Shown: positions 1 to 64,000 of the stretch, piece by piece
Layout: the number at the start of each line of letters is the position of its first letter
Position numbering within the stretch: the stretch's first letter is position 1
Assembly (NCBI GenBank): GCA_029858565.1
Contig: JAOUEV010000003.1
Coordinates: 64,001 to 128,000, forward strand
Direction: 5' to 3'
DNA length: 64,000 nucleotides
Source of the DNA: Nitrospirota bacterium
GTDB lineage: Bacteria; Nitrospirota; UBA9217
The notes under the pieces: generated by a model
Databases searched by the model: none
What the model was told of the DNA's origin: nothing
The model's input: the letters and a program-made list of their open reading frames with translations, nothing else
Program-made: the position numbers and the translations under genes

Positions 1-23
1 ACGCAGCAGCAAAGGAGGTAGGT

Positions 24-203
24 GTGGACACACTAAAACAAGAGGCGATCAAGGTAATATCGAAACTCCCTGACACGGTGAAGATCGAAGACATTATGTA
101 CGAACTTTACGTTGTCGATAAAGTGCGCAAGGGGAGGGATGCCGCGGCAAAGGGTGAAGTCGTTTCTCTTGAGGAACTGAAGAGGGACATGCAGACATGG
201 TAA
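24..203 (+). CDS. Putative antitoxin (59 aa, MDTLKQEAIKVISKLPD...RDMQTW), absent from the ORF track
   Basis: GGAGG RBS at 14-18, GTG start, open frame to TAA at 201-203, overlapping the start of a RelE/ParE toxin. Confidence 0.8.
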   Translation: MDTLKQEAIKVISKLPDTVKIEDIMYELYVVDKVRKGRDAAAKGEVVSLEELKRDMQTW

Positions 204-502
204 AGTGGGCTGCTCCGGCCCGGGAGGATCTGCGGCAGATCTTCGACTATATCGCGAGGGACTCGCGGCTCTATGCGCAGCGGGTTACGCAGGATATCGT
301 TGAAAAGACCGAAAAGCTCGACCGCTTTCCCGAGATCGGGCGGATTGTGCCGGAGTTAGGCGAGCCAAATGTGCACGAGTTGATTATAGCGCCTTATCGT
401 ATCATCTACGAAATTCATCCTGAAATGATCGTAGTCCTTGCTGTTATTCATGGCCGGCGGAACCTGCTTGCCGAGGAAATTGCTACCCGCAAGGGAATAT
501 GA
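197..502 (+). CDS. RelE/ParE family toxin
   Basis: A-x-EDL-x-QIFDYIARDS, FPEIGRIVPE, YRIIY and VLAVIHGRR motifs; 101 aa. Confidence 0.85.
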   Translation: MVKWAAPAREDLRQIFDYIARDSRLYAQRVTQDIVEKTEKLDRFPEIGRIVPELGEPNVHELIIAPYRIIYEIHPEMIVVLAVIHGRRNLLAEEIATRKGI

Positions 503-526
503 AATAACGGGTACCATCCATTAATC

Positions 527-2227
527 ATGTTGAAAGAATTAAATATCAAGAACTTCGCCATCATCGACCAGCTCCGCGTGGAGTTCGGACCGGGGCTGAA
601 CGTGTTCACCGGCGAGACCGGGGCGGGCAAGTCGATCGTTGTGGACGCGCTGAACCTTGCCCTGGGCGAGCGGGCGAGCGGGGACCTGATACGGACCGGG
701 GCTCAAGAGGCCGTGGTGGAGGCGGCGTTCGAACTGAACAGTCATGCTCCGACGGCGATCGGCCGGATACTGTCGGAACAGGGCATTGAGATGAACGAGG
801 GCGATGATCTCATTGTCCGGAGGATCCTTGCAGCTTCGGGCAAGAACAAGGTCTACATCAACGGCAGCCTGGCGAATCTCGCTACGCTCGCCGCAATCGG
901 AGCGCACCTCGCGGATATCCATGGACAGCACGAACACCAGTCGCTTCTTTCTCTGGAACAGCAGATGGAGATGCTTGATTCCTTTGGAAACCTGCTGAAA
1001 CTGAGGAGCGCGTTCGGCGAGCTTTTCATCGGACTTCGGACCCTTCGGGAAGAACTCTCGGGGCTGGAGGCAGGAGAGCGGGAAAAGGCGCAGCGCGAGG
1101 ACCTGCTGCGGTACCAGGTGAACGAGATCGAGGCTGCCCGGCTCAAGCCGGGCGAGGACGAGGAGCTTCTTGCCGAGCAGCGGGTGCTGGCGAACGCGGA
1201 AAAGCTCGGCGGTCTGGCACAGGCGGCCGACCAGGTACTGTACTCGTCCGAAGGTTCGGCACTGGCCGGATTGAAACGGGCGATCACGAGCATTCGGGAC
1301 ATCGTTGCCATTGACCCGACCCTTTCCCCGACGCTGGAGATGCTTGAATCAGGCAAGGCGCAGCTCGAAGAGGCGGCACGCGAAGTTGCCACCTACGCAG
1401 ACCGGGTCGAGTTCGATCCCGCACGGCTTGAATCGATCGGTGACCGGCTCGACCTTATCCAGAAGCTCAAAAAGAAGTACGGGGCGACGCTTGCCGAGAT
1501 CATCGCGTTTGGTGAGACAGCGGCTGCTGAGCTGGAAAAGATCGAGCGGAGCGGGGAAGAAATGGACCGTCTCCGGAAAGAGATCGCCGGGCTAAAGGAC
1601 CAGATCACGGTCAAAGCAGCCGAGCTGACGAAAAAGCGCGCCGCAGCGGCACGGGAGCTGGAAAAGAAGGTGGAAACGGAACTGGGCCACCTGGGCATGA
1701 AAAAGACGACCTTTGCGGTGCGGATCGAGCAGGAGGCGGGAGACGATACCGCTGACGGACACAAAGCCGGTCCCCGCGGCGCGGACCGGATCGAGTTCCT
1801 GATCTCCGCCAATCCCGGAGAGGAGCCCCGGTCACTGGCAAAGATCGCGTCAGGCGGTGAACTGTCCCGGATCATGCTGGCGCTCAAGACCATCCTGGTG
1901 GAAGGCGATCCCATTCCCACGCTGGTGTTCGATGAAGTGGACGCGGGCATCGGCGGCGCGGTGGCCGAGGAAGTGGGCAGGAAGCTCAAGCGGATAGCGG
2001 GAAAACGGCAGGTCTTCTGCATCACCCACCTTGCCCAGATCGCGAGCATGGCATCGAGCCATTACGGCGTTGCCAAGGCGGTAAAGAAGGACCGGACCAG
2101 CACGGAAGTGAGGCTGCTGGAGCAGCGCGAACGGATCGACGAGGTCGCCCGCATGCTTGGCGGCAAGACCATTACCGATGCAACGATTAAGCACGCCCAG
2201 GAAATGATCGAACGAGGGATGAATTAA
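527..2227 (+). CDS. recN: DNA repair protein RecN
   Basis: Walker A TGETGAGKS, IHGQHEHQ, coiled coil, ASGGELSR signature, FDEVDAGIGG, ITHLAQIA. Confidence 0.97.
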   Translation: MLKELNIKNFAIIDQLRVEFGPGLNVFTGETGAGKSIVVDALNLALGERASGDLIRTGAQEAVVEAAFELNSHAPTAIGRILSEQGIEMNEGDDLIVRRILAASGKNKVYINGSLANLATLAAIGAHLADIHGQHEHQSLLSLEQQMEMLDSFGNLLKLRSAFGELFIGLRTLREELSGLEAGEREKAQREDLLRYQVNEIEAARLKPGEDEELLAEQRVLANAEKLGGLAQAADQVLYSSEGSALAGLKRAITSIRDIVAIDPTLSPTLEMLESGKAQLEEAAREVATYADRVEFDPARLESIGDRLDLIQKLKKKYGATLAEIIAFGETAAAELEKIERSGEEMDRLRKEIAGLKDQITVKAAELTKKRAAAARELEKKVETELGHLGMKKTTFAVRIEQEAGDDTADGHKAGPRGADRIEFLISANPGEEPRSLAKIASGGELSRIMLALKTILVEGDPIPTLVFDEVDAGIGGAVAEEVGRKLKRIAGKRQVFCITHLAQIASMASSHYGVAKAVKKDRTSTEVRLLEQRERIDEVARMLGGKTITDATIKHAQEMIERGMN

Positions 2228-2265
2228 TGCGGAATTCGGAATAATAACAAGGGGCAGGGACTGTA

Positions 2266-2472
2266 ATGGGGAAAGTCGTCATCAACTTGGAATATTGCAA
2301 AGGATGCGAACTGTGCACCACGGCGTGCGCCAAGAAACTGCTGAAGCTGGGGAAGCAGTTCAATAAGAGCGGTTATTATTTCGTCGAATATTGCGACGAA
2401 AAAGGCGAGTGCACCGGGTGCACGCTCTGCGCTGAGATGTGCCCTGATGTTGCGATAGAAGTGTGGAAGTAG
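2266..2472 (+). CDS. 2x[4Fe-4S] ferredoxin (oxidoreductase delta subunit)
   Basis: CKGCELC...C and CTGCTLCAEMCPD motifs; directly upstream of the alpha subunit. Confidence 0.9.
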   Translation: MGKVVINLEYCKGCELCTTACAKKLLKLGKQFNKSGYYFVEYCDEKGECTGCTLCAEMCPDVAIEVWK

Positions 2473-2524
2473 CAGATCAGGAACCGGTAGCCAGTAGCCG
2501 GTAGCCAGGAGAGGTTACGAAAGA

Positions 2525-3589
2525 ATGTCCAAAGTCTTGATCACGGGAAACGAAGCCCTTGCCGAGGCAGCGGTGCGCGCAGGCTGCCGCCGCTATTTCG
2601 GCTATCCCATAACTCCGCAGAACGAGATCCCCGAGTATATGTCCCGGCGCATGCCCGAGGTAGGAGGGACGTTCCTGCAGGCAGAGAGCGAGCTTGCAGC
2701 CATCAATATGGTCTACGGCGCGGCCGCAGTCGGGGAGCGGGCAATGACGTCGTCGTCCGGTCCGGGCATCAGCCTGATGCAGGAGGCGCTTTCGTTCATC
2801 GCGGCATCGGAGCTTCCCGCGGTGATCGTGAACGTTCAGCGCGGGGGTCCGGGACTGGGCAGCATCTCCGCGTCCCAGGCAGATTACTTCCAGGCGGTCA
2901 AGGGAGGAGGCCACGGCGACTATCATCTGCTGGTGTACGCACCGTCGAACCTGCAGGAGATCGTAGACCTGACCATCAGGGCCTTTGACAAGGCCGACGA
3001 ATACCGCACGCCGGTCATGATCCTGGCGGATGGCGTGCTTGGCCAGATGATGGAGCCCGTGGAGTGGCCCGATATCACGCCAAAGGTGTTCGAGAAACCC
3101 TGGGCGCTCACGGGCGCGAAGGACGGCGAGCCGGGCAAAGTGATCCGATCGCTCTTCATGCTTCCGGGCGAGGACGGCATGCTGGAACAGCACAACTACA
3201 GGCTCCGGGAAAAATATGAACGCATGGCAGCGCATGAGGTCATGGTGGAGCAGATGCTCATGGATGACGCGGAGATCTCGGTCGTTGCTTACGGGACCGC
3301 GGCGCGTATAGCCAAGTCCGCGATCGCCGCGGCGCGTTCTGAAGGGATACGCGTCGGACTCATCAGGCCCATCACGCTCTTCCCGTTCCCGGAAAAGGCC
3401 GTTGCGGCTGCTGCAGCGAAGGTCAGCCGGTTCCTGGTGACGGAGATGAACCTCGGGCAGATGGTGGAAGATGTGCGGCTCGCGGTGAACGGTAAGTCGC
3501 CGGTGGCATTCTACGGCAGGCCGGGCGGCGCGATCCTGGCGGTGAATGATATTGTGAAGAAAATCAAAGAAGCAGCAGGCAAGGGGTAA
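2525..3589 (+). CDS. vorB: 2-oxoacid:ferredoxin oxidoreductase alpha subunit (VorB-like)
   Basis: GNEA, FGYPITPQ, QAESE, TSSSGPG, QRGGPGLG and EMNLGQM motifs. Confidence 0.88.
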   Translation: MSKVLITGNEALAEAAVRAGCRRYFGYPITPQNEIPEYMSRRMPEVGGTFLQAESELAAINMVYGAAAVGERAMTSSSGPGISLMQEALSFIAASELPAVIVNVQRGGPGLGSISASQADYFQAVKGGGHGDYHLLVYAPSNLQEIVDLTIRAFDKADEYRTPVMILADGVLGQMMEPVEWPDITPKVFEKPWALTGAKDGEPGKVIRSLFMLPGEDGMLEQHNYRLREKYERMAAHEVMVEQMLMDDAEISVVAYGTAARIAKSAIAAARSEGIRVGLIRPITLFPFPEKAVAAAAAKVSRFLVTEMNLGQMVEDVRLAVNGKSPVAFYGRPGGAILAVNDIVKKIKEAAGKG

Positions 3590-3764
3590 GTGGTAAGGGG
3601 TAAGCAAGCTGCAGGTAACGACCAAGAGAACAAAAACCTTGAACCGTCAAGGCGCGAAGGTCGCCAAGGAAAACAGGGGCGAACGTTTTTTGCAGACCTC
3701 CTTCGCGTTCTTTGCGATTTCGCGGTGAGAACGAACTTTGATCTTCATTCATTCGAGGTGTCCC

Positions 3765-4685
3765 ATGGCTAAGGTAAAAACCATTCTCGACATGATCGGC
3801 AATACGCCGATGGTGCGGTTGACCCGGGTAGCGGACAGTGCCGGCGCCGAGATCTGGGCAAAGCTCGAAGGGCTCAATCCCGGCGGCAGCGTCAAGGACC
3901 GGCCGGCGCTCGCCATGATCGAGGATGCCGAACGCAGGGGCAGGCTCAAGAAAGGCATGAAGATCGTGGAGCCCACGAGCGGCAACACAGGCATCGGGCT
4001 CGCCATGGTCGCCGCGATCAAGGGCTATCCCATCATCCTGACCATGCCCGAGACCATGACCCTGGAACGAAGGCAGCTCCTGCAGGCCTATGGCGCGGAA
4101 CTGGTCCTCACCGAGGGCGCCAAGGGCATGAAAGGCGCCATTGCCAGGGCAGAGGAGCTTGTTGCGTCGGGGAAAGAGTACTTCATGCCCCAGCAGTTCG
4201 AGAATCCCGCGAACCCCATGGTTCACCGGCAGACGACAGCGCGCGAGATCCTGGCATTCATGGGCGGGAAGCGGGTGGACGCTTTTGTCGCCGGCGTGGG
4301 CACGGGCGGCACGATCACCGGCGTGGGCGAGGTGCTCAGAAAGAAGTTCAAAGGCGTAAAAATATTCGCTGTGGAGCCGGCTGCGTCCCCGGTGCTCTCC
4401 GGCGGCCAGGCCGGTCCGCATACGATCCCCGGCATCGGCGCGGGGTTCGTGCCCAGGATCCTGAACAGGGCGGTCTACGATGAGATCATCAAGGTCTCGA
4501 ACGACGACGCGAAAGCGACCACCAAGCGCCTGGCGCTGGAGGAAGGCCTGCTCGTCGGCGTCTCCTCGGGCGCGGCCTGCTGGGCAGCGCTCCTGGTGGC
4601 TGCGAAGCTCGGCAAGGGTAAGCGGGTGGTGACGCTTTTCCCCGACGGCGGGGATAGGTATCTGTCGTTGGGAGTGTTTGGATGA
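3765..4685 (+). CDS. cysK: Cysteine synthase A
   Basis: [16 protein letters not shown] (PLP lysine), [15 protein letters not shown]; start placed at the ATG after GAGG. Confidence 0.95.
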
Positions 4686-5803
4686 CCCGCATCTACCTCG
4701 ACTACAACGCCAGCACCCCTATCGCGCCTCAGGTACTTGAGGCGATGATGCCGTTCCTTACGTCGAAGTTCGGCAATCCCTCGTCATCCCACAGCTTCGG
4801 TGTGGAATGCCGCGAGGCCATTGAGCAGGCGCGGGAACGGGTCGCGGCCCTCGTTGGCTGCGCCGCAGGGGAGATCTTTTTCACCAGCGGCGCCACGGAA
4901 TCGAACAACATGGTGCTCAAGGGGATCGCCAAGGCAGCGGGCAAGGGCAAACACATCATCACCTCCCGGGCCGAGCACCCTGCGGTGCTCGAACCGTGCA
5001 AACACATCGAACGGTTCGGCTACACCGTGACCTATCTTCCCGTGGACCGTTCCGGCAGGATGGATCCCGGCGATCTTGAGAAGGCGATCCGTCCGGAGAC
5101 CGCGCTGATCACGATCATGCACGCGAACAACGAGGTCGGCACAATTCAGCCGATCGCGGAACTGACGAAGGTGGCCGCGGCCCGTGGAGTGCCCTTTCAC
5201 ACCGACGCGGCGCAGAGCGTCGGCAAGGTGATGTGCCGGGTCGACGTACTGGGCGTGGATTTCCTGACGCTCGCCGGCCACAAGTTCTATGCGCCCAAGG
5301 GAATCGGCGCGCTCTATATCCGCCAGGGAAAGCATCTTCCGCCGATGCTGCATGGCGCGGGACATGAGCGGGGGATGCGGCCCGGGACCGAGAACCTGGC
5401 GAGCATCGTCGGTCTCGGCGCTGCCTGCGATCTCGCCGGCCCGCTGCTCGAATCCGAAGGGAACCGTCAACGGCAGCTCGGGAACCGGCTGATGGAAGGT
5501 CTCAAAACCGCCGGGTTCAAGGTCCATCTGAACGGCCATCCCAAGGAACGGCTTCCGAACACATGGAATATAAGCTTCGAGGGATACAATACATCTCGGA
5601 TCATGGAAGCGCTTGGCAAGGACATCGCGGTCTCCGCAGGCGCCGCCTGCCACGGGGACAAGGTCACGGCATCCCATGTGCTCGTTGCCATGGGCGTGCC
5701 GCCCGAGCTCATGAAGGGAGCCATCCGCTTCAGCTTGGGCAGGGAGACGACAGAGGCGGAGATCGATAGGGTGGTGGAGATTCTTGTAAAGAATCTTCAT
5801 TAA
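4682..5803 (+). CDS. Cysteine desulfurase (IscS/NifS family)
   Basis: [42 protein letters not shown] catalytic Cys. Confidence 0.93.
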
Positions 5804-5825
5804 CCGCAAAAACAGCGGGGGATAT

Positions 5826-6095
5826 ATGCCGGTCATATCGATGTTCTATGGTATCATCATCCTGATGTTCAACTTCGATAATAAGAAACACCACCTTCCG
5901 CATATTCATGCTCAATATGCTGAGCATACCGCTGTAATTTCAATAGAAAACGGCGAAGTGCTGGATGGCGCCCTCCCCGGATCAAAAATGAAACTTGTTC
6001 AGGCATGGATGGAGATACATCGGGATGAGCTGATGGCAGACTGGCAGCTTGCACTGGAAGGGAATAAGCCTTTCAAAATCGAGCCGCTTAAGTGA
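5826..6095 (+). CDS. DUF4160 family protein (putative toxin)
   Basis: MPVISMFYGI, HHLPHIHA, W-x-EIHRDELMADW and KIEPL pattern. Confidence 0.85.
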   Translation: MPVISMFYGIIILMFNFDNKKHHLPHIHAQYAEHTAVISIENGEVLDGALPGSKMKLVQAWMEIHRDELMADWQLALEGNKPFKIEPLK

Positions 6096-6104
6096 GGTGA
6101 AGCT

Positions 6105-6371
6105 ATGATTAAAGTCATTTCAGTGGAGCCTGTCGAACAATTTAAACTGAACATCGTACTGTCCAATGGTAAAAAGGGCTTGTTCGATGTCTCTCCCTAT
6201 CTTGAGCTGGGGGCCTTTCACGAGTTGAACGACCAGACGTATTTTCGCCGCGTCAAGATCTCTTTCGGCGGGATTGCATGGCCGAATGAACAGGACCTGA
6301 GCGCCGATACCATTGAACATGAATTGCAGGAATCAACGGAAACGAACGCGGGGAAAATAAACGCGGCATGA
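6105..6371 (+). CDS. DUF2442 family protein (putative antitoxin)
   Basis: LSNG...FDVSPYL...F...IAWPNEQDLSADT; paired with DUF4160. Confidence 0.85.
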   Translation: MIKVISVEPVEQFKLNIVLSNGKKGLFDVSPYLELGAFHELNDQTYFRRVKISFGGIAWPNEQDLSADTIEHELQESTETNAGKINAA

Positions 6372-6452
6372 GCGTGCTATGCTGTTCGGCTGAGCGAGAT
6401 TAGTGTGCTTTGCGCAACACGCGCACGTGTAGATGTGTTGTTTGGATAAGCC

Positions 6453-7028
6453 GTTGGGTATCACGGAGTTCACCCAACCTACTACTGTGCGAACACAGAT
6501 GCAAATAGACGTTTTCGAATAAACTGAATAGGTTGGATAATTGAGAGCCCTTTTATCAACAGGTCCAGGAAATGTCTGAGATTATAGCTTCAACTCAGGT
6601 TGAGTGCAGTCGTAGGTCTGGAAAACGACATCTTGTGGCTATAGAACTGGGTCGTCCATATCAAACACAATCTGGAGACTGGGCTTGTCCTCTCGCTATG
6701 CGAGGTTTGTACGATAGTCTGCGTGACGTCAGAGGAGAGGATTCCTTTCAAGCAGTTTGTTTGGCGTTGACTCTCGCACGACGGTTACTTGAAGGTGTTG
6801 TCAATGAGGGCGACCGGATTGTGGTTGTAGGTACAAACCAAAATCATCCAATTGAAGCCGTTTTCTCAGCAATAGGAAAAACTAGTGGTCTGTGATAATC
6901 CAGCTTCGTTTTCGTAACGTGCAGTCTCTCATTAGTTGGGCTGTACGTCCGTAGGTCGGGTACGACGCAAAGTTTGAAGCAACTTTTCGGAAACATGTTG
7001 GTGTCACTACGTTCAGGCTAACCAACCA
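6453..7028. repeat. GTAG/CTAC REP-like imperfect palindromes flanking a small gene
   Basis: gttgggta...cacccaacCTAC (6453-6482), taggttggataa...ttatcaac (about 6529-6560), GTAGgtcgggta... to ...aaccaacc (about 6951-7028). Confidence 0.55.
6572..6895 (+). CDS. Hypothetical protein (DUF6968-like)
   Basis: AT-richer 107-aa ORF with DWACP and GEDSFQAVCLAL motifs, AGGA RBS. Confidence 0.65.
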   Translation: MSEIIASTQVECSRRSGKRHLVAIELGRPYQTQSGDWACPLAMRGLYDSLRDVRGEDSFQAVCLALTLARRLLEGVVNEGDRIVVVGTNQNHPIEAVFSAIGKTSGL

Positions 7029-7047
7029 TTATTAAATTACTAACTCT

Positions 7048-8430
7048 ATGCCAATCGAAACCATACTCATAATCGACGACGAAGAGTCCATCCGGAAATC
7101 CCTCAAGGACATCTTGATGGACGAGGGATACGAGGTCGCGACCGCGGCATCGGGCCGCGAGGCACTGGACCTGTTGTCCGAGGCGCAGCCTGCCCTGGCG
7201 CTCCTGGACATCGCCATGCCGGACATGGACGGCATCGAGACGCTCAAACGGATCAAGGAAACGCGGCCCGAGATGCAGGTCATCATGATCACCGGCCACG
7301 GCACCATCGACACGGCGGTCCAGACCACGAAGATGGGAGCCTATGATTTCCTGCAAAAGCCGCTGTCCCTCGAACGGGTGACGCTTGCGGTGAAGAACGG
7401 CCTTGAAGAGCACCGGCTCAGGCAGGAGAACGAAGCGCTCAAAAGGAACATCGAGCGGCGCTATGAGATCGTGGGGGAGAGCGCGGCCATCGTGGCGCTC
7501 AAACGCCAGATCTCCCTGGCCGGTCCGACGAACGGCTGGGTCCTGATCCATGGAGAGAGCGGGTCAGGCAAGGAGCTGGTTGCCCGGGCGATCCACCGCC
7601 AGAGCAGGCGCGCGTCAGGTCCTTTCGTCGAGGTGAACTGCGCGGCCATACCCCAGGAACTGATCGAGAGCGAATTGTTCGGCCATGAAAAGGGCGCATT
7701 CACCGGCGCCACGGGAATGAAGCGGGGCAAGTTCGAACTCGCGAACAGCGGCACGATCTTCCTGGACGAGATCGCGGACATGAGCCTTGCGACCCAGGCC
7801 AAGGTGCTGCGCGTTCTGGAGGGCCAGGAATTCCAGCGCGTGGGCGGGACCCGGAACCTGAAGACCGATGTGCGGGTCATTGCGGCCTCGAACAAGGACC
7901 TGAACGAGGAGATCGGAAGGGGCGCTTTCCGCGAGGACCTCTTTTACCGTCTGAACGTCGTCCCCCTTGAGGTCCCGCCGCTCCGGGAGCGGAAGGACGA
8001 CATCCCGGTGCTGGCCGAACACTTTCTGCGCGAGTTCGCCGCCGAATACGGCCAGCGTCCCAAGTCGCTGTCGCCCGAGGCCATTGACCTGTTCCTCCGC
8101 CACCCCTGGAAGGGCAATGTGCGCGAGCTCAGGAACCTTACCGAACGCCTGGTGATCATGGTGCCCGGTCCGGTCATAGATGCGTCCGATGTGCCGCCGC
8201 CCGTGGCCAGGCAGCAGACCGGCCGGCCGCAAACGGGCGGATGTGCGGACCAGGCCATGTATACGGGATACGCAACGCTCAAAGAGGCCCGCGCCGCGTT
8301 CGAAAAGGAATATATCACCCGGAAGCTCAAAGAGAACAACGGCAACGTGAGCAAGACCGCTGACGAGATCGATGTGGAGCGCAGCAACCTGCATCGGAAG
8401 ATCAAGGCATTGAACATAGAAACGGATTAG
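7048..8430 (+). CDS. Sigma-54-dependent response regulator (NtrX/NtrC family)
   Basis: Receiver domain (IIDDE, LLDIAMP), GESGSGKE, GAFTGA, FREDLFYRL, C-terminal HTH. Confidence 0.93.
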   Translation: MPIETILIIDDEESIRKSLKDILMDEGYEVATAASGREALDLLSEAQPALALLDIAMPDMDGIETLKRIKETRPEMQVIMITGHGTIDTAVQTTKMGAYDFLQKPLSLERVTLAVKNGLEEHRLRQENEALKRNIERRYEIVGESAAIVALKRQISLAGPTNGWVLIHGESGSGKELVARAIHRQSRRASGPFVEVNCAAIPQELIESELFGHEKGAFTGATGMKRGKFELANSGTIFLDEIADMSLATQAKVLRVLEGQEFQRVGGTRNLKTDVRVIAASNKDLNEEIGRGAFREDLFYRLNVVPLEVPPLRERKDDIPVLAEHFLREFAAEYGQRPKSLSPEAIDLFLRHPWKGNVRELRNLTERLVIMVPGPVIDASDVPPPVARQQTGRPQTGGCADQAMYTGYATLKEARAAFEKEYITRKLKENNGNVSKTADEIDVERSNLHRKIKALNIETD

Positions 8431-8529
8431 AACACCAAAACAAGGATTAAGGATTGAAGGATCAGCCAGGTGTTTGTGTGGTTGTAATCCTATGATCCTT
8501 ACTCCTCCTAATCCTTCACTTGCAGTCCT

Positions 8530-9369
8530 ATGATAGAGACCATCAACCTCACCAAGCAGTTCGGCAGCCTCACGGCGGTCAAAGAACTTCATATCGCTGT
8601 CAAAGATGGCGAGGTCTTCGGCCTTCTGGGGCCGAACGGCGCGGGCAAGACCACGACGATCCGGATGCTCACCACGCTTTCCCGTCCTGCTTCAGGCACT
8701 GCCAGGATAGCCGGTTTTGACATCATCAACGACCCCCTTGCTGTCAAGAGCATTATCGGCGTTGTTCCCCAGATGCTGAACCTCGATATCGACCTCACGG
8801 CAGCGGAGAACCTGGAGTACCACGGAAGGCTGCACCGCATGGAGGCGGCAGATCGCCGCGGCCGTGCCGAGGAACTGCTCCGGTTCACGGGCCTCTGGGA
8901 AAAGCGGGACACCCATGTGGAGCATCTGTCCGGCGGCATGCGGCGCAGGCTCCTGATCGCCCGCGGGCTGATGCACCGGCCCAAGGTGGTCTTCCTGGAC
9001 GAGCCGACCGTGGGGCTCGATCCCCAGGCGCGGCGCATGATCTGGGGCATGCTCCTTGATCTGAAGCGGAGCGGCATCACCATCCTGCTCACGACCCATT
9101 ACATCGAGGAGGCCGACGCGCTGTGCGACCGCGTGGCGATCCTGCGGCAGGGAACGGTCATCGCGCTGGACAGGCCGTCGGCGCTCAAGTCGAACGTCGG
9201 CGCGTTCGCGCTTGAGTGCCTGGGCAGGCAGGACATTGCCCGGAAGTTCTTTCGCTCGCGCGAAGAGGCGATCGAGGCCGGCAAAGATGTTTGCACCGAC
9301 ATCGTTGTCCGCGACGTGACCCTGGAGGACGTGTTCATCAAATTGACCGGGGAACGGATTGAAACATGA
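8530..9369 (+). CDS. ABC exporter ATP-binding protein (DrrA/NodI-like)
   Basis: GPNGAGKTT, LSGGMRRRL, FLDEPTVGLD, LTTH. Confidence 0.93.
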   Translation: MIETINLTKQFGSLTAVKELHIAVKDGEVFGLLGPNGAGKTTTIRMLTTLSRPASGTARIAGFDIINDPLAVKSIIGVVPQMLNLDIDLTAAENLEYHGRLHRMEAADRRGRAEELLRFTGLWEKRDTHVEHLSGGMRRRLLIARGLMHRPKVVFLDEPTVGLDPQARRMIWGMLLDLKRSGITILLTTHYIEEADALCDRVAILRQGTVIALDRPSALKSNVGAFALECLGRQDIARKFFRSREEAIEAGKDVCTDIVVRDVTLEDVFIKLTGERIET

Positions 9370-10100
9370 ACTTCTACCCCATCTTCTGGAAAGACCTGCT
9401 CTTGATCCGCAAGAAGCCCTGGAAGTTCCTCGCATCCAGCATGGTGATGCCGGTGCTCTACCTGGTCACTTTCGGCTGGGGGCTCGGCAGGGGGATGGCC
9501 ATGGCCAACGGCGGGACCTATCTCGACTTTGTGCTGCCGGGCCTGCTCGTCATGTCGGCGATGAACAACAGCTTCGGCCCGGTGTCCACGTCGGTGAACG
9601 TGAGCAAGCTTTACACCAAGACTATCGAGGAGGTGCTGGTCTCGCCGGTGAGCCACTGGGACATTGCCCTGGGCCGCGCGCTCATGGGGCTTGTGCGCGG
9701 CATGTTCTCCGCGCTGCTCCTGCTCGTGGTGGGACTGCTGTCCGGAGCGCGCCTGCATCTGTCGCCCGGTCTGGTGCTCGTGCTCGGCCTCACGTCGTTC
9801 TGCTTTGCCTCCGCTGCCGTCGCAGCCGCCATGGTCGCCAAGTCCCACGAGGACATGTCGAACTTCAACAGCTTTGTGATCATCCCCATGTCCTTTCTCG
9901 CGGGTACGTTCTTCACCCCTGACAAACTGCCCGAGCCCTTCCACAGCGCGGTGCTGATCTATCCGCTGACCCACGCCAGCATGCTCTTGCGCGCGTTCGC
10001 TGCGGGAGAAGTCCCGTCGATCCCGTCCCTGCTGATTCTCACGGCCTATGCAGCGCTGTTCTTCTATCTCGCCGGCAGAATGGTGAAGCGGGCCGTGTAG
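9366..10100 (+). CDS. ABC-2 type permease
   Basis: About six hydrophobic segments, YLDFVLPGLL, PLTH; ATGA overlap with the ATPase. Confidence 0.9.
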   Translation: MNFYPIFWKDLLLIRKKPWKFLASSMVMPVLYLVTFGWGLGRGMAMANGGTYLDFVLPGLLVMSAMNNSFGPVSTSVNVSKLYTKTIEEVLVSPVSHWDIALGRALMGLVRGMFSALLLLVVGLLSGARLHLSPGLVLVLGLTSFCFASAAVAAAMVAKSHEDMSNFNSFVIIPMSFLAGTFFTPDKLPEPFHSAVLIYPLTHASMLLRAFAAGEVPSIPSLLILTAYAALFFYLAGRMVKRAV

Positions 10101-10285
10101 CCGCGGTGATCGAGGGAAAGCAGTATAGCATCGATCTTACCGCCTCCGGAATCGAAGAGATCGATCGACGCTCCACCTGATCCCCATTTGCCCGTCCAAC
10201 CCCCTCATCGGGAGACAACTAGTCCAAAATTAACCTCTGCAGCCAGCGCAGACCGTTTCTTTCCCCTCCAACGCCTTGTTTTGGA

Positions 10286-10314
10286 TTGACTTTTCAGGCC
10301 CTGAGGGCTAATAT
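10286..10314 (+). promoter_or_regulatory. Sigma70-like promoter for the GH57 gene
   Basis: TTGACT-17-TAATAT. Confidence 0.55.
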
Positions 10315-10368
10315 TTCAGACTGTATATCCGCCGTAACTATTTAAAAAAAGCAGGGTTTTCCAAGCAC

Positions 10369-12546
10369 ATGCCCAAGGTCCAGTTCATCTTTGCCATACA
10401 TAACCATCAGCCTGTGGGCAACTTCGACTTCGTCGCCGAGGAGGCGTACCAGAAGTCCTACCTCCCCTTTGTCAATGTTCTTCAGCGTCACAAGGGCATC
10501 AAGATCACGCTCCACTACACCGGTATTCTCTACCGGTTCTTCGAGGAAAAGCATCCTGAGTACCTGGACATGCTGCGGCAGCTGGTGAAGGAAGGACGGG
10601 CGGAGATCCTTTCCGGCGGGTTCTATGAGCCTATCCTGGCCGTGCTTCCTGACGAGGACAAGGTCGGCCAGGTGCGGGCCCTGTCGGATTATGTGCGCAA
10701 GCAGATCGGGTACGACTGCCAGGGCATGTGGCTTGCCGAGCGGGTATGGGAGCCCCATTTGCCCCGGTTCATCGCTGCGGCGGGCATAGACCACGTGGTG
10801 GTGGACGACTACCATTTCAAGGCGGCCGGGCTTCGGGACCAGGAGCTGGACGGCTACTTCCTCACCGAGGAACAGGGCGCCCTGGTCCGCATCTTCCCGG
10901 GCAGCGAGCGGCTTCGCTATCTCATCCCGTTCCATGCTCCCGAGGACACCATCGCCCATCTCGCGACGCTCAAGTCACCGGAGCGGAACCGTCTCATCGT
11001 GATGGCCGATGACGGCGAGAAGTTCGGGGTCTGGCCCGAGACCTATCGCACGGTCTATGAGGAAGGGTGGCTCGACCGGTTCTTCACGCTCCTGGAGCAG
11101 AACAGCGACTGGCTCGAGACAACAACCTTCTCCGGGTTCATCGCGAAGGAAGGGCCGCGGGGCAGGGTATATCTGCCCACGGCCTCGTACATGGAAATGG
11201 GCGAGTGGACGCTGCCGACGGCCACGATGCGGGAATACGACGACGCCCTCGCGGTGATCAAGACCCTGCCCGAGGCCGACCGCATCAAGCCCTTCATGAA
11301 GGGCGGGACCTGGAGGAACTTCCAGGTCAAGTATCCCGAGAGCAACCACATGCACAAGCGGATGCTCATGGTGAGCGAGAAGGTCCACCGGGTGCTTGAT
11401 GCGCCGGGCGCCCTGGCGCGCTTCGACCGCGAAACAGCCAGCATGCTCGACCACCTGTACCAGGGCCAGTGCAATGACGCATACTGGCACGGCGTCTTCG
11501 GCGGACTGTATCTTCCCCATTTGCGGACCGCGGTGTACGAACATCTGATCCGGGCGGAATATCTCGCGGACAAGGCGCGGAAGACCCTGGGGCCGGTGCT
11601 GCGGGCCAAGGCGCAGCAGCAGCGGAAGCGCGAGTCCGACGGGTGGCTCGACATCGAACAAGGCGACTTCGACCGCGACGGCAGCGACGAGGTGATGCTC
11701 AATTCCGAACTTCTGAACGTACTGGTGGATCCCGCCGAAGGCGGCCGGATCACGGAGCTCGACTGGAAACCCCTGTCCTTCAACCTCATGAACACCCTGA
11801 CCCGCAGGCCCGAAGGCTACCATGACAAGATCGCGCTTGCCGGAAAGGGAACCACCGGGGTCAAGACCATCCATGACCGGGTCGTGGTGAAGGAAGAGGG
11901 GCTCCAGCACCATCTCCATTACGACTGGTACACCCGGGCTTCGCTCATCGACCATTTCCTGGAGACCGGCGTGGACCTGCAGAGCTTCATGCGGTCGGAG
12001 TACTATGAGGCCGGGGACTTCGTGCTGGGCTCCTACGAAGCAACGACACGGAAACAGCGGAGCGTGGCCCTGGTCGTGCTGGAACGCGAGGGGAGCGCCG
12101 CGGGTATTTCCATCAAGCTCCGGAAGACGCTGTTCCTGCGCGCGGGAGCTGCCGAGGTCATTATCCGGTACGAGATCGCGAACCAGGACCGGTCGGAGCT
12201 GAACACCACCTTCGGCTGCGAGTTCAATTTTTCGCTGCTGGCCGGCAACGCCCACGACCGGTACTACGAGATCCCGGGGCACATGCTCGAGAAGCGAAAC
12301 CTGGCGTCCATCGGCGAAACGAACAATGTAAGCAGTCTGAGCCTGGTGGACGAATGGTTGAAGCTGACGGTTGGGCTCTCCTTCTCCCGGCCCGCGGTGC
12401 TGTGGCGGGCGCCGGTGGAAACGGTCTCCCAGTCCGAGGCGGGATTCGAGCGGGTGTACCAGAGCTCCCTGGTGATGCCGTTGTGGAAGATCTCGCTCCG
12501 GCCCGGCGGGATCTGGGACGCCGAGATCCGGGTGAGTTTGACGTAA
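10369..12546 (+). CDS. GH57 alpha-amylase / 4-alpha-glucanotransferase
   Basis: HNHQPVGN, WLAERVWEP (nucleophile), DDGEKFGVWP, QCNDAYWHG. Confidence 0.92.
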   Translation: MPKVQFIFAIHNHQPVGNFDFVAEEAYQKSYLPFVNVLQRHKGIKITLHYTGILYRFFEEKHPEYLDMLRQLVKEGRAEILSGGFYEPILAVLPDEDKVGQVRALSDYVRKQIGYDCQGMWLAERVWEPHLPRFIAAAGIDHVVVDDYHFKAAGLRDQELDGYFLTEEQGALVRIFPGSERLRYLIPFHAPEDTIAHLATLKSPERNRLIVMADDGEKFGVWPETYRTVYEEGWLDRFFTLLEQNSDWLETTTFSGFIAKEGPRGRVYLPTASYMEMGEWTLPTATMREYDDALAVIKTLPEADRIKPFMKGGTWRNFQVKYPESNHMHKRMLMVSEKVHRVLDAPGALARFDRETASMLDHLYQGQCNDAYWHGVFGGLYLPHLRTAVYEHLIRAEYLADKARKTLGPVLRAKAQQQRKRESDGWLDIEQGDFDRDGSDEVMLNSELLNVLVDPAEGGRITELDWKPLSFNLMNTLTRRPEGYHDKIALAGKGTTGVKTIHDRVVVKEEGLQHHLHYDWYTRASLIDHFLETGVDLQSFMRSEYYEAGDFVLGSYEATTRKQRSVALVVLEREGSAAGISIKLRKTLFLRAGAAEVIIRYEIANQDRSELNTTFGCEFNFSLLAGNAHDRYYEIPGHMLEKRNLASIGETNNVSSLSLVDEWLKLTVGLSFSRPAVLWRAPVETVSQSEAGFERVYQSSLVMPLWKISLRPGGIWDAEIRVSLT

Positions 12547-12701
12547 AGGCTGGACAACACCGGAAAGCTCATGTCGCACGAAGAAACAAAGACACGAAGA
12601 AAGTCGTTCCGGAAAAGGTGACAGCATTTCTCCGTGGCTTCGTGAATTCGTGCGAGAACAGGTCTGACTATGTCAATCTTTTGTGAAGGAATGAAAAATC
12701 C

Positions 12702-14501
12702 ATGAAGAAGTTCGCGGCAGTTCTTATCGGTTTTCTGCTCCTGATGCCTCTCGCGGTGCGCGCGGAAAAAGCGCTCGGCCCCGAGGAGGTCACCTCGGTC
12801 GACGAGATCGCCGTGTCGATCGCTTCCTACTTCCCGAAGGTGCAGGGAGAAGTGAGTGCCCTGCAGGGCGACCGGCTCACGCTGTCCGTGGGCAGGAAAG
12901 AAGGATTGCTGCCCGGCATGGTGTTGTCGCTCTGGCGCGAGGGCAGGGAATTCCAGCACCCGGTCACCAAGGCGGTGCTTGGCCACGTGGAGGATGAGAT
13001 TGGGTCCGTGGAGGTCCTGACCGTGGCAGAGGGCTCATCCACCGCGGTGATGAAGAACAAACTGAAGGACCCGAAGCAGGGCGATCGGGCGCGCATTTCG
13101 CCGCGCAAGCTCGCGCTCGGGGTGCTTCCGGTCGTGGCCGACCGGCCGGAGATCATCCAGGGGCTTTCGGACCGGCTGCAGGAACTGGGAAGGTTCTCGG
13201 TCCTTGAGACCCAGAAGACGGTATCCTTTCTGAAAGGCAAAAAACAGCGTGACACGTCGCTTGTGCGCGAGATGATCGACGCCTACAAGCTTGATGCGGT
13301 CACTGCAGTGGGTCTCTATCCCGTGGGAGAGAAGCTCCTGGTCACCGCGCGGGTGTTTTACGCCAATGAATCGGATCCGGTGGACACGATAGTCGTTCTG
13401 CTGTCGCTTGCTTCAAAACGCGAAGCGCTGGGCGACGTACGTCCCTTCTTCGCTCCGGTGCAGGCGGCGCAGGAAAAGCTTCCCGACCTTCCGGTGGCTG
13501 CGCGGTATTTCGGCGCCGGCGATCTTGATGGGGACGGTGCCCTGGAGTATGTTTTTTCCGACGAGATGAGGCTCCATATCTACCGGCCGGAACCGTCGGG
13601 ATGGAAGGAAGCATGGACGGAACAGGTCCCGATGGGTGAAAAGGAAGGCCGGCAGTTCCACCTGGATGTCGCGGATATCGATGGCAACGGGAAACCGGAG
13701 ATCTACGTCACCCGCATGCTGAACAGCAGGGTCTCGACCGTTATTCTCGAGCACCAGGGCAAGGGATTCCAGCGTGTCGCGGAGATGAACGGGTTCCTCC
13801 GGGTCCTGCGTCAGCCCGGCAGGGGCATGGTCCTCATCGGCCAGGACTATGACCCGGCGACCTTCTATGCCGGGCCGGTGCGTGAATATGCCTGGTCCGG
13901 TGGCAAGATTGCGGCGGGGCAGACGATCGCGCTCCCGAAGGATGTGAACCTCTATGGATTCACCTTTGCTGATTTCGGCGAAGCCCGTCCGTTGCTCGTC
14001 CTGTTCGATCGCGACAACCGGTTATCGGTCTACTCCGGGGACACGGTGCTCTGGAGGAGCGAAGAGCGGTATGTTGCGGTTGACGCTGTGGTGATCAAGC
14101 CCCTCTCCGGTCTTGACTCCGCTGTCGGCCGCACGGCAAGCGATCTGGACCGTGCCATGGGCAGTGCCGCGGCCCAGCGCGAGAAGGACAGGGAGATACG
14201 CATCCCGGGCGACATCCAGGCACTGGACCTGGACGGGAACGGGAAGGATGAACTGGTGCTCCCCCGGAACACACCGGTCCCGCTGCTCGGCGGATACAAG
14301 GGCGGCGAAGTGCACAGTCTCGCGTGGACCGGAAGCAGGCTGGAGCCCCGGTGGACGGTGAAGGACCTGGCAGGCCCGGTCCTGGCAGCGCAGATACTGC
14401 CGCCGGTCAGGGGCGCCGCGACGGTCGCAGCCCTGGTCCAGATCCCCGGCGGTCTGTTCAGCAAGGACGCCTACCGGGTGGAGCTGTACGAAGGGAAGTA
14501 G
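12702..14501 (+). CDS. Secreted FG-GAP/VCBS-repeat protein
   Basis: Signal peptide; DLDGDG, DIDGNGKPE and DLDGNGKDE repeats. Confidence 0.75.
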   Translation: MKKFAAVLIGFLLLMPLAVRAEKALGPEEVTSVDEIAVSIASYFPKVQGEVSALQGDRLTLSVGRKEGLLPGMVLSLWREGREFQHPVTKAVLGHVEDEIGSVEVLTVAEGSSTAVMKNKLKDPKQGDRARISPRKLALGVLPVVADRPEIIQGLSDRLQELGRFSVLETQKTVSFLKGKKQRDTSLVREMIDAYKLDAVTAVGLYPVGEKLLVTARVFYANESDPVDTIVVLLSLASKREALGDVRPFFAPVQAAQEKLPDLPVAARYFGAGDLDGDGALEYVFSDEMRLHIYRPEPSGWKEAWTEQVPMGEKEGRQFHLDVADIDGNGKPEIYVTRMLNSRVSTVILEHQGKGFQRVAEMNGFLRVLRQPGRGMVLIGQDYDPATFYAGPVREYAWSGGKIAAGQTIALPKDVNLYGFTFADFGEARPLLVLFDRDNRLSVYSGDTVLWRSEERYVAVDAVVIKPLSGLDSAVGRTASDLDRAMGSAAAQREKDREIRIPGDIQALDLDGNGKDELVLPRNTPVPLLGGYKGGEVHSLAWTGSRLEPRWTVKDLAGPVLAAQILPPVRGAATVAALVQIPGGLFSKDAYRVELYEGK

Positions 14502-14574
14502 ATCCCGGACGATCGACCGGGTGTGGAGCGGGGGCCAGGAGAGACCCGGCCGCTCTTGAGAGGATCGCAGCACT

Positions 14575-15375
14575 ATGAAGAAAAAAGAATCTACCGTGGA
14601 GGATCTGCGGGGGATGATCGACATGCAGAAGCTGCCGCGCCACATCGCCATCATCATGGATGGGAACGGCAGATGGGCGCAGCGCCGGGGCATGCCGCGG
14701 GTGTTCGGGCATAAGCGCGGTGCCGAGCGCGTCAAGAACGTGGTGGAGCAGTGCCGCGCCCTGGGCATCCAGATCCTGACGCTGTACGCCTTTTCCGACG
14801 AGAACTGGGGCCGTCCCCGTGAGGAAGTGAGCTTCCTCATGGACATGCTCGGCAGCTATCTCCGCTCAGAGATAGATTCCATGAAGAAGAACGGGATCCG
14901 GTTCCGCACCATCGGCAGGATCGAACGGCTGCCCGCAAGCGCTTCCACCTGGATCGAGAAGGCCAGGTCCGAGACCGAGCAGAACTCGGGCATGGTCCTG
15001 AACCTGGCGCTGTCCTACGGCGGACGGGGAGAGATCCTGCAGGCCATCCGGAGGCTGCAGAGCGCGGGAGGGATACCGGAGGAACTTCGCGAGGAGCATC
15101 TGTCCCGCCATCTGGACACCGCGGGCCTGCCGGACCCCGACCTGATGATCCGCACGAGCGGCGAGCAGCGCATCAGCAATTTCCTGCTTTGGCAGGCCGC
15201 CTATGCCGAACTTTACTTCACCGAGGTGCTGTGGCCGGATTTCGACGAAAAGGAACTGCTGTTGTCCATCGTCGATTACCAGAAGCGACACCGGCGTTTC
15301 GGCCTGACCGGGGAACAGCTTCCGCAGGGCGTCGGTCGCGACGACGCTCCGACAGCCGCAGAATCCCATCGTTAA
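14575..15375 (+). CDS. uppS: Undecaprenyl diphosphate synthase
   Basis: HIAIIMDGNGRWA, FSDENW, RTSGEQRISNFLLWQ. Confidence 0.97.
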   Translation: MKKKESTVEDLRGMIDMQKLPRHIAIIMDGNGRWAQRRGMPRVFGHKRGAERVKNVVEQCRALGIQILTLYAFSDENWGRPREEVSFLMDMLGSYLRSEIDSMKKNGIRFRTIGRIERLPASASTWIEKARSETEQNSGMVLNLALSYGGRGEILQAIRRLQSAGGIPEELREEHLSRHLDTAGLPDPDLMIRTSGEQRISNFLLWQAAYAELYFTEVLWPDFDEKELLLSIVDYQKRHRRFGLTGEQLPQGVGRDDAPTAAESHR

Positions 15376-15387
15376 CGGAGACCTTGC

Positions 15388-16188
15388 ATGAGCGGAACCC
15401 GCGTTGCCACCAGCGTCGTGCTGATCCCCCTGCTGTTCATCATTGTGTGGGTCCTGCCGCCGATCTATTTCGCGGGGCTCGCGGTCGTTGCCGCGGTCGT
15501 CGGGCTGCAGGAGTTCTACGGCATGGTCAAGGCGCGCGGTCTCAAGCCGCTCGAAACGATCGGTTTCCTGCTCGGCGCGGTCCTTATCCTGGAGTTTTCC
15601 CGTACCGGCATGCAGCGCCTCGGGTATGACCTTGTCCTGACGTTTAGCGTGCTCGCGGTCCTGTGCGCGCGGCTCTTCTCCCGGCGGCCCGTGGAAGGGG
15701 CGCTCGAGGAGATCGCCGTGACCCTGCTGGGCGTTCTCTATGTTGCGCTGCTCTTCGGGTTCCAGGTTGCCATCCACCGGGGCTCCCAGGGCAAGTACTG
15801 GCTCATGTTCATGTACCTGGTGATCTGGGCGTCCGATACCGGCGCGTATTATGTGGGCAGCGCGTTCGGAAAGCACCGGCTCTACGAAAAGATCAGCCCC
15901 AAGAAGAGCGTCGAGGGACTTGCAGGCGGCGTTGCGGCATCGGTGCTTGTCGCGGTCCTGTGCAAGCTCTGGCTCGTCAAAGGCCTGGGCTGGGGACCGG
16001 CGATCGCGCTTGGCGCGGTTCTCGCGCTGGTCGGGACCGTGGGCGACCTTGCGGAGTCCCTGCTCAAGCGGAGCGCCGGCGTAAAGGACTCGGGAGCGCT
16101 CATCCCCGGACATGGCGGTATCCTGGACCGCATGGACAGCATGCTGTTCGCCGCGCCGGTGCTCTATTATTATCTCAAGATGAGGTGA
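15388..16188 (+). CDS. cdsA: Phosphatidate cytidylyltransferase
   Basis: SDTGAY, ISPKKSVEG, KDSGALIPGHGGILDRMDS. Confidence 0.96.
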   Translation: MSGTRVATSVVLIPLLFIIVWVLPPIYFAGLAVVAAVVGLQEFYGMVKARGLKPLETIGFLLGAVLILEFSRTGMQRLGYDLVLTFSVLAVLCARLFSRRPVEGALEEIAVTLLGVLYVALLFGFQVAIHRGSQGKYWLMFMYLVIWASDTGAYYVGSAFGKHRLYEKISPKKSVEGLAGGVAASVLVAVLCKLWLVKGLGWGPAIALGAVLALVGTVGDLAESLLKRSAGVKDSGALIPGHGGILDRMDSMLFAAPVLYYYLKMR

Positions 16189-16230
16189 AACAGTGTGGAG
16201 TGCGGAGTGCGAAGTGCGGAGTAAAAAGAC

Positions 16231-17388
16231 GTGAAGCGGATATCCATCCTCGGTTCCACCGGGTCCATCGGAACGTCGACGCTCGCGGTCGCGGAGCAGT
16301 TCCCTGACCGGTTCAAGGTCGTTGCCATTGCCGGCGGGAACAACAGCGAACTGCTCGAAGCGCAGATCAGGAAATTCCGGCCTTCCCTGGCGGCGATCGT
16401 GAGCGAACGGTCCGCTGCTGATCTCCGTGAACGGTGCAAAGACCTGCCGGTGCGCATCCTCTCGGGCGTCGAGGGCATGATCGCGGTCGCGGCAGCCGAC
16501 GAGGCGGACATCACGGTCTCGGCCATCGTGGGGACCGCGGGGCTTGTGCCGACCATGGCCGCGGTCCAGGCGGGCAAGGATATCGCGCTGGCGAACAAGG
16601 AAGTGCTGGTCACGGCGGGCGAACTGGTCATGGAAGAATGCCGGACCCGCAACGTCCGCCTGTTCCCCGTGGACAGCGAGCACAGCGCCATATTCCAGAG
16701 CCTCCAGGCCGGTGAGCGGAAGGACGTGAAACGCCTGGTCCTCACGGCCTCGGGAGGCCCGTTCCGGAACCACTCTGCCGCGGACCTGGCAAAGGTGACG
16801 CTTCAGCAGGCCCTGAAGCACCCGAACTGGAACATGGGCAAGAAGATCACGATCGATTCCGCCACGCTCATGAACAAGGGGCTCGAGGTCATTGAGGCGC
16901 ACTGGCTCTTTGGCGTGCGGCCCGAACAGATCAGCGTGCTGGTCCACGCACAGAGCATCATCCATTCGCTCGTGGAGTTCCAGGACGGCTCCGTGATCGC
17001 CCAGCTCGGCATGCCTGACATGAAGGGGCCCATTGCCTATGCGCTTTCGTGGCCCCACCGGCTTCCCGACGTTTCACCGGGCCTCGATCTGGCGTCGATA
17101 GCGACGCTCACCTTCAAGGAGCCGGACCTCGAACTCTTCCCGTGCCTGGGATACGCATACGACGCCATCCGCACCGGCGGAAGCATGCCCGCGGTCCTGT
17201 CGGCGGCGAACGAGGTGGCGGTCAAGTATTTTCTGGAAGAGAAGATCGGGTACCATGACATCGCGAGGACGATCAAAGCGACCATGGACGCCCACCGCCC
17301 CGTGCAGTTCAAGACCGTGGAGGACGCGCTGAAAGCGGACCTCTGGGCACGGGGAGAAGCGGAGAAAATCATAGCAAGCAAGGATTAA
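16231..17388 (+). CDS. dxr: 1-deoxy-D-xylulose-5-phosphate reductoisomerase
   Basis: LGSTGSIG, LANKE, PVDSEHSAI, HPNWNMGKKITIDSAT. Confidence 0.97.
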   Translation: MKRISILGSTGSIGTSTLAVAEQFPDRFKVVAIAGGNNSELLEAQIRKFRPSLAAIVSERSAADLRERCKDLPVRILSGVEGMIAVAAADEADITVSAIVGTAGLVPTMAAVQAGKDIALANKEVLVTAGELVMEECRTRNVRLFPVDSEHSAIFQSLQAGERKDVKRLVLTASGGPFRNHSAADLAKVTLQQALKHPNWNMGKKITIDSATLMNKGLEVIEAHWLFGVRPEQISVLVHAQSIIHSLVEFQDGSVIAQLGMPDMKGPIAYALSWPHRLPDVSPGLDLASIATLTFKEPDLELFPCLGYAYDAIRTGGSMPAVLSAANEVAVKYFLEEKIGYHDIARTIKATMDAHRPVQFKTVEDALKADLWARGEAEKIIASKD

Positions 17389-17475
17389 AGGAGTAAAGGA
17401 TTAATAGGATTAAGGTGATGTACCGGTAATCCTCGTAATCCTCTAATCCTGTAATCCTGGTTTTCTGGAGGTTTC

Positions 17476-18759
17476 ATGACTTTAGTCTATTTTCTTATTG
17501 TGATCGGCATTCTCGTGTTCGTGCATGAGCTGGGACACTTCATCACCGCCAAGCGCGCAGGCGTGCGGGTGGAGAAGTTCTCGCTCGGCATGGGGCCGAA
17601 GCTTTTCGGATACAAGAAGGGCGACACGGAGTATGTGCTGTCCGCGCTGCCGCTGGGCGGGTACGTGAAGATGGCTGGCGAGAATCCCGATGAAGAACCG
17701 ACCGGCGCGCCTGACGAGTTCCACTCCAAGACCGTATGGCAGCGCGCCAAGATCGCCGCGGCGGGGTCGCTCACGAACATCGTGCTCGCGTTCGTCCTGA
17801 TGCCGCTGGTTTATATGGTCGGCACCTATGCCGAGGGACCTGCCAAGGTCGGATTCGTGGAAAAGGGTTCACCTGCCGCCAAGGCGGGATTCCTGGCCGG
17901 CGACGTGATCACCGAGATCAACAACCGGACCATTTCCGACTGGACCAAGGCGTTATCCCTCATAGCCGTGAATCCCGACACCGATGTGACCGTAACACTT
18001 GAGCGGGGGAGCGAGAAGAAGGTGCTGACGCTCAGACCGGAAGCGGCAACAGAGCTCAGGATCGGCACCGCGGGTCTCATGCCGGACATGCCGGCCGAGA
18101 TCGGCAGGCTGCGGTCAGGTTTGCCCGCTGAAAAGTCCGGCTTGAAGGTGAATGACAAGATCCTGGCTGTCGACAATGTCACGATCTACCACTGGAACCA
18201 GTTCTCCCTTGCGGTAAAGGAGAGCGGGGGCAAGGCGCTGAACCTCAGGATCGAGCGTGCGGGGAAACGGCAGGATATGACCATTATCCCGGTCATGGAT
18301 AGCGGAAGATACGTGATCGGTGTGGAGCCCTATATCCGCTATGTGTTCAAGAAGTTTGGCTTCTTCGAATCCATCCGGCTCGGATTCACCAAGACGCTCG
18401 AGACCGCGGACCTGACGTTCATCACCCTCAAGAAGCTCCTGTCCTTTGGACTTTCGATCAAGACCCTGGGCGGTCCGGTGATGATAGCCCAGATGTCCGG
18501 AGCTGCCGCAGCGGCCGGTCTTTCGGCCTTTATCGCCCTCATGGCGACCATCAGCCTGTCGCTCGGCATGCTGAACCTGCTTCCGATCCCGGTGCTGGAC
18601 GGCGGCATGCTGCTGTTCCTGGCCATCGAGGCCGTGCGCAAGAAGCCCATGAGCCAACGGGTCATGGAAGTGAGCCAGGGGATCGGCGCCGCGCTCCTGA
18701 TCACGCTGATCGCGGTGGTATCGTACAATGATGTGATGCGGTTGTTCTTCAATAAATAG
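17476..18759 (+). CDS. rseP: RIP metalloprotease RseP
   Basis: HELGH, two PDZ-like regions, NLLPIPVLDGG. Confidence 0.95.
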   Translation: MTLVYFLIVIGILVFVHELGHFITAKRAGVRVEKFSLGMGPKLFGYKKGDTEYVLSALPLGGYVKMAGENPDEEPTGAPDEFHSKTVWQRAKIAAAGSLTNIVLAFVLMPLVYMVGTYAEGPAKVGFVEKGSPAAKAGFLAGDVITEINNRTISDWTKALSLIAVNPDTDVTVTLERGSEKKVLTLRPEAATELRIGTAGLMPDMPAEIGRLRSGLPAEKSGLKVNDKILAVDNVTIYHWNQFSLAVKESGGKALNLRIERAGKRQDMTIIPVMDSGRYVIGVEPYIRYVFKKFGFFESIRLGFTKTLETADLTFITLKKLLSFGLSIKTLGGPVMIAQMSGAAAAAGLSAFIALMATISLSLGMLNLLPIPVLDGGMLLFLAIEAVRKKPMSQRVMEVSQGIGAALLITLIAVVSYNDVMRLFFNK

Positions 18760-18765
18760 AGGCAG

Positions 18766-19854
18766 ATGAATCCCATTCCCCGAAAAAAAACCCGTCAGAT
18801 CAGCGTAGGCCCGGTGAAGATCGGCTGGGGCGCGCCGGTGGTCGTGCAGTCCATGTGCAACACCGACACGCGCGATGCCGCTGCCACGATCGGTCAGATC
18901 AACCGGCTGCAGGCGGTCGGGTGCGAGCTTGTGCGGCTTGCGGTCCCTGATGAGGATGCTGCACGGACGCTCGGAAGGATCAAGCAGGGTACGACCATGC
19001 CGCTGATCGCGGACATTCACTTCAGCCATACGCTGGCTTTGGAAGCGATCAAGCAGGGCGTGGACGGGCTCAGGATCAATCCCGGGAACATCGGCGGCAA
19101 GGACAAAGTGAGCGAGGTCGTTGCAGCATGCAGGGACCGGAACATCCCGATCCGGATCGGCGTGAACGCGGGCTCGCTGGAAAAACATCTGCTCGAAAAA
19201 TACGGCCATCCCACGCCCGAGGCAATTGTTGAGAGCGCCTTCGGCCATATCCGCATCCTTGAAGAGCTTGATTATCAGAACATCAAGGTCTCGCTCAAGG
19301 CATCGGACGTGCTGACCACGGTTGAATCCTACCGGTTGTTCTCGAAACGATCCGATTATTCGGTGCATATCGGCATTTCCGAGGCAGGCACACTTCACTC
19401 GGGAACGATCAAGTCCAGTGTCGGTCTGGGCATTCTCCTGTCCGAAGGCATCGGCGACACCATGCGGGTATCGCTTACGGCCGATCCGGTCGAGGAGGTC
19501 CGCGTTGCTTACGAGATCCTGAAGTCACTCAGGATCCGGCAGCGGGGCGTGAACATCATCTCCTGCCCCACCTGCGGCAGGACGGAGATCGATATTATCG
19601 GCCTGGCCGAGACCGTGGAAAAGCGGCTCAGCCATATCACCGAACCGCTCACCGTGGCGGTAATGGGCTGCGTGGTGAACGGGCCGGGCGAAGCGCGCGA
19701 GGCCGACATCGGCATCGCCGGCGGCAAGGGAACCGGTCTCCTGTTCAAGCATGGGGAGATCGTGAAGAAGTTCGATGAGAAGGAACTGGCGGATGTGCTG
19801 GTGAGGGAAGTGGAAAAGATCGTGAGGGAGAAAGAATCGTCTCGTTGTGATTGA
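18766..19854 (+). CDS. ispG: HMBPP synthase
   Basis: VQSM, ADIHF, RINPGN, CPTCGR, MGCVVNGPGE. Confidence 0.97.
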   Translation: MNPIPRKKTRQISVGPVKIGWGAPVVVQSMCNTDTRDAAATIGQINRLQAVGCELVRLAVPDEDAARTLGRIKQGTTMPLIADIHFSHTLALEAIKQGVDGLRINPGNIGGKDKVSEVVAACRDRNIPIRIGVNAGSLEKHLLEKYGHPTPEAIVESAFGHIRILEELDYQNIKVSLKASDVLTTVESYRLFSKRSDYSVHIGISEAGTLHSGTIKSSVGLGILLSEGIGDTMRVSLTADPVEEVRVAYEILKSLRIRQRGVNIISCPTCGRTEIDIIGLAETVEKRLSHITEPLTVAVMGCVVNGPGEAREADIGIAGGKGTGLLFKHGEIVKKFDEKELADVLVREVEKIVREKESSRCD

Positions 19855-19886
19855 CAGGAATCGGGGCAACTCGGATAATAACTGCC

Positions 19887-20177
19887 ATGGGAATCGACGA
19901 ACTTATAAAAGATAAACGAACTGAAATCCTCCGCATCGCCGAGAAGCACGGTGCCTACAATGTCCGTATTTTCGGGTCAGTAGCCCGCGGCGAAGCAGGC
20001 CCTGCCAGCGACATTGACATCCTGGTCGAGGTGGGGCAAAAGCATTCGTCCTTTTTCCCCGGCGGTCTTGTCGCTGATCTCGAAGAGCTCCTCGGCCGGC
20101 GTGTGGATGTGGTCACCGTGAAGGGATTGAACAAGTTTCTCCGCGATCGGGTGCTGAGGGAGGCTGTGGCGCTTTGA
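19887..20177 (+). CDS. Minimal nucleotidyltransferase (MntA-type antitoxin)
   Basis: FGSVARGE..SDIDILV, LGRRVDVV; start at MGIDEL. Confidence 0.88.
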   Translation: MGIDELIKDKRTEILRIAEKHGAYNVRIFGSVARGEAGPASDIDILVEVGQKHSSFFPGGLVADLEELLGRRVDVVTVKGLNKFLRDRVLREAVAL

Positions 20178-20378
20178 AGGACGATCGTATCTACCTTTAA
20201 ACTCAAACACCCTGAAATCGATTGGAGAAACATCTCGGGATTTCGCAACGTAGTAGTTCACGACTATCTCGGCATAGACGTTGAGCAAGTCTGGGATATT
20301 GTCGAACGTGATTTGCCGAAGCTGAATGCCGCGGTTAACGCAATGATCAGCGAATTAGGCGATCCTGCCACGAAGTAA
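20174..20378 (+). pseudogene. HepT/DUF86 toxin pseudogene (internal deletion and frameshift)
   Basis: TTG start reads MKDDRIYL then TAA; the next frame reads KHPEIDWRNISGFRNVVVHDYLGID with the R-X4-H HEPN motif. Confidence 0.8.
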
Positions 20379-20420
20379 AGCCATTCATTGATAATGAAAT
20401 AAGCTGGAAGTGGAGGTTGT

Positions 20421-22115
<1,695 letters not shown>

Positions 22116-22164
22116 GGACGTGACACGTGATGCGTATGACGTGGAGCGTAAGGGGTACGGGGAA

Positions 22165-22419
22165 ATGCAGGAGCAGGACCTAGCGAAGATCAGAGCAATC
22201 ATAGAAGAGCGGAACGTCCGTTATGCTCCCAAGGGAGGCAGCGTTACCCTTGCGGGTATCGAGGGCGGGACCGTGAAGATCGCGCCTGCGGGATTCTGCT
22301 GGCGGTGACATGTGACCCGTATAGCCCTGGTCGAGGGCTTGCAGGAAAAGTTGAAAAAGGAGTTTCCCTGGGTTGAACAGGTCATTGTGATCAACCTGGA
22401 TAAGACAAAAAAAGCTTGA
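22165..22419 (+). CDS. NifU/NfuA C-terminal-like selenoprotein (84 aa, CWRU motif)
   Basis: GGSVTL..IEGGTVKI...GFCWR-TGA(22306-22308)-HVTRIALVEGLQEKLKKEFPWVEQVIVI continues the NifU pattern across the TGA; SECIS-like hairpin follows. Confidence 0.75.
22319..22342 (+). promoter_or_regulatory. Putative bacterial SECIS element
   Basis: AGCCCT-GGTCG-AGGGCT stem-loop, extendable by GTA/TGC around a bulged T, starting 11 nt after the in-frame TGA. Confidence 0.65.
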
Positions 22420-22473
22420 ATTTCAAGGACAAAGTTCCTATAATTAAATTCGTCATCGGAGGGAGCGCAACCC

Positions 22474-22701
22474 ATGGACGAGTCTATCAAGATCTCGCTT
22501 ACGCCCCAGCAGAGCGCGGAGATCAAGAAACAGATCGGATTCGAACTTACCGAGATATACCTCACCAAACGTTCACTGAACAAGCTTCGTGTCTTCCGGC
22601 TGCGCCTGAGCGAGGAACAGCAGGAGCAGATCACCGAGGCTTGGGGTCAAAAGGTGAAAGAATTGACCGTGACCCGCTCAGTCGCCACCCGGATAATGTA
22701 A
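22474..22701 (+). CDS. Hypothetical 75-aa protein with two internal repeats
   Basis: GGAGGGAG RBS; ISLTPQQSAEIKKQIG versus LRLSEEQQEQITEAWG. Confidence 0.65.
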   Translation: MDESIKISLTPQQSAEIKKQIGFELTEIYLTKRSLNKLRVFRLRLSEEQQEQITEAWGQKVKELTVTRSVATRIM

Positions 22702-22780
22702 TTGAGAGAATGATCGCGCCGCGCAAGGGGCGCGCAGGTTTATTGTTGGTCCAGACCGAATGCGAAGGGAGGTGATTCCT

Positions 22781-22981
22781 GTGAAAAAGGCATTTTCGCT
22801 CCTGCTTTCATTGGTTATTGTTGCTACATTTGTCATGATCGGCTGTGAGAAGAAGCCCGAACCCCCGAAGCCGGCCCCGGCTCCGGCGGTAACGCCTCCT
22901 CCACCGCCCCCGGCTCCGGCACCTGCTCCGGCTCCCGCGCCGAAGCCTGCCCCGGCCCCCGCAAAACCGGCAAAGAAGTAG
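22781..22981 (+). CDS. Small Pro/Ala-rich lipoprotein
   Basis: GGAGGTGA RBS, GTG start, lipobox MIGC, PAPAPA tail. Confidence 0.8.
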   Translation: MKKAFSLLLSLVIVATFVMIGCEKKPEPPKPAPAPAVTPPPPPPAPAPAPAPAPKPAPAPAKPAKK

Positions 22982-23015
22982 CGGTCCGCGGGATGTACAG
23001 TATGGCGATCAGCTC

Positions 23016-23043
23016 AAGGCCCCCATATGGGGGCCTTTTCTTT
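23016..23043 (+). terminator. Rho-independent terminator
   Basis: aaggccccc-atat-gggggcctt followed by a T-rich tract. Confidence 0.8.
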
Positions 23044-23163
23044 CGATGGTGTCGGTGGGAGTCCGACTTGGAAGCAGTGGAAACCGGGATGCCGGAGGGT
23101 GTGATGCTCCGGGACCACGGTGTCCCTTGCTGGCAGTCTCTACGCGAACGTGCGGGAATCCCT

Positions 23164-24960
23164 ATGAACAAACTGACAACGGACATTCTGTGCGATATCC
23201 TGCTCAAAGCCAAGGAGATCACGGCCGAACAGGCGCGGGAGATCAAGCTCAAACAGGACCATCAGCGCATGAAGATCCTGCGCTCCCGGGGCGAATCGGT
23301 CCACCGCGGCAGGGTGCATCTCGAGGAGGAGGTGTCGGCCATCGAGGTCGCGGCATCCTTTGAATTTCCGTCAGCGGCTGCAGCAGGAAGGGTGCTGAAC
23401 GAGGACACGGTGACCGAGATCGTGGCTCGCCACGCGGGCCTGCCCTTTCGCAAGATCGACCCCCTGAAGCTCAATCCGGAGATAATCACCCAGATCCTGT
23501 CCCGGGCGTTCGCCCGAAAGAACACCGCCGTTCCCATCGAGCGGACCGACGACCAGCTCGTTGTTGCCGTCGCCGATCCCTACAACCTCGAAGTGGTCGA
23601 GAACATCGGGCGCATGGGCTACAAGGTGGCGCGTGTCATGTCGCCCAAATCGGACCTGGTCAAGATCATCACCGAGTTCTACGGATTCCGTTCGTCGGTG
23701 AGCGCCGCCGCCAAGGAGATCTCCGGCGAGGTGGACCTGGGAAACCTCGAGCAGTTCGTCAAGATGAAGGCCGTGTCCGAGATCGAGGCCACGGACAAGC
23801 ATATCGTGAACGCCGTGGAGTTCCTGTTCCGGTACGCTTTTGACCAGCGGGCAAGCGACATCCACATCGAGCCAAAACGGGAGACCTCGGAAGTGCGCCT
23901 CCGGATCGACGGAATGCTCCATTCGATCCACAAAGTGCCCCGCCAGATCCACCCGGCGCTCGTTTCCCGCGTCAAAATGCTGTCGCGCATGGATATCGCC
24001 GAGAAGCGCAGGCCCCAGGACGGACGCATCAAGACCGAGTACAAGGGCAGGGAGGTCGAGCTTCGCGTGTCGACCATGCCGGTCGCGTTCGGCGAGAAGG
24101 TCGTGGTCAGGATCTTCGATCCCGATGTGCTGCTCCAGGACCTGGAAGAGCTGGGATTCGCGCCCCGGGAATATGAGCTTTTCCGTTCGTTCATTGCCCG
24201 GCCCCACGGCATCGTGCTGGTGACCGGGCCGACGGGAAGCGGCAAGACCACGACGCTCTACTCGGCGCTCAAGACCATTGCCGTGCCGGAAGTGAACGTG
24301 GTCACCATCGAGGACCCGATCGAAATGGTCCATGACCGGTTCAACCAGGTGGCGGTCCAGCCCCAGATCGGGGTGACCTTCGGCAGCACGCTCAGGACGA
24401 TCCTCCGCCAGGACCCGGACATCATCATGGTGGGCGAGATCCGGGACCTGGAAACCGCAGAGAACGCGGTGCAGGCAGCCCTGACCGGCCACCTGGTGTT
24501 CTCCACGCTGCATACGAACGACGCGGCGAGCGCTGTGACACGGCTCCTGGACCTCGGTCTCCCCGCCTATCTGATAGCATCGACCGTGATCGGGATCATG
24601 GCCCAGCGGCTGGTCCGCAAGGTGTGCAAACATTGCGAGCGGACCTATGAGCTGCTGCCCGAGGAGGCTGAAGCGGTCGGGCTCACGTCGGACTCGCGCA
24701 AGCCGGTGACGGTGAAATACGGCGAAGGATGCGCGCAGTGCCGGGGAACGGGCTACCTGGGCAGAAGCGGCATCTACGAAGTCATGGAAGTGAACGAGAA
24801 AGTACGCCCGCTCATCACCGAGAAGGTGGATGCAGACCGCATTAAAAAGACCGCTGTCGGCGACGGCATGGTTACCCTGCGCGCGGCGGCGGTGCACAAG
24901 ATGATTGAGGGTGAGACCACCTTTGACGAGGTCATCCGGGTAACAGGGGAGAAGATTTGA
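23164..24960 (+). CDS. GspE/PilB family secretion ATPase
   Basis: ASDIHIEP, PQDGRI, GPTGSGKTTTLY, LRQDPDIIMVGEIRD, CxxC pairs. Confidence 0.92.
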   Translation: MNKLTTDILCDILLKAKEITAEQAREIKLKQDHQRMKILRSRGESVHRGRVHLEEEVSAIEVAASFEFPSAAAAGRVLNEDTVTEIVARHAGLPFRKIDPLKLNPEIITQILSRAFARKNTAVPIERTDDQLVVAVADPYNLEVVENIGRMGYKVARVMSPKSDLVKIITEFYGFRSSVSAAAKEISGEVDLGNLEQFVKMKAVSEIEATDKHIVNAVEFLFRYAFDQRASDIHIEPKRETSEVRLRIDGMLHSIHKVPRQIHPALVSRVKMLSRMDIAEKRRPQDGRIKTEYKGREVELRVSTMPVAFGEKVVVRIFDPDVLLQDLEELGFAPREYELFRSFIARPHGIVLVTGPTGSGKTTTLYSALKTIAVPEVNVVTIEDPIEMVHDRFNQVAVQPQIGVTFGSTLRTILRQDPDIIMVGEIRDLETAENAVQAALTGHLVFSTLHTNDAASAVTRLLDLGLPAYLIASTVIGIMAQRLVRKVCKHCERTYELLPEEAEAVGLTSDSRKPVTVKYGEGCAQCRGTGYLGRSGIYEVMEVNEKVRPLITEKVDADRIKKTAVGDGMVTLRAAAVHKMIEGETTFDEVIRVTGEKI

Positions 24961-25042
24961 GAAGCGTGAGGCGTAAGTGGTAAGGGGTAAGGGGTAAACA
25001 GGATCGACCCCCCGCAGCTCGGCAGGATCGACCGTATAATTT

Positions 25043-26326
25043 ATGATTGAATCTTTGATCTCAGCCCTTTCCGGCCAATGGCCGATGCTCGCCGGGGCGT
25101 TCGCGAGCGTTCTGCTCGCGGCGTTCTTCGCTGCGTCGGAAACGGCCATGCTTTTCGCGAACAAGGCGCGCCTGCACCAGCTGGCCGAACAGGGAAATAC
25201 GCGGGCGGACGCCGCACTGAAGCTTTCCCACGAACGGAACAATCTGCACAGCACTCTCCTGCTGATCGAGAATTTCTTCCTCGTCCTCTCCGTTGTGCTG
25301 GCAACCGCGGTGCTGCTCCGCATCTTTGCCGGGAAACTGTCAGCGGTCGCCCTGACAGCGGTCACCATGAGCCTCATTATCGTCCTGTTCGCGAAACTGG
25401 CGCCCAAGGGACTTGCGTCGCGCGACCCCGACCGGCTCGCGCTGGCTGTTGCCTATCCCATGCTCCTGCTGGTGAAGCTGGTCGCGCCGGTCTCGGGAGT
25501 TGTCGCGGCGACCGCGGAATTCTTTGCCGGGCCCGCTTCCGCGAGGCCGCTGTCCTGCACCGCCGTAGTGACGGAAGAGGACATCAAGGCAATGATCAAT
25601 CTCGGCGAGGAAGAGGGCGCCCTCAAAGAGGAGGAGAAGGAACTGCTGCACAAGGTCTTCGAGTTCGGTGATACGCTGGCGGTGGAAGCCATGCGGCCGA
25701 GGACCGAGATCGTCAGCGTGCCCACGGCGGCGACGGTCCATCAGGTACTGTCGCTGGTGTCCCAGTACGGCTACTCCCGGTACCCGGTGATCGATAAGTC
25801 CGTCGACTCCGTGGTCGGCATCCTCTATATCAAGGACATCCTGGTCGCCATGGCCGAGGACGATGTCAAGCGCGAGGACCCGATCCAGCCGTTCATACGC
25901 CAGGCTTACTTCATTCCCGGGAACAAGCGGGTGAGCGAACTGCTGACCGAAATGCAGCGGGACAAGTTCCAGATCGCGATCGTCATCGACGAGTTCGGGG
26001 GGACCGCGGGACTGGTGACCCTGGAGGACCTGATCGAGGAGATCGTGGGGAGCATCCATGACGAGCTGGATGCCGTGGACAGGGACGTGCAGATCGTTGA
26101 CGAGAAGAACCTGGTGGTGGCGGGCCAGTCAGCGATCGACGAGGTGAACGAGCTTCTGGGCTCGCAACTGCAGTCCAAGGATTTCAACACCATCGGAGGC
26201 CTGTTGTTCGGGCTCTTCGGCAGAATGCCGCGGGTAGGCGAGCAGCTCCGGTACAAGGACCTTAAATTCGAGGTCCTGGAGCTGGACGGAAGGAAGATCG
26301 ATAAGATCAAGATAACGAAACTGTAA
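25043..26326 (+). CDS. CNNM/hemolysin-family protein (DUF21-CBS-CorC)
   Basis: FFAASETA, YSRYPV, VIDEFGGTAGLVTLEDLIEEIVG. Confidence 0.9.
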   Translation: MIESLISALSGQWPMLAGAFASVLLAAFFAASETAMLFANKARLHQLAEQGNTRADAALKLSHERNNLHSTLLLIENFFLVLSVVLATAVLLRIFAGKLSAVALTAVTMSLIIVLFAKLAPKGLASRDPDRLALAVAYPMLLLVKLVAPVSGVVAATAEFFAGPASARPLSCTAVVTEEDIKAMINLGEEEGALKEEEKELLHKVFEFGDTLAVEAMRPRTEIVSVPTAATVHQVLSLVSQYGYSRYPVIDKSVDSVVGILYIKDILVAMAEDDVKREDPIQPFIRQAYFIPGNKRVSELLTEMQRDKFQIAIVIDEFGGTAGLVTLEDLIEEIVGSIHDELDAVDRDVQIVDEKNLVVAGQSAIDEVNELLGSQLQSKDFNTIGGLLFGLFGRMPRVGEQLRYKDLKFEVLELDGRKIDKIKITKL

Positions 26327-26422
26327 TCGAGAGTGACGAGTGACAAGAGACGAGATACGAGAAGAAGGCAAGGCTTCTCGCTTGTCACTTGTCTCTTGTC
26401 GCTGAATTTACGGAGGTAGACT

Positions 26423-27346
26423 GTGCGGAAGAAAGTGACTATTGCAGGAGCAGGGAATGTGGGCGCCACGCTGGCGCAGCGGATCACCGAACGGGACCTG
26501 GTGGATGTGGTGATGATCGACGTGACCGAGGGCGTGCCGCAGGGCAAGGCGCTTGATCTGCTGGAAGCGGGCCCGGTGCTGGGGTACGACACCTGCGTCA
26601 CCGGGACCAATAACTATGACGACACGGCGAATTCCGACATGATCGTGATCACCGCAGGCCTGGCGCGGAAGCCCGGCATGAGCCGTGACGACCTGCTTGC
26701 CGCGAACGCGGGCATCGTGAAGGAGGTGGCCGCAGAGACCGCGAAGCGGTCGCCGAACGCGGTCATGATCGTGGTGACCAATCCCATGGATGTGATGGCC
26801 TTTGTGGCCATGCAGGCCAGCGGATTCCCCAAGGAGCGGGTGATCGGTATGGGCGGGGTGCTCGATTCCGCCCGCTTCCGGACCTTCATTGCCACGGAGC
26901 TTGCCGTATCCGTCGAGAACGTGCATGCTTTTGTAATGGGCGGCCACGGGGATACCATGGTGCCGCTGCCGCGCTATTCCTCGGTGGCGGGGATCCCGCT
27001 TCCGGAACTGCTTCCGGCGGACCGGATCAACGCGCTTGTCGAGCGGACCCGGAACGGCGGCGCCGAGATCGTGGCACTGCTCAAAACCGGCAGCGCCTAC
27101 TACGCGCCCTCTGTCGCGACCCTGGAAATGATGGAGTCGATCCTCCAGGACAAGAAAAAGATCCTTCCCTGCTCCGTGCGGCTCGACGGCGAATACGGCG
27201 TGAACGGCGTTTTTGCCGGCGTGCCGGTGAAGCTGGGCGCGAAGGGCATCGAACAGATCATCGAGGTCAAGCTGAACGCTGATGAGAAAGCTGCGTTCAT
27301 GAAGTCCGTGGAGGCGGTGCGGTCAGGATGCGCGAAATTCACGTAG
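26423..27346 (+). CDS. mdh: Malate dehydrogenase (LDH-like)
   Basis: [28 protein letters not shown]. Confidence 0.95.
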
Positions 27347-28167
27347 AAGAGATCCGCGACAATGTCGCGCGCATGTGCGTCGAGGCGTCCTGCGACCTCT
27401 CCGAGGATGTGGAGACCGCTTTTGACCGGGCGCTCGAAGCGGAGACCGCGCCGACAGGCAGGGAGATCATCGGCCTCCTGAAGGAGAACGCGCGGATCGC
27501 CCGGGAGGACCGCATCCCGATCTGCCAGGACACGGGTATTGCCGTGTTCTTTGTCGAGATCGGACAGGACCTGAGGATCAAGAACGGTTTCATCACCGAC
27601 GCGATCAACGAAGGGGTCCGGAAGGGCTATAGGGAAGGATATCTCCGCAAGTCCGTTGTCGAACCCCTGACGCGCAAGAACACCGGGGACAATACGCCGG
27701 CGGTCGTCTACACGGAACTGGTGCCCGGGGACAGGCTCAGGATATCCTTCATGCCCAAGGGCGCGGGAAGCGAGAATATGAGCGCCATCCGCATGCTGCG
27801 GCCGACCGACGGCGTGGAGGGCATAAAGGAATTCGTGGTCGAATGCGTCAGGAACGCAGGGGCCAATCCCTGTCCTCCTATTGTTGTCGGCGTCGGCATC
27901 GGCGGGACCTTTGAGAAAGCGGCGCTTCTGGCGAAAAAATCGCTTCTCCGATCCATCGGGAGCCCGAATTTGAAACTTGAGCTGGCTTCCCTGGAAGAGG
28001 AACTGCTGAAGGCGGTGAACCGGACCGGCATCGGACCCGAGGGCCTTGGCGGCAGGGTAACAGCAATGGCGGTTCACGTGGAGACCTTCCCCTGTCATAT
28101 CGCGAGCCTGCCGGTGGCGGTGAACATCAACTGCCACGCGGCGAGACATAAAACAATAATTCTTTAA
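27328..28167 (+). CDS. Class I fumarate hydratase alpha subunit
   Basis: [37 protein letters not shown]. Confidence 0.92.
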
Positions 28168-28273
28168 GAGCCGTGAGGCGTGAGGCGTGAGGGGTAAGGC
28201 GTAAGACGTGAGACGTGAAATGTGAAGAACCAGTGACCCTGTGTTCATTTGCTGTTAAGGAACGTGATCTGAT

Positions 28274-28834
28274 ATGTCTTCTCCAATAAAAATAGCATCC
28301 CCCTTGACCGACGAGGCCGTGTCCAAGCTCCGGGCCGGTGACCGCGTGCTGATCACCGGGACCATCTATACGGGCAGGGACATGGCTCACAAGTACATGG
28401 TCGAGGGACATCAGAAAGGCGAGAAAGTGCCTTTTGATCTCAAGGGACAAGTCCTTTACTACACCGGTCCGACGCCGGCGCCTCCGGGCAAGCCGATCGG
28501 TGCGGCCGGCCCTACCACGAGCTACCGCATGGACAAATACGCGCCCTACCTTCTCGATCTGGGGCTCAAGTGCATGATCGGCAAAGGTCCTCGCGGCGCA
28601 GCGGTGCGGGAGTCGATCAAAAAGAACAAGGCCCTGTATCTTGCCGCCATCGGCGGGGCAGGCGCGCTCATATCAAAGTCCATCAAAAAGGCCGAAGTGA
28701 TCGCTTATCCCGAGCTTGGGACCGAGGCGGTGATGCGGCTCGAGGTCGAAGACTTCCCCGCTATTGTCGTGAACGATATTGTCGGCGGGGACCTGTATGA
28801 GCTGGGCGTGGCGGAGTACCGGGAAGAGAAATAA
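28274..28834 (+). CDS. Class I fumarate hydratase beta subunit
   Basis: TGRDMAH, GPTTSYRMD, IGKG, ELGTEA. Confidence 0.92.
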   Translation: MSSPIKIASPLTDEAVSKLRAGDRVLITGTIYTGRDMAHKYMVEGHQKGEKVPFDLKGQVLYYTGPTPAPPGKPIGAAGPTTSYRMDKYAPYLLDLGLKCMIGKGPRGAAVRESIKKNKALYLAAIGGAGALISKSIKKAEVIAYPELGTEAVMRLEVEDFPAIVVNDIVGGDLYELGVAEYREEK

Positions 28835-28944
28835 CTGCTATTTGTCGACGCTGAGGACACTGAGAAAGCTTATGAAAATTCGCTTTTTTCATAACTTCGT
28901 CTGTGTCCTCAGTGTCAAAGAATATTTACTGTCAAGGAGAAGTC

Positions 28945-29478
28945 ATGTCGATCAAATCAAAGATCAGAACCGTACCGAACTACCCGAAAAAAGGCATCAT
29001 GTTCCGCGATATCACCACGCTCATCAAGGACCCCGTCGGATTCCGTCTGGTGATCGATACGATCACGCAGCGCTATATCCATGACGATTATAACTTCAAC
29101 GTCATCGTTGGCATCGAGTCCCGGGGCTTCATCATCGGCGGAGCCCTGTCCTACACGCTCGGAAAGGGTTTTGTGCCGATCCGGAAGAAGGGCAAGCTTC
29201 CGGCTGAGGTCGTTTCCCAGGAATACGAACTTGAGTACGGCACGGACAAGATCGAGGTGCACAAGGACGCGCTCAAGCAGGGGGACCGCGTGCTGTTGAT
29301 CGACGATCTGCTCGCTACCGGCGGCACTGCCATGGCGGCAGCCGCGCTTATCGAGAAGCTGGGCGCCAAGGTCGTGGAGATGGCATTTATCGTGGATCTG
29401 CCTGATGTGGGAGGGCGGAAGAAGCTTGAAGCAAAGGGATACAAGGTCTACGCTCTTACGGAGTTCGAAGGTGATTGA
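28945..29478 (+). CDS. apt: Adenine phosphoribosyltransferase
   Basis: FRDITTL, GIESRGF, RKKGKLP, IDDLLATGGT; start after AGGAG. Confidence 0.96.
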   Translation: MSIKSKIRTVPNYPKKGIMFRDITTLIKDPVGFRLVIDTITQRYIHDDYNFNVIVGIESRGFIIGGALSYTLGKGFVPIRKKGKLPAEVVSQEYELEYGTDKIEVHKDALKQGDRVLLIDDLLATGGTAMAAAALIEKLGAKVVEMAFIVDLPDVGGRKKLEAKGYKVYALTEFEGD

Positions 29479-29509
29479 TACGGTTTGATCGGATTAATTA
29501 TCCTGATGG

Positions 29510-29546
29510 AAAAGGCGAAGCATGAAACGCATGCTTCGCCTTTTTT
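29510..29546 (+). terminator. Rho-independent terminator
   Basis: aaaaggcgaagcatg-aaacg-catgcttcgcctttttt. Confidence 0.85.
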
Positions 29547-29600
29547 GTTTGAAAATTCAATTGGTTGGATAGGCCGGGTGTAATGGGAGGCAAAGAATTG

Positions 29601-29659
29601 TTGACAATTGTCAATTATTCTAACATCTACTTGACAGATAATCTAACTCATGGTATGGT
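29601..29659 (+). promoter_or_regulatory. Palindromic operator plus sigma70 promoter of the TA locus
   Basis: Perfect palindrome TTGACAATTGTCAA (29601-29614); TTGACA(29631)-17-TATGGT with extended TG. Confidence 0.6.
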
Positions 29660-29682
29660 GGCTCCATGGTAGGAGGGCTGCT

Positions 29683-30471
29683 ATGAGTGTTTCCAATAAA
29701 ATAGGCCGGCGGATCAAAGAGTTGAGGGAAAAGGCCGATATGAGCCAGGATGCGTTGGCGATCGCGATGAAACTGCCGCGACCCGCGATTGTTCTCATCG
29801 AGAAAGGATCGAGAAAGGTGTCCGCCGATGAACTTGTCGGTTTTTCCAAGTTGTTCCATGTGGCAGTGGATGAGCTGTTGAATCCCGGGAAAGAACCGGA
29901 TGTTCGGCTGCCCGAGGAGAGGGCAGAAATAGCTGCTAAACCGGGTCTGCGGATCAGTGTGCCGCAGAAAAACCTCGTGAAGTTCAAGGAAGTGCTGCTA
30001 TACATCCTGAACAAGGTCGGCGCCAAGGAGAATATCGGCGAGACGGTCATCTATAAGCTGCTTTATTTTATCGATTTCGACTATTACGAGAAATACGAAG
30101 AACAGCTGATCGGCGCCACGTATATCAAGAACAAGTTCGGACCAACGCCGGTCGAGTTCGTCAAGATCGTCGAGAAGATGATCAAGAACGGGGAGATCGA
30201 AAAGGTCAAAAGCGAGTACTTCAAGCTGCAGCAGACCAAGTATCTGCCCCGTAGAAAAGCGGACCGCGCGAAACTCACGGCTGGAGAGGTCGAAGTGATC
30301 GATGACGTGCTGAACCGGCTCTCGGACATGAATGCCAACCAGATCAGCGCATATTCGCACAGCGACGTGCCCTGGATGTCAACAAAGGATGGCGAGACCA
30401 TTGATTATGAATCGGTCTTCTATCGCACACCGCCCTATTCCGTGCGGGCTTACGCGGAAGAGAACGGATGA
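29683..30471 (+). CDS. XRE-HTH plus DUF4065 (Panacea/SocA-like) antitoxin
   Basis: N-terminal HTH (IKELRE...SQDALA...IEKGSR); KLLYFIDFDYY, FGPTP, SAYSHSDVPW motifs. Confidence 0.85.
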   Translation: MSVSNKIGRRIKELREKADMSQDALAIAMKLPRPAIVLIEKGSRKVSADELVGFSKLFHVAVDELLNPGKEPDVRLPEERAEIAAKPGLRISVPQKNLVKFKEVLLYILNKVGAKENIGETVIYKLLYFIDFDYYEKYEEQLIGATYIKNKFGPTPVEFVKIVEKMIKNGEIEKVKSEYFKLQQTKYLPRRKADRAKLTAGEVEVIDDVLNRLSDMNANQISAYSHSDVPWMSTKDGETIDYESVFYRTPPYSVRAYAEENG

Positions 30472-30833
30472 GCGGTCCGTTCTACAGAGAATTCTCCGGC
30501 ACACTGTTTAAAAAGATCACCCATGTGCCGGAGTTCGAAAAGGACCTGAAGAAGTTGCTGAAACGCTTCTCTTCTCTGGAAGAGGACCTGCAGACCTTCA
30601 TCAAGGTTGCAATGAGCCTGTTCCATAAGCAGAAGATCGACAGCAACGCCATCTTTCACGTATCCGATCTCGGGATTAAATCTCCGAAAATATATAAAGC
30701 TAAGAAGTTCGCCTGTAAGGCGCTGAAAGGCAAGGGCGCACAATCGGGGATCAGGGTCATTTATGCGTATCATGAGGAAGAGGATTGGGTGGAGTTTGTG
30801 GAAATCTACTGTAAAGAGGATAGGGAAAGATGA
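30468..30833 (+). CDS. Putative RelE-like toxin
   Basis: FEKDLKKLLKRF, KGKGAQSGIRVIYAY; ATGA overlap with the antitoxin. Confidence 0.7.
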   Translation: MSGPFYREFSGTLFKKITHVPEFEKDLKKLLKRFSSLEEDLQTFIKVAMSLFHKQKIDSNAIFHVSDLGIKSPKIYKAKKFACKALKGKGAQSGIRVIYAYHEEEDWVEFVEIYCKEDRER

Positions 30834-30909
30834 TGAGAATAACTTCCTCAGAATAATTTCATCAGAATAATTTCATCCGATTGAATGTTTTGCATATAAA
30901 TGATATACT
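30834..30909 (+). promoter_or_regulatory. Three 14-bp tandem repeats abutting the kinase promoter
   Basis: tgagaataacttcc / tcagaataatttca / tcagaataatttca (30834-30875); TTGAAT(30881)-17-TATACT with extended TG. Confidence 0.6.
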
Positions 30910-30931
30910 CTTTCATTCGTTAGGAGTCGTT

Positions 30932-31840
30932 ATGAATTTCCCTCCACCTACAGCTGAAGATATCAAGGTGCTGTTTCCTCAGTTCCAGGAAGTCCGCTTC
31001 CTTAAAACTGGCGGTTTTAAAGCAGTTTACAAGGCTGTTGTAAAGGACAGACCAGAAGCCTTCAAGCTTGTTTACGTTCCGGAAGTGAATGGAGTCGATC
31101 CGGAAGTTGCTAAGGAAATCCGAAAAGAATCGCTCGGAAGAATTACGCGAGAAATAAAAATACTTAATAACTGCAAGTCCCCAGAAATAGTGAAACTCGG
31201 TTCTATGCAACCATCTCCCGTCTCAATTGGGGGGCGTGAATATATCGCGTACTCTGAGGAGTATCTTGATGGGAATGCGCTGAGGGAGTTAATTAATCAA
31301 TCAACAAAACCGACAGAAGATGATATTCGAGCCCTATTTCTGAGTCTGCTTAAAGCTATTCGTGAACTTTGGTCTTTCAATGTTATCCATCGAGACATAA
31401 AACCTGATAACGTTATGAAGCTAAATCAAAAAGATAGACGATTTGTGGTTCTTGATCTGGGGATTGCATTTTCCCCTGCCGATACTCCACTTACCTTCGA
31501 TGCATCGCATCGTTTGCCACCGGGAACGTTTCGCTATATTGCACCCGAAATGCTCCAGCCGGGATTCCGCGATTCAATAGATTTCAGAAGCGACATTTAT
31601 ACCGCAGCAATGACTGTTTATGAATATGCTGCTTGGCAACACCCGCTTGCTAAGGATAAAGATGATCTTATCGCAACACTATCGCGAATCGTTCGCGAGT
31701 CTCCTAAGTCACTAAAAGAACATAGGCCAGATCTTTCTCAGTTGGTTATAGGAACGGTAGATCAAATGCTAAAAAAGATACCAGCATTAAGGCCTTCAAA
31801 CATAAATATGCTAATCGATAAATTAGAGAGAAACATATGA
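30932..31840 (+). CDS. Hanks-type Ser/Thr protein kinase, soluble
   Basis: GGFKAVY, AFK lysine, REIKIL, IHRDIKPDN, DLG, GTFRYIAPE; AGGAG RBS; AT-rich. Confidence 0.9.
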   Translation: MNFPPPTAEDIKVLFPQFQEVRFLKTGGFKAVYKAVVKDRPEAFKLVYVPEVNGVDPEVAKEIRKESLGRITREIKILNNCKSPEIVKLGSMQPSPVSIGGREYIAYSEEYLDGNALRELINQSTKPTEDDIRALFLSLLKAIRELWSFNVIHRDIKPDNVMKLNQKDRRFVVLDLGIAFSPADTPLTFDASHRLPPGTFRYIAPEMLQPGFRDSIDFRSDIYTAAMTVYEYAAWQHPLAKDKDDLIATLSRIVRESPKSLKEHRPDLSQLVIGTVDQMLKKIPALRPSNINMLIDKLERNI

Positions 31841-33018
31841 AACTATATGCGCAACACGGATATGGGGAAGGTGAAAAAATAAGCCAAGGACTGCAAAAAG
31901 GATTAATTTCTGGTGTTGTCTATGGCGCAAAGGATATAAACCCAGACCGGCTTAGGGAACGACTAGGTGGGATTGCCACTAGTATGCCAACTGCCGGTAG
32001 AGTATTAGATCCCCAATATTATGTTAGTTTAATCGGGTCTGACCCAAATATTAGGCTCGGCAAACTGGAGGAATATCCCTATTTTACTGTCAGACGCCGG
32101 AGTCAATTAGAATCAAACGACTTGATAAAAGAAGAAATACGCAAAGTAATAGAATTTCAAGCAGGTTTGCCAGTTTCAGCTATCATTGCTCCTAATATAT
32201 TGATCTCTCGGTCTTTTGATTCCGTTGAGGCAGTTATTGCGAAGAATTTTATTCGACAAGCGAAGGGGATATATGAGGAGTACTCGGATAAAAGGCCACT
32301 GTATGTAACACTAGCAATATCAAGAGAAGCCTTAATCGATTTTACCGAATTAGAGGCTTTTCTGAACGATGTTACACTCCTAGATAAACAGCCGGACGGA
32401 TTTTACCTCCTAGTCGGAGCACGCAGCGTTGAAGCGAGGACGGACCTTTATAATGCAGATGTTATTGCCGCTTGGATGTTGCTTAATCATTCTCTAAAAA
32501 TAAACGGGTATGAAATTATTAATGGTTATTCCGACCTCATATCGCCTTTTCTCGGCGCTGTAGGCGGTGATATCGGCTGTACTGGCTGGTGGTCGAATCT
32601 AAGGACATTTTCAATGGATCGTTTTGCTCCTGAATCCACGGGGGGGCGACAGCCTGTACAGCGATACCTATGCACTAAATTACTCAATCGCATTACTTTT
32701 TATGAATTAGACGCTTTGCGTCGGATCTTCCCAGAGGTGGTAAACGGGCTATCTGTGGACACCGAGTATCTAGGTGAACCGGAGCGCTCTATTGAGGTTC
32801 TCCAGTCATGGGAAGCCTTAAACAGTTTATTATCTACCCTTACCGCTAGTAGTGATCCATCCAGAAATGTTGGAAAATGCACAGATGCCATCAATTATGC
32901 AAACGACTTATACATATCAATCAGGGCTCGCTATCGGTTAGACCCAAAGTCTGATGATAGCCATCTGGAAGCGCTTCAAGAAGGGATGAGTCTTTTTAAG
33001 AAGCGGGCAGAGTTGTAA
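31837..33018 (+). CDS. Hypothetical 393-aa protein (possibly phage P4 beta/sce7725-like alpha/beta fold)
   Basis: Long AT-rich ORF coupled to the kinase by ATGA; LYAQHG, LDPQYY and PDGFYL motifs; family call tentative. Confidence 0.7.
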   Translation: MKLYAQHGYGEGEKISQGLQKGLISGVVYGAKDINPDRLRERLGGIATSMPTAGRVLDPQYYVSLIGSDPNIRLGKLEEYPYFTVRRRSQLESNDLIKEEIRKVIEFQAGLPVSAIIAPNILISRSFDSVEAVIAKNFIRQAKGIYEEYSDKRPLYVTLAISREALIDFTELEAFLNDVTLLDKQPDGFYLLVGARSVEARTDLYNADVIAAWMLLNHSLKINGYEIINGYSDLISPFLGAVGGDIGCTGWWSNLRTFSMDRFAPESTGGRQPVQRYLCTKLLNRITFYELDALRRIFPEVVNGLSVDTEYLGEPERSIEVLQSWEALNSLLSTLTASSDPSRNVGKCTDAINYANDLYISIRARYRLDPKSDDSHLEALQEGMSLFKKRAEL

Positions 33019-33526
33019 GTTGAAGACCCAGAAGGGATAACGCTTTTGTATATGCAGTCTCGCTTATGGGTTTATCCTTCTTTGGGCTATAAATTTTGTT
33101 AATGATGCCACTTTCAGCATCAAAGGCCCAAAGACCCACATTGAAAGTCCGAAAATCCGATAACGCTTGTTTCGCCTTATCTGCTTCATCCGGAGGCAGG
33201 ACCACATATACGGAATCCGCGAAGTATTTGTACCGATACGATTGAGCCAGAGCTTTTCGCCAATCCCTGATTTTCATCTCAAATGCTTGAAGAGTCTTTT
33301 TCCTGGGGCTAATGCATACAGACACGATATCCGCTATTCCGAGGCCGGGAACATGAAGTTCGCGAGCCATGTCGAAAGCATGGCATCGGGCTGTTGATTT
33401 CCCCTGTTCTTCACGTTGGTAGGTACGTCCGAAGGCCAAAACAAAATCAGCTTCTTGCCGCTTTCTTGATGTATTTATCGGCAAGTTTCTCCTCGGATGT
33501 TTATTGAAAGGGATTAAATATCTCAT
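32996..33526 (-). CDS. Putative PD-(D/E)XK nuclease (sce7726/MmcB-like)
   Basis: E..GIADIV...AFEMK..W..ALAQSYRY..FAD..YVV; start at MRYLIP. Confidence 0.72.
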   Translation of the reverse strand: MRYLIPFNKHPRRNLPINTSRKRQEADFVLAFGRTYQREEQGKSTARCHAFDMARELHVPGLGIADIVSVCISPRKKTLQAFEMKIRDWRKALAQSYRYKYFADSVYVVLPPDEADKAKQALSDFRTFNVGLWAFDAESGIINKIYSPKKDKPISETAYTKALSLLGLQLTTLPAS

Positions 33527-33626
33527 GTTTCTATAATAGCACACGGTTGAAATCATCGCCAATGAATTTCGATAAAGATAAAACCTAGTCAAAGTTGGAG
33601 GCGGGCATGCTTGCAGAGAGCATCAC

Positions 33627-34901
33627 TCAATGCACCGAGCAGGAAATGCAGGGATCATAAGACCGGACCAGCATCTGGGCCAATAGCTCGATGTCCCGGT
33701 CCTTCTTTCCTTCCTTGGCGTACTTCTCCGCTAATGCAGCCAGGTCATGCTGGATGTTCGCATGGTTCTGGCTCGTGGGGATCACGCAGTCGCTCTTGAC
33801 GATCCTGCCGTCCTTGTCGAACTCGTAGCAATGATAGAGGATCCCCCTCGGCACTTCCACGGCGCCCACACCGGTCCCTGCCTTTGGCTCCACCGTTTGT
33901 CTTGGCTCTTTCCATTCCATATCAAGCATACTGTTGATCATATCGATCGATTCCAGAACCACATGTACGCATTCCACAAGCTGGGCAATGTTGTTCATGT
34001 AGGGGTTGTGATTCACCGGCTGAAGGCCGAAGGACCGGGCGATATCCTGTGCTGCCGGATGGAGGGCCGCGAAGTTGTTGTTGATCCGCGCCAGGGCTCC
34101 CACGGCAAAGGATTGACGTGAGAGCTTGCTCCATTTGGATGTGGACTGGTCAACCAGGTACTCGTTCGTCATCAGCCTGTATTCGCTCTCCTTTTTTACC
34201 ACGCCGTCGGTCGAGACCAGGTCCCCGCCGATGAAGGGATACGAACCGGCGGCCTTCAGGGAAACGAACTCGGTCTCGCGCTTAAAATCAGGGATCGTGA
34301 ACACGCGGAAAAGCTCCGCGGTCTTGACCAGGTCATCGACCACATCCTGGAGCCGGTACTTGTAGCGCACCAGATCGTTCTTCTCGGGCAGCATGGTGAA
34401 TCCGCCGATAACGGTACGCGTGGGATGCATGCGCCTGCCGCCGATGCCGTCGCAAAGATCGTTTGCCAGGAGTTTTACCTTTGCCGCCCGTTTGACCACA
34501 TCGGGATGGGAATCGATCAGCGGGAACACGCTGCCGACGTTCAGGAAGTCCGGCGCTGCGAGGAAATAGAGGTGGAGTACATGGCTCTGGAGCGTCTCCA
34601 TGTGCTTGAGCAGGAGGCGGAGCTTCTGCGTCTGTTCAGAAGGCACGAATCCGAAGGCATTCTCCACTGCGCGGATGCTGGCCAGGGTATGGCCGATGGA
34701 ACAGATGCCGCAGATCCTGGCGCAGATCCAGGGCGCGTTCTCCCACTTCTTGCCCACGAGCATTGCTTCGAAGAACCGGGGAGTCTCGACCACTTCCCAC
34801 CGGGCCTGCTCGACCTTGCCGTCCTTGATCGAGATCTTGATGTTGCCGTGGCCTTCGACCCGGGTGAGGTGTTTGATATCGATCGTTTGGTTGAGCTTCA
34901 T
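33627..34901 (-). CDS. NiFe hydrogenase large (alpha) subunit, group 3b type
   Basis: TRVEGHG, RICGIC, EVPRG, DPCISCSVH. Confidence 0.93.
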   Translation of the reverse strand: MKLNQTIDIKHLTRVEGHGNIKISIKDGKVEQARWEVVETPRFFEAMLVGKKWENAPWICARICGICSIGHTLASIRAVENAFGFVPSEQTQKLRLLLKHMETLQSHVLHLYFLAAPDFLNVGSVFPLIDSHPDVVKRAAKVKLLANDLCDGIGGRRMHPTRTVIGGFTMLPEKNDLVRYKYRLQDVVDDLVKTAELFRVFTIPDFKRETEFVSLKAAGSYPFIGGDLVSTDGVVKKESEYRLMTNEYLVDQSTSKWSKLSRQSFAVGALARINNNFAALHPAAQDIARSFGLQPVNHNPYMNNIAQLVECVHVVLESIDMINSMLDMEWKEPRQTVEPKAGTGVGAVEVPRGILYHCYEFDKDGRIVKSDCVIPTSQNHANIQHDLAALAEKYAKEGKKDRDIELLAQMLVRSYDPCISCSVH

Positions 34902-35045
34902 GAATTCCTCATTTTATAGTCACTTTTAAAAGCAGTTTTCTCACGAAGCCACGAAGTCACGAAGAACGGCTTATAATCAGATACTTGTCAGTGTCATTCT
35001 TCGTGTCTTCGTGCCTTCGTGTGAGACAACGTTGCCGTTCGGAAG

Positions 35046-35870
35046 TTATGCTTTTGTTTTGATCGCTTTTCTCATTTCGCCAGCATGCTGACTGAACCCT
35101 CCGAAGCACTCCAGGCGGTCGAGCATGGTCTCCTCGGAGAAGCCGTTCTTCTTCATGATCTCCTTCATCTGTTCGATGTTCGCGTCCACCGCCGGTCCGC
35201 GGCAGCCCCAGCAGCCGAACCGGTTATTGGGACACCAGGAATCGCAGCCGCCGCGGGTGATCGGGCCCAGGCAGGGTTCGCCGAGGTCGTAGAGGCAGGT
35301 GTTCTCATTTGCCTTGCACTCCATGCAGACCGGATACTTGGGCTGCACAATGGCCTTGCCGAGGACCACGTTCGTAACGATTTTCTCGACCTCTTCCTTC
35401 TTTACCGGACAGCCGAATATCTGGAGGTCCACTTTCACATGGGCATCGAGCGGCTGGGCAATATCGTTCGTCTCGATCGCATGAGAGCCGTAAACCTCCT
35501 TTTTGACCCAGGTCGGATCGTTGAAACGGTTCTTGAGCTGGTTCACGCCGCCAAAACAGGCGCAGGAACCAAAAGCAACAAGCACCTTGGCCCGCTCGCG
35601 GATCGTCTTGATCCGGTCGACCTCGTCGGAACGGGTTACACTTCCTTCAATGAACGCGATATCGTAATCTTCGTTCTTCTCGGTCATGGCCTCGCGGAAG
35701 GCGCGCACATCCACGAGCGACAGGAAGTCCAGAAGCGATGCCTCGTTGTTCACGATCTGGAGCTGGCATCCTTCGCAGGAGGACAGCTCGAAAAAGGCCA
35801 CTTTCGGCTTTGAAACTGGAATCCCCAGGTAGGTCCGCTGTACTGTCTGGTTCGCGCTCAAGTTGATCAC
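35046..35870 (-). CDS. NiFe hydrogenase small (delta) subunit
   Basis: SCEGC, IEGSV, GSCACFGG, GCP, CLGPITRGGC, CWGCRGP. Confidence 0.9.
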   Translation of the reverse strand: MINLSANQTVQRTYLGIPVSKPKVAFFELSSCEGCQLQIVNNEASLLDFLSLVDVRAFREAMTEKNEDYDIAFIEGSVTRSDEVDRIKTIRERAKVLVAFGSCACFGGVNQLKNRFNDPTWVKKEVYGSHAIETNDIAQPLDAHVKVDLQIFGCPVKKEEVEKIVTNVVLGKAIVQPKYPVCMECKANENTCLYDLGEPCLGPITRGGCDSWCPNNRFGCWGCRGPAVDANIEQMKEIMKKNGFSEETMLDRLECFGGFSQHAGEMRKAIKTKA

Positions 35871-36060
35871 CTCAAAGGCAAAACAATATTAGCCACGGAA
35901 GATGCGGATAAAAACAAATCTAAAATAAATTATGACACTGAAGACACTGACAAAGCTATGAAACATCTTTTGATCGTTCTTAGTATTTTTTAGTGTCCTC
36001 AGTGTCTAATTCCTCCGCCTCTTCAGGCCGTTATCCGCATCTTCCGTGGCAAAAGAAATT

Positions 36061-36966
36061 TCAAATTGCCTCTTTCAGGTTCATAACGGTCCAGTAATCG
36101 AACACCGGCCCCTTGAGGCAGGTGTAGGTGGAGCCGACGTTGCAGCGACAGCATTTGCCCATGCCGCAGTGCATGCGCCGCTCCAGGGAAACGAACATCT
36201 TCTGCATGGGCACGCCGCGTTCGGCCAGCATGGTGCAGACAGACTTGAACATCACCGGCGGGCCGCAGACAATGGCGTAGGTCTGCTCGATGAAGGTATC
36301 GGGCCTGCTCTTGATGATATCCTCCAGGATCTTCGGAATGTACCCCACCGGGCCGTCCCAGCCGTTGTCGGTTTTTTCGAGGATAACGTGAAGGTTGATA
36401 TCGTCCTTTTTCCACATTTCATACTGGAACTTGAAAAGCATCCGGGACTGGTCGCGCGTGCCGTACACGATGTCCACGTGCTCGAACATGCTGCGGTGCT
36501 CCTGCACATGGGCGATGGGAGACCGGAGCGGGGCAAGGCCCAGACCGCCGGCGATCAGCAGGATGTTGCCGCCGTGCATCCGTTCCATGGGGAAGCTGGT
36601 GCCGAAAGGGCCGCGAATGCCGACCCGCGCGCCCCGGGCAGCGCGGGACAGGACGCCGGTGAGATTTCCTGCGGTCCTGATGCAGAGCTCCATGTCCTCG
36701 TGGTTGCTTGGCGATGAAGAGATCGAAAAAGGCGCTTCGCCGATGCCCGGCAGTTCGAGCATGATGAACTGGCCGGGCCGGAAGGAGAAGTGCCTGCGGT
36801 CCTCGGCGTCAATGATGCGGATGCGGTAGAGGTTCTCTAATTCCGTAAGCTTGTACACACTGGTGATCTCAGCCTTGTAGGTGTACTCGAAACTGCCGAG
36901 GTCGGAGATGCGGTGGTACTTATGATGGCGGGGCACGACATCGTGAAATGCCAGACGGTGGTCCAT
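36061..36966 (-). CDS. Sulfhydrogenase gamma subunit (FAD/NAD-binding, 2Fe-2S)
   Basis: [35 protein letters not shown]...C; start at MDHRL. Confidence 0.9.
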
Positions 36967-36968
36967 GT

Positions 36969-38012
36969 TTACTGCTCCTCTCCCCGGACGCTGGCGATCA
37001 CCTCGGGTACGGTGATCCCTGCGAGACAGGCTTCGCCGCAGCGGCCGCAGCCCACGCACAGCGACTCCTCATAGGCCTCAACGAATCCGCGGTGCTTGTG
37101 GTAGTAGCGGTACTTGAGACGGCTGCTCCTCTCGGGCCGGAAGTTGTGGCCGCCGGCGACCTCGGCAAAGTCCACGACATTGCAGGAATAGAGCGTCTTG
37201 GTCTTGACCGCCTTCTGGAGCGACGGGTCAACGGATTCCTCGACCCCGTAGCAGTAGCAGGTGGGGCAGACATTGGCGCAGGTTCCGCAACCCAGGCATT
37301 TGTCGCCCCACTGCTTCCAGACCGGGGACTGGAACTCCATGTCCAGAATCTTGGTCAGGTCCGTGGTGTCCACACGCGCGGTGAACTTCCGGTTCTTCTC
37401 CGCGATGGTCTTCATGTACTGCACGTGGTCGTCCTCGGAAAGGTCAGCGGTCCGGAGGTCCTTCACCATCTCAAAAGCCTCGGCGGACTGGATCTCGATG
37501 AAGTACTTGTCGCCGATGTCAGTGATATTCAGATCAAAACCGTGATGGACCGTGTCGGCGCCCATGGACCTGCAAAAGCAAAAAGGCTGGGGCTCGCATC
37601 CCGTGCCGATGATGAACATGTTCATCCGCTTTGCCGCGTAGTAAGGCATGGGATAGACCGGCCCCATCAGCACCTTGTCGAGTTTATTGAGCGCGTTGAT
37701 GTCACAGGCATGGAGCCCGAAGAACACCAGCGGCTTGTCGATGTTATAATCGATGGTCTTGGTCCAGTCGTCGTCCTTCATCCGGAATGTGGCAAGTTCC
37801 TCGCGGAAGGGAAGGAAGTAGCGCTTTGCCGGAAGCTTGGTGGTGGTGTAGTCAAGCCGGAGGATCTTGAAATCCTTTACTTCCTCAAAAGCATAGAGCG
37901 GCCTGCCGTTGCGGTCTTTGCCTGTTTCAACCGGTCCCACGACAGTGTTCTTCTCAGCGAGCATATCAAAAAGCGATCTGAGCTCAGGCTTGTCAATAAC
38001 GCGGAACAGCAT
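36969..38012 (-). CDS. Sulfhydrogenase beta subunit (4Fe-4S dicluster)
   Basis: [16 protein letters not shown] and [11 protein letters not shown]; start at MLFRV after GAGG. Confidence 0.9.
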
Positions 38013-38134
38013 GGCGACCTCGTTCAATGGATGCTGATGTGATGGCGGTGCGTGTTACAAAGTAATTATAGCAGGAGATATTACGTGGGAGTGCAATTTA
38101 CTGTTCTTTGGCAGGTCAGAAAGGGCGTGGGGGC

Positions 38135-40102
38135 CTACAAGGATTGCGCAAGTCGGTGAAGCGTCGGAAAAGAGTCAGCGACCGCCGCAGTTTCTTCCTT
38201 CAAAAGCCTGATTGCTTCGGGAATGTGTTTCCTGAAATATGCTTTGCCTTTCACCATGGTCAGGAATCCATAGGCGCCGAGCGCCTGCATGTGCCTCTGG
38301 AGACGGCAGGGGATCAGGCTTCGGCGGAAGATCTGCTCGTCGAATCCAAGAGCAGCCTTCTTCATCTCTTCTATATAGTAAACAAGCAGCCGGTCGCGCA
38401 GGAGGTCATGCAGCCGGTAATAAGGGTCCCAGAGGATCGATGCGATGTCGTAGGCAGGCGGGGCCATGCGCGCTCCCTGGAAATCGATCACCTGAACGGT
38501 GTGATCGCTGATCATGATGTTCTGGGACTGGAAGTCACGGTGGATGATGGTCCTGGGACAGTCATCAACGGTCCTGGCAAGCCTGTGGAACTCCTCTTCC
38601 AGCTCCGGCCTGTTCTTGAGATCGATCCCTAGATATCCCTGAACAAACCGGTCGAGAAAATAGTTCGTTTCCCACCGCAGATACTCGTAATCAAAGATCC
38701 GCGCCTGGAGCAGGGGGCAGGAACCGACACCCTCCGTTGCACGGGAGTGGAGCTTGACCGCAACATCCAGTACGCTTTTGTAAATGTTCCTGATCTGATC
38801 AGCTGTGCGCGGGAGCTTGAGATAAGCGTACAACGACCGGTCTCCCAGGTCCTCGAACAGTGCCCGTTTTGCAGTGTGGTGAGACGCGAGCAGCTTCGGC
38901 ACCGGCACGGCATGGGATTCGAAGAACCGCGTATAGACCAGGTGCCGCTCGAAGTCCGGATCATCGGGCCGGCATTCCATCAGGACTGCGGAACGCTCCC
39001 CCTGCCTGATGCGATAGTAGCGGCGGTCCGAGCCGCCGAGACCGATCAAGAAAGCAGGGACAGGAAGTGCGGAGTGCGGAGTGCGGAATGCGAAATGGGA
39101 GTCGGAAGCGAAATGCGGGGCAAAAAGAGGGTCCGACAGGTGCACGGTTATTGTTTCAGCAGCGGTTTTCGCTGGCTGCATTTCCGATTCGTGAAGATCG
39201 ATCGCATAGTCCGGTCCGATGATCCGGTTCCGGTGTTCGCCGGTCACGATGGCGCCGGGCATGATAATGCAGTTCCTGAGCTTCGCGCCTGCTCCCACGG
39301 TGCTGTAGTTCTCCGCCGCGAGGTAGCCGTCGGCCTCGATGTCTCCGCAGGACGCGGAAGGGGAAATATAGATCGTCTCGCCGTCCTTTGCAAGCGCATC
39401 AAGCACTGCCCTGCTGTAGGTCGCGGGATTGCCCACGTCGTTCCAGTATGCTCCGGTGACGTCATAGGCCCGGACCTTGTGGCCGGCCCTTGACGCGGCG
39501 ATCCAGGCAACGGTTGCGTGGGAAACGCCGTCGGGCAGGAACTTCAGAATTTCAGGCGAATACACGGCGATGCCGGTATAGGCAACCTTGTCGGCAACCT
39601 TCGTGGGGTCGGGTCTAGATGCGCCGGGATTCTCGACATCGATTATCTGGTCCTGTTTGTCGATGACCACATTGCTCAGTTCCGGCAGCCTGTGGCAGAC
39701 CAGCGTTGCCATATTGCCTGAAGATAAATGTGTCTCGATCAGCTTGGCAAAATCGATATCCAGCAGGATGTCCGAGTTGTGGACAATGAAGTGGTTGCCC
39801 AGGAGAAAGCTTTCAGCGTTCTTGAGCGCTCCGCCGGTGCCGAGGATCGGGTCCTCAGGAAAGAAGGTGAAGCGATCCCGCCAGGGAGACATGGCAGCCC
39901 AGTTCATGAGCATCCGGGGCTTCCAGTGCAAATTCATGCCGATCTTGTTGTCGCAGACCTCGGTCAGTTTCTCGGCAATGCCCTGGATGATAGGCTTGCC
40001 CAGGACAGGAAGGAGCGGTTTGGGGATATGGTTCGTGGCCGGCCGGAGCCGTTCGCCGAGCCCGGCAGCGGGGAGGAAGATGTTGATGGGGAATTTATTC
40101 AT
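38135..40102 (-). CDS. Fused nucleotidyltransferase (MurU-like) and sugar phosphotransferase (AmgK-like)
   Basis: AAGLGERLRP..PKPLLP, LGTGG; GGSDRRYYR, IHRDFQSQNI, IDFQGAR, QRHMQALG. Confidence 0.85.
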   Translation of the reverse strand: MNKFPINIFLPAAGLGERLRPATNHIPKPLLPVLGKPIIQGIAEKLTEVCDNKIGMNLHWKPRMLMNWAAMSPWRDRFTFFPEDPILGTGGALKNAESFLLGNHFIVHNSDILLDIDFAKLIETHLSSGNMATLVCHRLPELSNVVIDKQDQIIDVENPGASRPDPTKVADKVAYTGIAVYSPEILKFLPDGVSHATVAWIAASRAGHKVRAYDVTGAYWNDVGNPATYSRAVLDALAKDGETIYISPSASCGDIEADGYLAAENYSTVGAGAKLRNCIIMPGAIVTGEHRNRIIGPDYAIDLHESEMQPAKTAAETITVHLSDPLFAPHFASDSHFAFRTPHSALPVPAFLIGLGGSDRRYYRIRQGERSAVLMECRPDDPDFERHLVYTRFFESHAVPVPKLLASHHTAKRALFEDLGDRSLYAYLKLPRTADQIRNIYKSVLDVAVKLHSRATEGVGSCPLLQARIFDYEYLRWETNYFLDRFVQGYLGIDLKNRPELEEEFHRLARTVDDCPRTIIHRDFQSQNIMISDHTVQVIDFQGARMAPPAYDIASILWDPYYRLHDLLRDRLLVYYIEEMKKAALGFDEQIFRRSLIPCRLQRHMQALGAYGFLTMVKGKAYFRKHIPEAIRLLKEETAAVADSFPTLHRLAQSL

Positions 40103-40140
40103 GTGCTAGTATCAATAAGCCTTAAAAGTCAACTGCATTC

Positions 40141-40878
40141 TCGCGCGGAGGCGCAGAGGCGCAGGGGACGTCAAAGGCAATTTCTTGGGTTAGAAACTAA
40201 AAAATCAATCTTCAAGTCCATTTACGCAGCGAGTTATCCCGTTCTTCATTAGTTCTTCGCCGAAGTTCAGAAGGTATCCGAGTTTAAGGCCGGTCAAACG
40301 GATATGTGTTTGAACCTGCTTTTTGTGCGCTGCGGATGCGTGTTCAACTGATTTCAGCTCGACGATAACTTTACTTTCAACAATAACGTCAGCCCGGAAT
40401 CCCTCATCGAACTGTATCCCTCGAAACTGTATCGGAATGGGTATCTGGCGGTCAACAGTCAAGCCCTGTTCTCGCAAGACATGAACCAAGGCAACCTCAT
40501 AGACGCTTTCCAGCAAGCCCGGTCCCAATTCTCGATGGACTTCAATCGCCGCTTCGACAATGATCGTCCCGATCTCGTTCTCTGTCATTCAGGTTCCCTG
40601 TGTCTATTCTTGGCACCCGAAACATGTTTTTTGGTTCCAATAGAGCAAATTCGATTACGAAAAGCCAAAACAAGAAAAGCTCTCTCGCGCAGAGGCGCTG
40701 AGGCGCTGAGTATTGCTTTGAGACCAGGACCTGATTCTAAGATTGTGCCTTCCCTGCGAGCTCTGCGCCCCTGCGCGAGACCGTTTCGAGGTTCGCTTCT
40801 TCCTTCCATGACAGCGTCAAGTTGTTTGCGTTCTTGAACTAGATTGGCTTTCCCCTGCGGCTCCGCGCCTCTGCGGGA
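40141..40878. mobile_element. Candidate GxxExxY-carrying repeat-bounded element
   Basis: Left arm tcgcgcggaggcgcagaggcgcagg (40141-40165) and right arm ccctgcggctccgcgcctctgcgg (about 40853-40876) bracket the gene and an inner arm pair (about 40684-40780). Confidence 0.5.
40205..40588 (-). CDS. GxxExxY protein
   Basis: GPGLLESVY, FRADVIVE, VELKSV, LLNFG; 127 aa. Confidence 0.92.
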   Translation of the reverse strand: MTENEIGTIIVEAAIEVHRELGPGLLESVYEVALVHVLREQGLTVDRQIPIPIQFRGIQFDEGFRADVIVESKVIVELKSVEHASAAHKKQVQTHIRLTGLKLGYLLNFGEELMKNGITRCVNGLED

Positions 40879-40892
40879 AAACCGGTTTTGTT

Positions 40893-42077
40893 CTATTTAT
40901 ACAACAGATAATGCTTCCGAATCTTCTCGAATTCCCTCGCCTCTTCTTTCCACCATGCCTCCATCTCCTTCACATCCTTCCACGCCTCGATGTCCTTTCG
41001 CAGACGGTCGGTGCCGGCGAGGATGTCAATGGGCATGTTGATCTCTTCATATTCATAGGGCGGCTGTTTCCAGGCGAACTCCCGGGGCCAGGTATTGTGG
41101 ATCGCTTTCAGGATCGCCACGCCGGTCCTGAAAGGCAGGAACTTCTCCCGGTCCGTGATGTGGATCTGGGCTCCGCCGCAGAGCCTGCCGCAGTGCTTCT
41201 GGAACGTGGGCTGGAAATACATGGGGCGGAACACCACGCCAGGCAGCTTGAACTCCTTCAACAGGTTGACGAGGGTCTCGGGATGGATAAAAGGCGCGCC
41301 GAAGATCTCAAAAGGACGCGTTGTGCCGCGGCCTTCGGAAAGGTTCGTGCCTTCGAGCAGGCACATGCCCGGGTACACGATCGCGCTGTCGAGTATCGGA
41401 ATGTTCGGCGACGGCAGGACCCAGGGAAGGATTGTTTCGTCGAACCACATCTTCCTTTTCCATCCCTCCATGGGCACCACCCGATAATGCATGCCGGGAT
41501 AGAAAGCGTCTTCCAGGTAATGGCCGATCTCGGCAATGGTCATTCCATGGCGCACAGTGATGGGACGGAGTCCGACAAAGGAGGCAAAACCGGGCTTCAG
41601 GACCGGTCCCTCGGTAAAGCGACCGGTGATCGGATTCGGCCGGTCAAGGACCACCACGGCTTTGCCCGCCTCGTGGCAGGCCTGCATGCAGAGATCAAGG
41701 GTCCAGATAAAGGTGTAGTACTTGCTGCCGATGTCCTGCATGTCAATGGCCAGGACATCGATATGCTTCAGCATTTCCAATGTCGGCTTCCGCACTTCCC
41801 CGTAAAGGCTGTAGACCGGCAGGCCGGTGGCGGGATCGCGGAAACCCTGCCACTCGACCATGTTGTCCTGGGTCTGGCCAAGGATGCCGTGCTGGGGGCC
41901 GAAGAGCGCTGCAAGCTTGAACTTCTTCGATCTTCTGAAGACGTCAACAGCATGCTCAAGCTTGCTGTTCACGCTCGCAGGATGGGCAACGAGCCCCACA
42001 CGGCTGTTTTTGAGGTCTTTGGGCCAGAGTTTCTCGACAAGGTCGAGTCCGGTAAAGGTTTTCCTAGGTGACGGCAT
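40893..42077 (-). CDS. Exo-beta-N-acetylmuramidase NamZ (DUF1343/YbbC family)
   Basis: LFGPQHG, DMQDIG, LDRPNP, RHGMT, PSPN, SEGRGTTRPFE; start at MPSPRK. Confidence 0.88.
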   Translation of the reverse strand: MPSPRKTFTGLDLVEKLWPKDLKNSRVGLVAHPASVNSKLEHAVDVFRRSKKFKLAALFGPQHGILGQTQDNMVEWQGFRDPATGLPVYSLYGEVRKPTLEMLKHIDVLAIDMQDIGSKYYTFIWTLDLCMQACHEAGKAVVVLDRPNPITGRFTEGPVLKPGFASFVGLRPITVRHGMTIAEIGHYLEDAFYPGMHYRVVPMEGWKRKMWFDETILPWVLPSPNIPILDSAIVYPGMCLLEGTNLSEGRGTTRPFEIFGAPFIHPETLVNLLKEFKLPGVVFRPMYFQPTFQKHCGRLCGGAQIHITDREKFLPFRTGVAILKAIHNTWPREFAWKQPPYEYEEINMPIDILAGTDRLRKDIEAWKDVKEMEAWWKEEAREFEKIRKHYLLYK

Positions 42078-42083
42078 GGACGG

Positions 42084-42179
42084 ATTATAGTTGCTCACTC
42101 CGGGAAGTGCAACAGGAAATTCCGGGAAACCCATTCCGGGAAACCCTGCTTGACAGGCTTTGAACATGGATGATACACT
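42084..42179. promoter_or_regulatory. Divergent promoters with a 14-bp tandem repeat between them
   Basis: Minus strand TTGCAC-17-TATAAT (42112-42084); plus strand TTGACA-18-TACACT (42150-42179); attccgggaaaccc x2 (42119-42146). Confidence 0.65.
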
Positions 42180-42234
42180 GAAGCTGTTTTGATCATCATG
42201 TCGGTGTCGCGAGTTCCTGCCTAAAGGGGATACC

Positions 42235-43011
42235 ATGAAAAAAGCGTTCTTCCTGCTCTTTCTCTGTGGCTTGATCCTTGCCCTGAACAACACTGCCCTT
42301 GCCCTGTATCAATGGGTAGATAAAGAGGGCAATCTCCATATCTCTGATTATCCTCCGGGGGAGAGTAAAGCGGCAGAGGAACAGGCTGCTCCGGAACCGG
42401 AAAAACCGCGAGCTGTTCCGCAACCATCACCAGCTGTGATACCGCCTCCACCATCGCCGGTTAAAGCATCTCCAGCGCCAGCACCCGCTGCACCAGGACC
42501 GACCCAGCAGGCGCCTGAGGCGGTAATTCCCCAGCCCGCATCGGTCCCGACGATCACCATGCAAGCTGCTCCAGTGACGCAGCCTGCGCCGATAGAGACC
42601 CAGCCGCAACCCATGCCTTTCAGCGCGCCACAACCGGGGCAAAACCCTCCGCCAGGGCTGGTAGCTGCTGTAGTCGGCGGTTTTTTAATGGTGATCATGG
42701 TCATCGGTTTAGCGGTATATATCTATTCTTCGCTCTGCCTGTATCTGATCGCCAAGAAGCGGAACCTTGACGAGGCCTGGGCAGCCTGGATCCCGCTCCT
42801 GCAGATGTGGCCTCTCATGAGCGCAGCGGGAAAACCGCTCTGGTGGATCATCCTGTTGTTCATTCCCTTTGTCAACGCCGTTATCGGCATCTATCTCTGG
42901 ATGTGTATTGCCGAGAACCTGGGAAGGAACAAGTGGCTCGGCCTGCTCATGCTGATACCTGTCGTGAACTTTGTGTTCATGGGCGTGTTGGCGTTTTCCA
43001 AGTCGGAGTGA
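42235..43011 (+). CDS. DUF4124-like domain, Pro-rich linker and DUF5684-like membrane domain
   Basis: Signal peptide, LYQWVDKEGNLHISD, P/A-rich linker, AWIP...GKPLWW...IPFVN. Confidence 0.75.
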   Translation: MKKAFFLLFLCGLILALNNTALALYQWVDKEGNLHISDYPPGESKAAEEQAAPEPEKPRAVPQPSPAVIPPPPSPVKASPAPAPAAPGPTQQAPEAVIPQPASVPTITMQAAPVTQPAPIETQPQPMPFSAPQPGQNPPPGLVAAVVGGFLMVIMVIGLAVYIYSSLCLYLIAKKRNLDEAWAAWIPLLQMWPLMSAAGKPLWWIILLFIPFVNAVIGIYLWMCIAENLGRNKWLGLLMLIPVVNFVFMGVLAFSKSE

Positions 43012-43023
43012 TCTTGAGTCGGC

Positions 43024-43136
43024 GGGTGGGTTGGGTAGAACGTCCTTATGTAAAATCCGACGTCGATTTGGCAGAATACTCGTAGTAGCGCAAGGGACCG
43101 AAAATCTCGGGCTTTAATGCGTTACATCCGACTTAC
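43024..43136. repeat. REP-like doublet left of the RM genes
   Basis: gtgggttgggtag...atccgac and ctcgggc...atccgacTTAC; 43085-43111 matches 45312-45338 at 23/27 nt. Confidence 0.55.
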
Positions 43137-43260
43137 CGACTAACTCCAGCGTGCAATTCTAGGATTTTGTAGAGATTTATTCCCCACCTAATAACATTCG
43201 CTGTTTTCTTATAAATCCGTTGACAAGGAATCAATTCCGTGTGAAATTAGCTAGCAAACT

Positions 43261-44190
43261 ATGACTAAATCAATACATCGTAAGAAACACAGCATAACAA
43301 AGGCGAATGTAGTAAGAGAAACAGCTCGCCAGTATTTGCCTCCAATCAAGTTGGTGGACTCTGTGATTTTTCAGGGCGACGCGCAGCACATTTTAGCTCG
43401 TTTACCGAAAGAATCTGTTCAATGCGTTGTAACATCTCCTCCCTATTGGGGACTTAGGGACTATAACATCGACGGTCAAATTGGGCTTGAAGAGACCCTT
43501 CCGCAGTTCATTAATAGGCTTGTGACGATATTCCGGGAAATCCATCGTGTTCTTAAACCTTCAGGTACTGTATGGCTTAATATCGGAGACGGATATACGA
43601 GTGGCAATCGAGGTTGGCGTGCTCCCGATAAGAAGAATCCAGCGCGGGCTATGTCTGTGAGGCCAAATACCCCCGAAGGCCTGAAGCCGAAAGATCTTAT
43701 AGGAGTTCCTTGGAGATTAGCTCTTGCTTTGCAACAGGATGGCTGGTTTTTGCGTAGCGACATCGTCTGGAATAAGCCAAATGCCATGCCCGAGAGCGTC
43801 AAGGATCGTCCAACGCGCGCGCATGAGTATATCTTCATGTTTTCAAAGAATGAGAAGTACTACTACGATTATGAAGCTATAAAGGAGCCACGTGACGACG
43901 GAAAGGGGCAGCGGAACAAGCGAAGTGTATGGGACATCAATACGGAACCGTTCAAAGAAGCTCATTTCGCAACCTTCCCTTCTAAATTGATTGAGCCTTG
44001 TATTAGCGCTGGAAGTCGAGCTGGCGATTTTGTGCTTGATCCCTTCTTTGGCTCGGGCACAGTCGGTGTCGTCTGCAATCGGCTCGGTCGGAAGTATATA
44101 GGCATTGAATTGCATCCGGCGTACATTGCTCTCGCAGAAAAAAGGATGGCATCGAATAATGGGACGAATGGTGACAATAAGTCTAAGTAA
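43261..44190 (+). CDS. DNA N4-cytosine methyltransferase, beta class (M.XcyI/M.Cfr9I-like)
   Basis: TSPPY precedes HFATFP and DPFFGSGT. Confidence 0.9.
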   Translation: MTKSIHRKKHSITKANVVRETARQYLPPIKLVDSVIFQGDAQHILARLPKESVQCVVTSPPYWGLRDYNIDGQIGLEETLPQFINRLVTIFREIHRVLKPSGTVWLNIGDGYTSGNRGWRAPDKKNPARAMSVRPNTPEGLKPKDLIGVPWRLALALQQDGWFLRSDIVWNKPNAMPESVKDRPTRAHEYIFMFSKNEKYYYDYEAIKEPRDDGKGQRNKRSVWDINTEPFKEAHFATFPSKLIEPCISAGSRAGDFVLDPFFGSGTVGVVCNRLGRKYIGIELHPAYIALAEKRMASNNGTNGDNKSK

Positions 44191-45169
44191 TCCGGACCTA
44201 CAGGTTGATTTTGCTGCAGCATTAGTGCAACTGCGAGATACGTATCTTCAAGAGGCACTCTTTACTACAGTGAAGAAGATAACGTTGCGATTAGTAGACA
44301 GGGATCTGGCGGAATTCGCGACAGATTCTGATTTGGCACTACTTGCCTCGAAAGGACTTCGCGGGGAAATCATCTTTGCAACTCCTACGATTCTGCGCGC
44401 CAACCCGTATTTGCTGGGTTACTATCGGTTGCTCCTGGGCTACAGTCAAAAACAGTTCTATACGGCTAGTACAGGGTGTGGCAAATTTAAAGCAATGGAG
44501 GCGGACGGTCAGTTGTCATCGACTTGTGAAACTTCGCTTAAAGACTTGTGTAATGGGCTAAACAAGGCCTCATCCTACCTATTGAATTCGATGCTCGCTA
44601 CTTCTCTAACGAGATCATTTCTAGATGATCTGACTCTCCTGACGCTCGGGCCTCAATTAAGAGGTGGGACAAACGTAAAGATTGGCGCACGTGGTATTGT
44701 GCTCGTATTTGATGCGATAAAGGCTATTGTTGAGGATAATGTCACTCGAACTTCCACAAGAGTCATTGAGATAGTTAATGCAGCCTCTCGGAAAGTATTG
44801 ATTGAGTTTGCATCGGACCCAGATATTGTCATTCGGGAACAGCTCTGCTCTCGCAAAGAGGATTACAGAAATATCATCGCTATTGAGATAAAAGGCGGAA
44901 CGGATTTTTCTAACATACATAACAGAATTGGTGAAGCTGAAAAAAGCCACCAAAAAGCGAAGGCACAAGGTTTTGCCGAATGCTGGACGGTTGTAAATGT
45001 CGATCGGATTGATATTCCTACTGCGATGCGAGAATCACCCTCTACTAACAGGTTCTATCGTCTGTCTCAAATAGTTAGTGGGGAAGGTGCTGAGTACAGT
45101 GATTTCGAAGGTCGAATACGATCACTAACAGGAGTGCCAAGCAAGTCGAAAAAACGAAAGAAGAAGTAA
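44168..45169 (+). CDS. Type II restriction endonuclease, XcyI-like (CCCGGG inferred)
   Basis: PDLQVDF, LLGYYRLLLG, DPDI...IEIKGG..SNIHNRIGEAEKSHQKA; overlaps the MTase. Confidence 0.78.
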   Translation: MVTISLSNPDLQVDFAAALVQLRDTYLQEALFTTVKKITLRLVDRDLAEFATDSDLALLASKGLRGEIIFATPTILRANPYLLGYYRLLLGYSQKQFYTASTGCGKFKAMEADGQLSSTCETSLKDLCNGLNKASSYLLNSMLATSLTRSFLDDLTLLTLGPQLRGGTNVKIGARGIVLVFDAIKAIVEDNVTRTSTRVIEIVNAASRKVLIEFASDPDIVIREQLCSRKEDYRNIIAIEIKGGTDFSNIHNRIGEAEKSHQKAKAQGFAECWTVVNVDRIDIPTAMRESPSTNRFYRLSQIVSGEGAEYSDFEGRIRSLTGVPSKSKKRKKK

Positions 45170-45216
45170 TGCAATTGTTCCAATCAGTGTGCTCCTACCC
45201 CCGGTTTGGTCAACTC

Positions 45217-45438
45217 GTAGGTTGGGTCGAACGGTTCATATGGAGCCCAACGAATCATGATTGAGAGATGTTGGGCAAGATGAATCCTTTTACCAAACCT
45301 ACCAACTCAGGGTATCGCAAGAGACCGAAGATGTCGGGTCTCGTTGCGCTCTACCCTACCTACGAATCCTGCTCATCAGAACCACCCCACCTAACCTCCC
45401 CTTATTACCAAAAGTAGGCGCCTCTAGGGGGAGGGAGG
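45217..45438. repeat. Cluster of GTAG-REP-like palindromes plus a CCCC/GGGG hairpin
   Basis: GTAGgttgggt...cccaac / gttggg...aacCTAC (45217-45302); 45331-45363 ending CTAC; cccacctaacctcccc...gggggagggagg (about 45384-45438). Confidence 0.6.
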
Positions 45439-45452
45439 CATCTGCCCCTACC

Positions 45453-45481
45453 TTGACACCTGCCCGCCGCTCTCCTACAAT
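45453..45481 (+). promoter_or_regulatory. Sigma70 promoter of the Lon-like gene
   Basis: TTGACA-17-TACAAT. Confidence 0.7.
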
Positions 45482-45514
45482 TGAACCAGAGATACCCGTC
45501 ACGTGGAGGATTCC

Positions 45515-47992
45515 GTGAACATCAAGGATTTCGAGGTCGCACTTGCTGATCTTCGCCGCACTGCCGATCCCGCGGAGTTTCCCTTTGCTACGACCGCGGA
45601 ACTGTCCACACGCGAGGATGTGATCGGCCAGCAGCGCGCGGTGAGCTCTTTGGAGTTCGGCCTGGGGATCAAGAACCACGGCTACAATATCTACGTGTCC
45701 GGCGTGCCGGGTACGGGCAGGAACAGCATTGTCCGGTCCATTGTAAAGCGGATCTCCCTGGGACGGCCGGTGCCCGAGGACTGGTGCTTCATAAACAACT
45801 TCAAGGACGCAGACCGGCCCCACTCGATCAAGCTCGCGCCGGGCAGGGGGCGGGAGTTCCAGCATGACATGGAAAAGTTCATAGAGCTCATGCTGGCCGA
45901 GATCCCCAAGGTATTCGAATCCAAGGAGTATGAAGAGCAGAAGACCGGGGTCCAGGAACAGCTTGAGCACGCCAAGGAGGTCCTGTTCGAGGACACAGCG
46001 CACCGGGCGCAGGACCTGTCCTTCCAGCTTACGGTGACGCGGACCGGGATCGTGAAGGTCCCGCTGTTCAAAGGCAAGACCTTGCAACCCGAGGACGCGG
46101 AAAAGTTCACGCCCGAGCAGCGGCTCGAGATCGAGGACCGCGAAAAGAAGGTCGATGCCGAGATCCGCGATTTCCTGTCCAAGGCGCGCCTGCTCGACAA
46201 GGAGGCGCAGGAGAAGATCCGCGAGCTGAACCGCAAGATCGCCCACTTTGCCATGGGTCACCAGCTGGATGACCTGAAGGTGAAATATCGGGATAATCCG
46301 CGCATACCCGACTATCTGAGCGAGGTGGAGGAGGACATTCTCGGGAATCTGAAGGAGTTCCTTGGCCAGACGCCGGAACTGCCGTTCCATATCGAGGGAA
46401 TGGACCGCCAGGCCCTGCTGGAACGCTACCGGGTAAACGTGCTCGTTGATAATTCCAGGACCAGGGGCGGGCCGGTCGTGGAAGAAGCGAACCCGACCTA
46501 CAATAACCTCGTCGGCAGGATCGAACGGAAAGCGCGGTTCGGCGCGCTGTTCACGAACTTCACCATGATCAAGTCGGGCTCCGTGCTCCAGGCGAACGGC
46601 GGATATCTGATCATGAACGCGCTGGACGTGCTGCGGAACCCCTTTTCCTGGGACGCGCTCAAAAGGATCATCAAGAAGAGCGAAGTGAAGATCGAGGATA
46701 TCGCCGAGCTCTACGGCGTTTCCACGGCCGGGATCAAACCCGAACCGATCCCGGTTTCGGTCAAGGTCATCATGCTCGGCAGTCCCTGGCTGTACTACCT
46801 GCTGTACTCCTATGATGAGGACTTCCGGAGCATCTTCAAGGTCCGGTCGGATTTTGACACACAGGTAAATGATTCGGCCGATGAAAAGCAGCGGTACGCG
46901 AATTTCATAGGAAACATGGCGGCGGAGGAGAAACTGCTGGCATTCACCCGCGAGGCGGTCGCGGGGATCGTGGACCACGCGGCCCGGCTTGCGGAGAAGA
47001 AGGGTAAGCTTTCCCTGCGCTTCAGCGATATTTCCGATATTGTGCGTGAGGCATCGTACTGGGCAGGAGAGGGCGGAGCAGCGGTTGTCGGAGCGGATCA
47101 TGTGGACAAGGCGCTTGATGCCAGGATCTACCGGGGAAATCTTCTTGAAGAACGCATCCAGGAACTCCTGACCGACGGGACCATCCTGGTGGATGTGAGC
47201 GGCGCGGTAGCCGGCCAGGTGAACGGCCTGTCGGTCTACGACCTTGGGGACTTTTCCTTTGGCAAGCCGTCGCGGATAACCTGCAGTGTTCATCTGGGGA
47301 AGGCCGGCGTGGTGGACATCGAGCGGGAGGCCAAGCTCTCCGGCCGGATCTACAACAAGGGCGTGCTGATCCTGTCAGGCTATCTTGGCGGAACCTATGC
47401 ACGGGACAGGCAGCTTTCCCTTTCCGCGAGCATTGCCTTTGAACAAAGCTACGGAGATATTGAAGGCGACAGCGCCTCGATCGCCGAGCTGGTCGCGCTT
47501 CTGTCGGCGGTCACCGGCGTCCCGGCGCGGCAAGACTTCGCGATCACGGGATCGATCAACCAAAAGGGAGAGGTCCAGCCCATCGGCGGAGTGAACGAGA
47601 AGATAGAAGGATTCTTCGCAGTATGCAAGGCACGGGGGCTTACCGGCGACCAGGGCGTGGTGATCCCCCGGAAGAATGTCATGCACCTCATGCTGAAAAA
47701 AGAGGTCGTCCAAGCGGTCAAAGAAGGGAAGTTCCGTATCTACGCGGTCTCGACCGCGGATGAGGCGCTCTTCCTCATGACCGGAGTCGTTGCTGGAGAG
47801 CGGAAGACCGACGGGACCTGGCCTGAGGGGACGTTGAATTATCTTGTGGACAAGCGGCTGAAGGAAATAGCGAAGAAGCTTAAGGCCGATGAAAAGGCCG
47901 AGGCCAAGGATAAGGAAAAGGAAAAAGAAAAGAAGGAAGAGAACAACGAGACACCGCCGCCCAAGCCGACCGTGCCGGGTGGACCGGGATAA
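45515..47992 (+). CDS. Lon-like ATP-dependent protease (LonC/YcbZ-like)
   Basis: IGQQRA, GVPGTGR, ANGGYL, EGDSAS catalytic Ser, PIGGVNEK; GTG start after GGAGG. Confidence 0.88.
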   Translation: MNIKDFEVALADLRRTADPAEFPFATTAELSTREDVIGQQRAVSSLEFGLGIKNHGYNIYVSGVPGTGRNSIVRSIVKRISLGRPVPEDWCFINNFKDADRPHSIKLAPGRGREFQHDMEKFIELMLAEIPKVFESKEYEEQKTGVQEQLEHAKEVLFEDTAHRAQDLSFQLTVTRTGIVKVPLFKGKTLQPEDAEKFTPEQRLEIEDREKKVDAEIRDFLSKARLLDKEAQEKIRELNRKIAHFAMGHQLDDLKVKYRDNPRIPDYLSEVEEDILGNLKEFLGQTPELPFHIEGMDRQALLERYRVNVLVDNSRTRGGPVVEEANPTYNNLVGRIERKARFGALFTNFTMIKSGSVLQANGGYLIMNALDVLRNPFSWDALKRIIKKSEVKIEDIAELYGVSTAGIKPEPIPVSVKVIMLGSPWLYYLLYSYDEDFRSIFKVRSDFDTQVNDSADEKQRYANFIGNMAAEEKLLAFTREAVAGIVDHAARLAEKKGKLSLRFSDISDIVREASYWAGEGGAAVVGADHVDKALDARIYRGNLLEERIQELLTDGTILVDVSGAVAGQVNGLSVYDLGDFSFGKPSRITCSVHLGKAGVVDIEREAKLSGRIYNKGVLILSGYLGGTYARDRQLSLSASIAFEQSYGDIEGDSASIAELVALLSAVTGVPARQDFAITGSINQKGEVQPIGGVNEKIEGFFAVCKARGLTGDQGVVIPRKNVMHLMLKKEVVQAVKEGKFRIYAVSTADEALFLMTGVVAGERKTDGTWPEGTLNYLVDKRLKEIAKKLKADEKAEAKDKEKEKEKKEENNETPPPKPTVPGGPG

Positions 47993-48027
47993 AGAATCCT
48001 TGAAACTACAAAGGCGAGGCCCTGTTT

Positions 48028-48214
48028 TCGCGCAGAGACGCGGAGACGCAGAGAAAAGCAGATCAGGAACCTTTAATTCAGCCACGGAAGACGCGGAAGA
48101 AGCAAAGCATTTCCTCCGTTGGTTTTAAAGCCGAGATTAAGGCTTTTGATTTTTCCGCCTCTTCCGTGGCCATTTTTCTTTTGCCGTTCCCTGCGCCTCT
48201 GCGTCTCCGCGCGA
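48028..48214. repeat. Nested 9-nt-period inverted-repeat element
   Basis: Outer arms 48028-48053 / 48191-48214; inner arms gccacggaagacgcggaagaa 48081-48101 / ttttccgcctcttccgtggc 48151-48170. Confidence 0.8.
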
Positions 48215-48314
48215 GAATGGTTTTGTTTCGATGTTTCTCCAGGATCTATGCCCCTATAACCGGCCTTCCATGGTATAATGCTTCCGCTGTTGGTCATGGG
48301 GACAGCAACACTTC

Positions 48315-49373
48315 ATGTACGAATCCATCATTTCCTCGTTCCAGATACCCGGCAGGCTCCTTTCCGCGGAGCGCTTTGGTGCCGGTCTGATCAACGACAC
48401 CATCCTCTGCGAGTACTCAGCCGATGGCGAGGTGCGCAAGTATATTCTCCAGCGCATCAATGGACAGGTATTTCTCCATCCCGGGCAGGTGATGCAGAAC
48501 GTTGAGCTCGTGACCGGACATATCCAGGACCGGATGCGGCAGGAGGGGATCGCTGATCCCGAGAGCCTGACGCCGGCCCTGATCTGGACCCGCTCAGGAG
48601 GATCCTGTCATGTGGACCAGGGCGGCGGTCACTGGCGCATGTTCCACTTCATCGAGAGCGGAGAGGTATTCGACCGCGTCAGGGACGGGAACCACGCGTA
48701 CGAGGTCGGAAGGGCGCTCGGACGGTTCCAGGCGCTCGTTGCCGATCTTTCTCCTGAAAAGCTTCACGATACACTTCCGGGTTTTCACGAAACACCCCGT
48801 TATCTCGCGGAGCTTGACCGGGCCGTGAAGACCCATGGAGAACATGCGTCCGCAGTCGGTCCGGAGCTTGCTTTTGTTGCGGTCAGGAGGTCGCTTGCGG
48901 ACAGCCTTCTTGATCCGCTTCGCTCGGCCGCGATCCCGCTCCGGGTCGTGCATAATGATCCCAAGGTGAACAACATCCTGATCAGCAAGGTCACGGGCAA
49001 GGCGCTCTGCATGGTGGACCTGGACACGGTGAAGCCGGGTATCGTGCATTTCGACTTCGGCGACTGCGTCCGCTCGGCAGCGAATCCGGCGGGAGAGGAT
49101 GCGGAAGACCTGAACAGCGTGGCTTTTGAGACGGGCTGGTACGAAGCCCTGACCCGGGGATACCTTGAAGAAGCAAAGTTCCTGACCACGGCCGAGATCG
49201 AACTCCTCCCCCTGTCCGTGCGTGTCATAACCTTTGAGCTTGGCATCAGGTTCCTTTGCGATCATGTTCAGGGAGACACCTATTTCAGGACACGCTATCC
49301 CGGGCACAATCTGCACAGGGCGCGGGTGCAGTTCCGGTTGCTGGAGAAGATGGAAGAGGCGTTGAATAAATAA
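48315..49373 (+). CDS. APH-family phosphotransferase (N-acetylhexosamine 1-kinase-like)
   Basis: GLINDT, LQRIN, HNDPKVNN, VDLDTVKPG, FDFGDCVR. Confidence 0.85.
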   Translation: MYESIISSFQIPGRLLSAERFGAGLINDTILCEYSADGEVRKYILQRINGQVFLHPGQVMQNVELVTGHIQDRMRQEGIADPESLTPALIWTRSGGSCHVDQGGGHWRMFHFIESGEVFDRVRDGNHAYEVGRALGRFQALVADLSPEKLHDTLPGFHETPRYLAELDRAVKTHGEHASAVGPELAFVAVRRSLADSLLDPLRSAAIPLRVVHNDPKVNNILISKVTGKALCMVDLDTVKPGIVHFDFGDCVRSAANPAGEDAEDLNSVAFETGWYEALTRGYLEEAKFLTTAEIELLPLSVRVITFELGIRFLCDHVQGDTYFRTRYPGHNLHRARVQFRLLEKMEEALNK

Positions 49374-49388
49374 GTATCAAGACCTGTT

Positions 49389-49482
49389 TCGCGCAGGGAC
49401 GCAGAGCTCGCAGGGAAGACAAGTATCAAAGAACATGACCACGTCTTTGAGGTTTTCCCAGCGTCTCAGCGCCTCTGCGCGA
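49389..49482. repeat. 9-nt-period inverted-repeat element
   Basis: tcgcgcagggacgcagagctcgcaggg ... cccagcgtctcagcgcctctgcgcga. Confidence 0.75.
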
Positions 49483-49531
49483 GGACGGTTTTGGTGTGTC
49501 AGCCTTGTCTCATAATAAAGGAGCAGCCATC

Positions 49532-49906
49532 ATGCCGACCAAGATCGTGATCACCGTGAACCGCGTAAAGCTCGACGGGGAACTGTACGATACCCCCTGC
49601 GCTCAGGCGATCGCTAAACTGCTGCCGCTGTCCGAGCGGCCGTCCGAGTGGGGCGATGAGTTCTACTTCGAGATCCCGGTCACCTGCGCGTCAGATCCCA
49701 CTGCGACCACGAAAGTGCGGGTAGGGGACATCGGGTACTGGCCCCAGGGAAAAGCTCTTGCCATCTTCTTCGGCCGTACGCCCATGAGCACCGGGCCGGA
49801 ACCGGTGCCTGCGGGACCGGTGAATTCCGTTGGGAGGATCATCGGAGACGCAGCGGTTTTGCAAAAGGAAAAGGGAACACGGAAGATCAGGATCGAGAAG
49901 GCGTGA
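49532..49906 (+). CDS. Cyclophilin-like fold protein
   Basis: WGDEFYF, GDIGYWP, LAIFFG.TP; AGGAG RBS. Confidence 0.85.
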   Translation: MPTKIVITVNRVKLDGELYDTPCAQAIAKLLPLSERPSEWGDEFYFEIPVTCASDPTATTKVRVGDIGYWPQGKALAIFFGRTPMSTGPEPVPAGPVNSVGRIIGDAAVLQKEKGTRKIRIEKA

Positions 49907-49930
49907 TGAGCGGATCAAGAACCTTTTTCT

Positions 49931-50062
49931 GCCACGGAAAATGCGGAAGAAGCAGGGCGATTGCTCCAGGGTTTAAAACCCAAGGGTAACGTCTTTGAAT
50001 TTTCCGCTTTTTCCGTGGCTATCGTTTTTGCCGTCCTCCGCGCCTCTGCGTCTCCGCGCGAG
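49931..50062. repeat. Diverged copy of the 48081-48216 composite repeat
   Basis: gccacggaaaatgcggaagaagc...ttttccgctttttccgtggc...cgcctctgcgtctccgcgcgaga. Confidence 0.75.
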
Positions 50063-50076
50063 ATAAGGATTTTGAT

Positions 50077-50892
50077 GTGATCATTTTGAATACTTGTCGA
50101 AAGACAGCTTATCTTGGTTGCCTGATCGCATTGCTCTCCGCTTGCGGCACCATGCAGAACGGCCGGGGCTGGGGCCAGGATGCGACCCTCACGCCGGGAT
50201 GGGACCGTGTGGGCAGGGCCGCGCTGAACGCCATGGCCGCACCCGAGACCTGGGCGCCTGCCGCGGGTGCCGCGGCATTTCAGATAGGCCACGCTGACCA
50301 GCGGGTGTCTGACCGGGCAATGAGGAGCAATCCGGTATACGGCTCCCGCCATACCGCCGACCGCGTGAGCGACCAGCTGCTGTATGCCAGCGGAGCGGTC
50401 TGGGTCATTTCCGGGGCAGCGGCGCCGAGCGGAGAGGGGGCGGGCGAATGGACCCTGAACAAGATCAAAGGATTCACCATCGAGGCCGGCGGCGGGCTTG
50501 CGGCACTGGGCCTGGTCGAGATCACGAAAAAGGGAACGGACCGGGAACGGCCGGACCATACCGACCGGGAAAGCTTTCCCTCGGGCCATGCAGCGGGCGC
50601 ATCCTACTTTCTCACCCTGTCGTCGCGCCATGTTGACACCTTTGGGTGGTCGCCCGCTGCGGTGACCGCGAGCCGCATCGGTCTCGGCACGATCACGGCT
50701 GCGACCGCCTGGGCACGCGTCGAGGCAGGCCAGCATTACCCGTCAGATGTGCTGGCCGGGATCGCCGTAGGTCATTTTTTCGGAGCTTTTGTGACCGACG
50801 CGTTCATCGGGGCTGATAATCCCCTGAATGCCCTGGTCCTGTTTGAACCGGCAAAAGGCGGAGGAGTGGCGATGGTGCGGTTCGATTTCTGA
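50077..50892 (+). CDS. PAP2 family phosphatase, probable lipoprotein
   Basis: LSAC lipobox; K....R.RP, SFPSGH, RV...HYPSDV. Confidence 0.85.
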   Translation: MIILNTCRKTAYLGCLIALLSACGTMQNGRGWGQDATLTPGWDRVGRAALNAMAAPETWAPAAGAAAFQIGHADQRVSDRAMRSNPVYGSRHTADRVSDQLLYASGAVWVISGAAAPSGEGAGEWTLNKIKGFTIEAGGGLAALGLVEITKKGTDRERPDHTDRESFPSGHAAGASYFLTLSSRHVDTFGWSPAAVTASRIGLGTITAATAWARVEAGQHYPSDVLAGIAVGHFFGAFVTDAFIGADNPLNALVLFEPAKGGGVAMVRFDF

Positions 50893-50917
50893 TACAATCG
50901 AAATCAAAAGGCATGTG

Positions 50918-51012
50918 TCGCGCAGTGGCGCAGAGTACGCAGGGAAGTCTAGGTCCCGGGACTGAATTTCGGTTTCAAGAACTCCTCTGCGCCTCAGCGC
51001 CTCTGCGCGAGA
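50918..51012. repeat. 9-nt-period inverted-repeat element
   Basis: tcgcgcagtggcgcagagtacgcaggg ... ctctgcgcctcagcgcctctgcgcgaga. Confidence 0.75.
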
Positions 51013-51055
51013 TAAGTCGCTTATCTGCCTTGCCTTTGAAAAAGGAGCTCCCTTC

Positions 51056-52243
51056 ATGGTAACCCTTGCAGATATCCAGCAGGCCCGGGAAAAGATCTCA
51101 CCCTACATCCACCGAACGCCCCTGATCCGGTCCAACTCCCTGAGCACGATGACCGGCGCTGACGTCCATTTGAAGCTTGAGAACCTCCAGAAGACCGGGT
51201 CCTTCAAGGTCCGGGGCGCATTCAATAAACTGCTCCGCGTTCCTGAAGGCCGGGTGATCGCGGCATCCATGGGCAACCATGCCCAGGCGGTCGCCTATGC
51301 AGCCGCGTCCCTGGGAAAACGCAGCGTGATCGTGATGCCTGAGAGTGCCGCCATTGTGAAGCAGGAGGCTACGCGGGGATATGGAGCGGAGGTCGTGCTG
51401 AAGGGGGAGCGGTTCCAGGAAGCGCTCGATCTCGCCCGTTCGCGGACCGATGCGGTCTTTATTCATCCCTTTGATGATGACGACGTGATCGCAGGCCAGG
51501 GTACCATCGGAATCGAAATCCTCGAAGACCTGCAGAACATCGATGCGGTGCTTGTGCCGGTCGGCGGCGGCGGTCTGATCGCGGGCATCGCAGCGGCAGT
51601 CAAGGCCCGTTCACCGCGCACCCAGGTCGTCGGCATCCAGACCGAGTCCGCGACCTCCGCGTGCCGTTCGTTCCGGGGAAAGCGTCTGTGCGAGCACGTG
51701 CCGGGAAACACGATCGCCGACGGCATCGCCGTGGGCCTGGTGGGAGAGCGGACCCTGGAGGTGATCACGGCCCAGGTGGACGATATGGTGACCGTGACCG
51801 AGGACGCCATAGCGCGGGCGATCCTGCTCTTCCTGGAGCGCAAGAAGCTCGTGGTCGAGGGTGCGGGCGCGGTGACGCTCGCGGCGCTCCTGGAGCATGG
51901 TGACCGGTTCCGCGGAAAGCGGGTGGTCCTGGTGCTGAGCGGCGGGAACATCGATTTCACGCTCGTGGACAGGATCATCCTGAAGGGCCTTGTATCGAGC
52001 AACAGGATCAGCGTGTTCAGCATGGTCCTCGACGACGTTGCGGGCAGCCTGCACCGGGCCACGGGCCTCATCGCGGAAGCCCGTGCGAACATCGTTGATG
52101 TGGTCCATGACCGTCTTGCCGGAGGCGTCCCTGTGGGCAAGACACGTGTGCTGTTCACGGTAGAGGTCCGGAACAGCGGCCACCTGTCGGACCTCTTTGC
52201 GCTGCTGCGCGCACAGGGGCTCTCGGTAAGCGCTGATACCTGA
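51056..52243 (+). CDS. ilvA: Threonine ammonia-lyase with C-terminal ACT domain
   Basis: ENLQKTGSFKVRG, GNHAQ, VGGGGL, SGGNID. Confidence 0.9.
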   Translation: MVTLADIQQAREKISPYIHRTPLIRSNSLSTMTGADVHLKLENLQKTGSFKVRGAFNKLLRVPEGRVIAASMGNHAQAVAYAAASLGKRSVIVMPESAAIVKQEATRGYGAEVVLKGERFQEALDLARSRTDAVFIHPFDDDDVIAGQGTIGIEILEDLQNIDAVLVPVGGGGLIAGIAAAVKARSPRTQVVGIQTESATSACRSFRGKRLCEHVPGNTIADGIAVGLVGERTLEVITAQVDDMVTVTEDAIARAILLFLERKKLVVEGAGAVTLAALLEHGDRFRGKRVVLVLSGGNIDFTLVDRIILKGLVSSNRISVFSMVLDDVAGSLHRATGLIAEARANIVDVVHDRLAGGVPVGKTRVLFTVEVRNSGHLSDLFALLRAQGLSVSADT

Positions 52244-52301
52244 CCGCCGGGAACACAAGAGACCTCTTCTTTTTCCCCGGCTGCTGTGCTATTATGCGAC
52301 C

Positions 52302-53759
52302 GTGAACGAACAACCGGCCATCTTCCGCAGATCAGAACATTCCCTTTCCCGCTCGTGGATCAGTCCCAATGCCCTCCGTGTTCTCTACCGGCTCAAGGAA
52401 AGCGGGCATTATTCCTATCTTGTCGGCGGCGGTGTGCGCGACCTCCTTCTGGGCCGCGAGCCCAAGGACTTCGATATCGCGACCGACGCCCGTCCGAACG
52501 AGATCAAGAAGATATTCCGGAACTGCCGGCTTATCGGCCGCCGGTTCCGGCTCGCGCACATCCATTTCCATGACGAGATCATCGAGGTGGCGACCTTCCG
52601 GTCCAATGCGCCGGAACCGGAACCGGAAGCAGCGATGCCTGCGTCTTCGGCTGAGAGCGTGGCTGCGGAGGCGGCACCTGAAGCAGAGACCTCCGTACCT
52701 TCGACCGATATGCAGGGTCCTGAGTCTCCGCCGCCGGCTCCCGAAGCTCCGGTCGAGCGTCCCCGGCCCCCCCGGCACCTGAAAAACGAGGACGGGATGA
52801 TCCTCCGGGACAACCTGTTCGGCACACCGGGAGAGGACGCGCTCCGCAGGGACTTTACGGTCAATGCCCTGTTCTACAATATCGCGGACTTCAGCGTCAT
52901 TGACTACGTCGGCGGCATGGACGATCTCAAGAAGGGGCTTATCCGCATTATCGGCGACCCGAGAGTGCGTTTCACCGAGGACCCGGTCCGCATGGTGCGG
53001 GCGGTGCGATTCGCGGCAATGCTGGGATTCGAGATCGAGGACGAGACCTATTCCGCGCTGCTGGAGCTCCGGGACAAGGTCGCGCTGGCGTCGAATGCCC
53101 GGATGTACGAGGAGATACAAAAGCTCTTCCTGCTCGGTGAAGGCGAGAAAGTGTTCCAGCTGCTCCGGAAGACCGGGCTCTTCGGCGTCATCTTTCCCCA
53201 TATCGATGCATGGCTCAATACCGAGGACAAAGGCTATCCCCGCACCTCTGTGGGCAAGGCGCTGGAATGGGTCGATGCGTGCGTGCAAACAGGGCGGAAA
53301 ATACAGCCCCATATGCTTTTCGGCCTCATGTTCGGCCAGTATGTTGAAGAGAAATGGGGACGACTGGCGAAGTCCGGGATGATCCCGCTCGAGGCACTTG
53401 ACCTGGCCGTTGCCGAGTTCCTTGCTGAGCAGGTCCCGAGGGTCCAGATACCGCGCAAGGTGGCGTTGGCGATCAGGGACATGCTCTGGAACCAGGGCAG
53501 GTTCGAAAAGACCCGCGGCAAGACCCCGCTTTATTTTCTCAGGAGGCCGGGATTTCAGGACGCTTTTGAATATCTCCGGTTCACCAGCGAGCTGTCCGGC
53601 GAACGGATGGAGCTCCGGATGTGGTGGAAGGAGTTCATCAGGACGAACGCATCCATCCCGGTTCCGGGTGCGGGTCCGCAGGCGATCCCGCCGCGTGAAT
53701 CGCGGCCGCCGCGGCGTCGCAGACGGAGAAAACGGCCGGGAAGGGACATTGTTAAGTGA
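52302..53759 (+). CDS. pcnB: Poly(A) polymerase I
   Basis: LVGGGVRD, KDFD, LIGRRFRLAH signature, RRDFTVNA, EDPVRM, Arg-rich tail. Confidence 0.93.
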   Translation: MNEQPAIFRRSEHSLSRSWISPNALRVLYRLKESGHYSYLVGGGVRDLLLGREPKDFDIATDARPNEIKKIFRNCRLIGRRFRLAHIHFHDEIIEVATFRSNAPEPEPEAAMPASSAESVAAEAAPEAETSVPSTDMQGPESPPPAPEAPVERPRPPRHLKNEDGMILRDNLFGTPGEDALRRDFTVNALFYNIADFSVIDYVGGMDDLKKGLIRIIGDPRVRFTEDPVRMVRAVRFAAMLGFEIEDETYSALLELRDKVALASNARMYEEIQKLFLLGEGEKVFQLLRKTGLFGVIFPHIDAWLNTEDKGYPRTSVGKALEWVDACVQTGRKIQPHMLFGLMFGQYVEEKWGRLAKSGMIPLEALDLAVAEFLAEQVPRVQIPRKVALAIRDMLWNQGRFEKTRGKTPLYFLRRPGFQDAFEYLRFTSELSGERMELRMWWKEFIRTNASIPVPGAGPQAIPPRESRPPRRRRRRKRPGRDIVK

Positions 53760-53877
53760 GCGTCCGGTTCATGTTGCCCGAATCACGTGGTGGTGGTTGC
53801 GGAAGATCGAACATTTAGTATGGGCGATCCTTGATTAATCAAATGGTTGCGGCAGAATAAATATTTTTCTCTTTCCC

Positions 53878-53905
53878 TTGACGTCCTGCCTTTTTGCGCT
53901 ATACT
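53878..53905 (+). promoter_or_regulatory. Sigma70 promoter upstream of the putative ncRNA
   Basis: TTGACG-16-TATACT with no convincing downstream CDS. Confidence 0.6.
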
Positions 53906-53942
53906 CAGAACATTAGAACCAACCACGTTATCTCAAAGAGAT

Positions 53943-54097
53943 TACCTTGGGTTTTGGGGCAGAGGTAACAAGTTTATAGAAGCCTGGATGCACGGTGCGG
54001 TGTGCACGCCCTCAGCGAGCAGCAGAGAGGGAAGCCTGAAACACCTGCCAAGGCAATGAAACTGACCCAGCCTCTCCGATGCACAAGACCCAAGGTA
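53943..54097 (+). ncRNA. 6S RNA-like structured RNA
   Basis: 14-bp closing stem taccttgggttttg / caagacccaaggta; internal gcggtgtgcacgccc...gggaagcctgaaacacc resembles the 6S terminal arm. Confidence 0.55.
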
Positions 54098-54294
54098 CGC
54101 TTTTCCCTCCAGTAACCTTTCTGTTCATTTCCCCTGAGAAGCGCGATCGTCATGGTATTGCAATTGCTGCTGTTCCGGGCCGCGTTATGTGGCTTTCTGC
54201 CGGCTTTTGCATCTCTTGACCGGGAAAGCCGTTCTTGTGAGGCAGGGGGATATGGCAGAACCGCGGGCAAGATCTTACGAATCTTCGAACACTG

Positions 54295-55584
54295 CTATTC
54301 GCTCCGCACCATCTCTGCCACGCATTCTATGTGGTAGGTCCAGGGGAACATGTCAACCGGCTGGAGGCGGTCCAGGCGGTATCCGAAGAGGTGAAGGAAT
54401 TTCAGGTCCCGGGCCAGTGTCGAGGGATTGCAGGATACATAAACGATCTTTTTCGGCAGAAGCGCCAGGATGCGCTCAAGGGTCGTGAGCGTGGCGCCGG
54501 CGCGCGGCGGATCGAGCACGATCACCTGCGGACGGAGCTTTCGCTCGATCAGCGGCTTCAGGCCCTTCTGCAGGTCGTCGGCGATGAATTCCGTGTTGTT
54601 GAGTCCGTTCAGTGTCGCGTTGCTCCGCGCATCATCGATAGAGGAGAACCCCGACTCGATGCCGATCGCGCTTTTTGCCCTTTTTGCCAGCGGGAGGGTG
54701 AAATTGCCGATGCCGCAATAGAGATCGAGCACCGTTTCCCTTCCGCTGAGGTCCGCAAAATCCAGCACGGTCCTGAGCATGTTCTTGTTCTGGTCCCAAT
54801 TCACCTGAAAGAAGTTGCCTTCCGTGGCATGCAACGTCATGCCGTCAACGTCGAGCGAAAGTCTGTTCCTGCCGAGCGAAAAGGCCCTTTTCTTCCGTGC
54901 AAAACCGGTGATGCCGATGACCTGGGGGAGCAGATCCTTGAGTTTTGCAAAGAAACTCTCTGCCGGGCGGAAGCTGTCGCCTTCGCTAAAGAGCAGAAGA
55001 TGGACTTCTCCTGCCGGACTCGCGTTCACATGCATCTCCGCGAGCGGGGGCAGCGATTCAGCGATCTTCCGGACAGCGTCAAGCGTGCTGTTGATCAGCG
55101 GATGGAGCAGAAAGCCGTTCTCGACCTCCACGAGGTCATAGGAACCCTGGCGAAAGAATCCGAACCGCTGGGTCCCGTCCTTCATCCTGGCGGTGAACTG
55201 GGTGCGGAGCCGGTAATGGTCCTTATGGGGCGACGAAAGGATGGGAAGGGTGCGCATCGCATGAAGTCCGGCGCTTCGCGCGATGGTCTCGAGCAGGATC
55301 TCCTGCTTCAGCCGGAGCTGGGCAGGGTAGGAAATAAATGGCCAGGTGGCGCCGGTGCACTGCTTCTCTCCGCCGCAGGGCGGATCGACGCGGTCCGGGG
55401 ACGGTTCAAGGACCTCGAGCGGTTTTGCCGCAAAAATGCCTTTTCGTTTGCTGACCACGGCGATCCGGACAAGCTCGCCGGGCAATACGCCGGAGACGAA
55501 GACAGCCTTGCCGTTCTCCAGGTGCGCGAGGCCTTCTCCCCCATGGACCAGCTTTTCGATGCGGACGCGGGCGGATTCGATCAT
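54295..55584 (-). CDS. rlmD: 23S rRNA m5U1939 methyltransferase (RlmD/RumA family)
   Basis: TRAM-like N-terminus, FFQVN, DLYCGIG, DPPRAG, YVSCNP.TLARD, DMFP.T.HIE. Confidence 0.88.
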   Translation of the reverse strand: MIESARVRIEKLVHGGEGLAHLENGKAVFVSGVLPGELVRIAVVSKRKGIFAAKPLEVLEPSPDRVDPPCGGEKQCTGATWPFISYPAQLRLKQEILLETIARSAGLHAMRTLPILSSPHKDHYRLRTQFTARMKDGTQRFGFFRQGSYDLVEVENGFLLHPLINSTLDAVRKIAESLPPLAEMHVNASPAGEVHLLLFSEGDSFRPAESFFAKLKDLLPQVIGITGFARKKRAFSLGRNRLSLDVDGMTLHATEGNFFQVNWDQNKNMLRTVLDFADLSGRETVLDLYCGIGNFTLPLAKRAKSAIGIESGFSSIDDARSNATLNGLNNTEFIADDLQKGLKPLIERKLRPQVIVLDPPRAGATLTTLERILALLPKKIVYVSCNPSTLARDLKFLHLFGYRLDRLQPVDMFPWTYHIECVAEMVRSE

Positions 55585-55931
55585 CCGAGGATCTTCTTGA
55601 TCGTATCCCGGAGGGATGCGAAATCGGCTGATTTGACGATATAGGCTTCTGAGCACCAGCTGCCGAAATCGTTCTTGTACTCCTCGTATGCTGACGAAAT
55701 AATGACCGGCAGAGCGTTGTCCTTTTCCTTCATTTTGCGCAGGGTCTCGATGCCGTCCATGCCTTTCATGCGCATGTCGAGCGTCACCAGGTCGAACCGG
55801 GATCCTTCCATGGCGGCAAGGGCCGAGGCCCCGTCCAGGGCGGTGGTGACCGAATACCCCATGTCTTCCAGCTCTTCCTTGTAGAGCATGCAGATATTCT
55901 CTTCATCATCAACGACCAGGATCTTTTTCAT
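55581..55931 (-). CDS. Single-domain response regulator
   Basis: LVVDDE, LDMRM, SAY, K; AGGAGG RBS. Confidence 0.9.
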   Translation of the reverse strand: MKKILVVDDEENICMLYKEELEDMGYSVTTALDGASALAAMEGSRFDLVTLDMRMKGMDGIETLRKMKEKDNALPVIISSAYEEYKNDFGSWCSEAYIVKSADFASLRDTIKKILG

Positions 55932-56058
55932 ACGCAGACCTCCTGTTCCAAATCTAGTATAGCACAGAGCATCCCGTCCGGAAAGGGAATAGGCGAAAAC
56001 GTTCTGCGCACAGCACGCTGTCAGGCAGACGGCCGTCCGGTTCGCTGATCGCCTGGGA

Positions 56059-58434
56059 TCATGCGTTCGGCCACGGAAACCGGATAGTGAAGAGGGCCCC
56101 TGCTCTTTCCTTGTTCCGGCAAAGAATGGTGCCGCGATGGGCCCGCACGATGCGGTGGGTGATCGGCAGGCCCAGTCCGGTGCCGTGCACCTTGGTCGTA
56201 TAGTAGGGATTGAACAGGTTCTGCATGGCTTCGGGAGTGATCCCGGGACCTGTGTCCCCGACCTCCAGGATGTTCTCCTTCCGATCGGGCAACATGGCGG
56301 TCCGCACTGTCAGTACGCCGTCCTTCTCCATTGCCTCCATGGCATTCGTGATCAGGTTCACGACCGCCTGTTTCATCTGGCGGGCGTCGAGGTCGATCTC
56401 GGGCATGTCCGGACCGAGCTCCCGCTCCAGACGGATCCCTCGCTGCCGCAGCTCGTCCTCGTAGACTGGCAAGACCTCTTCGAGGACGGCATTCAGGCCG
56501 CCCCGCGTCATCTGGGGGGCGGCATTCTTGATGTACGCGAGGTTGTCGTGGATGATGTCCTCGAGGCGGGCTGTTTCGCTCAGAATGATGTCGAGATACT
56601 TCTTCATGTCGGGATCGCTCACCTTGCGCAGAAGGCGGCGGGTGAACCCGCCGATGGATACCAGCGGATTTCTAATCTCGTGGGTGATCTCGGCCATCAT
56701 GGTGCCGAGGGCAGCCATTTTCTCAGACTGGGCAAGCTGTTCATGCATGATCCGTATGTCCTTGTTCATGGTCTCCATGTTGGAATGGATCATGGCATTG
56801 TCGATCGCCAGCGCAGCCTGCTGGGCGAACATGGTGAGGAATCGGATGTCGTTGTCCGTGATCGGCCTGGCGGTGAACATGTTGTCGACCAGGATCACGC
56901 CCAGGACCCGTCCCTTGGCAACGAGCGGGACCGTCGCGAAGCTGTTCACTTTGAGCAGGTCGCGGAGTTCCTGTTTGACCAGCGCATCGGTCGCGGCGTC
57001 GAGAACATTGAAAGCGCGTTTCTGCTGCACCGTGGTTGCCAGAACGCCGTCGGCAGGATGGAGATGCACGCGGATACTGCGTGCGACCGTGTTGATCTCG
57101 GTGTCCCGGGACTCGAAGAGCTCTCCGGTCTGAATCCACTCCATAAGGCTTTTATGCTTTCTCGCCACCTCGGTCCATGCCCTGCTGGCCTCGTCCCAGG
57201 AGGAGGGGCCGACACCCATCATGCCCTGGAGCACGTTGGTCCGCTCGTTTACCAGCAGCAGGATGGCCCGATTGAATCCCAGGCCGCTGCCGCCCATGGT
57301 CGCTGCGGTCAGGATGATCCGGAGCAGCCGGTCGAGGTTGAGGGTCGCGCTCATTGCCGTGCCGATATCGTAGAGGATCGAGAGCTCCTGTGCCCGGCTC
57401 CGCGACTCCATGGCGAGCCGCTCCGAGCGTTCGAACATGGCGGCATTCTCGACCGCGACCGCGGCCGAACTTGCGATGGTCGTGAGAAAACGGAGGTCGT
57501 CCTCGGAGAAATGCACGCCGTCGCGTTTGTTGAAGAGGGTGATGATCCCGGTGATCCGGTCGTGAAAGAAGAGAGGCACGCTCAGGACGGAGGACCGCGG
57601 TCCGCCGGAAGAGGCGGTGAGGTCATGCCGGCTGCCGGTGTCGCTGATCAAGAGAGCCTTTCTCTCCCGCATGACGAGATCGAAAAGCTGCATGCCAAAC
57701 GCCGCATCCAGGTCCCGCACCGGGTCCTCCACGAAGACCTTGGTCACTTCGATGCGGTCGGTCCTGCCCGAGGAAAGGTTCGTGAGACGGATCGTGCAGC
57801 CCTGGGCGGAAAGCGCGCGGGTCGCGCTCTTCGCGATCAAGGAAAGAAGCTGATCAAGATCAAGGATCGAGGTGAGCGCCATCCCGATCTCGTGGATGGT
57901 CGCCAGCTCCGAGAGCCGCGACTGGATGCTCTGGAAGAGCTGGGTGCTTCTGATGACCCCGCTGATCTGATTTGCCGTGGTCGTGAGGAGGGTGATCTCG
58001 GATCGGGTCGCGCTCCAGGGGGATGCTGAAAGAACGAACAGGACGCCGAGACACCGGTCACCATCCATGATCGGCGCGGCGACCAGGGATTTGAACCGCT
58101 CGATGCCGGTCTCGGGGACATACTGGAACCGCGGATCGGTGAAAGGATCGGCGAGCGCGAGCGGGACCTTCTGCTGGGCGACCCAGCCCGCGATGCCCAT
58201 GCCCAGCGGGAACGTGAGCTTGCCCACGGTCTCCTGGTTCAGTCCCAGGGCCGCTGTGAGCGTGACCGTTGTTCCCTCGGGATCAAGCAAAAACACCGAC
58301 GCGCCGTTACGGCCCATGCCCCGCATGACCACGTCGAGGATGCGCGACAGCTTGTCCGTCAGGTCCGCCGAGGAGGTCGATATCCTGCCGATCTCGCTCA
58401 GGATGCTCAGTTCTGTACGTTCGACGGGCTCCAT
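56059..58434 (-). CDS. Cytoplasmic multi-GAF histidine kinase
   Basis: Three GAF-like repeats, HEIRNPL, NLITNA, DTGPG, GTGLGL. Confidence 0.9.
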   Translation of the reverse strand: MEPVERTELSILSEIGRISTSSADLTDKLSRILDVVMRGMGRNGASVFLLDPEGTTVTLTAALGLNQETVGKLTFPLGMGIAGWVAQQKVPLALADPFTDPRFQYVPETGIERFKSLVAAPIMDGDRCLGVLFVLSASPWSATRSEITLLTTTANQISGVIRSTQLFQSIQSRLSELATIHEIGMALTSILDLDQLLSLIAKSATRALSAQGCTIRLTNLSSGRTDRIEVTKVFVEDPVRDLDAAFGMQLFDLVMRERKALLISDTGSRHDLTASSGGPRSSVLSVPLFFHDRITGIITLFNKRDGVHFSEDDLRFLTTIASSAAVAVENAAMFERSERLAMESRSRAQELSILYDIGTAMSATLNLDRLLRIILTAATMGGSGLGFNRAILLLVNERTNVLQGMMGVGPSSWDEASRAWTEVARKHKSLMEWIQTGELFESRDTEINTVARSIRVHLHPADGVLATTVQQKRAFNVLDAATDALVKQELRDLLKVNSFATVPLVAKGRVLGVILVDNMFTARPITDNDIRFLTMFAQQAALAIDNAMIHSNMETMNKDIRIMHEQLAQSEKMAALGTMMAEITHEIRNPLVSIGGFTRRLLRKVSDPDMKKYLDIILSETARLEDIIHDNLAYIKNAAPQMTRGGLNAVLEEVLPVYEDELRQRGIRLERELGPDMPEIDLDARQMKQAVVNLITNAMEAMEKDGVLTVRTAMLPDRKENILEVGDTGPGITPEAMQNLFNPYYTTKVHGTGLGLPITHRIVRAHRGTILCRNKERAGALFTIRFPWPNA

Positions 58435-58513
58435 AGGGAATCCAATGATTAAGTGGTAGAGTGGTAAGTGATAAAGCGGTCAAAGGACGGGCTGGTTATT
58501 GTCTGCCGTTCGC

Positions 58514-59965
58514 TTACCGCTTGTGTTTTTCTATTGCTGCTTTATACACGTTCACGTATTCCTGCGCTGAATGCTTCCAGGAAAAGTCCACACCCATGCC
58601 GTTCTTAACAAGTCTGGCCCATTGGGCCGGCTTCCGGTGGACAAGCACTGCCTTGCGCAGGCTTGCAGCGAGCGCTGGAGCCGAGTAGTCATCGAACAGG
58701 AACCCGGTCCCGGTTCCCTTGCGGGGATTGAACTGCGCCACCGTGTCCGCCAGTCCGCCGGTTCGCCGCACGACCGGTACGGCGCCGTACCGCAAGGCGT
58801 GCATCTGGCCGAGGCCGCAGGGTTCGTATCGGGAAGGCATGAGAAAGATATCAGCGCCTGCGTATATCCTGCGCGCGAGCCCGTCATCGTACTTCAGCAT
58901 GACCCGCATCTGTTCAGGGTAGCGTCCGCACATATCCGCGAGCAGGCGGTGATAGCGTTCATCGCCGCTGCCAAGAATGACAAGCTGGATCCCCAGCGAC
59001 ATGATCTCCGGCAGCGCGTCGGTCAGGATGTCCAGCCCTTTCTGGTCCGAGAGCCGGGTGACCATGCCCGCGACAGGGACCTGCCCCTCCGGCAGGCCGA
59101 GCTCCGCGCGGAGCGCGGCAGTGCAGTGCTTTTTGCCCGCCGGGTGCTCCGCGCTGTAGTGCCTTGCAAGCGCCGGGTCGTGCAAGGGGGCCCATGCCGC
59201 CGTATCGATGCCGTTCACGATGCCGGTGAGTTCCGCGGACCTGCTGAGGAGCACGCCGTCGAGCCCATGTCCGTATTCGGGGGTCTGCACCTCCCGGCTG
59301 TAGGTGGGGCTTACCGTGGTGAGCGCGTCGGAATAGACCAAGCCCGCTTTCATGAGATTGATGTTGCCGAAATATTCGATGCCCTGGGGCGTGAACACAT
59401 CCCACCCGAGGCCGGTGAGCTTCATGTCCCAGTGCCAGAAGATTCCCTGATAGCCCAGGTTGTGGATGGTGAAGACCGTTGCCGCATGCCGAAGGAGTTC
59501 GTCCTGTCCGTGGAACAGGCGGCAGTAGAGCGGGACCAGTCCCGTCTGCCAGTCATTGCAATGGATGATATCGGGCGAGAATCCGACAGCACGGCAGACC
59601 TCGGGGACGGACCGTGAAAAGAAAATAAAGCGTTCGGCATTGTCCGGATAGTCGCCGCGCATGGTGCCGTACAGCTCCGGCCGGTCGTAATAAACATCCT
59701 TGTTGATGAAATAGGCCGTGACATTGCGGTCCAGCCTGCCTTCGAGCACGTCGCCGCGCTCCTTCCAGGAAGCGAGGGGGACCGTATAGGAAGCGACGGG
59801 ACGAAGGCCGTGTTCTTTCGGATTTATGCGGCGGTAGCGGGGAAGTACCACGCGGACATCGTGGCCAAGGTCCGCGAGCGCCCGGGGAAGGCTCCCTGCG
59901 ACATCCGCGAGGCCGCCGGTCTTGGCAAAAGGGGCGACCTCGGACGCAGCGAACAAAATCCTCAT
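58514..59965 (-). CDS. glgA: Glycogen synthase
   Basis: KTGGLADV, HCNDWQT, TIHNL, PSRYEPCGL; start at MRILF. Confidence 0.95.
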   Translation of the reverse strand: MRILFAASEVAPFAKTGGLADVAGSLPRALADLGHDVRVVLPRYRRINPKEHGLRPVASYTVPLASWKERGDVLEGRLDRNVTAYFINKDVYYDRPELYGTMRGDYPDNAERFIFFSRSVPEVCRAVGFSPDIIHCNDWQTGLVPLYCRLFHGQDELLRHAATVFTIHNLGYQGIFWHWDMKLTGLGWDVFTPQGIEYFGNINLMKAGLVYSDALTTVSPTYSREVQTPEYGHGLDGVLLSRSAELTGIVNGIDTAAWAPLHDPALARHYSAEHPAGKKHCTAALRAELGLPEGQVPVAGMVTRLSDQKGLDILTDALPEIMSLGIQLVILGSGDERYHRLLADMCGRYPEQMRVMLKYDDGLARRIYAGADIFLMPSRYEPCGLGQMHALRYGAVPVVRRTGGLADTVAQFNPRKGTGTGFLFDDYSAPALAASLRKAVLVHRKPAQWARLVKNGMGVDFSWKHSAQEYVNVYKAAIEKHKR

Positions 59966-60957
59966 AGTTTGATTTCCCGGAGGAACTTGGATGCTTCCTC
60001 GGGAGGGGTGGGATTGATGTAGAAACCCGATCCCCATTCGAAGCCGGCAATGTTCGTCAGCTTCGGCATGAGCTCGATATGCCAATGATAGTAGTCGTTC
60101 ACTTCCTCGCGGAAGGGCGAGGTATGGATGACGAAGTTGTAGGGCGGGAAGGACAGGGCCTTGTCGATCCGGCGCAGCGTGTCCTGGAGCAGGAACGCCA
60201 GGTCGCGGAAGTCGTCCCTGGTGGAGCAGGCGTAGCAGGAAATGTGCTTCTTCGGCAGTATCCAGGTCTCAAAGGGGAACCGCGGCGCGTAAGGGGCCAG
60301 GGCCACGAACAGCGATGTTTCCGCGACCAGGCGGGTCCGCGACTGCAGTTCCTGGCGGATGATGTCGCAATAGATGCAGCGCTCCTTCAGGTCATAATGT
60401 TTTTTACAGCCGTCGATCTCCTCCTGCACCTGGATCGGCACGATGGGCAGGGCGATGAGCTGCGAATGGCTGTGCTCAAGCGTGGCCCCGGCGGCAAAAC
60501 CCTCGTTCTTGAAGATCAGCGTGTATTGGAAGCGTTTGTCCTTTTTCAGGTCCTCCATGCGCTCACGGAAGGCCCAGAGCACCTCTTCCACTGCCTTGCC
60601 GGTCATGGTCGCCAGAGTGGCGTTGTGATCGGGGTTCTCAATGAAGACCTCGTGGGCCCCGATGCCGTTCATCTTGTCGAAGATCCCCTCGCCCTGCTTG
60701 TTCAGGTCGCCTTCGATCTGGAGCGCAGGGAACTTGTTCGGCACCACCCTGAGACGCCAGCCCGCCTGGTTCGGCTGTCCGGCATCGCGGAAGGCGAGGA
60801 TCTCCTGAGGGGTCGTACGCTCGTTGCCCGCGCAAAAAGGACAGAACCCGCCGCGTTTCTTGGCACGCTGGTCCTGAAAATCCGCCGGCTTCTTGCCGCG
60901 GTCCGATGATATGATGACCCACCGTCCGGTGATGGGATCTTTCCGTAGTTCAGGCAT
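59962..60957 (-). CDS. galT: GalT-family nucleotidyltransferase
   Basis: ELRKDP, CPFC, NKFPAL, HSHSQ, CIYC, HWHIE. Confidence 0.88.
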   Translation of the reverse strand: MPELRKDPITGRWVIISSDRGKKPADFQDQRAKKRGGFCPFCAGNERTTPQEILAFRDAGQPNQAGWRLRVVPNKFPALQIEGDLNKQGEGIFDKMNGIGAHEVFIENPDHNATLATMTGKAVEEVLWAFRERMEDLKKDKRFQYTLIFKNEGFAAGATLEHSHSQLIALPIVPIQVQEEIDGCKKHYDLKERCIYCDIIRQELQSRTRLVAETSLFVALAPYAPRFPFETWILPKKHISCYACSTRDDFRDLAFLLQDTLRRIDKALSFPPYNFVIHTSPFREEVNDYYHWHIELMPKLTNIAGFEWGSGFYINPTPPEEASKFLREIKL

Positions 60958-61010
60958 GCTTGCTCCTCTCGCCGCGGTACCGATAGTAAGGACTGTTCAC
61001 GAATTCCCTA

Positions 61011-61039
61011 ATTATAACGTTCCCCTCCCGCCTTGTCAA
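61011..61039 (-). promoter_or_regulatory. Consensus sigma70 promoter of the galT-glgA operon
   Basis: TTGACA-17-TATAAT on the minus strand. Confidence 0.8.
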
Positions 61040-61207
61040 AACAACTTCGGAGAATCGACTTTGCTTTTCCCCTGTTTTGGGCTAAGATTGGTTCAGCTAG
61101 AGGGGTCGAAAGAAGCAGGATCGGACACGTGGATACCGCGCAACGGCCATGAACATTATGATATTTCACGGCCTTTTCATGGTCCTCAGTGTCGAATAAG
61201 GAAACGT

Positions 61208-61687
61208 ATGCGTTCCAGGAAGATCGAGCTTGTGTCCCGCACCATCGAGAAACTGCTCGCGGCCCGTGGGTGGTCATCGAGACTGAAAGAATATCGTGTC
61301 CTCGGCATCTGGGACCGATGCGTCGGCGCAAGCATTGCGGCGCATGCGCAGCCTGTCATGATCCGGGGAAAGAAGCTGACCGTGATCGTGGACAGTTCGG
61401 CGTGGATGCAGCAGATCTCCCTTCTCCGGCCGGAGATCATGGAGAAGTTGAACAGGAGCCTGGGGGAAGAGGCAGTGGAGAGCATTGCGCTCAAGCTCGG
61501 GGAAATGAAATCATCGGGATCCGGTAACGAAGGGCGGAAGATCGCACGGCGGAGCCTGAATGCCGAGGAACGCAAGCGGATCGAAGAATATGTTCAGGGG
61601 ATCGGGGATGAAGATGTCCGTGACCGGCTGAAACATCTCATTGAAAAGGACCTGGCCAGCAAGAAACCATCCTCTTCGCGCAACTGA
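61208..61687 (+). CDS. DUF721 (DciA-like) protein
   Basis: W...VG..IA.HAQP, L.V.VDSSAWMQQ pattern; AAGGA RBS. Confidence 0.8.
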   Translation: MRSRKIELVSRTIEKLLAARGWSSRLKEYRVLGIWDRCVGASIAAHAQPVMIRGKKLTVIVDSSAWMQQISLLRPEIMEKLNRSLGEEAVESIALKLGEMKSSGSGNEGRKIARRSLNAEERKRIEEYVQGIGDEDVRDRLKHLIEKDLASKKPSSSRN

Positions 61688-61694
61688 CCTTCAA

Positions 61695-62423
61695 TCATTT
61701 CATGTCGTAGATATCCTTCATCTCGCGAGAATATGCGCCACCCGGCTCATGTACCACCAAAGGCGGAAGCATTTCAACGCCTGTTCCGCCTTCTTTTACC
61801 GCTTCCAGAAGCACCAGTGCTGCGGGCTTGTCCTGATAAGGATGGACCAGCCTGGCGCGTTTTGGCTCAAGTCTCCTCTTCCGCATCAGGGCCATGAGTT
61901 CCGCCAGCCGGGACGCAGGAAAGACGATATTGTACCTTCCTCCCTGCTTCAGATGCTTCCCCAGGTCAAACCAGAACTCGATCCGTGCGAGCATATCCTG
62001 ACGGGAGATCTTCCGTCCAGTATCAGGACTGGAACGTCCTGTGCCGGACCGTAGGTACGGTGGATTGGTCACCAGTACGTCAACGTGGCCGAAGTCGACC
62101 GGCCGGGAAAGCCTGCGGATATCCCGGTGGAGGGGATCGACGTTCCCGAGCTCGTTGATCATGTAATTCCGTATGCAGAGAGAATGAAGATCATCCTGGA
62201 CCTCGACGGGAAAGAAGAAGGAGCGCGCGTGTTTTTTTGCAAGGAGCAGGGAAATGATCCCGGTGCCTGCTCCGGGTTCGAGCACGCGTTCCCCGGGCTT
62301 GACCCGGCAGAAATCAGCGAGCAGGATGCTGTCGAGCGTGAAACGGTGACCTGTGGAAGGTTGTGCAACGTGCACGATCCCGGCGCCCCGCATCGCGATG
62401 CTGTCCCGTGTGACGCTTTTCAC
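61695..62423 (-). CDS. tRNA1(Val) m6A37 methyltransferase-like
   Basis: DSILLADF, EPGAGTG, TNPPY. Confidence 0.85.
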   Translation of the reverse strand: MKSVTRDSIAMRGAGIVHVAQPSTGHRFTLDSILLADFCRVKPGERVLEPGAGTGIISLLLAKKHARSFFFPVEVQDDLHSLCIRNYMINELGNVDPLHRDIRRLSRPVDFGHVDVLVTNPPYLRSGTGRSSPDTGRKISRQDMLARIEFWFDLGKHLKQGGRYNIVFPASRLAELMALMRKRRLEPKRARLVHPYQDKPAALVLLEAVKEGGTGVEMLPPLVVHEPGGAYSREMKDIYDMK

Positions 62424-62809
62424 CGGCCCCGGTCCTGGAGCTCTGCAGGGATGCGCTTGATCTTGCCTGAAGGGTCCACGCAGACGAGCCGTGCTGTTGC
62501 TTCAGCGATGAGCCGCTCCGTTGCCTTGTCGGTCATGATGGTGGTGAAGAGGATGGAGGTGCGGGTCATTTCGGAGATCGAGGTCTTGACCACGATGGTC
62601 TCTCCGAGGCGGGCGGAGGAACGGTAGTCGATCTCGACACGGGCAACCACGAATACCGTGCCCTGGGCAGCAAGTTCGCTCACGATGAAGCCGTGGTCCG
62701 CGAGAAATTCGGTGCGGCCTCGCTCCATATATTTAAGGTAGTTGGCGTAGTAGACCACGTTGCCGCAGTCCGTGTCCTCGTAGTAGATCTTGACTTCGAT
62801 GGTATTCAT
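62420..62809 (-). CDS. YbgC/FadM family acyl-CoA thioesterase
   Basis: YYEDTD..VVYYANYL..MERGR. Confidence 0.9.
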   Translation of the reverse strand: MNTIEVKIYYEDTDCGNVVYYANYLKYMERGRTEFLADHGFIVSELAAQGTVFVVARVEIDYRSSARLGETIVVKTSISEMTRTSILFTTIMTDKATERLIAEATARLVCVDPSGKIKRIPAELQDRGR

Positions 62810-62972
62810 GGCTATTCATGCTCCCGGTGATTTGCTCTTGATTTGCTTTCAGCGTCGCGTGTGTTGCATATGGTTTTTCGTATGTATATGGGAAGCGTTG
62901 ATAAAGGTTACACCTACAAACCTGCAGTTTCTGCCTGATGAAACGATAAACAATTACGGATCGTAACTGACA

Positions 62973-63025
62973 TATGAACGCCGCCGTGAGGGACCGTCAG
63001 GTTCCTCTCGACGGCGTGGATGGAG
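62973..63025 (-). other. Degenerate attC-like site
   Basis: tatgAAC-gccgccgtgagggacc-gtca-ggttcctctcgacggcgtg-gatggag imperfect hairpin downstream of an AT-rich gene. Confidence 0.5.
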
Positions 63026-63084
63026 CTGGCTCTATTGCTTTGATCCACTATGGTTGTTGTGTATTAGATAACCGCACCATAAAG

Positions 63085-63669
63085 TCATGACCGCTTATCG
63101 CTTTTTTGGACAAGGCGCTCCATGTCTGATTTGAATTTCATTAGTTTCATAATTAGAGCATCTTCGGGATAATTTACAAAAAGAAAATAAACGAGAAATA
63201 TCCATATTGCAATTGGCAATTCAATCGTCCACATAGAATTCAGAACCGCAGATGCGGATATCGAATACATCAAATGGTGAATAAAAATTACCGGCAGCAG
63301 CAATAAAATGGCGTGAAGCGATGCAAAGATTCCCCCGATTACATAATTACTCACGTTTCTCAATCGCGCACGATACAGTATGGAGCGAGAGTATAAAAAA
63401 AGTACTGCGAGAAATGATCCGAACAGCAGTATCGGATTTTCATAGGGGCTGAGCCAATTCAAATCATGCGATATCTTCGCGAATAAGTGAGTGTAAAGCT
63501 GTACGGGGACTACGATACTCAAAACTAATTGACTCATAGAGACGATGGGATTTATGTAATTCCGATTATAAACACCCCACATCACGAAGAACACAGGGAA
63601 GTAAAACACACTCAGCATAAACGACAAACCCATAGCAACCGCAATAAGAATCATAGACAATTGCGACAT
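63085..63669 (-). CDS. Hypothetical membrane protein (probable gene cassette)
   Basis: AT-rich, several hydrophobic segments; GTTAGAG core site, then GGAG RBS, then ATG. Confidence 0.75.
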   Translation of the reverse strand: MSQLSMILIAVAMGLSFMLSVFYFPVFFVMWGVYNRNYINPIVSMSQLVLSIVVPVQLYTHLFAKISHDLNWLSPYENPILLFGSFLAVLFLYSRSILYRARLRNVSNYVIGGIFASLHAILLLLPVIFIHHLMYSISASAVLNSMWTIELPIAIWIFLVYFLFVNYPEDALIMKLMKFKSDMERLVQKSDKRS

Positions 63670-63680
63670 ACTATCTCCCT

Positions 63681-63736
63681 CTCTAACGCGGAGTTCACGC
63701 ACCGCGAAACGGTCCGCGTGGAACGACTCGCTAAAT
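63681..63736 (-). other. attC-like integron recombination site
   Basis: Minus strand ATTTAGC (overlapping the upstream stop) ... GTTAGAG; internal gttcacgc/gcgtggaac arms with an extrahelical base. Confidence 0.65.
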
Positions 63737-64000
63737 ATGTGATATACGTAGGGCCATTAGATTTTTCAAAGTTGTTTCGATCTTTTCAGTATCTAGTTCT
63801 GGTTGTGGTTTCTTGTCGAGAGCATAAACAACAGCCCTGCTGCCAGTAATTGCAGGTAATTTCCAACCATTAACACTCATTTCCTGGATATTTGATCGAC
63901 GGGAATTATCAGATAAGTAATGGATCGCTTCTTCTGGCATATTTGAGTAAATGTAATATTTATCGAAGTCATCGCCACGAACATAGATTCTTTTTGCAAA
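63731..64000 (-). CDS. Hypothetical protein, 5' end beyond the window (probable cassette)
   Basis: Frame stays open upstream of the 63940 ATG to the window edge; stop lies inside the attC-like end. Confidence 0.6.
   Translation of the reverse strand, partial: FAKRIYVRGDDFDKYYIYSNMPEEAIHYLSDNSRRSNIQEMSVNGWKLPAITGSRAVVYALDKKPQPELDTEKIETTLKNLMALRISHI

Follow-up and report, generated by a model that had tools for sequence, protein, structure and literature searches.

A predicted selenocysteine-encoding gene of the Nfu family, conserved in Nitrospirota and misannotated at its in-frame TGA

Closest described systems

The nearest described relatives of the gene reported here are the single-domain Nfu carriers of Fe-S clusters (PF01106), including Arabidopsis CnfU (2z51), the C-terminal domain of human NFU1 (2m5o) and SE0630 of S. 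epidermidis (1xhj). For the bacterial insertion of selenocysteine (Sec), the reference element is the SECIS of Escherichia coli fdhF, a hairpin located just 3' of the UGA, with a GGUC-containing apical loop and a bulged U. Another related case is the HesB-like selenoprotein (TIGR01911), a homologue of A-type Fe-S carriers that is listed as experimentally verified (PMC13188914).

The analysed DNA, hereafter the window, is a 64,000-nucleotide stretch of a Nitrospirota genome (GCA_029858565.1, contig JAOUEV010000003.1, positions 64,001 to 128,000), and it contains a gene for a predicted Sec variant of the Nfu domain, designated Sec-Nfu. Like the HesB-like selenoproteins, Sec-Nfu is a small stand-alone homologue of Fe-S carriers with its predicted Sec in the region of a conserved Cys motif. 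However, the two differ in fold and family and are unrelated; the motif is UxGP in HesB-like proteins and CxxU in Sec-Nfu. Moreover, HesB-like proteins occur in both archaea and bacteria, whereas the genomes searched here yielded Sec-Nfu from Nitrospirota alone.

A review of May 2026 lists 119 prokaryotic selenoprotein families and subfamilies in its Table 1 (PMC13188914), none of which is a NifU/Nfu entry. NifU, Nfu or PF01106 did not occur in the accessible part of a 2022 review (PMC9312934), and there were 0 occurrences in the text and accessible supplements of BSepDB (PMC13326102) and deep-Sep (PMC12013277). Full-text literature searches turned up no description of a NifU or Nfu selenoprotein; subscription papers and other supplements could still list one. 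NCBIfam release 20.0 contained no dedicated model and gave no match to TIGR01911, while its NifU and NfuA models matched below threshold (19.6 and 18 bits, with cut-offs near 270). Relative to the accessible selenoprotein catalogues and literature, the Sec-Nfu family is new. Public annotation cuts the gene at the UGA, which makes the family invisible in databases: the records of NCBI and JGI hold the cut halves, such as a 46-aa "hypothetical protein" of a Nitrospirota MAG at NCBI and others named "NfuA". If confirmed, Sec-Nfu would be one more family of the prokaryotic selenoproteome, and Nfu would join the HesB-like proteins as the second class of Fe-S biogenesis proteins to contain selenium.

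Gene layout

The features of the locus, all on the + strand, are as follows.

20421..22115, +: proS (prolyl-tRNA synthetase), an ORF and the upstream neighbour, separated by a 49-nt gap; found upstream in all 17 related named loci reaching that far
22150..22155, +: putative Shine-Dalgarno-like AAGGGG, 9 nt 5' of the ATG, read from the sequence
22165..22419, +: Sec-Nfu gene, with a PF01106 match of 38.3 bits and the same layout in orthologues of 35 of 401 Nitrospirota genomes
22297..22308, +: C-W-R-U motif, with Cys45 (TGC), Trp46, Arg47 and predicted Sec48 (TGA 22306-22308), aligned with the CxxC of solved Nfu domains
22319..22342, +: SECIS-type hairpin (predicted) within the coding sequence; lower stem 22319-21/22340-42 (3 bp), bulged T 22322, upper stem 22323-28/22334-39 (6 bp), loop GGTCG 22329-33
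22474..22701, +: orf75, a conserved 75-aa ORF downstream of Sec-Nfu, 76–89% identical in 18 of 18 named loci

As read from the sequence, the Sec-Nfu gene comprises 84 codons plus stop and starts with ATG 22165-22167, which is equivalent to the Met at which its homologues begin. Under genetic code table 11, the ORF ends with ...VKIAPAGFCWR in front of an in-frame TGA (codon 48, 22306-22308). Past this codon the frame reads HVTRIALVEGLQEKLKKEFPWVEQVIVINLDKTKKA, up to a second TGA at 22417-22419. An earlier note on this DNA had proposed that the ORF stopping at GFCWR-TGA continues as a NifU-like protein, with the TGA exactly at the second Cys. Both proposals held. The PF01106 (NifU) match spans the 84-aa read-through product (38.3 bits, cut-off 27, profile positions 2–67 of 67), and profile alignment with solved Nfu domains placed C-W-R-[TGA] on C-G-S-C of 2z51 and C-G-T-C of 1xhj.

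We estimate the probability that this is a real Sec-encoding gene of the Nfu family, and thus a predicted selenoprotein gene, at about 0.88, a figure that excludes the biochemical role of the product. Sec-Nfu is a conserved, misannotated gene for a Sec variant of the Nfu domain that uses a predicted standard bacterial SECIS and is mechanistically conventional.

Distribution of the in-frame TGA

Search of 5.8 billion predicted proteins yielded 17 matches, 16 of them besides the window's own. All of these proteins end right after C-W-[R/K/G/Q] and cover 54–56% of the query. One database variant (P0020) has a different sequence following C-W-R. A cluster member of 421 aa (P0133) lacks the Nfu segment and was seemingly mis-clustered; by reading, it resembles diaminopimelate decarboxylase. 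When 1.84 billion representatives were searched exhaustively with the profile, 111 matches were obtained, of which 16 were read. The best ones were again halves, N-terminal ones ending at profile position 47 and C-terminal ones starting from position 50 or 53, and the best full-length Cys-containing protein among the 16 matches read scored 45.9 bits versus 81.6 bits for one half. A close Cys orthologue of the Sec-Nfu subfamily was found neither among the 5.8 billion proteins nor among these 16 of 111 matches. Distant Nfu homologues carry Cys at the TGA site, which answers one of the checks that the earlier note had proposed.

When 61 related genomes were searched in six frames with stops read through, 16 of them showed a strong match containing a single in-frame TGA, and the arrangement C-W-[R/Q]-TGA-H-x-T-R was present in all 16 loci. 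One of these copies (G031) is frameshifted upstream. Across an even sample of the phylum, the TGA form was present in 35 of 401 Nitrospirota genomes belonging to three families: 24 genomes of the window's own family f1 (G000 included), three of five in f13, and eight of 14 in f24. All 29 loci read from these 35 genomes contained C-x-x-TGA-His. A scan of named species genomes, with patterns specific to the Sec-Nfu subfamily, returned 18 loci, all from MAGs titled Nitrospirota, Nitrospirae, Nitrospiria or Nitrospiraceae; four further short matches (Anaerolinea, Prevotella, Kangiella and Psychrobacter) were spurious. No Sec-type Nfu was found in 401 Chloroflexota genomes, 29 of which had a match; the 30 loci read were all of the Cys type. 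Contigs from four other public metagenome runs span 22306-22308 with no listed difference there, and the adjacent third codon positions on both sides (22305 and 22311) vary. Homologues thus kept the TGA at the same site, as well as the downstream frame and the hairpin; by the last two, the earlier note would have told a selenoprotein gene from a nonsense pseudogene.

Domain, fold and motif

Profile search of the PDB matched Sec-Nfu to 2z51 (2.7e-7), 1xhj, 1veh, 2m5o and 2jnv. The AlphaFold model, built from a 15-sequence alignment (pLDDT 79.4, pTM 0.60), contains a helix at residues 2–23, strands at 26–33 and 36–42, a second helix at 46–66 and a strand at 72–75. It places C45-W-R-U48 at the junction between strand 36–42 and helix 46–66, at the N-terminus of the helix. 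Three Foldseek matches had E-values of 0.001 or lower, and all were Nfu proteins: CnfU 2z51 (TM 0.70), the C-terminal domain of human NFU1 2m5o (TM 0.79), and 1veh. No thioredoxin-fold entry appeared among the listed Foldseek matches, a result that does not fit the thioredoxin-fold CxxU class (e.g., SelW-like proteins).

Sec-Nfu is therefore like the single-domain Nfu carriers in its domain, as defined by the HMM and PDB profiles, and in its predicted fold. Its length is of the same class as that of the Nfu proteins (about 73 aa) encoded by this and related genomes, and it retains both the first Cys and the second ligand position, at the start of helix 2. By contrast, the second ligand is not Cys but UGA/Sec, chemically analogous to it; W-R occupies the spacer in place of G-S, G-T or A-G; C-P-x-S of the carriers is replaced by U-H-x-T-R; identity is only about 21–33%; and the gene has a SECIS-type hairpin within its coding sequence.

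Cys45, Trp46, Arg47, the TGA and His49 were invariant across 15 sequences of family f1, where the motif G-[F/Y]-C-W-R-U-H-x-T-R-x-A-L-V shows little or no variation. All 29 loci from the three families retained the Cys, the TGA and the next His, and a few sequences had Trp replaced by Tyr or Arg by Gln or Ser (variants GFCYR-U-H, GYCWR-U-HMTR and GYCYS-U-H). Every Sec-Nfu sequence read had U-H-x-T-R, and C-P-x-S/A of the Cys-type Nfu proteins was seen in none of them. The latter pattern, as C-P-M/S-S/A, is that of the Cys-type proteins of Nitrospirota; among 30 Nfu sequences read from Chloroflexota, 29 had it and one had C-Q. The loss of the usual DGG, another proposal of the earlier note, turned out to be only partial: this element is altered, reading K-G-G-S in the window, but the family consensus is R-G-G-D.

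An ordinary Nfu protein with G-A-C-G-S-C-P-M-S is present in Nitrospirota, in Chloroflexota and in the same genome (contig C74), and is about 33% identical to Sec-Nfu. Since the CxxC form is also kept in the same genome, the Sec form is an extra divergent paralogue rather than the housekeeping Nfu. The occurrence of Sec in every copy found, together with a Cys-type Nfu in the same genome, offers a clean case for comparing selenium with sulfur at a cluster-binding or redox CxxC motif.

Proposed role of the product

The product would be a stand-alone 84-residue Nfu domain with the order alpha-beta-beta-alpha-beta, in which the CxxC at the start of helix 2 becomes C45-W-R-U48-H49. By homology, it may act as an Nfu-like carrier, in which Cys45 and the Sec48 selenolate would hold a subunit-bridging Fe-S cluster to be passed to client proteins; this is the role that we tentatively prefer, at slightly less than even odds. 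Besides homology, it is favoured by the precedent of Sec in families of cluster proteins: HesB-like, HdrA, MvhD and CopZ-like 2Fe-2S proteins are all listed as Sec-containing in the 2026 review (PMC13188914). More specifically, the cluster could be a putative [4Fe-4S] center held by two subunits through two Cys and two Sec, and Sec-Nfu a Nitrospirota-specific specialised donor for particular anaerobic clients, a proposal that is possible but has the odds against it. A weaker or more labile Fe-Se bond, or a lower redox potential, would make Sec-Nfu such a specialised donor. If the selenolate is a ligand that leaves no viable Cys version, this would explain the presence of Sec in all 35 genomes. 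Should it be true, Sec-Nfu would be the first carrier of the Nfu class with a genetically encoded selenium ligand. Speaking against the carrier role are the invariant His in place of Pro after the second ligand, the Trp and Arg filling the CxxC spacer, and the normal CxxC Nfu retained in the same genome.

A close contender, itself less than probable, is that Sec-Nfu is a real selenoprotein with a redox function. Cys45 and Sec48 would then cycle between the selenol/thiol and selenylsulfide states, for example, in the reduction of persulfide or polysulfide in sulfur or Fe-S trafficking. The C-terminal domain of human NFU has thioredoxin-like activity, which can be counted for this alternative, and the AlphaFold model places the motif at a helix N-terminus. 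The replacement of Pro by His is consistent with it, as are the neighbouring Thr and Arg, which were kept in all sequences read, next to a slightly variable Trp/Arg spacer. The coexistence of a canonical CxxC Nfu in the same genome likewise fits a redox function, and the fact that no Cys orthologue of the subfamily was found suggests that selenium chemistry is needed. In addition, according to the 2026 review (PMC13188914), a redox function is presumed for most CxxU/UxxC selenoproteins. On the other hand, both the fold and the nearest relatives are those of Fe-S carriers rather than thiol oxidoreductases, and a conserved redox partner gene was not found beside Sec-Nfu.

Hairpin and selenocysteine machinery

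The hairpin GTATAGCCCTGGTCGAGGGCTTGC (22319-22342) begins at the 11th base past the TGA and folds alone at -10.6 kcal/mol; the bulged U and GGUCG loop that the earlier note had described at this distance are indeed there. Stability in a single sequence was not beyond chance: for a 71-nt stretch the z-score was -0.59, and 54 of 200 shuffles folded as well. Rfam gave no match at the hairpin, only three chance-level matches with E-values of 3 or more.

Comparison with relatives gave a different picture. Across 30 distinct sequences, the upper stem was paired in 92.2% of cells, and three pairs showed compensatory changes. None of 500 column shuffles equalled the alignment in the share of paired cells, the number of cells changed on both sides, the pair types or the covariation score, and pairing fell to 57–75% when the partner was slid by one column. 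RNAalifold recovered the same six upper-stem pairs. The basal pair of the upper stem is AU in 12 cases, GC in eight, GU in two and UA in one. Its 3' base opens a Leu codon (UUR/CUN), where the change is synonymous, and therefore protein constraint cannot explain this variation. The second pair changes from CG to AU or GC, and in f24 an inner C-G becomes A-U via replacements of Ala by Asp and Gly by Val. The lower stem is weak, with pair 21-42 formed in six of 16 sequences. GU was present in every loop read and is coded by a conserved Leu-Val. The hairpins of f13 and f24 are shifted in register, the bulged base being A and the loops including GGUCA and GUG. By comparison with relatives, the hairpin goes beyond chance and behaves like a predicted SECIS.

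The genome encodes the machinery required for Sec insertion, which the earlier note had named as a check. The selA and selB genes adjoin on contig C101, a tRNA-SeC with anticodon tca was identified by ARAGORN, and there are two selD genes, each of the Sec type with one in-frame TGA. The selA gene was present in 14 of the 16 related genomes bearing the Sec-Nfu gene; in the other two, G005 (89% complete) and G009 (96% complete), neither selA nor the SelB wing domain was found. Both carry a selD of the Sec type, so the absence is more likely due to a missing contig, and the two genomes are still counted against the proposal. In the selD-1 gene of the window's genome, the loop is AGGUC and its GGU lies 20 nt past the UGA, the same spacing as in Sec-Nfu. 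Two FDH-type selenoprotein genes have a GGUCU loop 18 nt past the UGA, and the SECIS of the main FdhA looks different from the Sec-Nfu hairpin. With the E. coli fdhF SECIS and the selD-1/FDH-type elements of the same genome, the Sec-Nfu hairpin shares its location inside the coding sequence, the GGUC loop and the distance of GGU of 18–20 nt after the UGA; the U bulged below the upper stem in the window's copy is likewise as in fdhF. It differs from fdhF-type elements in an upper stem of only 6 bp and a poorly conserved lower stem.

With the ribosome at the UGA (22306-22308), SelB in complex with Sec-tRNA(Sec) would be offered the GGUCG loop and the bulged U of the hairpin. Residue 48 would become selenocysteine, with translation going on to the true stop at 22417. 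This decoding scheme follows from the anatomy of the gene and the E. coli fdhF model. The resemblance of the GGUC loop and bulged U to the fdhF element also suggests that expression in E. coli may be feasible.

Alternatively, the UGA could be decoded without selenium, by read-through or reassignment, with near-cognate insertion of Trp, Cys or Arg or under an alternative genetic code, which we consider quite improbable. A C follows the UGA in 30 of 30 sequences, and such a C is a leaky termination context. However, this genome does not use UGA as a sense codon in general: internal TGA codons are absent from selA, selB and proS, Sec-Nfu itself ends in TGA, and single internal ones occur in selD and three FDH-type genes. 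Decoding without selenium would also fail to account for a covarying hairpin and a full Sec machinery.

Translation beyond the TGA

In 105 pairwise comparisons of 15 orthologues, the 27 codons 3' of the TGA had pN of 0.17, pS of 0.59 and a median dN/dS of 0.20, and the median dN/dS of the 40 codons 5' of it was 0.25, so that the 3' part is no less constrained than the 5' part. The codon directly after the TGA specifies His in 30 of 30 distinct sequences, with CAT and CAC used 15 times each. The first possible start codon in frame past the TGA lies at codon 2 in 11 of these sequences, at codon 5 in nine, at codon 8 in three, at codon 11 in five and at codon 15 in one, and is missing in one. The constrained 3' frame, the invariant His codon and the wandering start codons rule out both a pseudogene and a second ORF with its own initiation. 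Judging from these comparisons, the part 3' of the TGA is evidently translated and is under purifying selection.

A nonsense mutation, or a 47-aa product followed by a separate ORF from GTG 22312, is accordingly the least probable reading: gene callers do annotate the locus in this way, the database entries include N-terminal halves as well as a few C-terminal ones that begin with V-T-R or V-S-L, and a GTG lies two codons past the TGA in the window, but 35 genomes from three families retain the TGA, both halves are under purifying selection, the His codon is invariant as protein and synonymously variable, the first start codon shifts among the 30 sequences, and in the AlphaFold model neither half alone makes a complete Nfu fold. 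The pseudogene, the split gene and the reassigned UGA were all rejected, as they do not fit the conserved TGA, the constrained frame, the covarying hairpin and the Sec machinery.

Gene neighbourhood

The position downstream of proS, given in the earlier note, was confirmed. The gene order ispG-proS-[Sec-Nfu]-orf75-lipoprotein-gspE-corC is common to the named loci. Their genomes are close kin (proS 79–87% identical, intact copies), and therefore the common order reflects inheritance rather than linkage. No conserved partner gene, including a redox partner, was found across the named loci and the f13 and f24 neighbourhoods. The product of orf75 matched no family in Pfam or NCBIfam, and its Atlas matches were all under 0.9. 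This ORF has sites of its own, a promoter-like one at 22416-22444 and a terminator-like one at 22715-22734, and it is absent next to the f13 and f24 copies of Sec-Nfu. The neighbours in these two families are different and include an MnmL/YtqA radical SAM gene, a nitroreductase gene and a SLOG/TIGR00725 gene; in the window's genome, MnmL is encoded on another contig.

Genes flanking Sec-Nfu

Directly downstream of Sec-Nfu lies orf75, an ORF of 75 aa, which was found in all 18 of the related named loci with 76%–89% identity and is better conserved across these loci than Sec-Nfu itself. It is preceded by a sigma-70-like site overlapping the Sec-Nfu stop codon and followed by a terminator-like hairpin. 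No family match to orf75 was present in Pfam and NCBIfam, and the Atlas search returned no usable match.

22416–22444, sigma-70-like site (10/12 match), 5' of orf75
22474–22701, + strand, orf75
22715–22734, terminator-like hairpin, 3' of orf75

Upstream, the gap between ispG and proS is 567 nt long in the window, where it is occupied by an MNT-like nucleotidyltransferase ORF, and only about 70–140 nt in several related loci. A HEPN-like partner adjoining this ORF was not found among the listed window ORFs of at least 30 aa.

19851–20177, + strand, nucleotidyltransferase ORF (108 aa; Pfam domain match, PF01909, MNT-like)

The neighborhood of Sec-Nfu in families f13 and f24 was analyzed at loci L081 and L083–L085 (genomes G064, G198, G307, and G239). 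Here, Sec-Nfu is adjoined by a gene for a tRNA-modification radical SAM protein of the MnmL/YtqA type (TIGR01212, 305.8 bits), and genes for a nitroreductase and a SLOG/TIGR00725 protein are further neighbors. The genome of the window, G000, carries its MnmL gene on a different contig from Sec-Nfu.

Other TGA-containing genes, a split copy, and further profile matches

In the G000 genome, an in-frame TGA is also present in each of the two selD paralogues and in three genes of the formate-dehydrogenase type. Two of these three have a GGUCU SECIS loop 18 nt 3' of the UGA.

Contigs C3, C14, C24, C41, and C7 (loci L003, L004, and L090–L092), selD and formate-dehydrogenase-type genes of G000

In the related genome G031, the Sec-Nfu copy (L023, G031:C3:377415-377650) falls in two frames, and selA is likewise broken, into three pieces; assembly frameshifts are a likelier cause of both splits than decay.

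Among the proteins matched by the family profile, P0020 (65 aa) has no stop after C-W-R and continues with 18 more residues of unrelated sequence. P0031 (1,184 aa) and P0043 (733 aa) match the middle of the Sec-Nfu profile several times over, in 11 and 6 stretches, respectively.
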